Origin: a bacterium
Lineage (GTDB): Bacteria > UBA8248 > JACPRG01 > G963555815
DNA length: 64,000 bases
Reading direction: 5' to 3'
Assembly: GCA_965261595.1 (NCBI GenBank)
Contig: CBDHDG010000001.1
Span: 1-64,000, forward strand
The position numbers and the translations under genes are program-made. The notes beneath the pieces were generated by a model that saw only the letters and a program-made list of their open reading frames with translations, searched no databases and was not told the DNA's origin. Of this stretch, positions 1 to 64,000 are shown one piece after another; position 1 is the first letter of the stretch; each line of letters starts with the position of its first letter.

Positions 1-374
1 AGATCCTGTGGGAATGGAGAGAAGTCCTGGACAACGGCGTGGTCTTCCGGAACGCCCTCGTCATGAACGCCAAGTTCATCCAAGAGCATCCGGACCTGGC
101 CAAAAAGGTCGTCTGGGCGCACCTGGACTCCATGAACTTCATCCAGAAGAACCCGGAGACGGCCGCCAACATCATGCACCGCGAATCCCGCATCCCCCTG
201 AAGCCCGTGATTCTGGCACGGGACAAGTCGGGCCGGGATAAACGGAAGGTCCCTCTGGACTACATCCAGTCAGCCCTGGACGGCTACAAGAAGATCGGCT
301 GGCTGAAGAATGCGTTGCGGGCGGAAGACGTGGTGGACTACTCGATGCAGAAGGGGTACGCCTACAAGCCGTGA
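1..374 (+). CDS. ABC transporter substrate-binding protein, NitT/TauT family (3' part; starts before window)
   Basis: Open frame from window edge; C-terminal SsuA/TauA-like segment (FIQEHPDLAKKVV...NPETAANI); followed by ATPase and permease. Confidence 0.75.
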   Translation, partial: ILWEWREVLDNGVVFRNALVMNAKFIQEHPDLAKKVVWAHLDSMNFIQKNPETAANIMHRESRIPLKPVILARDKSGRDKRKVPLDYIQSALDGYKKIGWLKNALRAEDVVDYSMQKGYAYKP

Positions 375-399
375 AACCACCGAAAAGTCTTCCGCCGGA

Positions 400-1236
400 A
401 TGCCCGCGGTGAGCCGGAACGTCAAGATCCGTTTTGACCGGGTCTCAAAGGTCTTCCATACCGAGACCGGGAAAACGGAGGCCCTCCAGGGCATTAGGTT
501 GGACGTCGTCGACGGTGAATTCCTGTGCATCCTCGGACCCTCGGGCTGCGGGAAGACGACACTCCTTAATATCCTGGCGGGCCTTTTGAAATCGAGTGGG
601 GGAAGCACCCTCATCGACGGTCAGAGCGTGGAGGGGCCCGGGGATAACCGCGCCTACGTCTTCCAGGAGTACGCCCTGTTTCCCTGGATGACCGTGCTGG
701 ACAACGTGGCCTTCGGGATCGAATCCCGGGGCGTGCCCCGGGAGACGCGGCACCGGATCGCCCGGCAGATTCTCGAAACCATGGGACTGGGCGAGTTCAT
801 CGAGTCTCATCCCCATGCCATCTCGGGGGGGATGAAACAGCGCGTGTCCATCGCCCGCGCCCTGGCCGTCAACCCCGAAATCATCCTGATGGACGAGCCC
901 TTCGCCGCCCTGGACGCCCAGACCCGTTTCAACCTGCAGCAGGAGCTCCTCTCCATTTGGGAGGTCCTCAAGAAGACCGTCGTCTTCATCACGCACAACA
1001 TCGAGGAGGCGATGCTCCTCGCCGACCGGATCGCAGTCATGACCGCGCGCCCGGGGAGGATCAAGCAAGTGGTCGAGGTCGGCCTGCCGCGGCCCCGGGA
1101 CATTACAAGCCTCGACTATCTGAGCGTCATGAAAGAGGTGCAGCGCCTGATCTCGGAGGAGATCGAGGCCGCCCATCAGGACTACCAGGGCCTGGTCAAC
1201 ATCCTGGAGAGGACCGTAAGCGATCATGGTCGTTGA
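400..1236 (+). CDS. ABC transporter ATP-binding protein, NitT/TauT family
   Basis: Walker A GPSGCGKTT, signature ISGGMKQR, Walker B ILMDEPF, H-loop. Confidence 0.93.
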   Translation: MPAVSRNVKIRFDRVSKVFHTETGKTEALQGIRLDVVDGEFLCILGPSGCGKTTLLNILAGLLKSSGGSTLIDGQSVEGPGDNRAYVFQEYALFPWMTVLDNVAFGIESRGVPRETRHRIARQILETMGLGEFIESHPHAISGGMKQRVSIARALAVNPEIILMDEPFAALDAQTRFNLQQELLSIWEVLKKTVVFITHNIEEAMLLADRIAVMTARPGRIKQVVEVGLPRPRDITSLDYLSVMKEVQRLISEEIEAAHQDYQGLVNILERTVSDHGR

Positions 1237-2098
1237 GGAGAAGACGGCGGAACTTTCGGAGCTTCCTCCCCTGGAGGAGATCCGCGGACCGGCAACTCGG
1301 CGCGCGGGATTTCTCGGATGGCTGCTCTACTATTCCCCCGGCATCCTGTTCATCGCGGCCCTCATCGCCCTGTGGCATGCCCTGTGGCACTTTCAGGTCT
1401 TTGCGGAACAGTACATTTCCAACCCCGTCCAGGTCTTTTGGACATTTGTGGAGTTGATCCGAACGGACCACCCGGAGGTTCAGCTCTTCGGCAACGTGCT
1501 CGCCAGCCTGAAGGCGCAGGTCACGGGCTTTCTGCTGGGCGGGCTCGTGGGGATCCCATTGGGCATCCTCATCGGCTCGGCCGAGTTCGCACGCCGGCTC
1601 CTCATGCCGTTCATCCGGTTCATCTATCCCATTCCGGGCATCGCCTGGGTGCCTTTCGCCATCCTGTGGTTCGGCGCGGGCCAGAGCGCCACGGTGTTCG
1701 CCATATTCATCACGGCGATCTTCCCGATGCTGGTCAACACGATGGTGGGCGTGAGCAGCCTGGAGAACCAGTACGTCCGGGTGATGCAGGTCTTCGGCAC
1801 CCCGCGCTGGATGGCCTACCGGCGGGTGATCATCCCCGGCGCCTTCCCGTTCATCCTGGCGGGGATCCGGCTCGGGTACGGCGTGGGCTGGCGCGTCATC
1901 GTCGGGGCCGAGATGCTCTCGGCCATTGCGGGCCTGGGTTACCTCATCGACCGGGCGCGCTGGGCCTTCCTCGTCCATGAGGTGATCGTCGGGATCATCA
2001 CCATCGGCATCATCGGCCTGACGGTCGAGAGCGTCGTGTTCGACTTCCTGGAGCGCAAGACCCTCCGCCGTTGGGGGGTCGGGGCGCAGCAACTGTGA
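1226..2098 (+). CDS. ABC transporter permease, NitT/TauT family
   Basis: Multiple TM segments, PIPGIAWVP and GAEML...GLGYLI motifs; overlaps the ATPase stop. Confidence 0.92.
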   Translation: MVVEEKTAELSELPPLEEIRGPATRRAGFLGWLLYYSPGILFIAALIALWHALWHFQVFAEQYISNPVQVFWTFVELIRTDHPEVQLFGNVLASLKAQVTGFLLGGLVGIPLGILIGSAEFARRLLMPFIRFIYPIPGIAWVPFAILWFGAGQSATVFAIFITAIFPMLVNTMVGVSSLENQYVRVMQVFGTPRWMAYRRVIIPGAFPFILAGIRLGYGVGWRVIVGAEMLSAIAGLGYLIDRARWAFLVHEVIVGIITIGIIGLTVESVVFDFLERKTLRRWGVGAQQL

Positions 2099-2160
2099 GA
2101 ACGACCGATGACCCTGTTTGATCGGGTCTCAGACCCCATTCGCAGTCATGGACCCACCCA

Positions 2161-2693
2161 ATGAAGATCGCCGCATTCGAGTATGACGGGGAATGGAAGC
2201 TGGGGGCCGTGGAAGGCGGCCGCGTGGCGGACCTGGAGCGGGCCTACGCCCTGTACCTTCATGAAGTCCGCGGTGACGCCCAGGCGCTGGACGTGGCGCG
2301 CGTCCGAATACCCCGAGATCTCTTGACCTTCCTCCGGGGAGGCGAGCGGTCCATGGAAGCCGCCCGGCAAGGGCTGGAACACGTTTCCGGGAAGGAGGGG
2401 GAGGGGGTTATGGGGCTTCGAAACGGCGCCATCTGGCGCAGCCTCGCCGACATCCGTCTCCTGGCCCCGCTCAAGCCGGAGAGTGTCATCTGCGCCGGGC
2501 CCGAGCTGGACCCCGCCTCCGGGATGGACCTGGAGCCCCACCGCGAACTCTATCTCAAGTCGGCCCACACGTTGATCGGTCCGGGCGAGGCCGTCCTCCA
2601 CCAGCCGGGCGGAGCGGACAAGCTCCTCTGCGAGGTCGAACTGGGGGTCGTCATCGGCGGCGCCGGCCGGTTCCTCAGCCCGGCGGAGGCGGA
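2161..2693 (+). pseudogene. Truncated copy of FAH-family hydrolase (intact copy at 10680-11672), broken at an inversion junction
   Basis: Identical to reverse complement of 11140-11672; frame then runs into an inverted permease copy. Confidence 0.85.
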
Positions 2694-3789
2694 TGGCGAA
2701 AGGCACCCAGGCGATGCCCGGAATGGGATAGATGAACCGGATGAACGGCATGAGGAGCCGGCGTGCGAACTCGGCCGAGCCGATGAGGATGCCCAATGGG
2801 ATCCCCACGAGCCCGCCCAGCAGAAAGCCCGTGACCTGCGCCTTCAGGCTGGCGAGCACGTTGCCGAAGAGCTGAACCTCCGGGTGGTCCGTTCGGATCA
2901 ACTCCACAAATGTCCAAAAGACCTGGACGGGGTTGGAAATGTACTGTTCCGCAAAGACCTGAAAGTGCCACAGGGCATGCCACAGGGCGATGAGGGCCGC
3001 GATGAACAGGATGCCGGGGGAATAGTAGAGCAGCCATCCGAGAAATCCCGCGCGCCGAGTTGCCGGTCCGCGGATCTCCTCCAGGGGAGGAAGCTCCGAA
3101 AGTTCCGCCGTCTTCTCCTCAACGACCATGATCGCTTACGGTCCTCTCCAGGATGTTGACCAGGCCCTGGTAGTCCTGATGGGCGGCCTCGATCTCCTCC
3201 GAGATCAGGCGCTGCACCTCTTTCATGACGCTCAGATAGTCGAGGCTTGTAATGTCCCGGGGCCGCGGCAGGCCGACCTCGACCACTTGCTTGATCCTCC
3301 CCGGGCGCGCGGTCATGACTGCGATCCGGTCGGCGAGGAGCATCGCCTCCTCGATGTTGTGCGTGATGAAGACGACGGTCTTCTTGAGGACCTCCCAAAT
3401 GGAGAGGAGCTCCTGCTGCAGGTTGAAACGGGTCTGGGCGTCCAGGGCGGCGAAGGGCTCGTCCATCAGGATGATTTCGGGGTTGACGGCCAGGGCGCGG
3501 GCGATGGACACGCGCTGTTTCATCCCCCCCGAGATGGCATGGGGATGAGACTCGATGAACTCGCCCAGTCCCATGGTTTCGAGAATCTGCCGGGCGATCC
3601 GGTGCCGCGTCTCCCGGGGCACGCCCCGGGATTCGATCCCGAAGGCCACGTTGTCCAGCACGGTCATCCAGGGAAACAGGGCGTACTCCTGGAAGACGTA
3701 GGCGCGGTTATCCCCGGGCCCCTCCACGCTCTGACCGTCGATGAGGGTGCTTCCCCCACTCGATTTCAAAAGGCCCGCCAGGATATTAA
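2691..3789 (-). repeat. Inverted duplication of 566-1664 (1099 bp); carries a 5'-truncated ATPase (3119-3789) and a 3'-truncated permease (2691-3129)
   Basis: Translations identical to the plus-strand copies; coordinate sum 4355 holds at both ends; GGA microhomology at 2691-2693. Confidence 0.93.
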
Positions 3790-3931
3790 CCCGGTTTACC
3801 CGTCCGGAAAGACGGTCGTTGCGCGCATCCGTCACATTCAGCCGAACAAGGCGGCCGCTGCGATCTCTGGGGCAAGCAGAGCACGAGACCAATCGATTCG
3901 TGAGAAATTCAGGTTAGGCGTCGGAGACGCC

Positions 3932-4867
3932 TCAAAGTGTCGGCGCGAACATCGCCGCTTTGAGGACGCAATACTTGGAGTAGAAGTTCCCAAGCTGGAC
4001 CAGCACCCCCGCACTGATCAGGAGCGCCGCGCGGAGAGCGGGGTCACCGGCGGAAAACGCGCCCAGACTCATCCCCAAAGGAACAATGGTTCCGATCACT
4101 AGGCATCCAAATAGAAAAGAAGGAGCGATTTTGCCATGAAACAGCCGTTGGACCGAAAGCCGGGCGGTCTCACCGCGGTTCCACGCTTCCATGAGATGGG
4201 CAAGGATCAGCAGCAAGCAGATTGCCAACAGACCCACCTGCACCCAAGTCCAAACCGGCGCCGCGGGTAAAAAATCTCCTCCGATCGAGGAGAGCAGCAA
4301 AACCACGCCCAGGGCGCTCGCCGCCGCGTAAACAAGATATTGCAACGGGATCAACATGGTCGTCCACAGAGGAATGCCCGGACATTTGCCCAGCACCAAC
4401 CCGGGATAGACAATCACGACGAAGGCGGCGGCCCCGGCAATCGCCTGCATCACCGCCTCCGCCCAGAAGACGTCCGCCCAGGGCATCCAGCCAAAAGGCC
4501 GCACGCCCCCGATATTGAGGTCCGGAAGGATGTAAAGACCGTCGAAGGCGACGAAGACAAAGTCGCAAATCGCGCCCACCGAGATCCAGGAGGATTTGGG
4601 ATTCATCAGGGCCCGCAAGAACCGAAGGGGCTTCCCCAGATCCACGATGAGGATCAGGCCGCCCACCCCGATGAACAACTGACTGAGGACGTGGGACAGA
4701 CTGAGACCCAGGATCGACCCCACCTCGACGCCGAAGGCGACCCGAAGAAGATAGAGCGCCCCTCCCACACCCATGGCGTAGAACCACAGGGCATGATTGA
4801 GCCCCCAGACCGTCTGGGGCTTGGGCTCCATCAAAAAGCGGACAGTGAATGGATTTCCGGTCCTCAA
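3932..4867 (-). CDS. NrfD/PsrC-family membrane anchor subunit (PadD-like)
   Basis: About 8 TM helices; DLGKPLRFLRALMNPKSSWISVG motif typical of NrfD family. Confidence 0.85.
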   Translation of the reverse strand: MRTGNPFTVRFLMEPKPQTVWGLNHALWFYAMGVGGALYLLRVAFGVEVGSILGLSLSHVLSQLFIGVGGLILIVDLGKPLRFLRALMNPKSSWISVGAICDFVFVAFDGLYILPDLNIGGVRPFGWMPWADVFWAEAVMQAIAGAAAFVVIVYPGLVLGKCPGIPLWTTMLIPLQYLVYAAASALGVVLLLSSIGGDFLPAAPVWTWVQVGLLAICLLLILAHLMEAWNRGETARLSVQRLFHGKIAPSFLFGCLVIGTIVPLGMSLGAFSAGDPALRAALLISAGVLVQLGNFYSKYCVLKAAMFAPTL

Positions 4868-4889
4868 AGTTCGATTTCCTGAAGCGAGT

Positions 4890-5495
4890 TTACCGCACGT
4901 AGTAGACGGAAGGTTTGGTGCCGTACTCCTCTCGCGGTTGCTGGGCGTTTCTGTTCCGGACCCGTTGAGAGACTTCGCTTTGGGGATCGTCGAGGTCTCC
5001 GAAGAACCGGCACTTGGCGGGGCAGGTCTCCACGCAAGCGGGTTCGTACACTCCTTGATCGATCCGGTGGGCGCAGAACGTGCACTTTTGAACCGTACCG
5101 GTCTCCCATTGGGCGAAGTTCATTTTTTCCAGAGGCGTCAGCTCCCCGCCGAACTCGCTCTCTTCCGTTTCGAGGAAGTGCATGGCCCCGTACGGGCAGG
5201 CCGCCACGCAGGCCTGGCTCCCGCAACAAACCTCTTCGTTCACCATCACGATCCCGTCTTCCCGCTTGAAGATGGCGCCCGTTGGGCAGGCATTCAGGCA
5301 AGGCGCGTCCTCGCAATGATTGCACAGGGTGGGGATGAACATGCGCTTGACGTTGGGATAGCGCCCCACCTCCTTCTCATAGACGGGGGCGTACCAAATC
5401 CCGGGGGGCGTCCCGTTTTCCGCCTTGCAAGCCATGGTGCAGGCGTCACAACCCACACAGAGACCCAGATCGATGACCATTCCCCAGCGTGGCAT
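4890..5495 (-). CDS. 4Fe-4S ferredoxin subunit of molybdoenzyme (NrfC/DmsB/PadC-like)
   Basis: CVGCDACTMAC, CNHCEDAPC..CP, CCGSQAC..CP and KCTFC..CVETCP clusters. Confidence 0.93.
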   Translation of the reverse strand: MPRWGMVIDLGLCVGCDACTMACKAENGTPPGIWYAPVYEKEVGRYPNVKRMFIPTLCNHCEDAPCLNACPTGAIFKREDGIVMVNEEVCCGSQACVAACPYGAMHFLETEESEFGGELTPLEKMNFAQWETGTVQKCTFCAHRIDQGVYEPACVETCPAKCRFFGDLDDPQSEVSQRVRNRNAQQPREEYGTKPSVYYVR

Positions 5496-5537
5496 AGAAT
5501 TCTCTCCCCTCTCCTCCCCCTCGGTCTCGAGGGCCGA

Positions 5538-8114
5538 TCACTCCGCCGGCGCGACCTTCACCTTGACGCAGGCGTCCAGCGCGGCCGAGACCGTGTCGAT
5601 TTGATCGAAGGAATACTTCAGCAGGCTGTTGAAGTGGACCCCCTTGCCGTGGGACCGCTTGTTCCTTGTGGCCCAGCGTCCGAGGATGCCGGGAACGGAG
5701 ATGACCTGCGGGTGAACCCCCTCGGTGACGCGGAGGACGGCAGACTGTTTGCGCCCGGAGAAGGTCTCCAGATTGACCTGCTGTCCGTCCCGAAGCCCTT
5801 TGCGGCGCGCCGTCTCCGGGTGGATCCCCACGTTGTAGATTTTGGCTTTTCGGTCGGCCAGGTCGTTCAGCCACCCGTTCTCCGCGGTGAAGGTAAAGGT
5901 GAGGAAGGGCACCTTGTGGTTCACCACGAAGAGGTCATATCCGGGCTCGTTCTGCTCGTAGGCGGGGCAGGGGCGCCATTGAACCAGCGGCACGTAGTCC
6001 GAGGTGTCCCACGGGATTCCCCGGGATTCCGTGAACTGCTTCACGTCCTCGCCCGCTTCCAAAAAATACTCCAGGTAAAATGGGATGCGTCCCTTGTGGA
6101 AGATCCTCGGGTAGCTCTCCCGGACCGTCCGCCGGTAAAGGTCCACGTACCCGTGTTTCTGGAAATACTCCAGGTCGTGCTCCTCCCCGCACCTGGCCTT
6201 CGCGGTGATGTCGGCCACCTCCTCCCACGTGTACGTCTTGGACGGGTCCAGACGATGAGGCTCCTCCAGCTGGGCGACGGCGTTGTAGGCCGAGTAGATG
6301 TCCCCCTGAATGCCCATTCGCTCGGCGATCTCCCAAAGCACCTGAACCCAGTACCGCGACTCCCCTTGAGGCTCCACCACGGGCTGCTGACAGCTGAAGG
6401 TCCACGCCTCCCCGGGCGACGGCACGTGGCGGTATTGCTTGAAGGGGTTGTGGGCGAGGGGGGAGAGGCGCTCCAGGAAGTGGGAGTCCGGTAGGATGAT
6501 GTCCGCGAACTCCGAGGTCTCATTGTGGTGGTCGGCAAAGGAGAAGAAGAACGGGATGCGCTTCACGGCTTCGGCCATGAGCTCGGGGTCCGCCGCCGTC
6601 GACAGGATGTTCGTCCGGCATTGGACCATCACCTTCGCCTCATAAGGAACCTTGTACTTCTCCCGGTCCAACACCCCCAAGAACATCATCACCCGCGCGT
6701 ACACAGCCAACGGAAACAACTCGATCAACTCCAGCGTCTGCGGCTCCTTGACCTTCGCCGGCGGCACGACCGCCTTCATATGCCGCGTGAAGGGATTCGT
6801 GGTCCCGATGAGCCCGTCTATCCCCTCCTCGGGAAACCAGAACGGCCCCGCCGCCGCCGAGTTCAATAGACCCCCCGGTACGTCCACCGCCCCCACCAGG
6901 ACGTTCAAAAAGGCCAGCGTCATCCCGTTCAGCATCCCGTGCTTGTGGCCGGATACACCCCGGTACCACGTGGCAACGACCGGCCGATAAGGCAGGGTTT
7001 CCCCGTCAATCTCGATCGTCGATCCAATCTGCGCATTTTCGCCGAAGTCCTTCGCCAAACGCCGCGTCGTCGCCGCCGGAACCGTGGTGATCTCCTCGAC
7101 CCGCTCCGGCGTATACTGGAGGACGTGCTCCTTGAAGATCTGAAAGGCGGGACGCGCTGCTATCCCCGAAACCTCGTATTCCCCCTCCAGGGCGCACTTG
7201 AGAGAATCCGGCTCGTCATAGGGACGCGCCGCTTTCTCCTCGGCCTCCCACACCAACGGCTTGCCGCTGTCGGAGTCGCGTACGTACCGGCCGTCGGGCC
7301 CAATCAGGTAGATGAGGTTCGTGTAGCTCTTCAAATAGTCCGCGTCATAAACCCCCATCTCATGAATGAGCACATACATCATCCCCAGTGCCAGGGCCGC
7401 GTCCGTGCCGGGCAGGATGGGAACCCACTCCTCCGCCTGCGAGGCGGGGTAGGACAGCATCGGGTCCACCACGACCATCTTCATCCCGTGCTCACGGGCA
7501 TGGGACATCTCCTGGGCGATGCCCATGGCGTTGATCTGGGCCACAAAGCCATAGTACGTCCCGAACTGAATCATGTACTTGCAGCGCCCCACGTCCGGGT
7601 GAACGTCGTTGGAGCCGGTCACCGCGTATGAGACCGGGTGAACCCCGTTTCCGCAGAAAAAGGAGGCGGACGGGGCCGAGTTGTTGGGACTGCCGAAGCC
7701 GCTGATGAAGGACAGGAAGAATGGCTGGGCGTTGCCGTCGAAGCTTGCCCCGTAGAGACCCCTCGGGTCCTCTTCCCGGACTTTCTTCAACTTCTCGCAG
7801 ATGATGTCCAGGGCCTCGTCCCAGCTGATCCGCTCCCAGCCCGGGTCTATCCCAAAGCCCTTCTCCGGATTGGTGCGACGAAGGGGGTGGAGAATCCGGT
7901 TTGGATTGTAGAGGTTCATGGGGGAGGCGTTGCCTTTGGCGCAAATCTTCCCATAATTGGGCCCCGCTTCGGGGATCCCCTCCACCTTCATCACCACCCC
8001 GTCCTTGCGGCGGACGTTAATCGTGCAGGCGTTGAAACACATGTCACAAACGGAGGGGACCCAGATGTCCTCTCCAGGTGTGACCGGTGGAGCCCCAACC
8101 CGATAAGCCGCCAT
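5538..8114 (-). CDS. Molybdopterin oxidoreductase catalytic subunit, DMSO reductase family, resembling phenylacetyl-CoA:acceptor oxidoreductase PadB
   Basis: N-terminal CDMCxxxC...CAKG Fe-S motif, PLRRTNPEKG..DPGWERISWDEAL, FADIILP, C-terminal MGD-binding domain; no Tat leader. Confidence 0.85.
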   Translation of the reverse strand: MAAYRVGAPPVTPGEDIWVPSVCDMCFNACTINVRRKDGVVMKVEGIPEAGPNYGKICAKGNASPMNLYNPNRILHPLRRTNPEKGFGIDPGWERISWDEALDIICEKLKKVREEDPRGLYGASFDGNAQPFFLSFISGFGSPNNSAPSASFFCGNGVHPVSYAVTGSNDVHPDVGRCKYMIQFGTYYGFVAQINAMGIAQEMSHAREHGMKMVVVDPMLSYPASQAEEWVPILPGTDAALALGMMYVLIHEMGVYDADYLKSYTNLIYLIGPDGRYVRDSDSGKPLVWEAEEKAARPYDEPDSLKCALEGEYEVSGIAARPAFQIFKEHVLQYTPERVEEITTVPAATTRRLAKDFGENAQIGSTIEIDGETLPYRPVVATWYRGVSGHKHGMLNGMTLAFLNVLVGAVDVPGGLLNSAAAGPFWFPEEGIDGLIGTTNPFTRHMKAVVPPAKVKEPQTLELIELFPLAVYARVMMFLGVLDREKYKVPYEAKVMVQCRTNILSTAADPELMAEAVKRIPFFFSFADHHNETSEFADIILPDSHFLERLSPLAHNPFKQYRHVPSPGEAWTFSCQQPVVEPQGESRYWVQVLWEIAERMGIQGDIYSAYNAVAQLEEPHRLDPSKTYTWEEVADITAKARCGEEHDLEYFQKHGYVDLYRRTVRESYPRIFHKGRIPFYLEYFLEAGEDVKQFTESRGIPWDTSDYVPLVQWRPCPAYEQNEPGYDLFVVNHKVPFLTFTFTAENGWLNDLADRKAKIYNVGIHPETARRKGLRDGQQVNLETFSGRKQSAVLRVTEGVHPQVISVPGILGRWATRNKRSHGKGVHFNSLLKYSFDQIDTVSAALDACVKVKVAPAE

Positions 8115-8182
8115 TCTCCCACCTCCATTGAAATCAGTTCGGGATCACCGCTTGAGCCCAAAACCGTCGGCGCTTGTCCGTG

Positions 8183-8536
8183 TCACTGCGAGCCTCCCAT
8201 CGGTGGAGGCCCCAAAACCACGATCTCGACTTCCGTCTCCCCCTCTTCGCAAAGCCGCATGTCAAGACCGCCGCGACTCATCGGGTTCAGGCCGTCCACC
8301 ATGAGGTTGGCCGTGGGCATAATCTCCCCTACCTGCGTAAAGAGCCGTTCGCGAAGCTCAGGACCATTCAGCGAGATGAGACGCTCCAGAAGGTCCCTCA
8401 AAGTGATGCCCGCGGGAACCTCTAGTTCTTCTTCGCGACGGCCGAGCAGCCGCCGGATCATCCCCACATAGGCCAGTTTAACCTTGATCCGACCCTCTTG
8501 GCTATCGACCGCTCCACCCCCTTGTTCCGCCCTCAC
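8183..8536 (-). CDS. MoaD/ThiS-family ubiquitin-like sulfur carrier (start uncertain)
   Basis: Beta-grasp pattern IKVKL..G..R.LG...TLRDLL..L and C-terminal PPMGG(SQ); directly upstream of the Mo enzyme. Confidence 0.75.
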   Translation of the reverse strand: MRAEQGGGAVDSQEGRIKVKLAYVGMIRRLLGRREEELEVPAGITLRDLLERLISLNGPELRERLFTQVGEIMPTANLMVDGLNPMSRGGLDMRLCEEGETEVEIVVLGPPPMGGSQ

Positions 8537-8737
8537 TCCCCCCCGAAACAACTCCATTGGTTATTTTATGCTATTTTGTGTCAATCAACAATGACGGAGT
8601 CGAACCCGGACCGACTATGGTAGTATCGAGAAAGGAAAGTCATTTGTTGGAAATCGTGCCGCGTAGAATCCCGTCGAGCTTTTCGTTCCTGATCCTTGGA
8701 CAAACTTGAAGGTCGTGTGCCACGGCCCATAGGGTGA

Positions 8738-9349
8738 ATGGGTGAGTTGACTGAAGAGACCGGGAAGACCCAAGACCGCTCGACGGACCCGCCTCCTCTT
8801 CGCTCGGTGCCCCAAGAGCGACTGGCAGAAATTCTCGAGGCCCACCGGCGGCAGATGGCATCGGACGGAAGAGAGGGCGAGCTCGCCGATCTTCAGGGGG
8901 CCGATCTCCGGGGAGTCGACCTGAGCGGCGCGGACCTGCGGCGGGCCAATTTCCGCGGGTCCGATCTTCGGAACGGAAATCTTCGGGGGGCCAACCTTCA
9001 AGAGACGAATTTTTGGAAGGGCAATCTTCAAGGCGCCGACCTTCAAGAGGCCGACCTCCAGGCCGCCGTTCTCATGCATGTTTCCTTGCAGCGGGCCAAC
9101 CTCCGGCGGGCCAACCTCGAGGGGACCCACTTGCAGATGGCGGATCTCTCACAGGCCGACCTCAAGGGGGCGATCCTTGTGGAAACCCACTTGGAAGGGG
9201 CCAATCTCGAAGAAGCCAAATTTCAGGGGGCCAATCTTCAGGGGGCGTGTCTTCAGCTGGCGAACCTCACGGGGGCAAGCGGCCTCACCCCTGAACAGAT
9301 CAAGTCCGCAGTCACCGATGAGAACACCCGTCTCCCGGCCGGCCGATAA
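8738..9349 (+). CDS. Pentapeptide repeat protein
   Basis: Over 20 A(D/N)Lxx repeats. Confidence 0.92.
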   Translation: MGELTEETGKTQDRSTDPPPLRSVPQERLAEILEAHRRQMASDGREGELADLQGADLRGVDLSGADLRRANFRGSDLRNGNLRGANLQETNFWKGNLQGADLQEADLQAAVLMHVSLQRANLRRANLEGTHLQMADLSQADLKGAILVETHLEGANLEEAKFQGANLQGACLQLANLTGASGLTPEQIKSAVTDENTRLPAGR

Positions 9350-9635
9350 GCCGGGTGTTCTCACGAGTCAAGAGGACAAAGCCGGTTTTTCCGGATATCT
9401 CGCCGACCCCTTGTTTTTCTATCGTACGCGTGTTTTGCCGGGGAGAGATCCCGGGGAGCGGTGTAGCGCGGGGGGTTCATCCCCCGCCAAGACACGGGAT
9501 CAGGGAAAAAACACGCAGGCGGAGGCTGAGGGTCAACCGACCCGCGCTACACCGTTTTCCGCGATGGGTTGGACCCGCGATCGGACATCGACCCCTCGCC
9601 GCCTCATGCGTTGATTGGGCGGTGAGAAATCCGGG

Positions 9636-10676
9636 TCAGCCGCCCATCGGATTTTCAAGGACGCCGATCTTCTCGATCTCGCAGCGGATGATGTCCCCGG
9701 ACCGGAGGTAGCGGCCGCGCTGGACGCCGTCCTTGCGCTCATAGGGGTCCGCGCCCAGCTCGGTGTCCGACCCCAGGGCCGGGCCGCCGGGCGTGCCGCT
9801 GGCGATGAGCATCCCGGGCTGAAGGGTGAGAAAGGTCGAGTAGTAGGTGACCAGCTCGGGAACGCCCCACAGCAGATTTCGGGTGTTGTTGTTCTGCCGC
9901 AGCTCGCCGCTGATCGTCGTTTTGAGGTCCAGGTTCGTCGGATCGGGGATCTCGTCCTTTGTCACGATCCAAGGCCCGACGGGTCCGCCGGTGTCGTAGT
10001 TTTTGCCTTCGCCGAAGCGGGTCTGAAATCCGCCCTGGGCCGTTTCCGTCTCTACAAAGCGGTTCTTGCCCCCCCAGGGGATGATCTGCCGGTCTCGAGC
10101 GGAGATGTCGTTGAAAATGGTGTAGCCGAAAATGTGGTCGTAGATCCGCTCCCGGGAGATGCGCTTTCCCGCCTTGCCGATTACGATGCCCAGCTCGACC
10201 TCGTAGTCATACTTCCGGCTCACCCTCTCCTCGGCCAGGACGGTTTCTCCCGGCCCCACGACGGTGTGCGGGGATTTCAGGAAGAACTCCACGTGGTCCG
10301 GCCTCTCCCGCCGGGTCTCGTCCAGGTGGTCATCGAAGTTGGCCCCGCCGCAGATGATGATTCCGGGTCGGAGGGGGGCCTTCAGCCTCACCGAGGAAAG
10401 CGGGGGCGCCTCGAAATCCCCGGTTGGGATCGCCTTTTCCGCCCACTCAAGTCCCCGGCGCGCCGCGTCCCACGCCGCCTCGCCCCCTTCGATGAACCGG
10501 ACCATGTCGAATGGAATGCGGGCGGCCGCCATTTCGCAGGCCATGGGGTCCGACTCCGCATCGGACAGATGCCCGGCATAAGCCGCCTAGAGGTTCACGA
10601 CGCGCGTGCCTTCGCCCTCCCCGATGAGGGCGCCGATTGCTTGATGGGCTTGATGGACGTACGTGACCAGCCGCAT
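9636..10676 (-). CDS. Fumarylacetoacetate hydrolase family protein with in-frame TAG at codon 30 (pseudogene, sequencing error or readthrough)
   Basis: MRLVTY start at 10676 immediately after the upstream gene; TAG at 10587-10589; DYEVEL, NDISARD, GKNYDT and GTPGG motifs. Confidence 0.82.
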
Positions 10677-10679
10677 GGA

Positions 10680-11672
10680 CTATTCACTCCCCACGGGATT
10701 TTCCAATACGCCGATACCGGCGATCTCGCTTCGTATCGTATCCCCCGGCGAGAGGACATCGGCCGGGTGGTTCAGAATGGCGGGGTAGCCCTCCGGCGTG
10801 GCGCCGAAGCGGGGCCCGGCCGGGCTGCCGCCGGCAATCAGGATCCCCGGCTCCAGGGTGAAGAACGTGGAGACGTAGCTCATGAACTCGAACACGCCCC
10901 TTTGCAAGTCCCCGAAGCGGAACCGTGCGCGCTCCGAGCCGTTCACCGACAGGCCGGCCTCGAGACCGGCGGGATCGCCCGCCTCCTCCTTCGTCACGAC
11001 CCACGGCCCGATGGGCGCCGCCGTGTCGAAGGAGGCCCCTTCGCCGTAAAGGTTGTGGAAGTGCCAGCCTTCCCAGCCCACGGCCAGTTTTTCCGCGTCG
11101 TACACGTCGGTGAAGACGGTGTAGCCGAAGACGATCTCCTCCGCCTCCGCCGGGCTGAGGAACCGGCCGGCGCCGCCGATGACGACCCCCAGTTCGACCT
11201 CGCAGAGGAGCTTGTCCGCTCCGCCCGGCTGGTGGAGGACGGCCTCGCCCGGACCGATCAACGTGTGGGCCGACTTGAGATAGAGTTCGCGGTGGGGCTC
11301 CAGGTCCATCCCGGAGGCGGGGTCCAGCTCGGGCCCGGCGCAGATGACACTCTCCGGCTTGAGCGGGGCCAGGAGACGGATGTCGGCGAGGCTGCGCCAG
11401 ATGGCGCCGTTTCGAAGCCCCATAACCCCCTCCCCCTCCTTCCCGGAAACGTGTTCCAGCCCTTGCCGGGCGGCTTCCATGGACCGCTCGCCTCCCCGGA
11501 GGAAGGTCAAGAGATCTCGGGGTATTCGGACGCGCGCCACGTCCAGCGCCTGGGCGTCACCGCGGACTTCATGAAGGTACAGGGCGTAGGCCCGCTCCAG
11601 GTCCGCCACGCGGCCGCCTTCCACGGCCCCCAGCTTCCATTCCCCGTCATACTCGAATGCGGCGATCTTCAT
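10680..11672 (-). CDS. Fumarylacetoacetate hydrolase family protein (divergent active site)
   Basis: EVELGVVIG, GYTVFTD, PIGPWVVT, LEPG, IGVLENPV. Confidence 0.88.
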   Translation of the reverse strand: MKIAAFEYDGEWKLGAVEGGRVADLERAYALYLHEVRGDAQALDVARVRIPRDLLTFLRGGERSMEAARQGLEHVSGKEGEGVMGLRNGAIWRSLADIRLLAPLKPESVICAGPELDPASGMDLEPHRELYLKSAHTLIGPGEAVLHQPGGADKLLCEVELGVVIGGAGRFLSPAEAEEIVFGYTVFTDVYDAEKLAVGWEGWHFHNLYGEGASFDTAAPIGPWVVTKEEAGDPAGLEAGLSVNGSERARFRFGDLQRGVFEFMSYVSTFFTLEPGILIAGGSPAGPRFGATPEGYPAILNHPADVLSPGDTIRSEIAGIGVLENPVGSE

Positions 11673-11998
11673 TGGGTGGGTCCATGACTGCGAATGGGGT
11701 CTGAGACCCGATCAAACAGGGTCATCGGTCGTTCTCACAGTTGCTGCGCCCCGACCCCCCAACGGCGGAGGGTCTTGCGCTCCAGGAAGTCGAACACGAC
11801 GCTCTCGACCGTCAGGCCGATGATGCCGATGGTGATGATCCCGACGATCACCTCATGGACGAGGAAGGCCCAGCGCGCCCGGTCGATGAGGTAACCCAGG
11901 CCCGCAATGGCCGAGAGCATCTCGGCCCCGACGATGACGCGCCAGCCCACGCCGTACCCGAGCCGGATCCCCGCCAGGATGAACGGGAAGGCGCCGGG
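11140..11998 (-). repeat. Inverted duplication of 1835-2693 (859 bp): permease 3' end plus FAH 5' half
   Basis: Coordinate sum 13833 holds at both ends; identical translations. Confidence 0.92.
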
Positions 11999-12948
11999 TC
12001 GGATAGATCCAGGGGCAATTCCCAGGGGCGCTGGTTGTTGACGATGGGCTCGTCCTGGTCGGCGATGAAGTCCGTCGTCCTGATGTGTTCAGGGATCTCG
12101 CCGTCGTATTCCTGGTCCTCCATCCAAATGTCGCTTTCCTCAACCCAGACCGGGCCGTGTTTCACTTCCGGCGCATCCAAGTCGTAGTTTCGGGCAATCA
12201 GAAGATACCGGGTGCTTTCGTTGATGGAGTGGGGAGTGACCGGATAGAACAATGCGTCCGATTCGACGTTCTTATCCGGATTCCAAAAATAGATGGTGAA
12301 GGGACGGGTCAGCCAGTAGTTGCTGGGTTGGCGGATGAATGGGACCCCACCAGCGGGTAACGCGAACAGCAGCGATTCGCCGTCTCGTTTGAACTCTGTC
12401 TCCGAGACCAGGGGATGGTCGCGGTTGCCCAAGAGTCCCTCGTGTATCCAGGGGAAATGTCCGAAATCCACGAAGTTCTCGATGGAGCGGGCGGCGCTGC
12501 ACTTCCAGAGCTTCCTCTGCGAGAAGAAGGTTCGGTAGTCCGGGTCTTCGTATAGCGGGAATTCAGGGATGGGCGCGCGCGGTTTGTCCGAGAGGCAAAC
12601 CCAAACGATGCCGTAGGCCTCCTGAGCGGGATAGGCGGTCAGGCAGGCCTTCTTGGGGATGGGGTGCTCCGGGGGAATCGAGGGGATTCGGGTGCATTTG
12701 CCTTCGGCGTTATAGGCCCAGCCGTGGTAGGCGCAGACAAGATGCTCGCCCTCCACCCATCCCAGGGAAAGGGGCGTGCCGCGGTGAACGCAGAGGTCGC
12801 GGAACGCGCGAACCTCCCCGTTGATCCGACACACGACGACGCGTTCATCCAGGAGCTTGACGGCCAGCGGCTTGTCGGTCGCCTCCTTGGACCAGCAGAC
12901 CGGATGCCAGTATTCGTGCAACGCGGGCCAGAGTCGGGACTCATCCAT
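11999..12948 (-). pseudogene. Rieske non-heme iron oxygenase alpha subunit (VanA/NdmA-like), C-terminus cut by the duplication junction
   Basis: Rieske CVH...CAYH, mononuclear Fe motif ENFVDFGHFPWIH, DQD; sequence switches to the permease copy after QRPWELPLDLS. Confidence 0.85.
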
Positions 12949-13370
12949 CGGGATTTCTCCTGAATGATCGGGGTCAGTTCTTGAGTGCGCCCTCAGGAAA
13001 TTTCGCGGGTCTCGTCGTACAGATTGTACCCGGATTTCCCCATTTCAAATCCGGACAGGCCTGTGCCCATCTCTCCGTTGCCGTTTGACCAATTCAATCC
13101 TGGTCAGGGCGGATTGTCAACCGGATGAGGGCGCCTGCACATGACCCCTAATCTCCCCCATAGAAAGAGCAGCAAAAGGGTCAAACCCCATTTTGTTCCA
13201 CGACAATTCCACCATAAAGCGACAAGGGTCCCAGGTCCGTCAAGGGATGGCCGGAGATCCCGCCAGATTTCCGCCGGATTCCGCCAATCCCCTGAATTCC
13301 CCTTGATTTCCCGTCGCAAGGCTCCCATATAAACCGAAAAAATAACGTAACTCGAATGGGAGGAGTGTAC

Positions 13371-13703
13371 ATGAAGGTCACAAAGGCCAAAATCGAGGCC
13401 AATCGACGGAACGCCCAGTTGTCCACCGGGCCCAAGACGACCGAGGGGAAGGCCGCCGTCCGGTATAACGTATTGAAACATGGAATATTGGCGAAAGAAG
13501 TCGTCATCGCCGTGGGCGACGGCCGGGAGGACGGGGGACGGTTCGAGGAGCTTCTTTCCGGCCTCCCCGACGAGCTCAACCCCCTGGGCGTCCTCAAGGA
13601 GATGCTCGTCGAGAAGATCGCCGTCAGCTTCTGGCGGCTCGGGCGCGTCCAGAGGCAACACCAAGGGGACACCGTCCCCCCGCCTATCAGCTTCCCCTAC
13701 TGA
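13371..13703 (+). pseudogene. Remnant of conserved hypothetical protein (ANRRNAxxSTGPKT...NxLKHG family)
   Basis: Recognisable N-terminal motif with RBS GGAGGAG; appears truncated after WRLGRVQR. Confidence 0.55.
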
Positions 13704-14052
13704 AACCCGGGCCTAATCATGTAAAAGTGAAAAACAAAGCCAAATTTCCCTTGGTATATAAGGACTTTTTATTTGGCTTTTGGCTTTCGGGAGAAAACTT
13801 TTATCCGCAGACGCTGTCCTCGCGCAGGCGGGGATTACGCAGATTACACAGATTGGAGAAGGACAAGAATAGAGACACAACGCGGGCCGACTTAGTTTGG
13901 ATTTCTCACCAACCATCCGACGCAAAGGGCGGTGAGCGGTCAATAACCGATAGCGGGTCCACCCATTCGCGAAGGCTGGCATCTCCTCCTTTTGAGAATC
14001 CCGGGGCAAAGGGTTCTCCGTGCGCCAAAGACGTTGTAATGACCGCAACGAC

Positions 14053-14116
14053 CCTCAACCGCAACTTGGCCGGCACGCAAGTGCCTCAACCGCAGCTTGG
14101 CCGGCACGCAAGTGCC
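14053..14116. repeat. Tandem 31-bp direct repeat, 2 copies
   Basis: CCTCAACCGCA(A/G)CTTGGCCGGCACGCAAGTG twice. Confidence 0.9.
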
Positions 14117-14265
14117 CGCCGAATCAGGCCACCGATGGCGATTCATTCGGCGCGCGAAACGCAAGACCATCGCTTGGTGAGAAATGCGGGCTATTGAGGA
14201 TGGCATAAATAATGTCCTACAGGGAGCGGCTCAACAAAAAGTCCGGAGGATTCCCCGATACTTCC

Positions 14266-14340
14266 GGGGCGGGTACGGAGCCCCGCCCCTACGCACGATT
14301 CTGCAATGGACATGTAGGGGCCGGGCTCTGTACCGGCCCC
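14266..14340. repeat. Inverted pair of GTAG-type REP palindromes (REPIN/BIME-like)
   Basis: rc(GTAGGGGCGGGGCTCCGTACCCGCCCC) then GTAGGGGCCGGGCTCTGTACCGGCCCC; same family recurs at 34141-34223. Confidence 0.8.
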
Positions 14341-14503
14341 TTTCACGCGATACGTAGTTAGGTCATTAATAATACAGGGATCAATAACCCGAACAGGTCA
14401 AATTCGATTCCGGAGGGGTGAGTCCGCACGGGCCGGGATGGGAAAAACCCGTGCGGACTGCACGCGAAGAAGTAGGACGCCCGGGTGGTTATTCACTCCC
14501 CGA

Positions 14504-15541
14504 CTACTTCACCATGATCTTCGGGAGGAAAGCCGTCGTATAGAGGTCATCCACGGCGGGCTTCGATTTCAGCTTGTGAGCCCCCGCGACGACGTCCCGG
14601 GTGAAGGTCATCTTTTCGCGGGACAGATAGCCGATCCCGTGCTTCTTGGCCGCGTCGGTCACCAGGTGATCGATGGCGATCTGCCAGTGCTGAATCGCCG
14701 TATCCCGGTTCAGGACGGGGACCTTTTTGAGGATGATGTCCGTGGCCTCTTTCGGGTGCTTGATGGCCCAGGCCATCCCTTTGTACATGCCCCGCATGAA
14801 GCGCCGGACCTGATCGGGCTTCTTCGCGAGCTTCTCTTCCGTCGCCGACATGGTGTTGGAATAGATGTCCACGCCATTATCCGCAAACGGGAAAAGAAGG
14901 AGTTCCTTCCCCGCCATTTTGGCTGCCTTCATTTGGCTGGGGTTGTTCGTGGCGTATGCCCCCCAGCCGTCCACCCTCCCCGCCAGACCGGCCGAGCCGA
15001 GGGAGGCGGGATTCAGGAATATCCACTTCACCATGGCGGGGTCCACGCCATTCTTGCGCGCCAGGGCGGGGAAGATCTTGTGGGTCGAGCTGAAGGAGGC
15101 GTCGGCGAAGGTCTTCCCTTTGAAGTCCTTGATGGACCGAATGGATCCGCCCTTGACGACGACGATCTGCATGGGCGTCTTGGCGTGGAAGGCGCCGATC
15201 ATCTTCAACTTAATTCCCTTGGAGCGGGAGATGACGACGACGCCGCCGTCGGGGGTCCCAAAGTCGGCATCCCCGACCATGAGCCGCTTGACGGTCTCGG
15301 ACGAGCCCTTTCCCCGCACGATTTTTACGGTGAGCCCTTCCGCCTTTAAGAATCCCTTCTCCACGGCCGCGTAGAATCCCGCGTCCCGTCCATAAGGAAC
15401 CCAGTCCAGGGTGTGGACCAAATTCTCAGCCCCCGACGAAAGCGGGATCCCTCCGATGAGGAAGAACGCCATGGCAACGGTTGCCAGGGCTTTGAAAGAC
15501 GCAACGCGTTTCAAAAGACCCACAACGGTTTTTCCGAACAT
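14504..15541 (-). CDS. ABC substrate-binding protein, NMT1/THI5-like (NitT/TauT)
   Basis: Signal peptide; LDW..YG..AGFY.A.EKGF...GL.V.I..G.GS motif. Confidence 0.9.
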   Translation of the reverse strand: MFGKTVVGLLKRVASFKALATVAMAFFLIGGIPLSSGAENLVHTLDWVPYGRDAGFYAAVEKGFLKAEGLTVKIVRGKGSSETVKRLMVGDADFGTPDGGVVVISRSKGIKLKMIGAFHAKTPMQIVVVKGGSIRSIKDFKGKTFADASFSSTHKIFPALARKNGVDPAMVKWIFLNPASLGSAGLAGRVDGWGAYATNNPSQMKAAKMAGKELLLFPFADNGVDIYSNTMSATEEKLAKKPDQVRRFMRGMYKGMAWAIKHPKEATDIILKKVPVLNRDTAIQHWQIAIDHLVTDAAKKHGIGYLSREKMTFTRDVVAGAHKLKSKPAVDDLYTTAFLPKIMVK

Positions 15542-15729
15542 GTCCGAATCGCTCCTTCCAGAACTTCATTGGACCTGTGTCGTGAGGACAAACTGCCTGC
15601 CCGTCGGCGTTCATCCCAACCTCGAAAGGATGTCTTGCTTGTGTGGCTCCTTCTCAATCTTGCGTCTCGACCCCGCCTCCACATTGAAACCTGGCGGAGG
15701 TCTCCGAAATAAGATCTCCCGGAGAACAG

Positions 15730-17271
15730 TTACTTGGGAAGGTCCCAGCTCTCCTCTATCGGGTAGGTCAGCCGATCGAGCTTTCGCGGCAGATACCGGC
15801 CGTGGCCGTGTTCTCCGCTCACCTGGCTCCCTTCAAAGATGACTTTGCCCCTGGAGATCGTCATCGAGGGCCATCCCTTGATCCTTCGGCCTTCGAAAAT
15901 GGTGAAGTCGGCGTAGGAGTGCATGATGTCCGCCGTGTAGGTCACCTCCTTGTCCATATCCAGAACGACCAGGTCGGCGTCCGCCCCCACCATCAGGGTT
16001 CCCTTCTTGGGATAGAGGCCGAACGTCTTGGCCGGGTTCTCGCAGCAGATCTCCACGAGACGCTCCATGGAGATCCGGCCCTTGTGCACCCCCTCGCTCA
16101 GCATGTGCGGGAGGAGGGTCTGCATCCCGACGAACCCCGACCCCGTCGACCAGACGTCTTCAAGCGGGTCCGTAGTACGGTCCCCGGTGTCTCCCCGGAC
16201 GAACTTCTCATGGATGCTGGTGACAACGTGGTCGGTGCCCATGCACTGGATGCGCCCGTCCATCACCGCCTGCCAGAGGGCCTCGTTGTGGCGCCCGTCC
16301 CGGATGGGGGGATTGACCTTGAGGGCCCTGGCGTTGGGTTTTCCGGCGATGGCCGGCTCGTCATTCTTGGTCATGAAAAGGTACTGCGGACAGGTCTCCA
16401 CGGTGATCCGGCAGCCCTTTGCCCGCATCTCATCGCAGGCCTCGAGGCCGTCGGCGGTGGAGAGGTGAAGGATATAGAAGCGGCACCCGGCCTTCATGGA
16501 GAAGAGACCATACCGGAGGATGTGCTCGGCCTCGCACCAGGGAGGGCACCGGTCCGTCCAGGCCGGTCCATCCGTGCGGCCTTCCTTCTGAAGCCGCTTC
16601 ATGACGGCCGTCGCCACCTCGGTGTTCTCGTTGTGAATGAGGGCCAGGCCGGCGACGCCAAGCTTGCCGATCTGCTCGAAGCCCGACCAGAACAACCCGT
16701 CGTCGAATTCCCCGGGCATCCCCATCCGGTTCTTCCACTTGGGCGCCACGTTCGCGGTCTTCGGCTCTCTGAGGTTGGCGTAGAACTTCCAGGAAGGAAT
16801 CCCGTACTTCCGGGCGGCGTTGGGGATATCGTCGCATTGCTCGTCCATGCTGATGTAGGGGGTGTAGAAGAAGTCGATGATCGAGGATTCCTCCCCGATC
16901 TCCCGCGCCACGGGAAGCCGCTCCGTCCACGGACGGGCGTCCTCCTCGGTGACGAATTCCTTGTATTCCCGGTCGGCCCGGCCCGCGCCGTGCATGATCC
17001 CTATGGTTGTAACGCCCCCCACGGCGGAGCCGGGGGTTTCCGTCCGGAAGTCCTGTTCGAGGAGGTATTTTCCGCCGATGTGGGTGTGCGGATCCACAAC
17101 GCCGGGAATGACATAGCGCCCCTCTACGTCGATGACCCGCTCAGCCGGGGTGTCGTCCCGCTCGGAGACGATGCCCGCGATTCGATCGTCCTTGATCTGG
17201 ATGTTTCCCGTGTAAACCCCAGCCGTTGAAACGATCCGGGCATTCCGAACGACGATGTCCAACTTGGCCAT
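15730..17271 (-). CDS. Cyclic amidohydrolase (dihydropyrimidinase/allantoinase/dihydroorotase-like)
   Basis: PGVVDPHTH, GGVTT, SWKFY (carboxylated Lys position), HNEN, LHLS, KVNPPIR, GTDH, GADADLV. Confidence 0.9.
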   Translation of the reverse strand: MAKLDIVVRNARIVSTAGVYTGNIQIKDDRIAGIVSERDDTPAERVIDVEGRYVIPGVVDPHTHIGGKYLLEQDFRTETPGSAVGGVTTIGIMHGAGRADREYKEFVTEEDARPWTERLPVAREIGEESSIIDFFYTPYISMDEQCDDIPNAARKYGIPSWKFYANLREPKTANVAPKWKNRMGMPGEFDDGLFWSGFEQIGKLGVAGLALIHNENTEVATAVMKRLQKEGRTDGPAWTDRCPPWCEAEHILRYGLFSMKAGCRFYILHLSTADGLEACDEMRAKGCRITVETCPQYLFMTKNDEPAIAGKPNARALKVNPPIRDGRHNEALWQAVMDGRIQCMGTDHVVTSIHEKFVRGDTGDRTTDPLEDVWSTGSGFVGMQTLLPHMLSEGVHKGRISMERLVEICCENPAKTFGLYPKKGTLMVGADADLVVLDMDKEVTYTADIMHSYADFTIFEGRRIKGWPSMTISRGKVIFEGSQVSGEHGHGRYLPRKLDRLTYPIEESWDLPK

Positions 17272-17480
17272 CATTTCTCCTTTCAATGATTATCCGGCCG
17301 TCGCGGACCGCCTCCCCCCCGTTGAGCAGAATGGTCGGGGGGGAGGGGGAAAGCGGAATCCTGCGGCGGTGCGACGGATTGGGTTGAGCCGAATCTCAAG
17401 GATGATTGTTTGCATAACCGATAAAGCTTGTCAACACCCCGGGGGAGGCGGCATGCCAAAGGGATTTCGACAGACGCGGG

Positions 17481-18215
17481 TCAGTCCCCGCTTTTCCCTA
17501 AGGTCGTCAGGAGACTGCCGAAACCCCGGACGGTTTCTCTCACGCTCCCCAGCCGGAGTCCGGCCCAGAGGCCCGCCTGGTTGCTCGTCACCACGGGAAG
17601 ACCGAGATCCCGCTCCAGCAAGTCGATCACCTCGAACGTCCGAAGGGCGCCGGAGCAGATCAAAATCCCGTCCGCGTCTTTGACTTTCCGGGCCACCTCC
17701 TTGGTCAGACTGTAGGCGCCGGTCGGCGGCATTCGGGCGATATCCCAATTGTACCGCTGGCGGAGCCCTTCGACAGCCAAAACCTGGAAATCCGCTTCCT
17801 CCAGGAACGCCCGAAGCCGTTGATTCAACTCATCGGTGTACGCCGTGGCGGCGGCGATCTTTCGCAGGCCCAGCCGGCGCATCGCCTCCACGACAGCGGT
17901 GGCCATCGTGACGCTCGGCAACCCGGACGCCTCCCGAAGACGGTCGGTCAACGCGAGGTTATACGCCTGGCCCCTGAAAAACCCCGTCGGCGTTCCGCAA
18001 AGAACCAGGGCGTCGGCCTTCATGATCGCGATTTCGCGCGCGGCGCGCTCCACCTGGGTGAGCATCCGCTCCAGGCCCTCCGAGGACACCTCCTCGATGT
18101 ACATCCTCGTGGTGACGAAAGACACGCCCTCCGGCGCCGCCATCCTGAATTCTTCTTCCGCGACGGGGCCGCCGCTCGGCTGCACCAGACCAATGAGCGC
18201 TCGCCACCCATACAT
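17481..18215 (-). CDS. Asp/Glu racemase superfamily protein (maleate isomerase / arylmalonate decarboxylase-like)
   Basis: MYGWRALIGLVQPS, ATAY..ELN, LERDLGLPVVTSNQA motifs. Confidence 0.88.
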   Translation of the reverse strand: MYGWRALIGLVQPSGGPVAEEEFRMAAPEGVSFVTTRMYIEEVSSEGLERMLTQVERAAREIAIMKADALVLCGTPTGFFRGQAYNLALTDRLREASGLPSVTMATAVVEAMRRLGLRKIAAATAYTDELNQRLRAFLEEADFQVLAVEGLRQRYNWDIARMPPTGAYSLTKEVARKVKDADGILICSGALRTFEVIDLLERDLGLPVVTSNQAGLWAGLRLGSVRETVRGFGSLLTTLGKSGD

Positions 18216-18358
18216 GAAACGTCCCTCCCCGGGATCCGTCCAGGCCCGCCTTCAGTTTCGATGGCCCTCGCAGGGCCTTCGCCGCAATCCGTGAATCATC
18301 AACTTTTTTTGGCGGCGCCGAACGGGGTTGTCCCAAATGGAGAAGAGCCGATCTCCCT

Positions 18359-19429
18359 TCACCACACCTCGGCCAGGACGTCGTCCGGGTGGCCGTACCG
18401 GGAGGCGAACGCCCGGACCTCCGGGTCGTCGAGAGCCGTCAGCCTTCCCCCGCGGATCAACTCGACCTCCCCCATCGTCAGCGTGGGCCGGAGCCCTCCG
18501 CCGTCCCAGTGCCAACCGCTGTCCACTTGGGAGTCCGGATTGGCCCACTTTCCCACCGCACAGTGGAAGGAGCCCGCGCGCCTGTGGGTGATCGTGTCCA
18601 TGCCTCTCGTCTTGAGCCCGGCGGAAACCGGGGCCTTGGGGCTCACGCCGATAGCCAGCTCGCAAAAGAAATTGCCGTTCTCGTAGCGCTTCATCCGGTC
18701 TTCAAACCAGCGGGCCTCCTCGCCCCCCTCGACGCGGGTGACCCATTGGTTTTCGATCGTGAGCCGAATGGGCTCTTTCAGGAAACCTTCAAACCCTTCG
18801 AGCTGCTCGAAGACCAGGGTCCCGTTCACGGGGGGGTCCGGAAGCTCCGTCATCTCCCCGCCCGGGAAGAATTGCCATTGCTTGGGCGGGTCCACGAACT
18901 TGAAACCGGCCCGGTAGGCGATGCGGCCCGTGAAGTCGGTCCCGTGCTCATCGGTAACGCGGAAGACATCCGTCCCGGACGAGAGGGCCTGCTCGCGGAC
19001 TTTCTGATAGATCCTGAATACAAGCTCGGCCGGAAACCGCGCCCACTCCGAGGCCAGCAGCTCGGGCGTCAGGCTGATGACCGCCACGTTCCGGGTCGGG
19101 GTGTAGAAAACCACCTGGGCCACGTCATTATTGTGGAGCGTTGCCGCGTTCTCGAGCCCATGAAAGCTCAAGATGACGTCGGCCTCGCGGATCGCGGAGA
19201 GGACGGGCTTCTGGAGGGGTTGCTTCAGACGGTGGATAACGGCCTTTGAGCAGAGAAGAACAGCCTCGGCGCCGGCCTCCTCGACCGCCGTCCCGAAGGC
19301 TTCCACAACGTCGGGATGCGCTTCGCCGGAACGGTCCGTCCAAAGGACGACCTGCTCCCCCGGCTGGACACAGGCATAGCCGCGCACACAGTTTCGGGCC
19401 CCCTCCATCAAATCCCAGACAAGTCCCAT
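18359..19429 (-). CDS. M29-fold metalloprotein, 2,5-dihydroxypyridine dioxygenase NicX-like
   Basis: GTDF, FPGGE, NGTLV, EPIRLTIEN, GGEEA, ELAIG.SPKA, H..G..HWD; adjacent to a maleate-isomerase-family gene. Confidence 0.6.
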   Translation of the reverse strand: MGLVWDLMEGARNCVRGYACVQPGEQVVLWTDRSGEAHPDVVEAFGTAVEEAGAEAVLLCSKAVIHRLKQPLQKPVLSAIREADVILSFHGLENAATLHNNDVAQVVFYTPTRNVAVISLTPELLASEWARFPAELVFRIYQKVREQALSSGTDVFRVTDEHGTDFTGRIAYRAGFKFVDPPKQWQFFPGGEMTELPDPPVNGTLVFEQLEGFEGFLKEPIRLTIENQWVTRVEGGEEARWFEDRMKRYENGNFFCELAIGVSPKAPVSAGLKTRGMDTITHRRAGSFHCAVGKWANPDSQVDSGWHWDGGGLRPTLTMGEVELIRGGRLTALDDPEVRAFASRYGHPDDVLAEVW

Positions 19430-19540
19430 CGATTTTCTTTTAACGATTCCGGTCCGAAGACCGCGAAGAATGATCCCGGCAGATCAGAGAAGGCGATTAC
19501 GGCGCCATGCGTCCGAATCCGTCGCGCCTACGAGCATGAA

Positions 19541-21022
19541 TCAGCAAGGCCGGCGCAGATACTTGCCGCCGCCCTTTCGGTCCGTGACTTGGCCGTCGTC
19601 GTAGATGACCTCTCCCCGGAGGATGGTCGTGACGGGCCAGCCGGTCACCTCCATGCCTTCATAGATGCTGAAGTCGGCCTTGGAACGGAGCATATCGGCC
19701 TTGATTGTGCGCGTGACATCCATGTCCACGACAACTAGGTCCCCGTCGGATCCTGGTGCGATGACGCCCTTTCTGGGATAAATGGCGCAGGCCCGGGCGG
19801 GGTTTTCACAGCAGACCTCGACCAGGCGCCCCATCGAGATCCGGCCCTTGTTCACCCCCTCGCTCAGCATCAGGGGAAGCAGGAAGTCCCACCCCACCAT
19901 GCCGGAGCCGGTCTCCCAGATGTCTTTCGCCGGATCGCCGTCATGGTCGGAGGTGTCTCCCTTGACAAGCTTCTCATGGAGGCTTGTCACGACATGGTCC
20001 GTCCCCATGATCTCGATGTCCCCGTCCGCCAGACCTGCCCAGAGCCGCTCATGGACCTCCGGATCGCGAAGGGGAGGATTCACCTTGGTGAGAAGGCCCG
20101 GAAACTCCGCGTAGGCCGAAACCAGAAGATACTGGGGACAGGTTTCAACCAGGATGCTGACCCCGTCCTCCTTTTGGCGGATGCACTCCTCCAGCCCCGC
20201 CGAGGTGCTGAGGTGGAGAACGTAATGGGTGGACCCGGTCACCTTGGCGAAATAGCTGTACCGGCTGATGTGCTCCGCTTCCAGCCACTCGGGAATCCGG
20301 TCCGCCCAGGCCCCGGAGTCCGTCCGGCCGGCGGCCTGAAGACGCTCGGTGAAGATTTTGGCGATTTCGACGTTCTCGCTATGGACCGCGACGTGCGTCA
20401 TGGGGCCGAGCTTCCCGGACTCCTCGAACATCAAATAGGCGAGGGTGTCGTCAAAGGGCAGGGGAATCCCGATCCGGGCGGACCACTTCGGGCTCACGGG
20501 GTTGTCGGCGTGGACCTTGAGGTTGCCGTGGTATTTGTACGAGGTGATCCCGAGCTTGTCGTAGTACTGCGGGATCTCTTCGGCGTGCTGCATGGAGTTC
20601 AACGTCGGCGTGAAGAAGAAATCGACGAGGGAGTTTTCCTCGCTGACCTTTTTTCCCAGATCAAAGGCGTCCAGCCAGGAGATGACGTCTTCCGGGCCGG
20701 GAAGCTCTTTGAAGGGCTTCTGACCCATTCGGGGGACGCGAACGATGGCCCCGACCGTCGTGACGCCGCCGGCCGCGGCCCCCGGGGACTCCGTCTTCCA
20801 GTCGTCTCCCAGGTCATACTTCCCGCCGGGGTGGGCGTGAGGGTCGATCACGCCGGGCAGGATATACATTCCCTTCGCGTCGATAACCTTCCGGCCCTCC
20901 GGCAGACCATTCCCCTGCCCTACGGCGACAATTTTCTCCCCGTCGATGGCGACCCCGCCTTCAATTACACCTGAAGGAAGGACGACTTTTCCGTTTTTCA
21001 CCAGAAGGTCCACACCCGCCAT
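19541..21022 (-). CDS. Second cyclic amidohydrolase paralog (dihydropyrimidinase-like)
   Basis: PGVIDPHAH, GGVTT, SYKYH, HSEN, KVNPPLR, GTDH; clearly similar to 15730-17271. Confidence 0.9.
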   Translation of the reverse strand: MAGVDLLVKNGKVVLPSGVIEGGVAIDGEKIVAVGQGNGLPEGRKVIDAKGMYILPGVIDPHAHPGGKYDLGDDWKTESPGAAAGGVTTVGAIVRVPRMGQKPFKELPGPEDVISWLDAFDLGKKVSEENSLVDFFFTPTLNSMQHAEEIPQYYDKLGITSYKYHGNLKVHADNPVSPKWSARIGIPLPFDDTLAYLMFEESGKLGPMTHVAVHSENVEIAKIFTERLQAAGRTDSGAWADRIPEWLEAEHISRYSYFAKVTGSTHYVLHLSTSAGLEECIRQKEDGVSILVETCPQYLLVSAYAEFPGLLTKVNPPLRDPEVHERLWAGLADGDIEIMGTDHVVTSLHEKLVKGDTSDHDGDPAKDIWETGSGMVGWDFLLPLMLSEGVNKGRISMGRLVEVCCENPARACAIYPRKGVIAPGSDGDLVVVDMDVTRTIKADMLRSKADFSIYEGMEVTGWPVTTILRGEVIYDDGQVTDRKGGGKYLRRPC

Positions 21023-21461
21023 GGATGTTTCTCCCACCTCATTGCATATGCGGTCACTCACCGCCTGTGTATCCACCCATTGGATACCTTGTTGCGAATT
21101 CGCGGTTAGGATACATGAACTGACAATGAATAGTTGACTTTTCATCGCGATGGGGCGTCTCTTTCCCCCGCCAGGCCGCCATCTCCCCGCCATGAGGCGA
21201 ACCGGGCCTCGCTTTCGGGGGAGAGTTCAGTCTCGCGCTTCCCCAAAATTCAATTCAGGCTCAAGAAGTCCAAATAAATTCCCGATAAGCAACTATTGAA
21301 TAGGTGATATATCCTAAGCCAATAGCCCATTACCCAGAGGATTTCTTCCTTTGGGAAATATCAGCCGTTAACGCAAGAGGGCAAGGCTCAAAAGTGGACG
21401 CCGCCGCTTTGGAAATCTTTTACGCAGGCCTTCAGGGCCCGGCTCGAAAGGGAACCCGCAC

Positions 21462-21980
21462 ATGAAAGATCAAGAGAATGGGCAGGTCCAAGAGGTGTCT
21501 GAAACCAACGGCTACGGGATGGTGGAACAATCCAATATCGACAACATGTTCACCCGCCTCAAGGACAACTGGGAGCCGGGCAGCAAAAAAAGGGTGATGA
21601 TCGTGGATGATGACCAAGACATGCGCGCCATCGTCCGGACCCACCTCACGATGAACGGGATGGAAGTGTGTGAGGCCATCAACGGCATATTGGCGCTGAA
21701 AACCGTGACGAGGCTGAGACCGGACCTGATATTGCTGGACATCATGATGCCCGACATCGACGGCGTGTCGGTCTGTCGGTACATTAAAGTGAACGTGAAC
21801 ATCGTCCAGCCTCCGATCGTGATCATGATGACCGGCCTGAACGATCGGGACCACATCGGGATGGATTCCATCAAAGCGGGCGCCGACGAGTACCTGGTCA
21901 AGCCCTTCAGCGGCGACATCCTGGTCACGAAAGTTGAAGAAGCCCTGAAAAACCGGATCAACAAGCCGAGCTATCGATAA
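21462..21980 (+). CDS. Stand-alone response regulator receiver protein
   Basis: IVDDD, LLDIMMPDIDG, MTG, GADEYLVKPF. Confidence 0.88.
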   Translation: MKDQENGQVQEVSETNGYGMVEQSNIDNMFTRLKDNWEPGSKKRVMIVDDDQDMRAIVRTHLTMNGMEVCEAINGILALKTVTRLRPDLILLDIMMPDIDGVSVCRYIKVNVNIVQPPIVIMMTGLNDRDHIGMDSIKAGADEYLVKPFSGDILVTKVEEALKNRINKPSYR

Positions 21981-22315
21981 CGCCTTCCGAGCCGGCGGGG
22001 TGTCCGGATCGGCCCGAAGGTCCGGGTTCCGGCGATACCGCACCCAAACATCTTTTATTGAAAAGGGAGAACGCAGGAAAACGCGACGATGGGGGAGGGG
22101 GGGGGAGAATTCGATCCATGAACAAATAGGTGTCACACCCTACCGATCCTCGGAAAACCTCCCCTCGAAACCAATGAAAAGCCAACGGAAGAATGAAGTG
22201 GAATTCAGCCGGTCTCAAAAAAGCGGGAACAGGCTAAATTCATCCGCCCTTTTGAATCTCAGCGGCGAACCTTTCTCCGCCAATGGGAATCAATCATGCC
22301 GCATGAAATAAAAAC

Positions 22316-23647
22316 TCATTTGGGGGCGAAATATTCTTTCGTCCCGAGGGATTCGATGGCCTCTCCGAGCCGCCGGAGGGCGAGGATGTAAGCGGCGGTC
22401 CGGTTGTCCAGGTCGGCGTCGGCGGCGACGGCCTCGACCTTGCGGTACTCGCCCACCATGCGCTCGCGAAGCCTCTGGTGAACCTCTTCAAGACTCCAAT
22501 AAAGCCCCGTCCGGTTCTGGACCCACTCGAAGTAGCTCACCGTCACCCCGCCCGCGTTGGCCAGAATATCGGGGAACACCGTCACACCCCGGGACTTGAG
22601 AATGGGATCCGCCTCGGGGATGATGGGACCGTTGGCCAACTCGAGGATGTACTGGGCCTTGATCCGCCCGGCATTCTTCGTGGTGATGACGCTTTCCAAC
22701 GCGGCCGGGATGAGGATGTCCACGTCCAACTCCAGCAACTCCTCGTTGGTGATTTCCCGATGGCTCACCTCGATCAACCGATCTCCCTGACGCTTCACCG
22801 GCCCAACCACCCCTTCGGCGGCCTTGTGCGCCTGCACCGCCTCCGGTTCGATTCCCCCCTCGCAGTAGAAGGCCCGGCGGGAATCGCTCACCGCTACGAC
22901 GCGGTACCCGTCGGCGTTGAGAATGCGGGCGATGTGGTATCCGGCGTTCCCGTATCCCTGGATGGCGACGGTTGTCTGCTCGGGTTTCAAGCCCTTTCGT
23001 TCCGCAAGGTCCTGGAGGATCTCGTAACCGCCCCGGGCCGTGGCGTCTTCCCGGCCCAGGCTCCCGCCCAGGGCCACGGGCTTTCCCGTGATGACGCTGG
23101 GGGTGTTGTGCCCCTTCATCCGGTTATATTCCCTCGACATCCAGGCCATGATGGTCGGATTGGTGTAGACATCCGGCGCGGGGATATCGATCTCCGGGCC
23201 GATAAAGTCCACAATGGCCCGCATGTATCCCCTGGACAAGCGCTCCAGCTCCATTCGCGAAAGAGCCTTGGGGTCCACGGCCACGCCGCCCTTGCCCCCT
23301 CCGAAGGGCAGGTTCAGCAAAGCGCACTTGAAGGTCATCCAGAAAGCAAGGGTGGTGACTTCGTCCAAATCGACGGCGGGGTGGAAGCGGATCCCCCCCT
23401 TGGCCGGTCCGCGGACGGTGCTGTGGCGTACACGATACCCCGGGAAGATCTTCAAAGAGCCGTCGTCCATCCTCACCCGGATGGACACCATGAGAGAGGC
23501 CTCGGGGTGAAGGAGAATCTCGGGAACCCCATCTGAGAACGCTACGTAGTTCAGTGCGTTTTCAAGCCGTTGGACCGCGCCATCGAAGATGTTGGGTGTT
23601 CCGGCCGAAACGCCTTCTGCAGCGAAATTCGTCGATTTCATCAACAC
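22316..23647 (-). CDS. gdhA: Glu/Leu/Phe/Val dehydrogenase (glutamate dehydrogenase)
   Basis: GPAKGGIRFHP, PFGGGKGG, DIPAPD, TGKP..GGS.GR, QGYGNAG, NAGGVTVSYFEW. Confidence 0.93.
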   Translation of the reverse strand: MLMKSTNFAAEGVSAGTPNIFDGAVQRLENALNYVAFSDGVPEILLHPEASLMVSIRVRMDDGSLKIFPGYRVRHSTVRGPAKGGIRFHPAVDLDEVTTLAFWMTFKCALLNLPFGGGKGGVAVDPKALSRMELERLSRGYMRAIVDFIGPEIDIPAPDVYTNPTIMAWMSREYNRMKGHNTPSVITGKPVALGGSLGREDATARGGYEILQDLAERKGLKPEQTTVAIQGYGNAGYHIARILNADGYRVVAVSDSRRAFYCEGGIEPEAVQAHKAAEGVVGPVKRQGDRLIEVSHREITNEELLELDVDILIPAALESVITTKNAGRIKAQYILELANGPIIPEADPILKSRGVTVFPDILANAGGVTVSYFEWVQNRTGLYWSLEEVHQRLRERMVGEYRKVEAVAADADLDNRTAAYILALRRLGEAIESLGTKEYFAPK

Positions 23648-24192
23648 ATTGCCTCCCTGGAGAAATTTTCAACGAGCGTTCCACCCAATAACACGGCCGA
23701 ATCCATGGTCCGGATCGGCTCCGGATCACCCCTTCGCTGAACGCCTGTCCGCCGCGGGCCGAGGGCGCGCGCCGGAGACCTCGAAGAAAACCCGCTCGCC
23801 TGAGGGGCGCCCATTTTAAATTGGGGACGAGGCTCCGCCGCCTGGCTCCTTACCGCAACCGGACAAGACTCCGTTTCTACGGTTCTGAAATCCGTCGCGG
23901 GTCGCGCCGGATTCATTCATCGAGCGAATAGCGGGGCGTGACGAGGGCCGCGCGGGAAAGCCCGCCGGACGCACAGGGTGAAGTTGACCCGTGAACAAAC
24001 CGGCGGTCGACTCGCCCGACACGACCGCGCTCACCCTACCACACGGCGGGATGGGCCTCAATCAATTGGGGGACGGGGGGAGAAGTCATTTGCGACTTCA
24101 AGGCCGCATCGAGTATGATTCTCTTTCGCATAACCATCGCGCGATTCCAGAAACCGGGCGGCGGCAAAACGGCATACGCGGGAGACGCAGAG

Positions 24193-24696
24193 TTGAAAGA
24201 GAGCAGCGCGGATCTGATCATTCGAGGGCTGAAAGAGGCGGGGGTGAGCGTCATTTGCGCCCTGCCCGAGTCCCACCTGAAACCCGTTTACGTCAAGGCG
24301 CTGGAGGACCCCGACTTCCGCTACATCCCCGTCACCAACGAGGGGGAGGGAACCTCCATCGCGGCGGGGGTCTGGTTGACCGGCCAGAAGGCCGTCATGA
24401 TCATGGAGAACTCGGGACTGCGCATGGCCACCGAATCCCTCTCCCGCTTGGGCCTGACCCATGGAATCCCCGTCGTCCTCCTCATGAGCTACCGCGGCGA
24501 CCTGGGAGAGCCCAACTGGTGGGGAATCCCCCACGGGATCACCATGGAGCCCCTTTTGAACGCACTTCGCATCCCCTACGTGGTGGTCCGGAAGGATGAA
24601 GACATCGTCAAGGCCATCACCAACGCGCGGCGTTCCGCGGACACCTCCAAATACCACACGGCCGTCGTCTTCAGCGGAGAGGTGATCGAGAATTGA
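24193..24696 (+). CDS. Sulfopyruvate/phosphonopyruvate decarboxylase alpha subunit-like (ComD-like)
   Basis: TTG start after GGAG; NEGEG..IAAG..L.G, MENSG, SYRGDLGE. Confidence 0.8.
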   Translation: MKESSADLIIRGLKEAGVSVICALPESHLKPVYVKALEDPDFRYIPVTNEGEGTSIAAGVWLTGQKAVMIMENSGLRMATESLSRLGLTHGIPVVLLMSYRGDLGEPNWWGIPHGITMEPLLNALRIPYVVVRKDEDIVKAITNARRSADTSKYHTAVVFSGEVIEN

Positions 24697-25298
24697 CCCG
24701 ATACCAAGCCCTGAAAGTCATCGCCGAGAAGATGAAAGAGGAGGTCTGTATCGTCTCGCTTGGGGGCATCGTGGACGAGTGGCACCACATCCGCCCCGAG
24801 CCCCGCGGCAACAGCCTGTTCCTGATGAGTCTGGGATGCCACATGCCCGTGGCGTTCGGCGTGGCCGTGGGCCTGCCTGAGCGCAACATCGTATGCCTGG
24901 AGACGGACGGCAGCGCCCTGATGAACCTCGGGATCTTCGCCACCCTGGGCAACCAACAGCCCGAGAACCTCAAGATCTTCTGTTTCGACAATGAAATCTA
25001 TGAATGCATCGGCGGTCCGCCGACGCACACCTCGGGGGGCGTCGACCTGGCCGACATGGCCCGCGGCGCCGGAATCACCGAGGCCCGGACGGTGCGCACC
25101 GAGGGCGAGCTTCGGGAAGCGGCGGATGAGGCGCTGTCCGACAAGCGGCTCCACTTCGTCGTCGCCAAGATCGAACCGGGGGTCGAAGAAGGGCTTCCCC
25201 GAAAAAAATTCGACGGACTCGAGGACAAGTATCACTTCGTCCGCTATCTGGAGGACTCCGAGGGCATCACCATCATCCCCCCGAGCCAGCACAACTGA
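24693..25298 (+). CDS. Sulfopyruvate decarboxylase beta subunit-like, TPP-binding (ComE-like)
   Basis: TDGSALMNLG...DN TPP motif; overlaps the alpha subunit stop. Confidence 0.8.
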   Translation: MTRYQALKVIAEKMKEEVCIVSLGGIVDEWHHIRPEPRGNSLFLMSLGCHMPVAFGVAVGLPERNIVCLETDGSALMNLGIFATLGNQQPENLKIFCFDNEIYECIGGPPTHTSGGVDLADMARGAGITEARTVRTEGELREAADEALSDKRLHFVVAKIEPGVEEGLPRKKFDGLEDKYHFVRYLEDSEGITIIPPSQHN

Positions 25299-25433
25299 AG
25301 GAAGCGGCGGCCGGGCCTGACCGGAGATGAAAAACCACCCGGCCGGGAATATTCTTCAGGGACGAACATTGGAAAAGTGAGGGCGGGACACAGCCTCAAA
25401 CCGGGTTTTCTATCGCGTGAAGGAGCCTAATCC

Positions 25434-25931
25434 ATGGCCAGATCCGAATCCAAGCCGCTCGACACCGGAGACACGTTTCCAAACCTTTCCTGGAACCTCC
25501 CCGACGGCGGGACGATCAACGTTCCCGGCGACATGGGGGACGGCTGGAAGGTCGTCCTGATTTTTCGCGGCTATTTCTGACCGTACTGCAAGGCGCAGTT
25601 AGCCGCCTACGCACGGGCCTCGGACAAGTTGAAGGAAGAAGGCATCAGCGTCGTGGCCGCTTCCAGCGACACGATCGAGAACACCCAAAAGATCGCGAGC
25701 GAGTGGGACTTGAACTTCCCGGTCGCGCACGGCCTCGACCCGGCGAAGGTCTCCGACCAGCTGGGGGCGTTCTACGAGCCCGACCGCAACATCGTCCATA
25801 CGACGAATTACGTCATCCGCCCGGACGGCAAGATTGCGGTGGCGGTCTACAGCACCAGCGCCATCGGCCGGCTGATCTGGCAGGACGTCACGGCGCTCAC
25901 CCAATACATGAAGAAGATGATGGCGAAGTAA
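25434..25931 (+). CDS. Peroxiredoxin-like (AhpC/TSA) selenoprotein, UxxC motif
   Basis: ATG 25434 after AAGGAG; in-frame TGA 25578-25580 in FRGYF-U-PYC, matching the family RGxWCPYC motif; hairpin downstream. Confidence 0.88.
25581..25616 (+). promoter_or_regulatory. Putative bacterial SECIS element
   Basis: Hairpin CCG..TGC.AGGCG-cagttagc-CGCCT..GCA.CGG directly 3' of the UGA. Confidence 0.6.
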
Positions 25932-25954
25932 TTCCGGGAACGAACGAAGCGGGG

Positions 25955-25993
25955 ACGGGCACCCTCCAGCCGGGGGGCGCCCGTTTTTCTTTT
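25955..25993 (+). terminator. Intrinsic terminator between the convergent selenoprotein genes
   Basis: ACGGGCACCCTCC-agcc-GGGGGGCGCCCGT stem followed by TTTTCTTTT. Confidence 0.65.
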
Positions 25994-26014
25994 CCGAGAC
26001 GCGGCCTCCCGACA

Positions 26015-26572
26015 TCAATCCGCCGCCGGGGGGGGCAAGGGGTAAAGTCCATTGGACTCGACGCGGAAGCTCACGTTGAACTTGCTCCGGAAATTCTCCA
26101 TCGCAATCCCGGCCGTCAACTGAACCAGCGCCGGCTCATCGAACACCTCCTCCAAACGGCGATAAAACTCATCCGTTACGTCCTGCGCGGAATCCGTCAT
26201 CCGCTCCGCGTACTCCAAGGCCAATTTTTCTTTGGGGGCGAACACATCCGACGTGCGCCATTCCGCCACGGCGGCCATCTTCGCGGCGCCTTGCCCGTTT
26301 TTCACTCCACGGAGCGAGTTGATGTCCACTCAGAACGGGCATCCGTTGATCTGCGCCGTCCGGACGCTCGCCATCGCCAGGATCTCGGGCCCGACGTGGG
26401 GCGCGTCCTGGATCGCGTCAGCCAGGGCGGTCGCGGCGAACATGATGGAGGGCACGTGGGCGTAAACCCGCGTGGTGTTGAGATGAAAACCGAACGCCTC
26501 CATCTGCCCGTCAAACACCTCCCGCACTTCGGGCGGTGCCTGCTCAGGCGAAATACCCGTCATCCTCGGCAT
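26015..26572 (-). CDS. AhpD/carboxymuconolactone decarboxylase family selenoprotein, CxxU motif
   Basis: ORFs 26330-26620 and 26015-26329 are contiguous in frame, giving QINGCPF-U-VDIN; start ATG 26572 with a purine-rich RBS (AGGAG) upstream. Confidence 0.88.
26302..26317 (-). promoter_or_regulatory. Putative SECIS hairpin of the AhpD-like gene
   Basis: TCGCTC-cgtg-GAGTGA hairpin starting 12 nt after the UGA. Confidence 0.5.
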
Positions 26573-26634
26573 TGGCTGTCTCCTCCGGCTTGGCATGGAA
26601 CAAAAGGCGGAACTTCCCAATCTCTGAAGGGGGG

Positions 26635-27492
26635 CTATCTCCCCGGCTTCCTCTGACGCTTCCGAACCATTGCGCCGACCTCCGGCGTCGAGAGAAACCC
26701 TTCGACGTTTCGCTGCGTCCCTTCCGCCTTCAGGGCGCGCGCGAATCGCTCGACCGCCCCGGCGGCGATCCGGATGGAATCGGTCCCGAGGCTCGTCCGT
26801 CCGACGCCCAAATCCTGAAGCTCCTGAACCGTGAGACCGTCCGAATAACAGGTGACGGAAATCGGGGCCTGGATTTCCCGGACCAGGGTCTCGACGGATT
26901 CGGCGGGCAGCTTGCCAAACACGAAGACCAGGTCCGCCCCCTTTTCAGCAAAGGCATTCCCCCGGTCGACAGCCTCCGCGACGCCCCTTTGGGGATCGTC
27001 CGCATAGGCCATCACAGCGTCCGTGCGCGCGTTCAGGACAAACGCCGATCCACAATCCCGTTTCGCCTCCAGAAAGGCGTCGATCTTCTCCAGCATCTCA
27101 TCGAGCTCGATGATCTCCCATCCCGCCTCGCCCGGCCGGACCAATCTGTCCTCCAGGTTCATACCGACCGCGCCGACCTGGATCAACTCACAGGCGGTGC
27201 GGTAGACATTGGCCGGAAGTCCGAACCCATCCTCCGCGTCCGCGTTCACCGGGACATCCACGGCCCGAACCATGTGTCGGACCGCATCCAGACTCTCCGA
27301 AAAGCTCATGATCCCGCCGTCGGGCAGTCCGTAGGCGGCGGCGACCCCCCAGCTGGAGTGCTGAACGGCTTCAAACCCCTCCGCCTCGAGGATTATCGCC
27401 GTGAGGGCGTCGTGCGCGCCGGGCATCACCAGGAGCTCGGGATCCCGAATGAGCGCACGGAAACGTTCACATTTTGCGTTGGGGTCGGACAT
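26635..27492 (-). CDS. Isocitrate lyase / PEP mutase family protein
   Basis: PGAHD, SS.GVA...GLPDG, VNADAEDGFG, GMNLED, NARTD, GADLVFV. Confidence 0.88.
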   Translation of the reverse strand: MSDPNAKCERFRALIRDPELLVMPGAHDALTAIILEAEGFEAVQHSSWGVAAAYGLPDGGIMSFSESLDAVRHMVRAVDVPVNADAEDGFGLPANVYRTACELIQVGAVGMNLEDRLVRPGEAGWEIIELDEMLEKIDAFLEAKRDCGSAFVLNARTDAVMAYADDPQRGVAEAVDRGNAFAEKGADLVFVFGKLPAESVETLVREIQAPISVTCYSDGLTVQELQDLGVGRTSLGTDSIRIAAGAVERFARALKAEGTQRNVEGFLSTPEVGAMVRKRQRKPGR

Positions 27493-27687
27493 CTCACACC
27501 TCTCCTTCGCGCGAAGGGTTCAAAGCAAGCGCCGGACATAGACTTCGGAACGGGCCTATACGCTGAGATCAGGTTATACAACCGACCCGAATCGCGTGCC
27601 GGGCAATTTTCAAGAGGGCAGGATGCCGTGGAATTCTTTGATCCCGCCCTCCCGGCCGAGGAGGCGCCTCAGGACGCTTCGCTCGAT

Positions 27688-27866
27688 TCATCCACTTTCA
27701 AGTGAGAACTGAGCGTCCTGAAATCAGTGATCGATCCGGTTCATTTCTCCATAGAAATTTTCCACGAAAATTGTGGATTTGCTGTGGAAAACCCAGGCGG
27801 AAAACGTCGCGGACGCCTGATTTCCCTAATGGGACAACCAAAATGCCTAATTTTGAGTCATCCACA
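27688..27866. promoter_or_regulatory. Cluster of DnaA-box-like 9-mers
   Basis: TCATCCACT 27688, TTTTCCACG 27758, rc AAATCCACA 27772, rc TTTTCCACA 27783, TCATCCACA 27858 in an AT-richer intergenic stretch. Confidence 0.55.
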
Positions 27867-27928
27867 AAAATTCGCCCGGAAGGAAGCGATCCCGGCCGGG
27901 CGCCCGGTCCGCGCCTTCGAAATCTGCC

Positions 27929-28540
27929 TTAGGACCATCGCCGTTGACGGCCTCCCAGCCCATATAGGGTGATTGCCGTATCGCCGAATCGACGGGTCTC
28001 CGTTAATTCCACCGGCGCCGATTCCGGCGGGGTGGATCGGGCATCGTGTTCCAGGACGGCGACCCCGTCCGGATCGAGCAGCCGGGCGGCCTCTTCCAGC
28101 GCCTCCGCGCCCAGCGTCGAGGCGTAGGGCGGATCCAGGTAAATGATATCGAACGTCCTCTCCTCCCGCCGAAGCCCGGCAAGCGAGGTCAGCGCGTCGC
28201 CGGGCAAAACCTCCCACCGGTCGGGCTCGAAGCCGGGCTCCTCCAGATTTCGCTGAATGATGCGGAGCGCCTGCCGGTCCCGCTCCAGGAGGACGGTGGA
28301 TGAAGCGCCCCGGCTCAAGGCCTCGGCGGCGACCGCGCCGGTCCCCGAGAAAACGTCCAGAAACCGCGCCCCTTGAATCGCTTCGCCCAGGATGTCGAAA
28401 ACGGCCTCCCTCACCCGGTCCGCCGTCGGACGAATGTCGCCCTCCCCGGATCGAGGACCTTCGGATTCGCGACCCTTGGGCCGGCGGCTCTTCGGGGCGG
28501 CCAATCGCCTTCCCTTGGCGGTCCCGGCGATAATTCGCAA
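27929..28540 (-). CDS. rsmD: 16S rRNA m2G966 methyltransferase
   Basis: RIIAG..KGRRL, RPT.DRVREA.F, LDVFSGTGA, EALSRGA, DPPY. Confidence 0.92.
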   Translation of the reverse strand: MRIIAGTAKGRRLAAPKSRRPKGRESEGPRSGEGDIRPTADRVREAVFDILGEAIQGARFLDVFSGTGAVAAEALSRGASSTVLLERDRQALRIIQRNLEEPGFEPDRWEVLPGDALTSLAGLRREERTFDIIYLDPPYASTLGAEALEEAARLLDPDGVAVLEHDARSTPPESAPVELTETRRFGDTAITLYGLGGRQRRWS

Positions 28541-28605
28541 GGTCGTCTCCGGGTCTTCCGGGCCTTGAGGCTCGCGCGTCCGCTTGGACCTGAAGGTCCG
28601 ACGCC

Positions 28606-29526
28606 CTACCGGGTCATCGGGGGAAGGTCGAAGTCCGCGAGGGCCTTGAAGCGCCGCGCGCGGTCCTCGATCTCTTTCGGCGTCAGGGTTCGAAGACAGT
28701 CCAGACTGAACGCCTGGACGTTGAAGGAGGCCATGGTGCTTCCGTAGATGATGGCCCGGCGAAAGTTCTCGTGACTGATCTCGCCCCGCAACGCGAGATA
28801 CCCCATGAACCCGCCGGCGAAACTGTCCCCGGCCCCGGTGGGATCGCTCAGGTCTTCCAGCGGGAGGGCGGGCGCCCAGAACTCTCCTTCCTTGTCGAAC
28901 AGGAGCGCGCCGCATTCGCCCCGCTTGACGATCAGCGATTTCGGTCCCTGGCTGAGAATGCTCCGGGCCGCCTTGACCAGGTTCTCCTCGCCCGCCAGCA
29001 GCCGGGCCTCCCCGTCGTTGATCACCAGGGTGTCCACGTGCTCCAGCGTCTTCCACAGGGCTTCCGGCTTCCCCTCGATCCAGAAGTTCATCGTGTCGCA
29101 GGCGACGTAGCGCGGCTTCTCCACCTGTCGCAGGACGTCCAGTTGAAGCTCGGGATCGATGTTCGCCAGAAAAACGAATTCGGACGACCGGTAACCCTCG
29201 GGAAGCTTCGGCTGGAAGTCCGCGAAAACGTTGAGGTGGGTCTCCAGCGTGATGGCCTCGTTCAGGTTTTCGGTGTACTCGCCCACCCAACGGAAGGTCT
29301 CTCCGTCGGCGACCTCCAGGCCCTCGAGGTCGATCCCCCGGCCCCGGAGAAATTCAAGGTGCTCTTCCGGAAAATCCTTGCCGACCACGCCCACCAGCCG
29401 AACGGGCGTAAACAGGGAAGCCGAGACCGAAAAGTGCGTCGCCGACCCTCCCAGGATCCGCTCCTTCTCGCCAAACGGGGTTTTCACCGAGTCCAACGCG
29501 ACCGAACCGACCACCAACAGATCCAT
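28606..29526 (-). CDS. PfkB-family sugar/nucleoside kinase
   Basis: GGSA, DTMNFWI, DPTGAGDSFAGG. Confidence 0.92.
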   Translation of the reverse strand: MDLLVVGSVALDSVKTPFGEKERILGGSATHFSVSASLFTPVRLVGVVGKDFPEEHLEFLRGRGIDLEGLEVADGETFRWVGEYTENLNEAITLETHLNVFADFQPKLPEGYRSSEFVFLANIDPELQLDVLRQVEKPRYVACDTMNFWIEGKPEALWKTLEHVDTLVINDGEARLLAGEENLVKAARSILSQGPKSLIVKRGECGALLFDKEGEFWAPALPLEDLSDPTGAGDSFAGGFMGYLALRGEISHENFRRAIIYGSTMASFNVQAFSLDCLRTLTPKEIEDRARRFKALADFDLPPMTR

Positions 29527-29584
29527 CTCGTCTCCTTGCCGTTTTGGATGACATGGGCGTTCAGCGGATTTCGCGCGTGAAGCC

Positions 29585-29863
29585 TTACTGAATGGCCTCG
29601 ATCTCCTTCGCCAGATTGATGTCCCGCTCGGTCAGCCCCCCCGAATCATGCGAGGTCAGCAGGAGCCGCACGGTCTTATACCGGATGTCGATGTCCGGAT
29701 GGTGATCGAACCGCTCCGCCAGCAGGGCGACCTTCGTCACGAAGCCCATGGCCGGCGTGAACCACTCGAACGTGAAAGTCTTGACAATGGTTTCGGCTTC
29801 CCGCACCCATCCGGGCAGTGATTTCAACCCCTGTTCGATTTGCTCCTCGGCCAGTTTCGCCAT
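29585..29863 (-). CDS. Pterin-4-alpha-carbinolamine dehydratase
   Basis: AE..DHHPDI, LTSHD.GGLT..D. Confidence 0.9.
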   Translation of the reverse strand: MAKLAEEQIEQGLKSLPGWVREAETIVKTFTFEWFTPAMGFVTKVALLAERFDHHPDIDIRYKTVRLLLTSHDSGGLTERDINLAKEIEAIQ

Positions 29864-29948
29864 TGACAAACCCCTTCCCTTCCCCGCGAGGGTTTTCGGG
29901 CAAGTTGCCCGTCTCGGATTGCGGGGGCGCCCCTGCCGGGCGCCGCCG

Positions 29949-31181
29949 TCAGTCCAAGACCGAAAAGTCGAATTGTTCAAGATTCTGACAAACAATCCGG
30001 TTGAATTGCGCCGCCAGCATTCCATCCACAACCCGGTGGTCGACGGTCAGGGAGACGCCCATCCTATCCCGGATTCCGATCGAACCGTCCTCCAAGGGCA
30101 CGACCCGCTTGCGAATCGCGCCGACGCCCAGGATGGCCGCCTCCGGGGGGTTCAGGATAGGCGTTGCATAAAGACTCCCCGCGGCCCCCGCGTTGGTGAT
30201 CGTGAAGGTGCTTACGGACGCGTCTTCGGGGGTCAGGGTCCCTTGCCGGGCTTGATCCGCCGAATCGGTCAACCGCCTGGCGAACTCCTCGAAGGACAAC
30301 CCTTCGGCGCCGCGGATGACGGGCACGAGAAGCCCGTCCGGAACCGCGACGGCGACGCCCAGGTGAATGGTTCGAAACTGGTGGATGGCGTCGCCGGCGA
30401 ACCGCGCGTTCAGCGGCTGGAATTCGATCCGCTCAAGCGCCCGAATGGCGGCCCACGCCAGAAAATGAGTCACCGTCAGGTGAATCCCCTTCCGGGCGAA
30501 GGTCGATTCCCCTTTGGCCTTTCGCCACTCGACGATGTCCGTCACATCCGCCTCGTCGAACGTGGTGAACTGGGGAACCCCTTGGACGCTTTCACTGAGC
30601 CGCCGGGACAGTCGCCTGCGAAGGGGGCTGAGGGGTAGAACGTCCGCACCCTCCGGGACCGGGATATCGACCGCCGGGGCGGACACGCGCTGGGCGACAT
30701 AGGCTTCGAGATCGGCTTCGGTCACTCGACCGTTCCGGCCGGACCCGGAGATCTTCGCCGCCTCCTCCAGGGGAACTCCCCGCTCCCGCGCCAACCGCCG
30801 AACCCGGGGAGAGAGAAATGTCTGTCCCTCGACCCGCTCCGGGGCGGAGGGGGGGGGGGGGGGCTCGCCGTCCGCCGGCCCGGGCGCGGCCGCCGGATCG
30901 GGGCCGGATTCGGATTCCTCTTCGACCAAAACCTCGTCTTCGGTTTCAACAAGGGCCATGGTCTCCCCGACGGGAATCGCGCTCTGCACCGGCGTCAGGA
31001 TTCTGACCAGGCGTCCGTTGTAGGGACTTTCCATCTCGAACTCGACCTTCTCGCTCTCCGCCAGAAGCAGGGGATCTCCCTTTTTCAGGACGTCTCCCTC
31101 CTCCTTGAGCCACTGGACCACCGTGCCTTCGTGGACGCTCGTGCCCATTCGCGGCATGAGGATCTTCACCTGGCGCACCAC
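29949..31181 (-). CDS. 2-oxoacid dehydrogenase E2 dihydrolipoamide acyltransferase
   Basis: Lipoyl domain ESEKV, E3-binding SPRVRRLA..GSGRNGR, catalytic DHRVVDG. Confidence 0.92.
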   Translation of the reverse strand: MVRQVKILMPRMGTSVHEGTVVQWLKEEGDVLKKGDPLLLAESEKVEFEMESPYNGRLVRILTPVQSAIPVGETMALVETEDEVLVEEESESGPDPAAAPGPADGEPPPPPSAPERVEGQTFLSPRVRRLARERGVPLEEAAKISGSGRNGRVTEADLEAYVAQRVSAPAVDIPVPEGADVLPLSPLRRRLSRRLSESVQGVPQFTTFDEADVTDIVEWRKAKGESTFARKGIHLTVTHFLAWAAIRALERIEFQPLNARFAGDAIHQFRTIHLGVAVAVPDGLLVPVIRGAEGLSFEEFARRLTDSADQARQGTLTPEDASVSTFTITNAGAAGSLYATPILNPPEAAILGVGAIRKRVVPLEDGSIGIRDRMGVSLTVDHRVVDGMLAAQFNRIVCQNLEQFDFSVLD

Positions 31182-31322
31182 GGTTCCTCCGCTTCCGACC
31201 CCCGCCCGATCACAGCGGCGGGGGTCCATCAGAACGCCGGCGGGGCATTGCTCCTCCAGGGAACGGTCCGGGGGGGGAGGGGGGACAAGCCACCCCGCGC
31301 AATCCGCCCGAGCCCGCCGCGT

Positions 31323-32333
31323 TCAGTATTCCACGACCTCGCGCAGGGCGTCGGCGATCTTTCCCGCGTTGGGCAGGAAGGCATCCTCCAACTCCGGCGC
31401 GTAGGGGATGGGCGCATCCGGCGCCGCGACCCGTCTCAACGGAGCGTCCAGCGACTCGAAGGCCTCCTCCGCCAGAACGGCCGCCCATTCCGAACCCACG
31501 CCCCCGGTCTTGTTGTCTTCGTGAACGATGACGGCCCGGCCCGTGCGCCTGACCGATCCCAGAACCGTCTCGCGGTCAAAAGGAATGACGGAGCGGAGGT
31601 CGATCACCTCGGCCTCGATCCCGTCCCGCTCCACCTGCTCGGCGGCGCGCAGGGCCTCCAGGACCATCGTCCCGTGCGTGATGAGCGAGACGTCCTCCCC
31701 TTCGCGGACAATCCGGGCCTTTCCGATCGGAACGGTGTAATCCTCCTCCGGCGCCCCCATCCTCAAGACCTCGGGATACTGGCTCAGGGGAAGGTTGTAG
31801 AGCTTCTTGTATTCCAGAAAGAGAACGGGATTATTGTCCCGGACAGCGGCCTTGAGCAGACCTTTCGCGTCATAAGGGCTCGCCGGCGCGACGATCTTGA
31901 GACCGGGCGTGTGATAGAACCAAGACTCGGGGTTGCAGGAGTGAAACGGCCCGGCGGACTTCAGGGCCCCGGCCGGCAGCCGGACGACGATCGGCACCGG
32001 CCCTCCCCCCCGGTAGTGCGCCCCGCCCGCATAATGAACCAGCATCTTGAAGGCGTCGGAAACGAAATCGGCGAACTGCATCTCGATGACGGGCCGAAGC
32101 CCCATCTGAGCCGAGCCGATGGACATTCCGACGAACCCGCTCTCCGCGATGGGGGCGTCCACCACCCGCATCGGGCCGTACCGGTCCAGGAACCCCTTGG
32201 TCACGCCGAAGGCGCCGCCGCCGATGGCGATGTCCTCCCCGATCAGGTAGACATCAGGGTCCAGGTCCATTTCCTCTTGGAGGGCGGCGGAGATGGCGTC
32301 TCGATAGGTGACGGCCGGCGTCGATGCGGTCAT
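31323..32333 (-). CDS. 2-oxoacid dehydrogenase E1 beta subunit
   Basis: GEDI, DAPIAESG, EMQFADF, GPFHS, EVIDLRS. Confidence 0.93.
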   Translation of the reverse strand: MTASTPAVTYRDAISAALQEEMDLDPDVYLIGEDIAIGGGAFGVTKGFLDRYGPMRVVDAPIAESGFVGMSIGSAQMGLRPVIEMQFADFVSDAFKMLVHYAGGAHYRGGGPVPIVVRLPAGALKSAGPFHSCNPESWFYHTPGLKIVAPASPYDAKGLLKAAVRDNNPVLFLEYKKLYNLPLSQYPEVLRMGAPEEDYTVPIGKARIVREGEDVSLITHGTMVLEALRAAEQVERDGIEAEVIDLRSVIPFDRETVLGSVRRTGRAVIVHEDNKTGGVGSEWAAVLAEEAFESLDAPLRRVAAPDAPIPYAPELEDAFLPNAGKIADALREVVEY

Positions 32334-33469
32334 GGGGCGAAGACCCCATCGGTGGCTTCATGTCCTTCGGGGGGGGGGCTGTTCTTGGCAAAATTCACAG
32401 CTTCTTCAATCGATTCGAGGTTACGGGCTTCCGTCTCCTGAAAGAAGGAATCATCCCCATGCCCCGCCGCGCGCAACCTCTTTTCGAATAACGGGATCGG
32501 GTCCCCGGACTCCCACCCGGCGATCTCCGCCTCGGTCAAATAGTCCGTGTAGGCGTCGTAGATGGAATGGCCCCCGATTCTCACGTTCATGGACTCGATG
32601 AGGATCGGCCCCTCGCCGGCCCGGGCCCGCTCCAGCGCCTCGCGGCAGACCTCGTAACAGGCGGCCACGTCCGTCCCGTCAATCAGGTAGCCCGGAATCC
32701 CATAGGCGATGGCCCGCAGCGCCAGTGTCTTGCAGGCGTATTGCATGCGCGTGGGCGTTTTGTACGCCCAAAGGTTGTTCTCGATGATGACGACCAGGGG
32801 CAGGCGGTGGACGGCGGCCAGGTTCAGCCCCTGGTGGAAGTCGCCCGTGGAGGTCGCTCCGTCGCCGCACATGACCAGAGCCGCCGATCCGTCGCTTCGG
32901 TACTTGGCCGTCCAGGCGGCGCCGCACGCGATGGGGATCATCGTCCCGATGTGGCTGATGAGCTGGATGATGTTGTGCTTGCGGTTGCCGTAGTGAAGGT
33001 CCCGACCCCGGTTGATTCCATTGACCCGCCCCAGGTAGTGGGCCATGAGCTCGTTCAGGTCCTGCCCCCGGACCAGGTGAGCGGGCAGGTTGCGGTGCAT
33101 TGGGACCATGATGTCTTCCGCGTCCAGGGCGGAGGCGGCCCCGACGGAGAGGCCCTCGTTGCCCCGTCCGAAAAACGCCGACCCCGGCACCAGCCCCTGA
33201 CGATACAACTCGGCGATCCGCTCCTCGAAAGCCCTCCCCAGGGCCATGAACGCATAGAGCCGCCTCAAACCCGCCACGTCCAGTCCCAGCGCGTCGAGGT
33301 CCGCCTTGGGACGCCACGCGATCCGCAGGCCGTTGATGACCATGTGGCGGTCCCGCAAGTCCCGAAAGGAGTCGAGCCGGTCGAGCTCCTCCTCCAGGAC
33401 CGGCGTTTCCGGCAACCGGGGCTTCTTACCGATGGATAACTCGATTGTCTCTCGGTTGGCTTGGGGCAC
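32330..33469 (-). CDS. 2-oxoacid dehydrogenase E1 alpha subunit
   Basis: TPP motif GDGATS...ENN; R..GHS. Confidence 0.92.
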   Translation of the reverse strand: MPQANRETIELSIGKKPRLPETPVLEEELDRLDSFRDLRDRHMVINGLRIAWRPKADLDALGLDVAGLRRLYAFMALGRAFEERIAELYRQGLVPGSAFFGRGNEGLSVGAASALDAEDIMVPMHRNLPAHLVRGQDLNELMAHYLGRVNGINRGRDLHYGNRKHNIIQLISHIGTMIPIACGAAWTAKYRSDGSAALVMCGDGATSTGDFHQGLNLAAVHRLPLVVIIENNLWAYKTPTRMQYACKTLALRAIAYGIPGYLIDGTDVAACYEVCREALERARAGEGPILIESMNVRIGGHSIYDAYTDYLTEAEIAGWESGDPIPLFEKRLRAAGHGDDSFFQETEARNLESIEEAVNFAKNSPPPEGHEATDGVFAP

Positions 33470-33549
33470 GGCTCATGAATTCCACGGAACAACGAATTTC
33501 AGGAACACCGGGGGGCGGCTTAAACGAATCCGGGGCCCATCACGAGAGA

Positions 33550-33963
33550 TCACACGTCCCCCCGCGCGCCCGCCCAGCCGTGATCGGTGGGATCGATAAC
33601 GACGCCGTCGGGCGCCAGAAATTTTCTTTCATAGTAAACCGTCTCTTCACCGGCGCCTTGATAGCCGTCCGCCACTTCGCGGGAACCGTCCCGTTCGAGC
33701 TTCCGCACGCTCTCCTCGAGGTCCTCCACAATGAACCCGAAGTGGTGAATCCCCGTGAAATTTATATCCTCCCCGGGGAGATTCGTCCAGCGGGACCGCA
33801 TCTTGATGACGGCCAGATTGACGACGCCGTCCGACAGGTATACGCCCTCGGCCAGATCATTCTCAATCGTCCCGACTTCCTTCATCTCGAAGTGCTTTTT
33901 GTAGAATTCAGCCGTGGCGTCCGGATCTTTCGTGGCGATGGCGATGTGCCTCAGCTTGGCCAA
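33550..33963 (-). CDS. VOC/glyoxalase family protein
   Basis: LRHIAI...FY...GIHHFGF...APDGVVID. Confidence 0.85.
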   Translation of the reverse strand: MAKLRHIAIATKDPDATAEFYKKHFEMKEVGTIENDLAEGVYLSDGVVNLAVIKMRSRWTNLPGEDINFTGIHHFGFIVEDLEESVRKLERDGSREVADGYQGAGEETVYYERKFLAPDGVVIDPTDHGWAGARGDV

Positions 33964-34140
33964 GGGTCAGCCCTCCCGGGCGCAACGCGAAACGAACCCG
34001 CCCCCACTCCCCCCCCTACTCCGGGGTCTCGGCCGTGCGTTCCCCCCCCCCCGCGGGGCAGCCCGCTTACGCCCAATTTCTCACGACGACTCAGTTTTGG
34101 CGTCTTCATCAGCAGCGATCGCGTCGCTGGCCAACGCAAT

Positions 34141-34223
34141 GGGGCGGGTGCAGAGCCCCGTCCCTACATTTCAAAATCCTGATCGTCGAACCCGTTGTAG
34201 GGGCGGGGCTCCGCACCCGCCCC
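34141..34223. repeat. Second inverted GTAG REP pair (same family as 14266-14340)
   Basis: rc(GTAGGGACGGGGCTCTGCACCCGCCCC) and GTAGGGGCGGGGCTCCGCACCCGCCCC. Confidence 0.8.
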
Positions 34224-34343
34224 CCCCAAGGACAGGACGCTCCACTTCCTTCGGGCCTTTTTGTCTCCGCCAATGGCGATTAAACCTCAACGATCTTCTC
34301 GCGTGAAGGCCGCTTCGCCTTTCTTCCCCGTCAGAAATGCAAC

Positions 34344-35882
34344 TTACGCCCATTTCCGCTTTTTCGATTTCAGCGGTCTCCAGTCGGCGACCAACTCCGC
34401 CAGAAGCCGGACTCCGACGCCGGAGGCGCCCTTGGGGGTGTAGGGAAACTCCCGATCCCGCCAGGCCGGACCCGCGATATCGAGGTGCGCCCAGGGATAA
34501 TCCTCGGCGAACCGGCCCAGGAAGGCCGCGGCGGTGATGGCCCCGCCCCAACGGCCGCCCGTATTCTTGATGTTCGCGATATCGCTCTTGATCTGGTCGA
34601 AATACTCGGGCCACATCGGGAGCTCCCAGACCCGATCTCCCGTCCGGTCCGCCGCCCGGCGAATCCGGTCGATCAACCCCTCGGAATTCCCCAGGACCCC
34701 CGAGCACGACTCCCCCAGGGCCACGACGCACGCCCCCGTCAGCGTCGCCGCGTCCACGACCGCCTGGGGCTTGTACCGCCTCGCGTAAGTCAGGGCGTCG
34801 CCCAGGATGAGCCTGCCCTCGGCGTCCGTGTTGTCAATCTCCACCGTCAACCCCGACAGGGTGGTGATGACGTCGCCCGGCCGGTTGGCCTGGCCGGCGA
34901 TCATGTTCTCGGTGCAAGGCACGAGGGCCACGACCCGCTGCGGCGCGTTCAACTCACCGATGGCCCGCATCGCGCCCAGGACGGCGGCCGCTCCGGACAT
35001 GTCGGTCTTCATGGTCCGCATGCCGCCGCCCGGCTTGATGTTTAAACCGCCCGTGTCGAACGTCACCCCCTTCCCCACCAGGACGACGGGGGCGGCCTTG
35101 GGGTTTCGTCCGGAATGCTCGAGGACGATGAACTTCGGCGGCGCGACGCCCGCCTGGGCGACGCTCAGGAACCCCCCCATCCCCAATCGCTCGGCGTCCC
35201 GAGCCTCGAGGACCCGGCAGGTCATCCCGTACTTTCTCGCCAGAGATCGGGCGGCGCGGGCCAGAAAGGCCGGGACCGCCACGTTGGCGGGATGCGTCAC
35301 GAGATCGCGGGCGAAGTTCACGGCTTCGCCCATCGCCAAGCCGCGCTTCACGCCCCCCCTGAGCGCGCCGGCTTCTTCCCGGTCACCGGCCATCAGGATC
35401 CCGGACCGGACATTTCCGGCGCGGCCGTCTTTTTCCTTTTTCCGGTAATCGTCCATCCGGTACAGGCCCATCACGGCGCCCTCGATCCAGGCCTGGGCCT
35501 GGGCTTCGGGGGGCGCTTTCAACACCTGTCCGGGGATTTCGGCGTGGAAGGCGTCAAGCTTGAGATCGCGGGCGGTCCGGGCGGCCGCGGCGGCCGCGCC
35601 CCGGAGGATGTCCACGGTGAGATCCGCGGCCTTCCCCATGCCCATCAGCAACAGCCGTTTCGGACGCAGCCCCTTGCGGGATTCCAGCAGTGGAAGGATC
35701 CGGCGCCGCCGGGGCGCGGGCTGAAACTCGCCACTGTCGAGCATGCGCCGAACGGTGCCCTTCAGGACCCGGTCGGCCTCCCGGGCGCTTCCCCGCAGGG
35801 GCGTCTTTCCTTCATAGACCGGCAGGACGGCCAACTCCGCGTCCGTTTCCAGGAGGCTTCCGACAACCACCTTACCCCGCAC
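34344..35882 (-). CDS. pepA: Leucyl aminopeptidase (M17)
   Basis: GKGVTFDTGG..K, MKTDMSG, NTDAEGRL, ATLTGA, WAHLDIAG. Confidence 0.95.
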   Translation of the reverse strand: MRGKVVVGSLLETDAELAVLPVYEGKTPLRGSAREADRVLKGTVRRMLDSGEFQPAPRRRRILPLLESRKGLRPKRLLLMGMGKAADLTVDILRGAAAAAARTARDLKLDAFHAEIPGQVLKAPPEAQAQAWIEGAVMGLYRMDDYRKKEKDGRAGNVRSGILMAGDREEAGALRGGVKRGLAMGEAVNFARDLVTHPANVAVPAFLARAARSLARKYGMTCRVLEARDAERLGMGGFLSVAQAGVAPPKFIVLEHSGRNPKAAPVVLVGKGVTFDTGGLNIKPGGGMRTMKTDMSGAAAVLGAMRAIGELNAPQRVVALVPCTENMIAGQANRPGDVITTLSGLTVEIDNTDAEGRLILGDALTYARRYKPQAVVDAATLTGACVVALGESCSGVLGNSEGLIDRIRRAADRTGDRVWELPMWPEYFDQIKSDIANIKNTGGRWGGAITAAAFLGRFAEDYPWAHLDIAGPAWRDREFPYTPKGASGVGVRLLAELVADWRPLKSKKRKWA

Positions 35883-35897
35883 GGGCGGACTCCCTCC

Positions 35898-36509
35898 CTA
35901 GCCTTCTCCGCCCTGCCAGCGGCGGAACAGTTCGTTGGGGACGCCCATGCAATCCAGCGTCTTGCCCACAATATGGTTCACGATGTCATCGAGGGTTTTG
36001 GGCATGTGGTAAAAGCCCGGACTCGCCATAAGGATATGCACGCCCATGCGGGAAAGCTTCAGCATGTGCTCCAGATGAATGGGGCTCAGGGGGGTTTCCC
36101 GGGGGACCAGGACCAGGTTGCGCTTCTCCTTGAGAATCACGTCGGCCGATCTGCCGATCAGGTTGGACGCCGCGCCCGTAGCGATCATGCTCAGGGTCTT
36201 CATCGAGCAGGGCGTCACGACCATATGGTTGAGCCCCGCGGACCCGCTGGCAGGCGTGGCCCCGATGTCTTGATTGTCGTGGGTGACATCGGCGTAGGTC
36301 TGGAGGTCCTTGTACGACATCCCCAGCTCGTGCTTGACGACCCGGATTCCGCCCTTCGAGCAGATCAGGTGGACCTCGATGTCGGTCTCTTTGAGAAATT
36401 CGAGCAGGCGCACCGCGTATATCGAACCGCTGGCCCCGGAGACGGCCACAATGACTTTCAAAGATGCGCTCTCCCGCCGGAATGTAGGTTCAGACGCCGC
36501 GACGCTCAC
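35898..36509 (-). CDS. ubiX: Flavin prenyltransferase (start may be TTG 36461)
   Basis: GASGS.Y, ASGS, PCSMKTL, RSADV.LKE.R, RETPL, PGFY. Confidence 0.93.
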   Translation of the reverse strand: MSVAASEPTFRRESASLKVIVAVSGASGSIYAVRLLEFLKETDIEVHLICSKGGIRVVKHELGMSYKDLQTYADVTHDNQDIGATPASGSAGLNHMVVTPCSMKTLSMIATGAASNLIGRSADVILKEKRNLVLVPRETPLSPIHLEHMLKLSRMGVHILMASPGFYHMPKTLDDIVNHIVGKTLDCMGVPNELFRRWQGGEG

Positions 36510-36714
36510 ACGAACCGGCCATCCCCCAATGCGTGAGAGGAGGATTCGACAAGCCGTACGGTGTTAGTCTACCACAAACGGTCCGTGGACTCAGTGATCC
36601 CCGGTTTTCGGTGGTGTCCTAATTCGAAATATTTCGGGAACGCTATTCTCCCCCGCTCTAGGGTTTTGTTGGACACTCGATTGATCCATGATTCATGGAG
36701 AAAGGGGTGTCGCG

Positions 36715-37101
36715 ATGAACGAACAAAAGCAAGAGGGGGCTTTGGCGGAGGGCGCCCGCAGGGCGAACGGAGCCAAGGCCCCAGGGCATCGCAGTGAGCG
36801 GGGTCGGTTCTCCTGCCAGCGCAAGCGGGAGGCGGTCCTGCGTCTTTTGCGGGGCGAGAGCCTGGAGACGCTCTGCCGCGAGTTGGGCACGACAGCGGCT
36901 CGGCTTTCCGCCTGGCGCGAGGCGTTCCTTCGCGGGGGCGAGGCGGCGCTCAAAGCCCGCCCGGCGGATGAGCGGGACGAGGAGAACGCCCGGCTCAAGG
37001 CCAAGGTGGGCGAACTCACGATGGAGGGCGAGGTCCTGCGGGAGAAGATCGACCGCCTGGAGGCCGGCCGCCCTTTAGCCGGCAGGAGGTGGAGGCGATG
37101 A
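36715..37101 (+). CDS. IS3 transposase OrfA (HTH plus coiled coil)
   Basis: RFS..RKREAVLRLLRGE...ELG...L..W; LKAKVGELTME.E.L. Confidence 0.88.
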   Translation: MNEQKQEGALAEGARRANGAKAPGHRSERGRFSCQRKREAVLRLLRGESLETLCRELGTTAARLSAWREAFLRGGEAALKARPADERDEENARLKAKVGELTMEGEVLREKIDRLEAGRPLAGRRWRR

Positions 37102-38006
37102 GTCAGGCCCGCTTCACCTCCACGGGCAGAGCCTACGGCCTGAAGCGGGTGTGCGCCCTTTGGGGCTTGGCGCGCTCCACGGTCTACGCGCAACGGCGGC
37201 GAGAGGCGGTCCCCGTTCATGAACGCCCCACGCCCAATAAGCGCGGCCCTGTGGGCCCGTGCACCGATGCGGAACTCCTCGGCCACATCCGGCAGGTCCT
37301 GGAGGACTCTCCCTTCCATGGCGAGGGCTACCGCAAGGTGTGGGCGAGGCTGCGCTTCGCGGGCATCCGCACCAGCAAGGAGCGGATGCGTCGCCTGATG
37401 CGGGAGGCGGGGCTTCAGGCCCCCCACCGGGTGGGCAAACCCCGAGGTCCCAAGGCCCACAACGGGACCATCCGCACCGAGCGGCCCGACCGAATGTGGG
37501 GCACGGACATGACGACGACGGTGACCACCGAGGAGGGGATGGCCTCGGTGTTCGTGGCGGTGGATCACTGCTCGGTGGACTGCGTGGGGATCCATGCGGC
37601 CAAGAGCGGCAACCGCTTCGAGGCCCTGGAGCCGATCCGGCAGGGGGTCGCCGAGCGCTTCGCCGGCTTGGAGGCGGACGTCGCCGAGGGGCTTAAAGTT
37701 CGTCACGACCACGGCCCCGCCTATCTGTCCGATGACTTTCAGCGGGAGATCGCCTACCTGGGCATGACCAGTTCGCCCAGCTTCGTGCGGGCGCCCGAGG
37801 GAAATGGCTACTGTGAGTGGTTTATCCGCATCTTGAAGGAGAATCTCCTGTGGGTGCGCTCTTTCGCCACCGTAGAGGAACTGCGGTGGGCGCTGCTTGA
37901 GTTCAAGAACCTGTATAACCATCATTGGATTCTCGAGGGCTACGGCTACCGAACGCCGGCCCAGGCAAGGCAGGAAAAACTCGCTCAAGTTGCGGAGGCC
38001 GCATGA
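37098..38006 (+). CDS. IS3 transposase OrfB (DDE integrase core)
   Basis: GYRKVW, WGTDMT, HDHG, GNG..E.F...LKE; ATGA overlap with orfA. Confidence 0.9.
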   Translation: MSQARFTSTGRAYGLKRVCALWGLARSTVYAQRRREAVPVHERPTPNKRGPVGPCTDAELLGHIRQVLEDSPFHGEGYRKVWARLRFAGIRTSKERMRRLMREAGLQAPHRVGKPRGPKAHNGTIRTERPDRMWGTDMTTTVTTEEGMASVFVAVDHCSVDCVGIHAAKSGNRFEALEPIRQGVAERFAGLEADVAEGLKVRHDHGPAYLSDDFQREIAYLGMTSSPSFVRAPEGNGYCEWFIRILKENLLWVRSFATVEELRWALLEFKNLYNHHWILEGYGYRTPAQARQEKLAQVAEAA

Positions 38007-38686
38007 GGTCGAATACCCTCACCCGAGTGTCCAATAACCCAGGGGCGGTCCAATTCCCCGAAGCAATCAGGGAACCAGTCGCGCTTGAGGGGGAGGTACT
38101 TATAGACGACTTTGGCTAGCTCTGCACCGGGTTCTATGGAGGCGGCGAATATTTTCTTTCCCGCGTTCATCGCGGCTTTCACCACCGGAGTGTAGTCACC
38201 ATCGGCGGCCAAGAGGTATGCAACGTCGTATTCGTTCCGAACAGCCATCATGACCATATCAACGGCCAACATGACATCCACAGCCTTCTCCACCATGACG
38301 CTGACCTTCTCATGCCGTGTGGCACTGGCGACTAGATATTTGTAGACGTCCGGGTCAATCCTCACGGTGAGACTGGCGAGATATCGCTTTATCTCTTGAG
38401 AAAAACTATTTACGATGGATCGCTCTTCGAGGCGCCCATAATGGATGCTGATCCGCTTGTCGCGGGCGGCCAGCCATGCCATATATCGACGTTGGTTGGC
38501 ATAGAGTTCCGTATTGCCTATTTGCTTCACTTGACCAACGTAGTAGCGGGTTCCGATCCAGTCACGAGCCCCGACGATCTTCGCTGAAACCTTTGCGTAG
38601 TTCAACTGGCCCAAGCCCATTACGCCAGCCCGCTTGAGGCTGTGATACCAATTGTTGCCGTCCACGAAAACGAGAGCACGTTCCAT
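37985..38686 (-). CDS. NYN (LabA/DUF88, PIN-like) domain protein; native 211 aa, extended by 22 aa into the IS
   Basis: FVDGNN, EKAVD..LAVD, DGDY acidic motifs; lower GC than flanks. Confidence 0.88.
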   Translation of the reverse strand: MERALVFVDGNNWYHSLKRAGVMGLGQLNYAKVSAKIVGARDWIGTRYYVGQVKQIGNTELYANQRRYMAWLAARDKRISIHYGRLEERSIVNSFSQEIKRYLASLTVRIDPDVYKYLVASATRHEKVSVMVEKAVDVMLAVDMVMMAVRNEYDVAYLLAADGDYTPVVKAAMNAGKKIFAASIEPGAELAKVVYKYLPLKRDWFPDCFGELDRPWVIGHSGEGIRPHAASAT

Positions 38687-38795
38687 AGATGACGCCCAAA
38701 ACGAAAACCCCGGGGTGTAGCCCTTGCGGACTAGACCCCGGGGGGGTAAGAGCCGAGTCCCGTAAGACTCCGGCACCAAGTCACTTTCGTCATCT
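38687..38795 (-). ncRNA. Candidate structured RNA leader or antitoxin upstream of the NYN gene
   Basis: Closing helix AGAUGACG/CGUCAUCU enclosing a UACG-tetraloop hairpin and a GCAA-tetraloop hairpin. Confidence 0.65.
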
Positions 38796-38814
38796 CTTTA
38801 TCCTGAATATGTAA

Positions 38815-38842
38815 AAAATATAGACGCTTAATTCTTTGTCAA
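38815..38842 (-). promoter_or_regulatory. Sigma70-type promoter for the RNA plus NYN gene
   Basis: TTGACA (38842-38837), 16 nt spacer, TATTTT (38820-38815). Confidence 0.6.
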
Positions 38843-38921
38843 GCTCGAATTTTCCTTTTTCATCGGCCGTGCGGCACCGGCAATTGTTGAGAACAGGTGC
38901 CGTCAAGCGTCCACCCGGAGC

Positions 38922-39097
38922 CGTCATTCCCGCGCAGGCGGGAATCCAGCGTTCTGGGTTGCGAGTCCATCCTCCTGCCCACTTATCATTGAGTTGGGAA
39001 GAATACGACAGAGAGAGAGGTCTTCGGCGCAGCCGGGGGTCGGATTGATTGGGACCGCTCTGAAGCACTTCTGGATTCCCGCCTCCGTGGGAATGAC
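38922..39097. repeat. Inverted pair of CGTC-type REP palindromes (GTCATTCCCGCGCAGGCGGGAATCCAG family)
   Basis: Copy at 38922-38949 and reverse copy at 39071-39097. Confidence 0.8.
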
Positions 39098-39612
39098 AAT
39101 CGGGGGGAGGATGCGGAATGGCGGCGAGCTCTCAAGGTTCAGGGGATCGCTCGTCAGGGCGGAAATCACGGATGATCCTCGGGGGCTTCGTTTCTTCAAG
39201 TTCCGAAAACCGGGCATAACCGGGGAATCCAGGCCATCGGCGATGACGCCCGCTTCTGTAGGTCAATCGCCCCGTTTCCCGGATCTCAAAAATAAAAACA
39301 TATTGATTTCATTGCGATTCCGCCTTTGGGTTTGGATCGTACTTTTATATTCTTCAGCCGCTCCATCCCCGCGGAGAAAACTTCGCCGCACCGTTCTCTG
39401 TCCCAATCCGATGAATTTTCGGTTCCAAGCAAGTGCAGTCCATAAAACGAAATTAATACGAAACAAAAGGCCCGACAACTATTTTTTCGATCTGCGTGGA
39501 GGGACGGAAGTTTCGTTTATCGTTTTCCGATGAGATCGGCAGATTGGAGGGCGAAACGCGTTCGGACCCACACGACCGCAGGAGCAGGTTGCTCGAATGG
39601 AAGGTCAGGCGA

Positions 39613-39636
39613 GGCGGGCAGGATGCCCGCCCTACC
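39613..39636 (-). repeat. REP-like palindrome GGTAGGGCGGGCATCCTGCCCGCC; second copy at 43411-43434 (+)
   Basis: 22/24 identity between copies; both intergenic. Confidence 0.65.
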
Positions 39637-39851
39637 GGGGGACGGGGGAGTCATAAGGCGGCGCCGGCGAACCAGCCGCCAGTGGCGCACTTTCTTGAAA
39701 CGTCTGCCGACTCCATGAATCGATCCCCGCACGAGCCCTCCCCTCTTCCCACGCCCCCCCCACCGGCTTGTGTTTTCTCTTTCCACTCACTAATGTGAGG
39801 ATGTATCCGGAGGTTTTTTCTCTTTCCAAGCCGCGAACGGGAGCCCGTCGT

Positions 39852-41576
39852 ATTCAAAAGCTCACCGGACAGCTCACAGGCCTGAGACCCCGGCAGATCC
39901 GCGGGCTCGAAGGCCTGTGCCGACGCAAGATCCCCTCCGACCAACTGATCACCTGGGAGACCGCCCGCCTCCTGGCAGAAATCTCCGCCGAGACGGGCCG
40001 GCAGATCGGGCTCCTGATTGAAAGAACCGGACAGATACGCTACGTCATCGTCGGCGACGCCCAGAGCATTTTCATCCCGGACCTCCGCCGGGAGCGCGCG
40101 CGGGGACAAAGGCTGCGCGGGCTGAGGTGCGTCCACACGCACCTGGCGGGCGAGGGGTTGAGCCGTGACGACCTGACCGATTTGGCCCTGCTGCGCCTGG
40201 ACTTGATGGCCGCCGTCACCCTGGACAAAGAGAATGATCCCGTCCTTCCCGGCGAGGTCCATCTCGCCCACCTGCTTCCCGAAAACCCGGAAGACAAGCG
40301 CTGGGAGGTCCTGGATCCCGTCCCGCTGAACGGCCTGAGCCTGGATTGCGGCGCGCTCATCGATGGCCTGGAGGAGGAGTTGACCCGCGTCCAGGGGGCG
40401 CGGGCGAAGATCGACGGGCGGGAGCGGGTCATCCTCGTACACGTCGAGACCGCGAGACAGGCCTCGAAGAACGGCGCCGGCCCGTCTTCCGCTCAACGGG
40501 ACGCCGGCGTTTCCCTGGCGGAGCTGAAAGAGCTGGCCCGAAGCAGCGGCCTCGTCGTTCTCGACACGGTCCGCCAGCGCAGGCCCCGGGCGGACCACCG
40601 GACCGTCCTGGGACGGGGCAAGCTCCAGGACCTGGTCATCCGGAGCCTGCAAGCCGGGGCGGACGTCATCGTCTTCGACCGGGATCTGACGCCGGGCCAG
40701 CTTCGTTCCCTCAGCAACTTCACCGACCTCAAGGTCATCGACCGCAGCCAGCTCATCCTGGACATCTTCGCCCAGCGGGCCAAGAGCCGGGACGGGAAGC
40801 TTCAGGTGGAGCTGGCCCAGCTCCGGTACATGCTGCCGCGCCTGGCGACGCGGGACGGGGCGATGTCCCGGCTGGCGGGCGGCATCGGAACGCGCGGCCC
40901 GGGAGAGATGAAGCTGGAGATCGACCGCCGCCGCGTCCGGGAGCGCATCTCCCGGCTGGAGAAGGAGCTGCGCCATCTCGAGCGGGGGCGCGGCCAGCGG
41001 CGGGCGCTCCGGAAACGGAACGCCCTGCCCATCCTGTCCATCGTCGGCTACACCAACGTGGGCAAATCCACGCTCCTCAACGCCCTGACGAACAGCGGCG
41101 TGAACGCTCAAAACCTGCTCTTCGCGACCCTCGACCCGACCAGCCGGCGGCTGCGGTTCCCGCAGGAGATGGAAGTCATCCTGACGGACACGGTGGGGTT
41201 CATCCACGACCTGCCCAAGGATCTGGTGGCGGCCTTTCGGGCGACCCTCGCGCAGCTCGAGGACGCGGACCTGCTGATTCACGTTGTGGACGTTTCGAAT
41301 CCCGGGTTTGAAGAACAGATGGACGCCGTCCACCGCATCCTGTCCGATCTCAAGCTCGACGGAATTCCGCGGCTTCTGGTCTTCAACAAAGCCGACCTTG
41401 CGGACGCGGTCGCGGTCGAGGCCCTTTGCCGGCGCTTCGACGCCGTTGCCGTCTCCGCCCTCCGGCCGGACACCCTGCCGCCCCTCATCGACCGGGCGCA
41501 ACGAATGCTTTGGAAGACGTTTAAAAAGGCCGAAGCCGGGCCGAAACCCGGCTTCGCCGCCCACGCCTCAAGCTGA
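39852..41576 (+). CDS. hflX: GTPase HflX, long N-terminal form (probable ATT start; alternative ATG 39801)
   Basis: LILDIFAQRA, QVELAQL.Y, GYTNVGKST, LFATLDPT, DTVGF, NKAD. Confidence 0.93.
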   Translation: MQKLTGQLTGLRPRQIRGLEGLCRRKIPSDQLITWETARLLAEISAETGRQIGLLIERTGQIRYVIVGDAQSIFIPDLRRERARGQRLRGLRCVHTHLAGEGLSRDDLTDLALLRLDLMAAVTLDKENDPVLPGEVHLAHLLPENPEDKRWEVLDPVPLNGLSLDCGALIDGLEEELTRVQGARAKIDGRERVILVHVETARQASKNGAGPSSAQRDAGVSLAELKELARSSGLVVLDTVRQRRPRADHRTVLGRGKLQDLVIRSLQAGADVIVFDRDLTPGQLRSLSNFTDLKVIDRSQLILDIFAQRAKSRDGKLQVELAQLRYMLPRLATRDGAMSRLAGGIGTRGPGEMKLEIDRRRVRERISRLEKELRHLERGRGQRRALRKRNALPILSIVGYTNVGKSTLLNALTNSGVNAQNLLFATLDPTSRRLRFPQEMEVILTDTVGFIHDLPKDLVAAFRATLAQLEDADLLIHVVDVSNPGFEEQMDAVHRILSDLKLDGIPRLLVFNKADLADAVAVEALCRRFDAVAVSALRPDTLPPLIDRAQRMLWKTFKKAEAGPKPGFAAHASS

Positions 41577-41646
41577 GCGCCCGGTCCTACCAGGGGGACG
41601 CCTCCGGGGCGTCTCCGCTTCGTCTTCCGCCCCCCCCCTCCTCCGC

Positions 41647-42321
41647 CTATCGAGCGGATTCGGCGCCAACCGCCGTGACGCCTTCCAGGTGCGCAATCAC
41701 CTCGTCCATGGGGAGGACATCGGCGTACTTCGTGTTCAGGTCCACGAGGGTGACGTCATGGGAGAGCTGGGAGCGGTCCGCGACGCCCTCGATGGGGACG
41801 ATGACCCGGTAGTTGAGCGAGAAGGCGTCCACGACTGTCGCGCGCACGCACCCGCTGGTCACCATCCCGGTGACGATGAGGGTGTCCGCGTTCTGGTAAA
41901 TCAGGTAGCCGTTCAGCTCCGTGCCGAAGAACCCGCTGGGCTTGGTCTTCCGAACCACGACTTCATCAGGCAGCGGCGCGACTTCCTCGACGATTTCATG
42001 GGCCTTGGGCGACTTGAGCAGGGGGTTGTCGTAGCGGGATTTCCATCGCCCCCTGATGATCTGCTTATCCGCCACAATCCCGCCCGTGTAGAGCACGGGG
42101 ATCTCCGCGTTGCGGGCCGCCTCGAGCAGGCGGCCGATCGCGACGGCGCACGGGCGGCCCGTCTTCTCGCAGGCCAGCGGGTACTCGTCCTCGACAAAGG
42201 CCCGGGTCATGTCCACCACCACCAACGCCGGGCGGTCCCCCCAGCCGATGGGCAGGCCGGTGTGCCCCTTATCGAGAAACTGCAAATCCTCTTCCGAAAA
42301 CAAGCTTGTATCGAGCGCCAT
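41647..42321 (-). CDS. Isochorismatase-family hydrolase (N-carbamoylsarcosine amidase / maleamate amidohydrolase-like)
   Basis: G.G.RPALVVVD, K..PSGFFGT, TSGCVRATVVDA. Confidence 0.88.
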   Translation of the reverse strand: MALDTSLFSEEDLQFLDKGHTGLPIGWGDRPALVVVDMTRAFVEDEYPLACEKTGRPCAVAIGRLLEAARNAEIPVLYTGGIVADKQIIRGRWKSRYDNPLLKSPKAHEIVEEVAPLPDEVVVRKTKPSGFFGTELNGYLIYQNADTLIVTGMVTSGCVRATVVDAFSLNYRVIVPIEGVADRSQLSHDVTLVDLNTKYADVLPMDEVIAHLEGVTAVGAESAR

Positions 42322-42566
42322 GGGAATTTCTCCTCTTTCTCCGATCCAAAGGCCTGAACGGTTTCCGGGTCAGCGATTCCACACGCTGGAGATACCACAG
42401 AGTATACAGAAAAAAGAAACACCTTAAAATAGCAAAAAGAGGGGAATGGGCCATTCGAGACCGGCCGGCCGGGCATCCCGCCCAGCCGCGAGCAAACCTC
42501 CGGGTCTCGGCGTGTAAATCTTTTTACGAAGCGCCGCGGTAGGCGAACTTTTCCAGGAGAATCCGG

Positions 42567-43214
42567 TTGGGCGACTCCCTTTGGACGTTTCTGATCAGCG
42601 TTGCGGCCATCTCCCTGACGGGCGTCATGATGCCCGGCCCCGTATCGGCTTCCGCCGTCGCCTTGAGCCGGGACCGGCGCTGGGCGGGCCTCGGCGTGGG
42701 GGCCGGACATTGCCTGGTGGAGGCCCCGGTCCTCGCTCTCCTGTTCTGGGGCGCCAGTTCGATCCTGAAAGACCCCCTGTTCCAACGCGTCCTCGGCGTG
42801 TCGGGCGGACTCGTCCTCGGATGGATGGGGGTGTCGATGATTCGGGGGAGACGCGGCTGGGCGGGCGGCCGGGATGGGGGAGGGGGAGGGGGGGAAGGAC
42901 CGGGCCAACGCCTTGTCCGGGGGCCGATGAAGGCCGGCATCCTGACCAGCCTGGGAAATCCCTATATCTTTCTTTGGTGGGCGACGGTCGGCGCGGGTAT
43001 GGCCGCCCAGGGTGAAAGGTTCGGACTCGCCGGGTTCATCGGACTCGCCGCGGTCCATTGGGCATGCGACCTGGGCTGGGGCGGCGTGCTGGGCCTGTCC
43101 TCCCACGGCATTCTCGGGAGGCTCTCGGCGCGCGGGCGGGCGGCCGTATTCGCGGTCTGCGGCTTGACGCTCCTGATCTTCGGGATTCGGTTCTTCCTGA
43201 TGGGCGTATTCTGA
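42567..43214 (+). CDS. LysE-family translocator
   Basis: GVMMPGP, GH.LVE, NPY.FLWW. Confidence 0.85.
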   Translation: MGDSLWTFLISVAAISLTGVMMPGPVSASAVALSRDRRWAGLGVGAGHCLVEAPVLALLFWGASSILKDPLFQRVLGVSGGLVLGWMGVSMIRGRRGWAGGRDGGGGGGEGPGQRLVRGPMKAGILTSLGNPYIFLWWATVGAGMAAQGERFGLAGFIGLAAVHWACDLGWGGVLGLSSHGILGRLSARGRAAVFAVCGLTLLIFGIRFFLMGVF

Positions 43215-43508
43215 AGGTCTTCGCAAGCGGGGGCGCATCATGGAGAGAGCATTTCAAGGGTGGACGGCTCTCCCAAAGGCTTCCTCGTGTAGTGTCTCGA
43301 AAATGGATTTACATATTGTGACCCGAATTGTTCCTTTCCGGCCGGGCTAGGGGTCATCCGACCCAAACACCCGGCCTACCGAACGGTGGAAACACGGTGT
43401 TTTCAATCCAGGCAGGGCGGGCATCTTGCCCGCCTTCTCCGCGATTTATGAAGAGTCAATTTATCTTGCAGACACTACACCGGGCGCCAAGTCCTTGACT
43501 CCGCTCCC

Positions 43509-44513
43509 TCAGGCCGCGGACTCCTCCCCCTCCCGGCCGGCCGCGAGTCGTCCTAGACTCAGATTCTCCTTCCACAAGTACACCAACCCGACCAAGACCA
43601 CCGGCACAAACCCGACGAGGTGGACAACCACGGAGTAGCTGAAGGCCGTCCCCTCGGGCACGCCGTAAAACCACAGCCCGTAGACCGAGGCCGCGTGGAA
43701 CGTTCCCACAAAGCCGGGTGAGGAGGGGAGCATGGCGCCGATCGCCTGCACCACCAAGAGAACGAGCGAGGCGTGCCAGGGCAGGTCCAATCCAAAGGCG
43801 AGGAGCGTAAAGTAGTTCATCCCCAAACCGACACCCCACAGCAAGCCGGTCAGGAAAACCATCATGAGGATCCGACGCCAGGCGGCGGGCAGGTATATCC
43901 CCCGGATGAAGCCCGCCAGGGTGTCCCGGGCCTTCCCCGCGAAACGCCGCGAGATGAGTCCGAGGCAGACATCCAGGACGCGAAGCGTCCGTTCCGGAAA
44001 ATTCCGAAGGAGCGCGAGGAACACGATGATCCCCGCGTAGAGCGCCAGAGAGAGAAAACCCGCCCGGCTCAGCCAGTAAACGGCGTCCCCATCCGGAAAG
44101 GGGACGACCCGGATGGCCGCCACGAGGTAGAGCAGGATCCACAGGCCGTCCAGAAGCCGCTCCACCACGATGGAGGCGAAAACGGCGCTCTTGCTCGTTC
44201 CCTCCCGATGACCGAGACACCAGGCCCGAATGAACTCCCCCAACCGGGCCGGCAGAAGACCGTTGGCCATGAAGCCGATGAAGGTCGCCGACAGGCGCCC
44301 GGCGAAGGAAGAACGCAATTCCTCCCGCAACAGGTAACCCCACCGCCAACCCCGAATCACCATGACCAGCAAGGCGACGCCCACCCCGGGCAGAAGCCAG
44401 CCGTATTGCGCCGTCCGAAAGGCGTCCGCCATTTCCCCGAAATCGGTCCGGTAGAGCAACGCGCCGACGGCGACCACGCTGATCCCGATCCCGATCCAGA
44501 ATTTAAGACGCAT
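43509..44513 (-). CDS. Lysylphosphatidylglycerol synthase TM / flippase-like (UPF0104) membrane protein
   Basis: RW..LL, N.LLPARLGE..R, ERLLD, PSSPG.VG. Confidence 0.85.
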   Translation of the reverse strand: MRLKFWIGIGISVVAVGALLYRTDFGEMADAFRTAQYGWLLPGVGVALLVMVIRGWRWGYLLREELRSSFAGRLSATFIGFMANGLLPARLGEFIRAWCLGHREGTSKSAVFASIVVERLLDGLWILLYLVAAIRVVPFPDGDAVYWLSRAGFLSLALYAGIIVFLALLRNFPERTLRVLDVCLGLISRRFAGKARDTLAGFIRGIYLPAAWRRILMMVFLTGLLWGVGLGMNYFTLLAFGLDLPWHASLVLLVVQAIGAMLPSSPGFVGTFHAASVYGLWFYGVPEGTAFSYSVVVHLVGFVPVVLVGLVYLWKENLSLGRLAAGREGEESAA

Positions 44514-45444
44514 CCCGCTCATCCCGGAAAAAGGCCCTCGCGACGCTCACGTCCCCGCGGATCCGCTCCACCAGGTCATCGACCGAGGGAAAGGTCATCT
44601 CCTCCCGCACCCTTCGGCAAAACCGGACCTCCACATCCCGCCCGTAGAGGTCCCCGCTGAAATCCAAGACGTGCGTCTCGATCCCGAGCGTCTCGCCGCC
44701 GAAGGTGGGATTGACCCCGACGTTGACCACGGCGGGATGGAGGACCCCCTCGATGAGGATCCGGGCCACATAGACCCCCTTGGCCGGAACGATCAGGTCC
44801 CCGGGCCGGAGGTTGGCGGTCGGGAACCCGATCTTCGCCCCCCGCTCCGCGCCGCGGATCACCTCGCCCTTTACACTGTACTCCCGGCCCAACAGCCTGG
44901 CGGCCGTCTCCACTTCGCCTTCCCGGACGAGGGCGCGGATCCGCGTGCTGCTCACCACCTGGCCGCCGTCGATTTTCAGCGGACCGATGATGTGGGTTTC
45001 GCACCCCGACCGCCCGCCTTCCCTTTGCAGGAATGCCGCGTCCCCGGTCTTGCCTCTGCCGAAGGTAAAGTTGAACCCCACGACGATCTCGCGGGCCCGA
45101 AGCGTCCGGATGAGGATCTCCCGGACAAAATCCTTCGCCTCGATTCGGGCGAACTCCCGGTCGAAGGGAACAATGAGGGCGATGTCGATCCCCGTCTCCT
45201 CGATGAGCGCCTGTTGGGTCGCCCGGCCGGTCAGGTATTGAAGGCGCCGCTCGGGCTGGAAAAACTGCGCCGGGTGCGGCCAGAACGTCATCACAATGGA
45301 CGTTCCGGAATTCCGCCTTGCGATCTCGGCCGCCTGGGTGAGAATCCGCCGGTGTCCGACATGGACGCCGTCAAAGTTTCCGATCGTCACAACCGGATAG
45401 CGCCAGTCCGCGCGAAGATCGTCGAATCCGTGGGCAATTTTCAT
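44503..45444 (-). CDS. ribF: Riboflavin kinase / FAD synthetase
   Basis: GNFDGVHVGH, SSTRIR, GFPTAN, G.NPTF. Confidence 0.95.
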   Translation of the reverse strand: MKIAHGFDDLRADWRYPVVTIGNFDGVHVGHRRILTQAAEIARRNSGTSIVMTFWPHPAQFFQPERRLQYLTGRATQQALIEETGIDIALIVPFDREFARIEAKDFVREILIRTLRAREIVVGFNFTFGRGKTGDAAFLQREGGRSGCETHIIGPLKIDGGQVVSSTRIRALVREGEVETAARLLGREYSVKGEVIRGAERGAKIGFPTANLRPGDLIVPAKGVYVARILIEGVLHPAVVNVGVNPTFGGETLGIETHVLDFSGDLYGRDVEVRFCRRVREEMTFPSVDDLVERIRGDVSVARAFFRDERDAS

Positions 45445-45710
45445 TGGTCGGAAAGAAATGGCCGCATGAAATGCTTGATCAGGACAGGGCCGCCTCATTG
45501 ACACCTGAAATCACTGCTTTAAAATACCTTCTTGATATACCATCCGCACGTTCAGCCTTCAACCATTCGGGATGGTTGGCGGAGGGATTCATCCGGATCA
45601 TCACTCGGGCCTCCGTGTCGGCCGGGGCGCAGAACCCTGAATTGCACCCATTCAGCTTTGTTGTCGCCCCCCGTCCTCATACGGCCCGAAACCGGGAAAG
45701 GCCAGGGAAG

Positions 45711-47273
45711 ATGATAACGGAATCCCGCGCCATTGCGTTGCCGACGGCCCGGGTGTTTTTCTGCCTGGGCGCCTCGATGACCGCGGCTTCCATGCTCACC
45801 ACAAGCGCGGCCGGCCAGACGCGTCCGGTGATGGGCGGCGTAGCGAAAACCTTGAAACTGTCGCTGGCGAAAGGAGTCCGGCTCGGACTGGCCCGCAACT
45901 TCAGCATCCGGCTCGAACAAATGAATCCCCGCATCCTCGCACAGGACGTCAAGCGGGAAGAAGCCGCGTTTGACGTGATCGGCTTCGGTGATGGAACGAT
46001 CAGCGAATCCTTTACACCATCGAATTCGTCGTTGGCCAGCGTGGAGAGAAACGAAAGCGACTCGCGATCCGTCAACGCGGGCGTCCGGCGCCGCTACCGG
46101 ACGGGAACCGATTACGAGATCACGACCAGCCTGGAACGGAGACGGAACAACGCCGGGTTTATTCAATTCGAGCCGGCCATCGAGCCGACTTTCTCGCTCT
46201 CGGTGACCCAGAATCTCCTCAAGAACTTCGGCCGCCGAGTCAACACCACCGCCATCCGCGTGGCCCGGAACAACCGGCGCATCTCCTCAAGCGTCTTTCG
46301 AGACCGCGTGATCAATGTGGTGTCCGACATCGAAAACTTTTACTCGGAGCTCTTCTTCGCCATCCAGGACCTGGAGGTGAAGAAGAAGTCACTGGCGCTT
46401 GCCCGGAATTTGCTCCGCCGGAACAAGATCCAGGTTGAGGTCGGCTCCCTCGCGCCCATCGAGATCATCCAGGCGGAGGCGAGCGTGGCGACCCGGGAGG
46501 CCGACGTCATCACAGCGGAACGGCAGGTCCGGGACAACGACGACCGCCTCAAGCGGGCGCTGAATCTGCCCAAAAACTTCCGCGCCTGGGACGTCCAAAT
46601 CCTGCCCACGGACACGCCCAATGTCATCCGCCGGGCCCCCGACATCCGAAAGAGTTATGGGATGGCCCTGAAGGACAGACCCGACTACGCCCAGGCCAAG
46701 CTCGACATCGAGAACAAGAACATTCAAGTGAAGTTCGCGAAAAACCAGCTCCTGCCCACACTCGACCTGACCGGGAGCATCGCGCTCAACGGCCTGTCCG
46801 ACGAATTCGGCGAAGCGGTGGACGATTTTGGAAGGGGCGAATTCTACCAGTGGGTGGTCGGGTTCAAGGTTGAATTCCCACTCCGCAACCGGGCGGCCAA
46901 GAGCACGCTGACGCGGCGTAAGCTGGAAACCGCTCAGGCCCTCCTGTCCCTCAAAAACCTGGAACAACAGATCCTCCTCGAGGTGCGCGAAGCCGTACGC
47001 GGCATCCTCACCGCCCAAAAGCGTGTCACGGCCACTCGGGCCGCGCGGGTGCTGACCGAAAGGCAGCTCGGCGCCGAGGAGAAAAGGCTCGCCGTCGGTC
47101 TGTCGACCATTTTTAAGGTCCTCGAATTCCAGGAGGATCTGGCCACCGCGCGGAGCACCGAGACCCGGGCGATCACCGACCAGATCAAGTCCCTGGTCAC
47201 TTTCCGGCGGGTCACGGGCCAGACCTTGACCCATCACCGGGTCCGGCTGGAAAACGTCGGCCAGGGACGCTAA
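45711..47273 (+). CDS. TolC-family outer membrane efflux protein (start uncertain)
   Basis: Two OEP repeats; RPDY.QA, LLPTLDL, FPL.NR.A. Confidence 0.82.
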   Translation: MITESRAIALPTARVFFCLGASMTAASMLTTSAAGQTRPVMGGVAKTLKLSLAKGVRLGLARNFSIRLEQMNPRILAQDVKREEAAFDVIGFGDGTISESFTPSNSSLASVERNESDSRSVNAGVRRRYRTGTDYEITTSLERRRNNAGFIQFEPAIEPTFSLSVTQNLLKNFGRRVNTTAIRVARNNRRISSSVFRDRVINVVSDIENFYSELFFAIQDLEVKKKSLALARNLLRRNKIQVEVGSLAPIEIIQAEASVATREADVITAERQVRDNDDRLKRALNLPKNFRAWDVQILPTDTPNVIRRAPDIRKSYGMALKDRPDYAQAKLDIENKNIQVKFAKNQLLPTLDLTGSIALNGLSDEFGEAVDDFGRGEFYQWVVGFKVEFPLRNRAAKSTLTRRKLETAQALLSLKNLEQQILLEVREAVRGILTAQKRVTATRAARVLTERQLGAEEKRLAVGLSTIFKVLEFQEDLATARSTETRAITDQIKSLVTFRRVTGQTLTHHRVRLENVGQGR

Positions 47274-47292
47274 CGGCGAGGTCAACGAACCC

Positions 47293-47730
47293 TTGACCGC
47301 GACGGAAGAGGTCGGGCGTATCCTGGCGGTGGACCTGGGGACGAAGCGGATCGGGCTCGCGCTGAGTGACCCCTTGGGGTTGACCGCCCAGCCGATGCCG
47401 ACGCTGAAGGCGGAGGGCTGGGAGGCGGATGTCGCGACCATCGGCCGAATCGCCGCCGAGCGGGGCGCCCAGTCTCTCATCGTCGGCCTCCCGCTGTTAA
47501 TGAGTGGGCGTGCGGGACCCGAGGCCCGCCGCGCGGAAAGCTTTGCAAAAGCCCTTCGGGAAAAGACCCGACTCCCCGTCCGCACCTGGGACGAGCGCCT
47601 GAGCACCGCCGCCTCGGAAAGAAGCCTGATCGAAGCCGGCCGAAGCCGAAAGAAGCGCCGCGCGGCGGTCGACAGCGTGGCCTCTATTCTGATCCTTCAA
47701 AGCTATCTCGATACCATCAACCGCCCATGA
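47293..47730 (+). CDS. ruvX: YqgF/RuvX RNase H-like nuclease
   Basis: LAVDLGTKRIGLALSD, VGLP, WDERLST, D..A..LILQ. Confidence 0.93.
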   Translation: MTATEEVGRILAVDLGTKRIGLALSDPLGLTAQPMPTLKAEGWEADVATIGRIAAERGAQSLIVGLPLLMSGRAGPEARRAESFAKALREKTRLPVRTWDERLSTAASERSLIEAGRSRKKRRAAVDSVASILILQSYLDTINRP

Positions 47731-48764
47731 GCCGACGCCTCAAATTCACCCTCTGGGGGATCGTCAGCCTCGTGGGATTGGCCGGATTCGGCGCCCTGTG
47801 GCTCTCCCTGAGGTTTCACGTTCCCTTTCGCCCGAAATCCGAGACTTGGATCGTGGAATTCGCCCGGGGGACCAGTCTTCGCGGCATCTCCGCCACGCTG
47901 GAGGCGAAGGGCTTCATTCAATCGAGACATCTGTTCACGCTGCTGGCCTGGGTTCGAAACCGGAGCCGCGGCCTCCAGGCGGGGGAATATCGCCTCAGCG
48001 CCTCCATGTCCCCGGCGGAAATCCTGGATGTCCTGGCCCGCGGCGCGGTGGTCCAACACGCGCTGACCATTCCCGAGGGGTACAACATCCGGGAAATCGC
48101 GATGGCTGTGGAACGGGCGGGCGTCAGTCCGGCAAAGGCCATCATGGCCGTCTCGACGGACCCGGCGTTCTTGAGGCGGTTCGGCATCCGGGCGAAAAAC
48201 GCGGAGGGATATCTGTTTCCGGAAACCTATCACTTTCCCCGGAATTCCCCGGCGGGGAAGATCCTGGGCCGGATGGCCGGGACCTTTCGGGAGCGTTTCA
48301 CGGCCGCGATGGTCCGCCGGGCCGAGGCGCTTCATCTCGCCATCCACCAGGTCGTGACCCTGGCGTCGATCATCGAGCGGGAATCCGCGGTGAACGCTGA
48401 AAAACCTTTGATTTCGGCCGTTTTTCACAACCGGCTTCGCCGCCGGATGCGCCTTCAGGCGGACCCGACGGTCCTCTATGCCTTGAATCGAACCGCCGGC
48501 CCGCTGACGAAGGAGGATCTGAAAGTGGCCTCGCCTTACAACACATACCGGATCAAGGGACTCCCCCCCGGGCCGATCGCGAACCCGGGTCTGGCCTCCT
48601 TACGCGCGGCCCTCAATCCGGCGCCGGTGGATTATTTGTACTTCGTGGCGCGAGGCGACGGAAGCCATGACTTCTCACGGACCCTCAAGGACCACGTGGC
48701 GGCGGTCAGGAGATATCGAAAGAATACAGCCGGATCCCCCCGCGCCTCCGGGAAAACAAGGTAG
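47727..48764 (+). CDS. mltG: Endolytic transglycosylase
   Basis: TIPEG, EGYLFPETY, LASIIERE, LQADPT, YNTY..GLPPGPI. Confidence 0.95.
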   Translation: MSRRLKFTLWGIVSLVGLAGFGALWLSLRFHVPFRPKSETWIVEFARGTSLRGISATLEAKGFIQSRHLFTLLAWVRNRSRGLQAGEYRLSASMSPAEILDVLARGAVVQHALTIPEGYNIREIAMAVERAGVSPAKAIMAVSTDPAFLRRFGIRAKNAEGYLFPETYHFPRNSPAGKILGRMAGTFRERFTAAMVRRAEALHLAIHQVVTLASIIERESAVNAEKPLISAVFHNRLRRRMRLQADPTVLYALNRTAGPLTKEDLKVASPYNTYRIKGLPPGPIANPGLASLRAALNPAPVDYLYFVARGDGSHDFSRTLKDHVAAVRRYRKNTAGSPRASGKTR

Positions 48765-48988
48765 GATGGCAGTCCACGAAAATATAATTGGACCTTGTTC
48801 TTTTGTGTGTGTATTTAAGGTTCTACATTATAATTAACTGTCATGCGCCGCGTGAATCGAGCTTTGGGGTGAACCAACGCTTGAGTAGGAATTTCAATGT
48901 GTTGCATCGGAAACACAATCAGCGCGAATTTACGCGGGGTGACTTCTTCCATGCGGTTTTTCAGCCATTTTGACCGAAGATCCCTTCG

Positions 48989-49729
48989 ATGCTGAAGCGC
49001 CTTAGACATCATATTCGAACGGTCATCGTCGCCGGGCTTCTGGTGATCATCCCGATCTGGGTCACCTTCATGCTCCTCCAGTTCCTGGCAAGACGCCTGG
49101 ATGGGGTGCTGGGGCCGCAGGTCCCCCGGTTTTTCAGTCTCCTGGGTTACCAGGTGAGCGAGATCCCCGGATTGGGGATCATCGTCATGATCGCGGGCGT
49201 CTATATTTTCGGACTGTTCGCGAAAAACCTGTTCGGCCGCCAGGTCGTCAATCTGACCGACCGGGTGTTGGGAAAAGTTCCGATTGTCCGCACGGTCTAC
49301 ATTGCTTCCAAGCAGCTCCTGGAAACCGTGGCGCTTCAACAGGATAACGTCTTCAAGCGCGTGGTCCTGATCGAGTATCCTCGGCGGGGGATGCATTGCC
49401 TGGCCTTTGTCACGTCCGAGGCGAGGGGGGAGGTGCAGGCCGCCACGCAGCGCGACATCCTCAACATCTTCGTCCCCACGACGCCGAATCCGACTTCGGG
49501 GTTTCTCATTTTTCTCCCCAGGGAAGAGGTGATTCCCCTCGACATGAGCATCGAAGAGGGCATCAAGTACGTGGTGTCCGGGGGATTTGTCGTGCCGGCC
49601 TATGCCGGAAAACCCGAGGCCGCCGAACCCGTGATTTCCAATGGAGGGACTTCAAAAGCGGCCCTCCCTCCGACACCCACAAAGCCGGAAACGAGGCCTA
49701 CGGATGGCGAAGAGTCTTCTGCTCGTTGA
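48989..49729 (+). CDS. DUF502 membrane protein
   Basis: VLIEYPR.G, FVPTTPNPTSGF. Confidence 0.9.
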   Translation: MLKRLRHHIRTVIVAGLLVIIPIWVTFMLLQFLARRLDGVLGPQVPRFFSLLGYQVSEIPGLGIIVMIAGVYIFGLFAKNLFGRQVVNLTDRVLGKVPIVRTVYIASKQLLETVALQQDNVFKRVVLIEYPRRGMHCLAFVTSEARGEVQAATQRDILNIFVPTTPNPTSGFLIFLPREEVIPLDMSIEEGIKYVVSGGFVVPAYAGKPEAAEPVISNGGTSKAALPPTPTKPETRPTDGEESSAR

Positions 49730-50534
49730 TGACAGTGTTGCCATTCGGGAAGTCGTCTCCCTGACCTTCGAGACGACCGACCTTACGATCCGAACGGCGT
49801 CCAATATCGATGAGGCCCTGGCCGCCCTGGAGCAGGAGCGGGCCGAAGTCGTCATCGCCGACGCCGACAAGGCCGAGGTCGGCGGGTGGGAGCTCTGCCG
49901 CCGGCTCAAGGACATCCCCGATAACGAATCGATTCGCGTCGTCCTGCTCACTGGGGACGACGATGAAGCGTTCCGTCCGTTGGATGTGGCTCCGGACGCC
50001 CTGGTCTCCAAACCCTTCACCTCGGACGAGCTGTTCAAAGTCGTGGCCGCCCTGATTCACCTGGACCCCAGGCCGGCGGAGCCTGAAGATGAGGCGCCGC
50101 AAGAAGACCCGATAGAGGCCGAGGAACCGGCCATCCCGGCGGAGGAAGAGGAACCACTGAACATAGCGGATTTCGACCTCGAACCGGCCATGCCGCCCCC
50201 CGAGCCCTCTACGCCCTCCCCGAGGACGGAAGAGCCCCTGGACCTCCCGCCGCAATCGCCTCCGGACCCATCGGGCGCCCCCGAGACGGCCGCGGAGACG
50301 GATGACTTGCGGCCGGCCATCAAAACCGCCGTTCGACAATCCCTGTCCAGTGCGCTCGACGGGCTGAATGGGGAGGAGCTTCGCGGGCTCATCGCGGACG
50401 CCATCCGGGACGCCCTGAAGGACATCACGCCCCAACTGGCCGGGCTGGTGGAGCAGGTCGCCCGAGAGGTCGTTCCGGAGCTGGCGGAAATCTGGATCGA
50501 GCGCGAAATCCTACGCCTCAAGGAGGGGCCCTGA
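49704..50534 (+). CDS. RomR-like response regulator (receiver, Pro/Glu linker, C-terminal helix)
   Basis: LLVDDS..KPF receiver; acidic Pro-rich linker; EVVPELAE..I.REI.RL tail; directly upstream of valS. Confidence 0.7.
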   Translation: MAKSLLLVDDSVAIREVVSLTFETTDLTIRTASNIDEALAALEQERAEVVIADADKAEVGGWELCRRLKDIPDNESIRVVLLTGDDDEAFRPLDVAPDALVSKPFTSDELFKVVAALIHLDPRPAEPEDEAPQEDPIEAEEPAIPAEEEEPLNIADFDLEPAMPPPEPSTPSPRTEEPLDLPPQSPPDPSGAPETAAETDDLRPAIKTAVRQSLSSALDGLNGEELRGLIADAIRDALKDITPQLAGLVEQVAREVVPELAEIWIEREILRLKEGP

Positions 50535-50540
50535 TCCCCG

Positions 50541-53387
50541 ATGCTGTCGAAGCGGTATGAACCGCACGCCGCCGAGGCCCGGTGGCTCGATCGGTGGCGG
50601 GAAAGCGGCGCCTTCCGGGGGAAAGACCTCTCCGAGCGTCCCGCTTTCTCTATCGTCATCCCCCCGCCCAATGTCACCGGCTCTCTCCACATGGGCCACG
50701 CGCTGAACAACACCCTCCAGGACATCCTGACCCGGTGGAAGCGGATGGAGGGGTTCAACGCCGTCTGGATCCCCGGGACCGACCACGCCGGGATCGCCAC
50801 GCAAAACGTCGTCGAGCGCGCCCTGTCGGAGGAAGGGACCGACCGCGCCCGACTCGGCCGCGAGGCGTTCATCGAACGGATCTGGAAATGGCGCGAGGAA
50901 TACGGCGGACGCATCCTGCACCAGCTTCGGCGGCTGGGCGCCTCGTGCGATTGGGACCGCGAACGCTTCACGCTGGACGAGGGCCTGTCGCGCGCCGTCC
51001 GGGAGGCCTTCGTCTCCCTGTATGAGGAGGGGCTGATCTACCGGGGCGAGCGGCTGGTGAACTGGTGCCCGCGATGCGGGACGGCCCTTTCGGACGTGGA
51101 GGTCGAGCATGAGGAGGTGAACGGACGGCTGTGGCGCATCAGGTATCCGGCGGCGGACGATCCGGGACAGGGTCTCGTCATCGCGACCACCCGGCCCGAA
51201 ACCATGCTGGGGGACGCGGCCGTCGCTATCCATCCCGAGGACGAAAGACACCGATCCTGGGCGGGCCGGCATCTGATCGTCCCGGGTGTGGGACGAAGGA
51301 TCCCCGTCATCGAAGACCCATACGTGTCACGGGAATTCGGAACGGGCGCCCTGAAGGTGACCCCCGCTCACGACCCCAACGATTTCGAAATCGGCGAACG
51401 GCACGACCTGCCCCGGATCCGGGCCTTTACAGCGGACGCGCGCATCAGCGAAGAGCTGTCCGGGGAGAACGGGCGGATCCCCGAATGGGACCGGGTGTCC
51501 GAGCTCATCGGTCTCACCACCGAAGAGGCCCGAAGCCGAATGCTCCGAATTCTGGAGGACCTGGACGTTCTCCAGGGGGAAGAAACGCATCCGCACGCGG
51601 TGGGACATTGCTACCGGTGCAACACCGTCATCGAGCCTTTCCTGACGCCCCAGTGGTTCGTGCGAACCGGCCCCCTGGCCGAGCCCGCCATACAAGCCGT
51701 GGAGGAGGGACGCGTCCGAATCATCCCGGAGGGGTGGTCGAAGACGTACTTTGAATGGATGCGCAACATCAAGGACTGGTGCATCTCCCGCCAGATCTGG
51801 TGGGGCCATCAGATCCCCGCCTGGTACTGCCTGAAGTGCAACGAAGGAAAATACGTCGCCGCGGCCGCCACGGAAAGTGAAGGCGGCCCGTCTCCGGAGG
51901 GCCGGGGGCGTGAGTTTGTCTTTCTTCCCGGCGCCGTCCCCATCGTTTCCCGCGAAGAACCCGAAGGCTGCCCGGAATGCGGGTCGGAAGACCTCATTCG
52001 GGAATCCGACGTCCTGGACACGTGGTTCAGCTCCGCGCTGTGGCCCTTCTCGACGCTGGGTTGGCCGGACGCCACCCCGTCCCTGAGCACCTTTTATCCG
52101 ACCACCACGCTGATCACCGCGTTCGACATCCTGTTCTTCTGGGTGGCGCGAATGATCATGATGGGGTTGAAACTCATGGGGGACGTCCCGTTCCGCGACG
52201 TCTACATTCACGCGCTCGTCCGGGACGAACAGGGCCGGAAAATGAGCAAGTCCCTCAAAAACGTCGTCGATCCCCTGGACATCATCGACCAGTACGGGAC
52301 CGACGCCTTCCGCTTTACGCTGGCGGCGCTCGCCGCGCAGGGCCGGGAGATCCGCTTTCAACAGGGCCGGATCGAGGGGTACCGGAACTTTTGCAACAAA
52401 CTCTGGAACGCGGCCCGGTACTGTCTGAGCACGCTGGAGGTCGACCGAAACAGCGGCGGAGCGGAATCGAGAAAAGCGGCGCTGGAGGCCGTCAGGAATC
52501 GGGCGGACTTCATCAAACCCGCCGACCGGTGGATCCTGAGCGCCCTGAACCACACCACGGGCGCCGTCCGGGAGGCTCTTTCGGCGTACAGATTCAACGA
52601 CGCCGCCCACGCCCTCTACCAATTTGTCTGGCATCAATTCTGCGACTGGTACCTGGAGGAGACGAAACCCCGTCTGGCCGCCGGGCCGGAGGAGGAAAGG
52701 CGTTTTGTCCGGGCCCTGCTCATCGAGGTGCTGGATTCGGTGCTGCGGCTTCTCCACCCGATCATGCCGTTCATCACCGAGGAGATCTGGTCCCAGCTTC
52801 CGCGCCATGCGGACGACCCGGACCTCCTGATGTCGGCGGCGTTTCCTTCTCCGGATGAGCGCTTCCTCGACGACGAAGCCGAGGAGGGGATGGAGGAATT
52901 CATCCAGGCCATCACCCGAATCTTGAACATCAAGGGCGAGAACAACATCCATCCCGCAAAGAAAATCCGTCTGATGGTCCGGAAGTTCGATGGGCGGCGA
53001 TCCCGCTCCGGTTGGGAGGTCTTCGAAGCGGAATCCGAATTCTTCCACGCGGCCACGAACATCCGGGACATCTCTTACCTGGACGACGGACAGCCGCATC
53101 CGGCCGTTTCGGCGACCGACACCACTTCGATGGGAGAATGGATCGTTCCCCTCGAGGAATTGATAGACGATCCGGCCGCGGAACGGGAAAGGGTGCGCAA
53201 GCAGCTCAAAACCGTTCACAAGGACCTGGAGCGGTTGGACAAAAATCTTTCCAACACCCAATTCCGCGAACGGGCGCCCGCCGAAGTGGTGGCGGAAAAC
53301 GAGGCGCGCCGGGAGGCGTTGGCCGACCGCGCCGTCCGACTGGAAAATCAACTCTCCCGCTTTGAACAAATGGGAAACCCATGCTGA
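50541..53387 (+). CDS. valS: Valine--tRNA ligase
   Basis: PPPNVTGSLHMGH, DWCISRQIWWGH, KMSKS, C-terminal coiled coil. Confidence 0.97.
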   Translation: MLSKRYEPHAAEARWLDRWRESGAFRGKDLSERPAFSIVIPPPNVTGSLHMGHALNNTLQDILTRWKRMEGFNAVWIPGTDHAGIATQNVVERALSEEGTDRARLGREAFIERIWKWREEYGGRILHQLRRLGASCDWDRERFTLDEGLSRAVREAFVSLYEEGLIYRGERLVNWCPRCGTALSDVEVEHEEVNGRLWRIRYPAADDPGQGLVIATTRPETMLGDAAVAIHPEDERHRSWAGRHLIVPGVGRRIPVIEDPYVSREFGTGALKVTPAHDPNDFEIGERHDLPRIRAFTADARISEELSGENGRIPEWDRVSELIGLTTEEARSRMLRILEDLDVLQGEETHPHAVGHCYRCNTVIEPFLTPQWFVRTGPLAEPAIQAVEEGRVRIIPEGWSKTYFEWMRNIKDWCISRQIWWGHQIPAWYCLKCNEGKYVAAAATESEGGPSPEGRGREFVFLPGAVPIVSREEPEGCPECGSEDLIRESDVLDTWFSSALWPFSTLGWPDATPSLSTFYPTTTLITAFDILFFWVARMIMMGLKLMGDVPFRDVYIHALVRDEQGRKMSKSLKNVVDPLDIIDQYGTDAFRFTLAALAAQGREIRFQQGRIEGYRNFCNKLWNAARYCLSTLEVDRNSGGAESRKAALEAVRNRADFIKPADRWILSALNHTTGAVREALSAYRFNDAAHALYQFVWHQFCDWYLEETKPRLAAGPEEERRFVRALLIEVLDSVLRLLHPIMPFITEEIWSQLPRHADDPDLLMSAAFPSPDERFLDDEAEEGMEEFIQAITRILNIKGENNIHPAKKIRLMVRKFDGRRSRSGWEVFEAESEFFHAATNIRDISYLDDGQPHPAVSATDTTSMGEWIVPLEELIDDPAAERERVRKQLKTVHKDLERLDKNLSNTQFRERAPAEVVAENEARREALADRAVRLENQLSRFEQMGNPC

Positions 53388-53549
53388 CCGTATTCGTGCG
53401 CACGCCCCGGTTTCGGACGAATCCTCGGCTGGAGCCCCCGCCCGGGGGGGGAGAGGGGGAAGAAAACCGTCGGTTGCACAACAGAAAAAGATGAGCCGGA
53501 ATTCACATTTTTGGATAACATGAACACCCATGGGTCAGCAGGAGGATGA

Positions 53550-54368
53550 ATGTATCTCGACTACTGGGGGCTTAGCGAGTTTCCTTTCTCGAACGTCCCG
53601 GACAGCCGATTTTTTTATAAGTCCCGGGCCCACCGGGAATCCCTGACCCGGCTCTCCTACCTCTGCACGTACCAACACGGTGCGGGAATCCTGGTCGGCC
53701 CGTTCGGATCGGGCAAAACACTCCTGGGTTTCGTCCTGCTCAACTCCATCAATCAGGAAGACAGGTTTCGCAGCGCCTTCATTCGGAACCCCCGTGTCAG
53801 CCCATTGGAATTGCTTCAACTGATTGCCGGCGAATTGGGCGCCCTGAGCATGCCCCGCAATAAAGCGGAGGCCTTGAAATCCATCGAGACGTGCCTGCAC
53901 AACAACATCCTGGACGGCCGTCACACGATCATCATGATTGACGAGGCCCACTCCATCGAAGGCGAAGACGTGTTCGAGGAGGTCCGCCTGCTGTTGAATT
54001 TTCAACTGGAGGACGCCCATCTGCTCACCCTGATCCTCATCGGACAACCCGGCATCGACGTGAAGGTCGATCGGCATAAACCCCTTTCCCAGCACGTCAA
54101 CCTCATCGTGAATCTCAGCGCGTTCTCTCTTTCCGAAACGGAAGGCTATATCCGGCACCGTCTTCAGGTGGTCGGCCGAAGGGATGAGGTTTTCAACGCC
54201 GAAGCGATGGGCGCCCTCTTTCGGGTCTCCGGAGGCCTGCCCCGAAGAATCAATCACCTCTGCGACAGCTCCCTCCTCGAGGGTTTCCTGGCCGATGCCG
54301 AGCAGGTCGACCGTGAGATCGTCCTGCAGGCGGCCTCCATCAGTCGCAGCCAGCGATCCTCTCCATGA
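53550..54368 (+). CDS. ExeA/GspA-type AAA ATPase
   Basis: Y..YWGL...PF...PD, G..GSGKT, IDEAH, LIGQP, G.PR.IN.LCD. Confidence 0.88.
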   Translation: MYLDYWGLSEFPFSNVPDSRFFYKSRAHRESLTRLSYLCTYQHGAGILVGPFGSGKTLLGFVLLNSINQEDRFRSAFIRNPRVSPLELLQLIAGELGALSMPRNKAEALKSIETCLHNNILDGRHTIIMIDEAHSIEGEDVFEEVRLLLNFQLEDAHLLTLILIGQPGIDVKVDRHKPLSQHVNLIVNLSAFSLSETEGYIRHRLQVVGRRDEVFNAEAMGALFRVSGGLPRRINHLCDSSLLEGFLADAEQVDREIVLQAASISRSQRSSP

Positions 54369-55177
54369 CCGGACTCTCCGAAGCGATTCGCCGCCATCGA
54401 AGAGAGGGCCGTGAAGCCCCCATCCACTGTTTCACGTCCATTGACTCCACCAACGCCGAGGCGCATCGCCTGCTGGAAAACGGGTCGCCGCCGGAAGGAA
54501 CCGCCGTCCTCGCGGATGCGCAAACCGCCGGCAGGGGCCGCGGCGGTCGGTCGTGGTTCTCGCCGCCGGGGGCGGGGCTGTATCTTTCCGTCATCTTTCA
54601 CCCGGGCGGCGCCGCGGCCCCCCACCTTACGCTCGCGGCAGGCGTCGCCGCGGCCACCGCGCTGGAACAGATCGCCGGGCGCGCGCCCACGCTTAAATGG
54701 CCCAATGACCTCGCCTACGACGGCCGGAAGGTCGGCGGGATCCTCACCGAGGCCCGGGCGATCTCGGGACAAATCCAAACGGTGGTGGTCGGAATCGGCG
54801 TCAACCTCCTGCAGCGTCCCGAGGACTTCCCCGCCGGCCTCCGCCCCGCGGCCACATCGGTGGCCGCCGCTACGGGCCGGCAGGTCGACAAGGCGGAGCT
54901 GGCGGCCCGAATCCTGGACGAGCTCGACGCCGGACACCGGCTTTTGGGACGGGACGGATTCGCTCCGGTGGCCGAGGCCTGGAAGCGGAGGTCTTCGACG
55001 CTGGGCAAATCCGTGCGCGTCATGCAGGGGGGGAAGGGGGGGGGAGGCGCCCCCGTGGAGGGCGTCGCGAAAGACCTGGCGGCGGACGGCTCGCTGGTGA
55101 TCGAGACGCCCGCGGGATCGGTTCGGGTGCACGCCGGCGAGGTCGAAGAGATCGGGCGGACAGAATGCTCCTTGTAA
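54365..55177 (+). CDS. birA: Biotin--protein ligase (no N-terminal HTH)
   Basis: DSTN, QTAGRGR, KWPND, KVGGIL. Confidence 0.93.
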   Translation: MTGLSEAIRRHRREGREAPIHCFTSIDSTNAEAHRLLENGSPPEGTAVLADAQTAGRGRGGRSWFSPPGAGLYLSVIFHPGGAAAPHLTLAAGVAAATALEQIAGRAPTLKWPNDLAYDGRKVGGILTEARAISGQIQTVVVGIGVNLLQRPEDFPAGLRPAATSVAAATGRQVDKAELAARILDELDAGHRLLGRDGFAPVAEAWKRRSSTLGKSVRVMQGGKGGGGAPVEGVAKDLAADGSLVIETPAGSVRVHAGEVEEIGRTECSL

Positions 55178-55944
55178 TTGACGTGGGAAACACCCATACG
55201 GTCGCGGGGCTGTTCGAGGGGTCCCAACTGCTGGTCCACTGGCGAGTCATGACCCTCGTCGGCCGAACAGCGGACGAGTTCGGGGTTCTGCTTCGGGATC
55301 TGTTCGGGAACAGCGGCAAGAAAATGGAGGCCGTGAAGGCGGTGACGGTCTCCTGTGTGGTCCCCCCCTTGCTCCCCGTCCTGGAAGATGTCTCGCTCCG
55401 CTTCTTCGGGATCCGGCCCCTCGTGGTCGGACCCGGCGTCAAGACAGGGCTGTCGATTCAGGCCGACAACCCGAAAGAGGTCGGCGCGGACCGTATCGTG
55501 AACGCCGTGGCGGGGATTGCCCGGTATGGCTGCCCCCTGATCGTGGTGGACTTCGGAACGGCGACCACCTTCGACGCCATCTCCCGGGAGGGCCATTATG
55601 TGGGAGGCGCCATCGCGCCGGGGATCTTCATCTCCCTGGAGGCCCTTTTCTCGCGCGCCGCGAAGCTTCCCCGCGTGGAGATCGCCCGGCCGGGACGCGC
55701 CATCGGCCGGGACACCATCTCCAGCATGCAGTCGGGAATCCTGTTCGGTTACGTCGGTCTGGTGAAGGAGCTGGTCGTGCGAATCGGACAGGAGCTTGGG
55801 GGATCCCCGCAGGTCATCGCGACCGGCGGGGCCGCCGAGCTGATCGCGCGGGAAACCGATCTCATCCACAAGGTGGACCCTTTTCTGACCCTGGAAGGCT
55901 TACGCCTCATTCACGAACAAAACGTAAATCCGGATGGACAATGA
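55165..55944 (+). CDS. coaX: Type III pantothenate kinase
   Basis: IDVGNT, VGADR, VDFGTATT, GG.IAPG, ATGG. Confidence 0.95.
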   Translation: MLLVIDVGNTHTVAGLFEGSQLLVHWRVMTLVGRTADEFGVLLRDLFGNSGKKMEAVKAVTVSCVVPPLLPVLEDVSLRFFGIRPLVVGPGVKTGLSIQADNPKEVGADRIVNAVAGIARYGCPLIVVDFGTATTFDAISREGHYVGGAIAPGIFISLEALFSRAAKLPRVEIARPGRAIGRDTISSMQSGILFGYVGLVKELVVRIGQELGGSPQVIATGGAAELIARETDLIHKVDPFLTLEGLRLIHEQNVNPDGQ

Positions 55945-56782
55945 CCCAATCACGGCCTAATGTGCAAACCGAGAATAGATGCTCTGGAAGTATGGTTGCA
56001 GTCGGGGTCTTGTTTCAGGAAAGTTACAGAAAAATCCGCGTTTGCGAGTGCGGCCGGGTGCCGCCATGATTGATTCAGTTGAATTCACCAAGAGACAATT
56101 CCCTGAGTCGTTCCTCGGCGGCGGGGCGGAATCGCCCCAACGGCCGCTCTTTAGCATTGATCTGATGACCGGCGGGTGTAGCCTTGTTTCTCGAAAGCTG
56201 GGGTCTTAAGAAATCGCCGTTCGAAAATGTTCCCGATCCGCTCTTTCTTTATTACACGACCCAGCACAAGGAAGCCTTGTCGCGCATGATTTACGCCGCC
56301 GAATCGAAGAAGGCCTCGGCGATGCTGACGGGCGCGGCGGGATGCGGGAAGACCACGCTTAGCCGGGCCTTCATCCAACACCTCCCCAATGACCAGTACG
56401 ACGTGTCCCTCGTCGTCAATCCCAACTTGTCCCGGGAGGACATGCTCCGGGAGATCCTTTACCAATTCGGCACAAACACCTCGCAACTCACCAAGTCCGA
56501 CCTCCTTCACAGCCTCAATGAACGGTTCGTTCAGAACGTTCAGAAGGAACGCCACACCATCATCATCGTGGACGAGGCGCACTCGATTACGGAAGACCCG
56601 ACCTTCGAGGAGCTCCGCCTTCTTTTGAACTTCCAGATGAACGATCGTTACCTTCTCACCTTGATCCTCATCGGCCAGGAGGATCTTCGTGATCGTTTGG
56701 CCCGGATTCCCCAGTTCGCTCGCCGGATTTCCATCAAGGCCCACCTGGAACCCCTTGATTTCGCAGAAACGATTAAATACAT

Positions 56783-57682
56783 GGGGATTATAAAGGTTTT
56801 GACACTAATTGAGTGAGATGTTGGACCACCAGGGGAAAGAGATCCTGGTGTCGGTGATTGTAACGGAATTCCATCTCCTTCAGGTAGAGGGGGAACCGCT
56901 CTTTGGACACCCCATGATGTTTGATGAGCCTCTCCTTGGCGTAGGCCCAAAAGCCTTCCAGGCCGTTGATGTGCACTTTGCCCCGACTGAAGCGCCGATC
57001 ATGATCCACCCGCAAGTGGCGATAGCCGCAGAACATCAGGGCGTCATAGACCCGGTAGCGGTCGGTGTAGACCACGCTGCCCCGACGGACCAACTTCACG
57101 GTGGAGGCCAAAAGGGTCTGGGCCTTGACGTTGCCGACCGCCTCCACCTTCACCCGGCCGCCCCGCTCCAATATGCCGAAAACAGGGACTTTACCCGCTG
57201 CGCCTCGGCCTCTCTTGCCCTTGCGCTTGCCCCCGAAGTAGGCCTCGTCCGCCTCCACCTCCCCTCGAAGAAGCTCCTGTCCCCCCGGCGTGCCGGCCAC
57301 AAGACTGCGCCTGAGCGTCGTCACGGCCCGCAGCGCTGTCGGATAGCTCACGGCGAGTTGCTGGGCCATCTTGCGGGCCGAGACCTCCAGCTCAAAGAGC
57401 TTCACCACCCAAAGCCACTGCCGGGCCGAGAGGCGAAGTTGGCCCAGCCAGCGGCCCGTGAACGGCCCGAAGGTGTACCGACACCCAGCGCAGCGAAAGC
57501 GCCCCCGCGTGCCCAAAACGTAGCGTTTTCGACCCTCACAACGAGGGCAGATTTTACGCCCGTTTTTCTGACACGCCATGAGCAGATGGCGTCTCGCTGT
57601 AGCTTCCGATTTTACAAGGACTTCAAAGCTCTTCAGGTCCACGACACCAGCCTAATCCGGTGTCATATCTTTTACAATCGCC
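56783..57682 (-). mobile_element. IS1595-family insertion sequence (900 bp)
   Basis: IRs GGGGATTATAAAGGTTTTGACAC and GGCGATTGTAAAAGATATGACAC; imperfect 7-bp flank duplication AATACAT/AATATAT. Confidence 0.88.
56788..57642 (-). CDS. IS1595 (ISXO2-like) transposase
   Basis: Zn ribbon CPRC..CAGC, EADEAYFGG, GRG..GK.PV, YTD, HINGLEGFW, YL.E..FRYN. Confidence 0.92.
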   Translation of the reverse strand: MDLKSFEVLVKSEATARRHLLMACQKNGRKICPRCEGRKRYVLGTRGRFRCAGCRYTFGPFTGRWLGQLRLSARQWLWVVKLFELEVSARKMAQQLAVSYPTALRAVTTLRRSLVAGTPGGQELLRGEVEADEAYFGGKRKGKRGRGAAGKVPVFGILERGGRVKVEAVGNVKAQTLLASTVKLVRRGSVVYTDRYRVYDALMFCGYRHLRVDHDRRFSRGKVHINGLEGFWAYAKERLIKHHGVSKERFPLYLKEMEFRYNHRHQDLFPLVVQHLTQLVSKPL

Positions 57683-57901
57683 AATATATATACTTCCGTT
57701 TACAGAAAGCCGGGGCGACGAAGAGTCTGTTTTCCAAAGAAGCGCTGGAATTCATCTACCAGGCGAGTGAAGGGATTCCCCGCCGGATCAACTCGATTTG
57801 CGACCTTTGCCTGCTGGATGCCTCAAATGCTCAAATCGCTCTGATTAACTCTGCGATCGCCAAAAAAGTGATTCAGGAAGTTTGAACAAAGAGGCGACTC
57901 A

Positions 57902-59575
57902 TTGCGACTCATTGATCTCGCAAAACGTGGGCGTCCCGCCAAAATCGAAGACCAGGAGGAAAAACTTCCTCCCGCGTCCAAGACCGACGAATCCCAGACC
58001 AGGGAGTCCGAGCCCGAAGCCCTTTCCGGCGTGGACGATCGGACTGCAAGATCCATGAAATCCGTAGACGAACAACCTTCCCCGGAACCCGTGCGCACAC
58101 AATCCCCGCCACCCCTGGCGCCAGAGGCTGAAGAGCCTTTTCCACTCCCGGAACTGGTGGACGAGCAGCCTTTTCCACCCGCGGAACCCGTCGAAGATCC
58201 ACCCTCTCCGCACCCGGAACCCGTAAGCGATCAACCTGCTCCATCTCAGGAACCGGTAGACGATCAGTCGCCCCCGGAACCAGTAGAGCGGATCTCCCTG
58301 AGTCGTATTCTGAGCATGAACCTTGATCGTTCGGATTCAGTGGCCTCCGAAAAAGAAACGCCTCTGGACATCACACTGGAGAGCGGCGAAGGGGAGACCC
58401 CTTTCAAGCCGGCGACCCGCGAAGGGAAAACCCCCCTCAGGCCGAAAAGAGAGTCAAGCAAAATCTCCTTGAAACCGAAGACCGGCGAAGGCGCTCTCCC
58501 CTTCGAAACGCAAACCCCGGGAGGGAAAACCCCTCTTTCCTTGGCATCGACTTTTGTGTCCCGCGCGGAGCAACCCGCGGAGATGGCCGAACCGGATGAA
58601 CCCCCGGTCGATGAGACGCCCTATTTTCTCCAGAAGCGCACGATTACGGACCTCCCGAACGCGCCCTCCGGCGCAAGCGATTCGGAGACCGGTCGGGCCC
58701 TGTATGACGATCTTCGCGGGAACCTCGTGAGAATCCTGCAAGGCATCTCTAAGAAGAAAAGGATTCGGTTGGACAAGCTTCATCCCCTGGTGGAAACCAT
58801 GGTCTCCGACGCGTCGGTCTTGGAAGATATCTACCGGATTGCGTTGTCCACCCGGGGAAAGAAAGGCGACCTGTCCAGCCATCTCATCCACGTGGCCACA
58901 TTCTCCGTGAAATTGGGCCAGGGACTCCGGCTGGCGGACGCGAAACTGAAACGGCTGAACCTGGCGGCCCTTCTACACGATGTGGGGATGTGCCTGGTCT
59001 CGCGGAAGCTTCCGGACAAGAAGGGCGCGCTCACGGCCCAGGAGACGACCCTGATCCAACGGCATCCGGAATTCGGCTTTCAGGTCGTCAAAGCCCATCT
59101 GGGCGACGATTACCTGTGGCTGGCCGAGGTCATCCGGCAGGAACACGAGCGAGACAACGGAAGCGGGTATCCTCAACAACTGTCCGGCAATGAGATTCAG
59201 GACATGGCTCAAATCATCGCCGTCGCCGATGTCTATGAAGCCTTGACCCACGACCGCCCTCATCGTCCCCGCCTGCTTCCCTACCGGGCGGTGCGGGATA
59301 TCATGGAACATCAAAAGAACCTCTTCTCCCCCAGCGTCCTGAAGGCCCTTCTCCAGCAGCTTTCGGTCTTTCCCATCAATTCACTGGTCCGGCTCAACTC
59401 CAACGCCATCGCGCGCGTCGTCGGCACGCATGCGGGGCAGCCCCTTCGTCCCGATGTCCAGGTGGTCTACGATCCGAAGGGGGATTACATCGAAGGCGGC
59501 CGCGCCATCTCGCTGCGGGAAAATCCCCTCCTGTACATCGTCGATTCGGTCGACGAATCGGAAGTCGGCCGGTAG
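57902..59575 (+). CDS. HD-GYP c-di-GMP phosphodiesterase with long Pro/Glu-rich repetitive N-terminus
   Basis: LHDVGM, HP..G, HER.NGSGYP, ADVYEAL...RPHR. Confidence 0.88.
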   Translation: MRLIDLAKRGRPAKIEDQEEKLPPASKTDESQTRESEPEALSGVDDRTARSMKSVDEQPSPEPVRTQSPPPLAPEAEEPFPLPELVDEQPFPPAEPVEDPPSPHPEPVSDQPAPSQEPVDDQSPPEPVERISLSRILSMNLDRSDSVASEKETPLDITLESGEGETPFKPATREGKTPLRPKRESSKISLKPKTGEGALPFETQTPGGKTPLSLASTFVSRAEQPAEMAEPDEPPVDETPYFLQKRTITDLPNAPSGASDSETGRALYDDLRGNLVRILQGISKKKRIRLDKLHPLVETMVSDASVLEDIYRIALSTRGKKGDLSSHLIHVATFSVKLGQGLRLADAKLKRLNLAALLHDVGMCLVSRKLPDKKGALTAQETTLIQRHPEFGFQVVKAHLGDDYLWLAEVIRQEHERDNGSGYPQQLSGNEIQDMAQIIAVADVYEALTHDRPHRPRLLPYRAVRDIMEHQKNLFSPSVLKALLQQLSVFPINSLVRLNSNAIARVVGTHAGQPLRPDVQVVYDPKGDYIEGGRAISLRENPLLYIVDSVDESEVGR

Positions 59576-59650
59576 CCTTTCGCCGGCCGCCCTCGCGCTG
59601 GATACTCAGCCGGCGGGAAATGAGCGGCAGCCGCTTCCCCGCCCGGTCTC

Positions 59651-60063
59651 TCAGCCGCCCCGATCTTCGGTTTCGACCTGAAACGCGTTCTGGATGTGAT
59701 GAATATCCGGACGCCCCCCGGCGGCAAGGTGATCCCCAAGACGTCAAACCGGCAATCCACCGTTTCCCCCAGGCCAACCAGGTAGGCCTGAGCGAGAACG
59801 GAAAGCTTGCGGCGCTTCCTTTCATCCACCGACAACTCGGGCGGGGCGAAATTTCCGGAAGAGCGCGTCTTCACTTCGACGAACACCAGAACGCCGCGGT
59901 GGCGGGCGATCAAGTCAATCTCCCCCAACCGGGTCCGGACGCTCCGGGCGATGATCTCATAACCCCGCTTTCGCAGGTAGCGCGCGCCCTCTTCCTCTCC
60001 CCGCCTCCCCAGCGCGTGACGCGGATCGGGGGGGGAGGGTTTGACCCTGTTCCAGAAAGCCAT
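59651..60063 (-). CDS. yraN: YraN-family nuclease with apparent frameshift in a G6 run at 59714-59719
   Basis: G..GE, GEIDLI, FVEVKTR, CRFDV; expected C-terminus HIQNAF lies in the adjacent frame. Confidence 0.8.
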
Positions 60064-60767
60064 CACGCCTCCGGACCAGCCGGAGGCCGGGAGATCGGCG
60101 CCGGACCGGATTCGGGAAGCCCCTCCCCCTCCTCCCCATTCGCGGGGCCGCATTGAACCTCCCGAACGGGGCGGAAGCTCTTTCGGTGAATGGGAGAGGG
60201 GCCGAGCCGCTTCAAAGCTTCCAGGTGGGCCGGGGTCGGATAACCCTTGTGGCGCGCGAACCCATATCCCGGGTGCAGGCGATCGAACTCCTCCATCTGT
60301 CTGTCCCGGCTGACTTTGGCGAGAATGGATGCGGCCGCGATGGACGCGCTTTGAGCGTCCCCATGAACCACCGGGGTCTGCTCGATGTGAAGGCCGGGGG
60401 GGAGGGGGACTGTGTGCAGGCCGTCCACCAAAAGACAATCGGGCGCGGGCATCAGGTGATGAACCGCCCCCGCCATGGCCCGCAGGGCGGCCTGGAGGAT
60501 GTTGATTCGGTCGATCACTTCCGCCGTTTCGGAAGCGACGGCCCACCCCCGCGCCTCATCCACAATCAGCCGATACAGGGATTCGCGCGCTTCCGGCTTC
60601 AGCCGCTTGGAGTCGTCCAGGCCCGGCAGCGCGCAATCGGGGGGCAGGACCACCGCCGCCGCGACGACCGGTCCGGCGATCGGCCCCCGTCCGGCCTCGT
60701 CCACGCCGGCCACACTGGACAGGCCGGCCCCCCATTTCTCTCGTTCCCAACGCCAGCCGACGGCCAC
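60063..60767 (-). CDS. rnhB: Ribonuclease HII
   Basis: GVDEAGRGP.AGPV, DSK.L, IAAASILAKV.RD, HKGY.T. Confidence 0.95.
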   Translation of the reverse strand: MAVGWRWEREKWGAGLSSVAGVDEAGRGPIAGPVVAAAVVLPPDCALPGLDDSKRLKPEARESLYRLIVDEARGWAVASETAEVIDRINILQAALRAMAGAVHHLMPAPDCLLVDGLHTVPLPPGLHIEQTPVVHGDAQSASIAAASILAKVSRDRQMEEFDRLHPGYGFARHKGYPTPAHLEALKRLGPSPIHRKSFRPVREVQCGPANGEEGEGLPESGPAPISRPPAGPEA

Positions 60768-60769
60768 GG

Positions 60770-61117
60770 TCAGCGGCGCTTGCGTTCCGAGATTCGAGCG
60801 GCCTTTCCCCGGAGATCTCTGAGGTAGTAGAGCTTGGCGCGGCGCACCTTGCCCAATCGCACCACTTCAATCTTGTCGATCTGCGGAGAATGCAACGGGA
60901 GTATCCGTTCCACGCCGACGCCGTAGGAGACCTTTCTCACGGTGAAGGTTTCCTTCGATCCTCCGCCCTTGCGGGCGATCACGATGCCCTCGAAGACTTG
61001 GATGCGCTCTTTTTCCCCTTCGGTGATTCGGGAGTGCACCCGCACCGTGTCCCCAGACCGGAAGTCCGGGATGTCCATCCTCATCTGGGATTTTTCCAGC
61101 TCATCAATCACGTTCAT
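60770..61117 (-). CDS. rplS: 50S ribosomal protein L19
   Basis: [31 protein letters not shown]. Confidence 0.97.
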
Positions 61118-61895
61118 GACGGGTCAACCTCTCGTCCGATGAAACCCCACCGGGTTGTTTTTCCGTGCGCCCTGTGCGCCATTCGGCAATCCATTTGCGT
61201 TTCTCTTCATCCATCCCATCCTCACAGATGAGGTCGGGCCTTCTTTCGAGCGTCCTGAACAGCGCCTCCCGGGCCCGCCATTTTCGGATCTTCCCGTGAT
61301 CGCCCGATAGGAGCACCTTCGGCGCCCGCCTCCCATGGAACATCTCCGGACGGGTGTACTGGGGGAAATCCAGGAGGCCGGCGGCGAACGAATCCTCTTC
61401 GGCCGACTCCGCGCATCCCAACACCCCCGGGATCATCCTCGCGACCGCGTCGATCACGACGAGGGCGGGCAGCTCGCCGCCCGTCAGGACGTAATCGCCG
61501 ATGGAGATCTCTTCATCAACATAGATCTCCCGGACACGCTCATCCACTCCCTCATAACGGCCGCAGAGCAAAATGACGCGATCTTCCCGCGCCAGGGCCC
61601 GCGCCCCCTCCTGCGTCCAGGGCCGTCCCTGGGGCGTCAGGAAGATCACCTTCGCCCGGGGATCGCCGTTGCGCAAGCTCTCGACCGCCCGCCCGATCGG
61701 CTCGGCCGTCATGACCATCCCGCCCCCGCCCCCGTAGGGGTAATCGTCCGTGGAGCGATGGGGGTCATCGGTATGGTCTCTCAGGTCATGGACCCGAACG
61801 GTGAGAAGACCTCCATCGATGGCCTTGTGCAGGACGCCCTCGGCCAGGGGGGAATCGAACATTCGGGGAAAAATGGTGATGACCTCAAAGATCAA
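61104..61895 (-). CDS. trmD: tRNA (guanine37-N1) methyltransferase
   Basis: [34 protein letters not shown]. Confidence 0.97.
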
Positions 61896-62439
61896 CGCCC
61901 TCTCCTCCCGACACCCGAAGGCCCTCCGGGACGCTCACCCTCATTCGCCCTCCTTCCAGGTCCACCTCGCGGACAACCTCCCGGGTCATGGGCAAGAGAA
62001 CCTCCTCGTCGCCCGCTTGAACGACGAGCAGCTCGTTCTCGCCGCAGGGTCCGGTCGCCAGTATCCCGGTCAACCGGCCCACCGGATTTCCGGCGTCGTC
62101 CACAACCACTAGGCCGACCAGATCCTCCCACAGGTATTCATCCTCTTTCAGCGGAGGCAGGCGCTCTCGGTCCACGTGAATCTCCGCGTGAACCAAGGCC
62201 TCCGCGCCGTCCCGATCCGAGACCCCTTCGAGGCGGATCAGGACGCGGCGGCCGTGCGGACGGGAGGTCTCGACGCGCACCGGCCGACTCTCCCCCTCCC
62301 CCTTCCCTTCCCGAAGCAAAAGCCGGGCGCCCGGCGCCAGCGCATCGCCGCATTCCAGCCATGGCTCGACCGAAACCTCCCCCCGGATGCCGTGGGCCTT
62401 GGCGATCCGACCGAGGGCGACGGTCCGCGGTTGTTCCAC
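61885..62439 (-). CDS. rimM: Ribosome maturation factor
   Basis: G.I...HGIRGEV, EY.W.DL.G, PRC barrel; operon position. Confidence 0.93.
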   Translation of the reverse strand: MEQPRTVALGRIAKAHGIRGEVSVEPWLECGDALAPGARLLLREGKGEGESRPVRVETSRPHGRRVLIRLEGVSDRDGAEALVHAEIHVDRERLPPLKEDEYLWEDLVGLVVVDDAGNPVGRLTGILATGPCGENELLVVQAGDEEVLLPMTREVVREVDLEGGRMRVSVPEGLRVSGGEGVDL

Positions 62440-62444
62440 CCGTC

Positions 62445-62675
62445 CTATTCCAGGATCTCCAGGACGTACCGCTTGCCCTGGCGCGAGGAGACCACCGACA
62501 GGAGGGTGCGCATCGCCTTGGCCGTTCGACCTTCCCGGCCGATCACCTTGCCCAGGTCTCCTTCCGCCACCCTCAGCTCGAGCGTCGACGCATCCCCCCG
62601 GTCCACTTCGTCCACACGGACCTGATCCGGCTCATCGACCAGCGCCCTGGCGATATCTTCGATGAAGCCTTTCAC
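62445..62675 (-). CDS. khpA: KH-domain RNA-binding protein
   Basis: LVD.P, DLGKVIGREGRTAKAMR. Confidence 0.92.
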   Translation of the reverse strand: MKGFIEDIARALVDEPDQVRVDEVDRGDASTLELRVAEGDLGKVIGREGRTAKAMRTLLSVVSSRQGKRYVLEILE

Positions 62676-62721
62676 CGTCTCTCCCCTGAAAGGGCCGCGG
62701 GCTCAAAACCCCGAACGGCCC

Positions 62722-63003
62722 CTACGCCCCGCCGCCCGGCGCGGAATCGGCCAAAGACTCCGCGTGATACACGCCCGCCTTCTTGAAGATGGTCCGGACG
62801 GTGTCCGAAGGCCGGGCGCCGACCGACAGCCAGTAACGCGCGCGCTCCGGGTCGATGGACGCCGAGGGCGAGTCCGTCCCCGGATCGTAGGTTCCGAGAC
62901 TTTCAATGATCCTGCCGTCCCGCGGGGAGCGGGAATCTGCCACCACAACCCGGTATAAGGGATGCTTCTTGGCACCCATGCGCCAGAGCCGAATGCGAAC
63001 CAC
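62722..63003 (-). CDS. rpsP: 30S ribosomal protein S16
   Basis: [22 protein letters not shown]. Confidence 0.97.
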
Positions 63004-63092
63004 CTGGTTTCCTCCTCGAGTGTCTGAATCCGTTTATCGGGCTCGGCGGAGGGCGCGCTCGGCCTTCCCCCTCGCCCATCGGCGTCCGTCTA

Positions 63093-64000
63093 TCAATTTC
63101 CGGGGAAACCGGGCAGCCCCGACAGGCCAGCCATCGCCCGCCGCCGCTTCCCGCCCCGCCCGCTCCGGGTCATCATACCCATCATTTTCTTCATCTGAGC
63201 GAACTGCTTGAGCAATTGATTCAGGTCCTGGACGGTGACGCCGCTGCCCGCCGCGATCCGGCGGCGGCGGCTTCCGTTGATGAGGGCGTGGTCTCTTCGC
63301 TCGGCCGGCGTCATCGAATCGATCATGGCCCCAATTTTGACCAGTTGATCCTCCCCGCCCTGAATCCCTTTCAGCTTGTTGACGCCCGGAATCATCTCGA
63401 GCAGCTCGTCCAGCGGACCCATTTTCTTCAACTGCAGGAGCTGGTCCCGGAAATCCTCCAACGTGAAAGAAGCGGTCCGGGCCTTCTCGGCGAGGTCCGC
63501 GGCCTCATCGGCCGACAGGGCGGATTCCGCCCGCTCGATCAGCGAGAGAACGTCCCCCATCCCGAGGATCCGGGAGGCCATCCGTTCCGGGTGAAAGGTC
63601 TCGAGCGCTTCCAGCCGCTCGCCGACGCCCAGGAACTTGATGGGGATCCCCACTTCCGCGCGAATCGACAGGGCGGCGCCCCCGCGCGCGTCTCCATCCA
63701 TCTTCGTCAGAACCACTCCGGTGAGATCGACCGATTCATGGAAGCCCCCGGCCAGATCGACAGCCTGCTGCCCCGTCATGGCGTCCGCCACGAGGAGCCG
63801 TTCGTCCGGCCCAATCGCCTCGCACATCCGTCCGAGCTCGCCCATCAGGTCTTCGTCCATCTGAAGCCGGCCGGCCGAATCCACGATCAGCACATCCGAT
63901 CCCTCCGCCCGGGCGGCCTCCAACGCCGCTTTTACGGCGGAAACGGGGTCCGCAACCCCCGCCGGATCGAACACAGGCGTCTCCAGCGACCGCCCCAATA
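63093..64000 (-). CDS. ffh: Signal recognition particle protein (3' part; starts beyond window)
   Basis: DSAGR, DAMTGQ, TKMDGDARGG, RILGMGD, M-domain SRRRRIA.GSG. Confidence 0.96.
   Translation of the reverse strand, partial: LGRSLETPVFDPAGVADPVSAVKAALEAARAEGSDVLIVDSAGRLQMDEDLMGELGRMCEAIGPDERLLVADAMTGQQAVDLAGGFHESVDLTGVVLTKMDGDARGGAALSIRAEVGIPIKFLGVGERLEALETFHPERMASRILGMGDVLSLIERAESALSADEAADLAEKARTASFTLEDFRDQLLQLKKMGPLDELLEMIPGVNKLKGIQGGEDQLVKIGAMIDSMTPAERRDHALINGSRRRRIAAGSGVTVQDLNQLLKQFAQMKKMMGMMTRSGRGGKRRRAMAGLSGLPGFPGN

What the first reader, a model, noticed from the sequence alone, without database searches (positions are those of the whole stretch)
38054..38842. NYN/LabA nuclease preceded by a compact three-way-junction RNA: candidate RNA-antitoxin or defence module
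Seen on the minus strand: a TTGACA-N16-TATTTT promoter, then a 109-nt element in which AGAUGACG (38795-38788) pairs with CGUCAUCU (38694-38687, abutting the ATG). This helix encloses hairpin GCC-g-GAGUCU-UACG-GGACUC-GGC (UNCG loop) and hairpin CCCCGGGGU-c-UAGUCC-GCAA-GGGCUA-c-ACCCCGGGG (GNRA loop), followed by a U-rich tract. There is no clear Shine-Dalgarno and no protein antitoxin gene. The gene is lower-GC, sits alone between housekeeping ubiX and hflX, and has REPs upstream. Known: NYN domains are PIN-like RNases, and type III TA and AbiF/HEPN RNases are neutralised by upstream cis-encoded RNAs. Inference: an analogous, possibly undescribed, NYN plus ncRNA toxin-antitoxin or abortive-infection system, or an autoregulatory attenuator cleaved by the nuclease.
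Basis: partly seen in the sequence, partly recalled or inferred. Interest (0 to 1): 0.82.

Follow-up and report, generated by a model that had tools for sequence, protein, structure and literature searches.

The report
RNA-paired NYN nuclease, candidate toxin-antitoxin
A small two-hairpin RNA sequence with its own predicted promoter sits beside almost every copy of one bacterial RNA-cutting enzyme gene found in about ten phyla, and it likely works as an antidote that binds and silences the enzyme, a kind of pairing that my searches found described only for unrelated enzyme folds.

Summary
The element is real, but it is a two-hairpin RNA, not a three-way junction. A sigma-70-type promoter, hairpin P1, a U-rich linker, hairpin P2 (fixed C.C mismatch) and a U tract lie beside 155 of 160 homologous NYN loci; the other five are cut by contig ends or an IS. 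Pairs covary; no Rfam match. In two loci the RNA sits downstream on the opposite strand with its own promoter, where it cannot be an attenuator. In 302 sampled genomes all 11 intact genes have the RNA, while 8 genomes keep the RNA after losing the gene. A complete 437-kb phage carries promoter plus RNA without any NYN gene. Best reading (0.62): an RNA antitoxin for a PIN/NYN-fold RNase, working like AbiF or type III systems but belonging to neither. Toxicity, binding and expression are untested. The gene is not alone here: an IS3-family element sits in its stop codon. Earlier scan notes saw other leader RNAs before NYN genes in unrelated taxa; none matched this protein.

The parts
38815..38842 (-). 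Predicted sigma-70-type promoter (-35 TTGACA 38842-38837, -10 TATTTT 38820-38815)
   Evidence: Sequence; a TTGAC-like box lies 43-49 nt before the P1 loop in 92 of 98 measurable homologues
38779..38808 (-). Lineage-specific 5' extension of about 30 nt; holds AGAUGACG (38795-38788), which can pair with 38694-38687 and would cover the bases before the start codon
   Evidence: Fold; 8-bp match reached in 0.2% of 5000 shuffles, a post hoc test; absent from homologues
38752..38774 (-). Hairpin P1: stem free in sequence but covarying, YAMG-type tetraloop (UACG here)
   Evidence: 8 of 9 modelled pairs have changes on both sides; loop CACG, UACG, CAAG or UAAG in 99 of 121 rows
38744..38751 (-). Single-stranded U-rich linker with a conserved A
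   Evidence: U in 119 of 121 and A in 113 of 121 rows
38708..38743 (-). Hairpin P2: sequence-conserved stem with a C.C mismatch (38734 and 38717); likely protein-binding site and terminator stem
   Evidence: 11 of its 13 pairs have both columns at least 80% invariant; C.C in 114 of 121 rows
38698..38707 (-). U tract after P2 (predicted intrinsic terminator)
   Evidence: Hairpin plus U tract within 60 nt of the start codon in 127 of 135 intact homologues against 27 of 485 neighbouring ORFs
38054..38686 (-). NYN (LabA/DUF88, PIN-like) nuclease gene, native length 211 aa, acidic active-site motifs intact (D9, E133/D137, D162, D164)
   Evidence: Pfam; homologues of about 211 aa ending DCFGE; model pLDDT 89.9 matches 2qip and the MARF1 NYN domain
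36649..38052 (+). IS3-family insertion sequence in the NYN stop codon; adds 22 IS-derived residues (ORF now ends at 37985); target duplication at 36645-36648 and 38053-38056
   Evidence: Transposase domains; over 150 matches in the genome; empty site in 4 of 4 other samples
38878..39227 (.). Dispersed REP/MITE-like repeat upstream of the promoter; not part of the module
   Evidence: 27-nt inverted arms 38923-38949 and 39071-39097; many genome copies at 78-90% identity

Best explanation
The locus is likely an RNA-protein toxin-antitoxin module, in which a predicted promoter would make a short two-hairpin RNA that likely binds and inhibits the NYN ribonuclease encoded behind it. Inferred steps: most transcripts stop at the P2/U-tract terminator, so RNA is in excess; rare read-through with a weak ribosome site gives little protein; the protein binds the sequence-fixed P2 stem with its C.C mismatch and perhaps the single-stranded linker; when transcription stops (phage infection, loss of the element) the RNA decays and the RNase is freed, giving growth arrest, abortive infection or addiction. 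Shown: the anatomy, its conservation, covariation, linkage pattern and intact active-site motifs. In this lineage an extra 8-bp helix over the start region would add a translational brake.
For: RNA beside 155 of 160 homologous loci. Covariation: 18 of 22 pairs change on both sides, above 500 of 500 shuffles and all slid controls; the top 6 of 2581 column pairs by MI-APC are predicted pairs. P2 is fixed in sequence while P1 varies freely, as for a protein-binding site. Trans-type evidence: the only two intact genes without the leader copy (L103, L141) carry a full copy with its own TTGAC-N17 promoter downstream on the opposite strand (70 and 55 bits); extra copies at L037 (tandem) and L038 (3 kb away); 2-3 tandem units before sister-clade genes L314, L317. 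Asymmetric loss in the same 302 genomes: 11 of 11 full-length genes have the RNA, 8 of 20 genomes with a strong RNA hit have a broken or missing gene. Patchy across phyla, absent from 60 of 60 relatives. No conserved protein partner (largest neighbour family 9 of 160 loci). 24 of 80 loci have a TA, restriction, defence or mobile-element gene as nearest neighbour (my count). A complete 437-kb phage has promoter plus RNA and no NYN, like pseudo-ToxI (PMC3475682, abstract). Same layout as AbiF/RCd22 (10.1101/2025.04.15.648962, section 6).
Against: No expression, binding or toxicity data: the one RNA run available does not cover the RNA or gene. A distant NYN relative, HEC-09, gave no phage protection in E. 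coli (10.1101/2024.01.29.577857, passages). 56 of 80 loci have no defence-type nearest neighbour and I ran no genome-wide control. The core family has no match in 72,556 plasmids or 50,697 phage records. Orphan RNAs could reflect target size (630 against 75 nt) and the fact that deleting the leader also deletes the promoter. L103 and L141 may be one event (not tested). The phage copy is a single case, has a degenerate P1 and lies between convergent ORFs, where it could serve as a plain terminator. The model was built from 121 of these sequences, and the loci are partly redundant (131 distinct of 150).
Confidence: 0.62

Rival explanations
1. The RNA is only a cis autoregulatory leader: a non-toxic NYN RNase binds or cuts its own leader at P2 to set its level, as RNase E and RNase III do (recalled).
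For: 153 of 155 copies are 5' leaders ending 2-38 nt (median 16) before the start codon; a fixed P2 sequence fits any self-binding site; Shine-Dalgarno-like words in only 25 of 106 and GTG/TTG starts in 40 of 106.
Against: Opposite-strand downstream copies with their own promoter, tandem units each with a promoter, orphans and a phage copy have no use as attenuators; in L103 the leader copy has decayed while the downstream copy is intact.
Confidence: 0.2
2. The RNA is a cofactor or scaffold of an active ribonucleoprotein (it activates, matures or aims the nuclease) and not an inhibitor.
For: Obligate one-to-one linkage including in trans-type positions; RNA subtypes follow protein clades (7 changes for 5 labels against 33.7 shuffled; kin share labels, so this shows co-inheritance only).
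Against: No variable guide segment other than the P1 stem and P2 loop, both paired or short; a phage would gain little from an activator; genes are lost while RNAs stay.
Confidence: 0.12
3. The element is a generic promoter-terminator or dispersed repeat that travels with the gene and has no specific tie to the protein.
For: P2 plus U tract is terminator-like; 4 strong RNA hits precede unrelated DNA with no NYN remnant (L260, L262, L264, L270); an earlier scan note (e1-4216757) reached this view for a different RNA in Clostridia.
Against: Single copy in this genome and 1-2 copies in every genome with a hit; 16 of 21 RNA-first hits lie before an intact, broken or IS-split NYN gene; an invariant C.C mismatch weakens a terminator and would not be kept for that role.
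Confidence: 0.06

Closest known systems
AbiF / AbiFr and C. difficile AbiF-RCd22 (HEPN RNase with a cis-encoded RNA antitoxin; Rfam abiF motif RF03085)
   Same: Promoter, about 100-nt structured RNA, intrinsic terminator, then toxin gene by read-through; RNA acts in cis and in trans (10.1101/2025.04.15.648962, abstract and section 6; PMC12737573, passages).
   Different: Nuclease is PIN/NYN fold, not HEPN; RNA does not match RF03085 or any Rfam family; toxicity and binding untested here.
Type III toxin-antitoxin families ToxIN, CptIN, TenpIN
   Same: Promoter, RNA, terminator, RNase gene; no protein antitoxin; a phage-borne RNA copy recalls pseudo-ToxI of phage PhiTE (PMC3475682, abstract).
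   Different: Different protein family; RNA is usually one unit of two simple hairpins and includes the terminator stem, not tandem pseudoknot repeats upstream of it (PMC12283969, passages).
HEC-09 (NYN-domain candidate defence gene, PADLOC PDLC04163)
   Same: NYN fold with conserved aspartates; partial match E 8e-16; relatives found inside defence loci.
   Different: Separate clade (a true member scores E 1e-67); gave no defence when tested and no RNA was mentioned in the passages seen. Six genes of that type that I read carry a different two-hairpin RNA on the opposite strand.
DUF3800-associated RNA motifs (Weinberg et al. 2017, PMC5737381)
   Same: Several unrelated terminator-ended RNAs tied to one protein family, in either orientation, function unknown (passages).
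   Different: Different protein; main text has no mention of NYN, LabA or PIN (supplements not seen).
LabA-like NYN proteins (PF01936; VPA0982 2qip; MARF1 NYN)
   Same: Fold and active-site motifs.
   Different: This subfamily has a helical insertion (about residues 85-134) and a dedicated RNA.

Membership tests
NYN / LabA-DUF88 (PF01936) | Profile match above the curated cut-off | tested here: met
   54.8 bits against 24.2
NYN / LabA-DUF88 (PF01936) | PIN-like fold with conserved acidic active-site residues | tested here: met
   Model matches 2qip (E 4e-7) and MARF1 NYN; D9, E133, D137, D162, D164 invariant in 47 of 47; motifs in 136, 137 and 126 of 137 full-length homologues
NYN / LabA-DUF88 (PF01936) | Ribonuclease activity | not testable with these tools
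   Inferred from fold
Type III TA (ToxIN, CptIN, TenpIN) | Toxin of the ToxN, CptN or TenpN family | tested here: not met
   Only NYN-type profiles match in Pfam, NCBIfam and PADLOC
Type III TA (ToxIN, CptIN, TenpIN) | Promoter, RNA, intrinsic terminator, then toxin gene | tested here: met
   (predicted from sequence)
Type III TA (ToxIN, CptIN, TenpIN) | Antitoxin as tandem repeats between promoter and terminator | tested here: not met
   One unit in nearly all loci; whole promoter-RNA units are doubled or tripled in L037, L314, L317
Type III TA (ToxIN, CptIN, TenpIN) | Pseudoknot fold of the antitoxin | tested here: inconclusive
   Top covarying pairs are all nested hairpin pairs; invariant columns cannot show or exclude further pairs
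Type III TA (ToxIN, CptIN, TenpIN) | Protein is toxic and the RNA binds and neutralises it | not testable with these tools
   Indirect only: loss asymmetry, trans-type copies, phage copy
AbiF / AbiFr | HEPN-domain (Abi_2) nuclease | tested here: not met
AbiF / AbiFr | abiF RNA motif RF03085 upstream | tested here: not met
   No Rfam match at gathering score in the window; best at E up to 10 are 3 chance-level hits to other families
HEC-09 | Full-length strong match to the HEC-09 profile and same clade | tested here: not met
   Partial match only; separate clade
REP / MITE dispersed repeat | Many copies per genome unlinked to one gene | tested here: not met
   1-2 copies per genome; 16 of 21 RNA-first hits precede NYN sequence

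The most novel reading that the evidence does not exclude
Stand-alone LabA/NYN nucleases form a large, overlooked class of RNA-controlled toxins: each clade has its own promoter-hairpin-terminator RNA (sense leader, tandem array or opposite-strand gene), they ride on small plasmids of cultured bacteria as addiction or abortive-infection modules, and jumbo phages capture the RNA as a decoy antitoxin. This would be the first RNA-antitoxin class built on the PIN fold.
Probability: 0.4. Interest if true: 0.92.

Novelty: new variant of a known kind. Interest (0 to 1): 0.8.

Why it matters
RNA antitoxins are described for ToxN-type and HEPN (AbiF) nucleases, and AbiF with its RNA is reported as the ancestor of Cas13 (PMC12737573, passages). 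PIN-fold toxins are held in check by protein antitoxins (own knowledge). A PIN/NYN RNase held by a 70-nt RNA would be an independent origin of RNA control of a nuclease, give a function to a common 'NYN domain-containing protein' annotation, define an RNA family missing from Rfam 15, and supply a candidate phage RNA decoy. It is cheap to test: one 633-nt gene and one 75-nt RNA.

Tried and rejected
Three-way junction as the conserved fold: rejected. Known RNA family: no Rfam match for the window or for the leaders in 20 related loci (the one hit is a molybdenum riboswitch elsewhere in L305). Dispersed repeat: rejected. Protein antitoxin neighbour: none conserved. Core family in viral contigs by protein: 0 of 47 candidates confirmed; in plasmids and cultured phages: none. 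More phage RNA copies: 5 pattern scans of viral contigs gave only L161 (RNA plus a truncated NYN start) and L162; 79 loci from a 15-nt pattern gave only the same phage; variant patterns gave 0 and 54 loci, none with RNA context or NYN. Expression: the single RNA run covers only 38822-38900 at depth 2, and the Hi-C run laid 0 reads: no test. Pfam terminase search of the phage record was blank; PHROGs then found terminase, portal, head protease and tail genes. Model R1 does not detect the leaders of 18 distant NYN loci at E 0.001, so those RNAs are similar in layout only. Sequence search of the PDB found nothing significant. No RNA-protein complex could be modelled with the tools.

Full report
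OBSERVATION. The minus strand carries TTGACA (38842-38837), a 16-nt spacer, TATTTT, two hairpins, a U tract and an ATG at 38686. Rfam 15 has no match at gathering score in the whole window and three chance-level hits at E up to 10. The ORF is an NYN domain protein. It now reads 233 aa, but its last 22 codons belong to a 1404-bp IS3-family element (36649-38052) with over 150 matches in this genome. The element has a 4-bp target duplication and splits the native stop codon. Close homologues are about 211 aa and end in DCFGE, and contigs from 4 of 4 other samples skip exactly these 1408 bases. So the gene is intact in other strains and C-terminally extended in this one. The repeats upstream belong to a dispersed element unrelated to the module.

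THE PROTEIN. 492 relatives at E up to 0.001 among 631 candidates; 106 clusters at 50% identity score E up to 1e-30. The acidic NYN motifs are invariant in 47 aligned sequences and present in 136, 137 and 126 of 137 full-length homologues. The predicted structure (pLDDT 89.9) matches VPA0982 (2qip) and the MARF1 NYN domain, with a helical insertion. RNase activity is inferred from this.

THE RNA. I fetched 80 genome and 80 metagenome loci (37-80% protein identity); record titles span about ten phyla, among them Acidobacteriota, Gemmatimonadota, Myxococcota, Planctomycetota, Pseudomonadota and Chloroflexota. An alignment of 121 elements (I left out redundant loci and the most divergent variants) gave model R1. 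R1 finds the element at 78 of 80 genome loci (four of them weak P2-only variants at 26-30 bits) and 77 of 80 metagenome loci. Of the five misses, four have a contig end within 25 nt of the gene and one has its 5' end replaced by a transposase. The conserved unit is promoter, P1, U-rich linker with a conserved A, P2, U tract, then 2-38 nt to the start codon. 18 of 22 pairs show changes on both sides; the structure exceeds 500 of 500 shuffles and all six slid controls; the six best of 2581 column pairs by MI-APC are all predicted pairs (112 of the 121 rows). Related sequences inflate such counts, and the structure was drawn from these sequences. P1 varies freely in sequence and keeps a YAMG-type loop in 99 of 121 rows; P2 is nearly fixed and keeps a C.C mismatch in 114 of 121. 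A hairpin plus U tract lies within 60 nt of the start in 127 of 135 intact genes against 27 of 485 neighbouring ORFs.

IS IT TIED TO THE GENE? It is single-copy here and was not found in 60 relatives. An RNA-first search of three groups of 151 genomes gave 21 new hits. Downstream of them: 10 intact genes (one cut by a contig end), 1 frameshifted, 4 short remnants (one very short), 1 split by an IS, 4 with no trace, and 1 weak hit without promoter. In the two Acidobacteriota samples (302 genomes) searched with both queries, all 11 full-length genes have the RNA, and 8 of 20 genomes with a strong RNA hit lack an intact gene. This is the order of loss expected if the protein is harmful without the RNA, though target size could contribute. 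No neighbour family recurs in more than 9 of 160 loci. By my count 24 of 80 genome loci have a TA, restriction-modification, defence or mobile gene as nearest neighbour, including genes set between a SNF2 helicase and an MmeI-like methylase; 56 do not, and there is no control.

CIS OR TRANS? Two intact genes lack the leader copy. Both have a complete copy, with a TTGAC-N17 promoter, just behind the stop codon on the opposite strand (L103, L141). In L103 a decayed leader copy is still visible; in L141 the gene overlaps the stop of an upstream ORF. These may share one origin. L037 has two copies in tandem and L038 a second copy 3 kb away. A sister clade has a P2-only variant, in two or three tandem units 300-800 nt upstream in L314 and L317. 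None of these layouts suits a mere attenuator.

A PHAGE COPY. Pattern scans of viral contigs found two records. One has the RNA before a truncated NYN start. The other is a 437-kb record with direct terminal repeats, rated complete, with terminase, portal, head protease and tail genes (40 ORFs scanned) and a type I-C CRISPR locus and RtcB (70 ORFs scanned). It carries TTGACA-N17-TAGGCT, a degenerate P1, the linker, a consensus P2 and the U tract (51.9 bits) and no NYN match. This parallels pseudo-ToxI of phage PhiTE (PMC3475682, abstract seen). It is one case, the host is unknown, and it could be a captured terminator.

BEYOND THIS CLADE (leads, read by eye). Most distant stand-alone NYN genes that I inspected also have promoter-hairpin-terminator leaders of other sequence, including the three other NYN genes of this genome and genes on 3.5-12 kb plasmids of cultured bacteria. 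Six genes of the HEC-09 type (L281, L285, L390, L391, L403, L408) have a two-hairpin unit on the opposite strand, with a reverse TTGAC promoter visible in five. Exceptions: L393, L409 and L302 show nothing of the kind, and L404 is unclear. R1 does not detect these leaders (0 of 18). RNA types cluster on the protein tree, which shows co-inheritance only.

MECHANISM. Shown: anatomy, conservation, covariation, linkage, loss pattern, intact active-site motifs. Inferred: a terminated RNA in excess over a weakly translated RNase (Shine-Dalgarno-like word in 25 of 106, GTG or TTG start in 40 of 106), binding through P2, inhibition, release when transcription fails. I put this at 0.62, a cis-only autoregulatory leader at 0.20, an activating or aiming RNA at 0.12 and a generic element at 0.06. 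No expression evidence was found. HEC-09, a distant relative, gave no phage protection in E. coli (bioRxiv 2024.01.29.577857, passages).

RELATION TO KNOWN SYSTEMS. It works like AbiF/RCd22 (bioRxiv 2025.04.15.648962, abstract and section 6) and type III TA (PMC12283969, passages), but fails membership of both on protein family and RNA type. Ten literature searches gave no paper on an RNA partner of a bacterial NYN/LabA protein; a search for NYN with 'type III toxin-antitoxin' returned 0. The library lacks most subscription journals; the Cell 2025 AbiF paper was seen only through a review (PMC12737573, passages), the Weinberg 2017 supplements were not read, and bioRxiv supplements are closed, so a prior listing of this motif cannot be excluded. 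PMC11346440 (CRISPR-associated NYN) was seen as a search listing only. The labels YAMG/YNMG tetraloop, IS3 family, DISARM-like and the RNase E/III autoregulation analogy are recalled. Earlier scan notes had no look-alike of this protein but mention other leaders before NYN genes; I did not test them.

VERDICT. A real, conserved, apparently uncatalogued RNA tightly paired with an NYN nuclease family; new variant of the RNA-antitoxin kind if the bench tests hold. Interest 0.80.

Noticed in passing
window 36649-38052: IS3-family element with over 150 near-identical matches in this 6.2-Mb genome and very high contig depth in other samples: a recent, large IS expansion; this copy is absent in four other samples.
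   Followed up: partly
window 38878-39227: Dispersed REP/MITE-like element with 27-nt inverted arms and many genome copies; further repeats fill the spacer up to hflX.
   Followed up: partly
G000 C3:110532-110960, C3:11567-12091, C4:414700-415224 (L399-L401): Three more NYN genes in this genome, each behind a predicted promoter, hairpin(s) and U tract; two are identical copies on different contigs.
   Followed up: partly
L281, L285, L390, L391, L403, L408, about 30-150 nt upstream of the gene: HEC-09-type NYN genes have a conserved two-hairpin unit on the opposite strand, seen in Acidobacteriota, Thermus and Microbacterium; no Rfam match in those scanned. Relatives of this protein lie on 382 plasmids.
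   Followed up: partly
L314:810-1200, L317:600-1130, L326: Sister-clade NYN genes with tandem promoter-plus-P2 RNA units far upstream.
   Followed up: partly
L402:250-1067 (E. coli plasmid NZ_CP091696.1, 3461 bp): A three-gene plasmid, also found in Serratia, carries an NYN gene behind a promoter and a multi-hairpin leader: a possible addiction module.
   Followed up: no
G061 (L162, L172, L410-L429): 437-kb jumbo phage with type I-C CRISPR-Cas and arrays, RtcB, RNase II-like protein, GroEL, an actin homologue and a two-component pair; several small genes in L172 share a repeated upstream motif.
   Followed up: partly
L001, L083, L161 upstream of the promoter: The module often follows the end of a transposase-like ORF, hinting at a preferred insertion context.
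   Followed up: no
L040, L042, L043: The RNA-NYN module is embedded between a SNF2 helicase and an MmeI-like methylase, a DISARM/BREX-like defence operon (label recalled).
   Followed up: partly
window 38801, 38802, 38814, 38338: Strain variants in other samples; none falls in P1, P2 or the 8-bp outer helix.
   Followed up: yes
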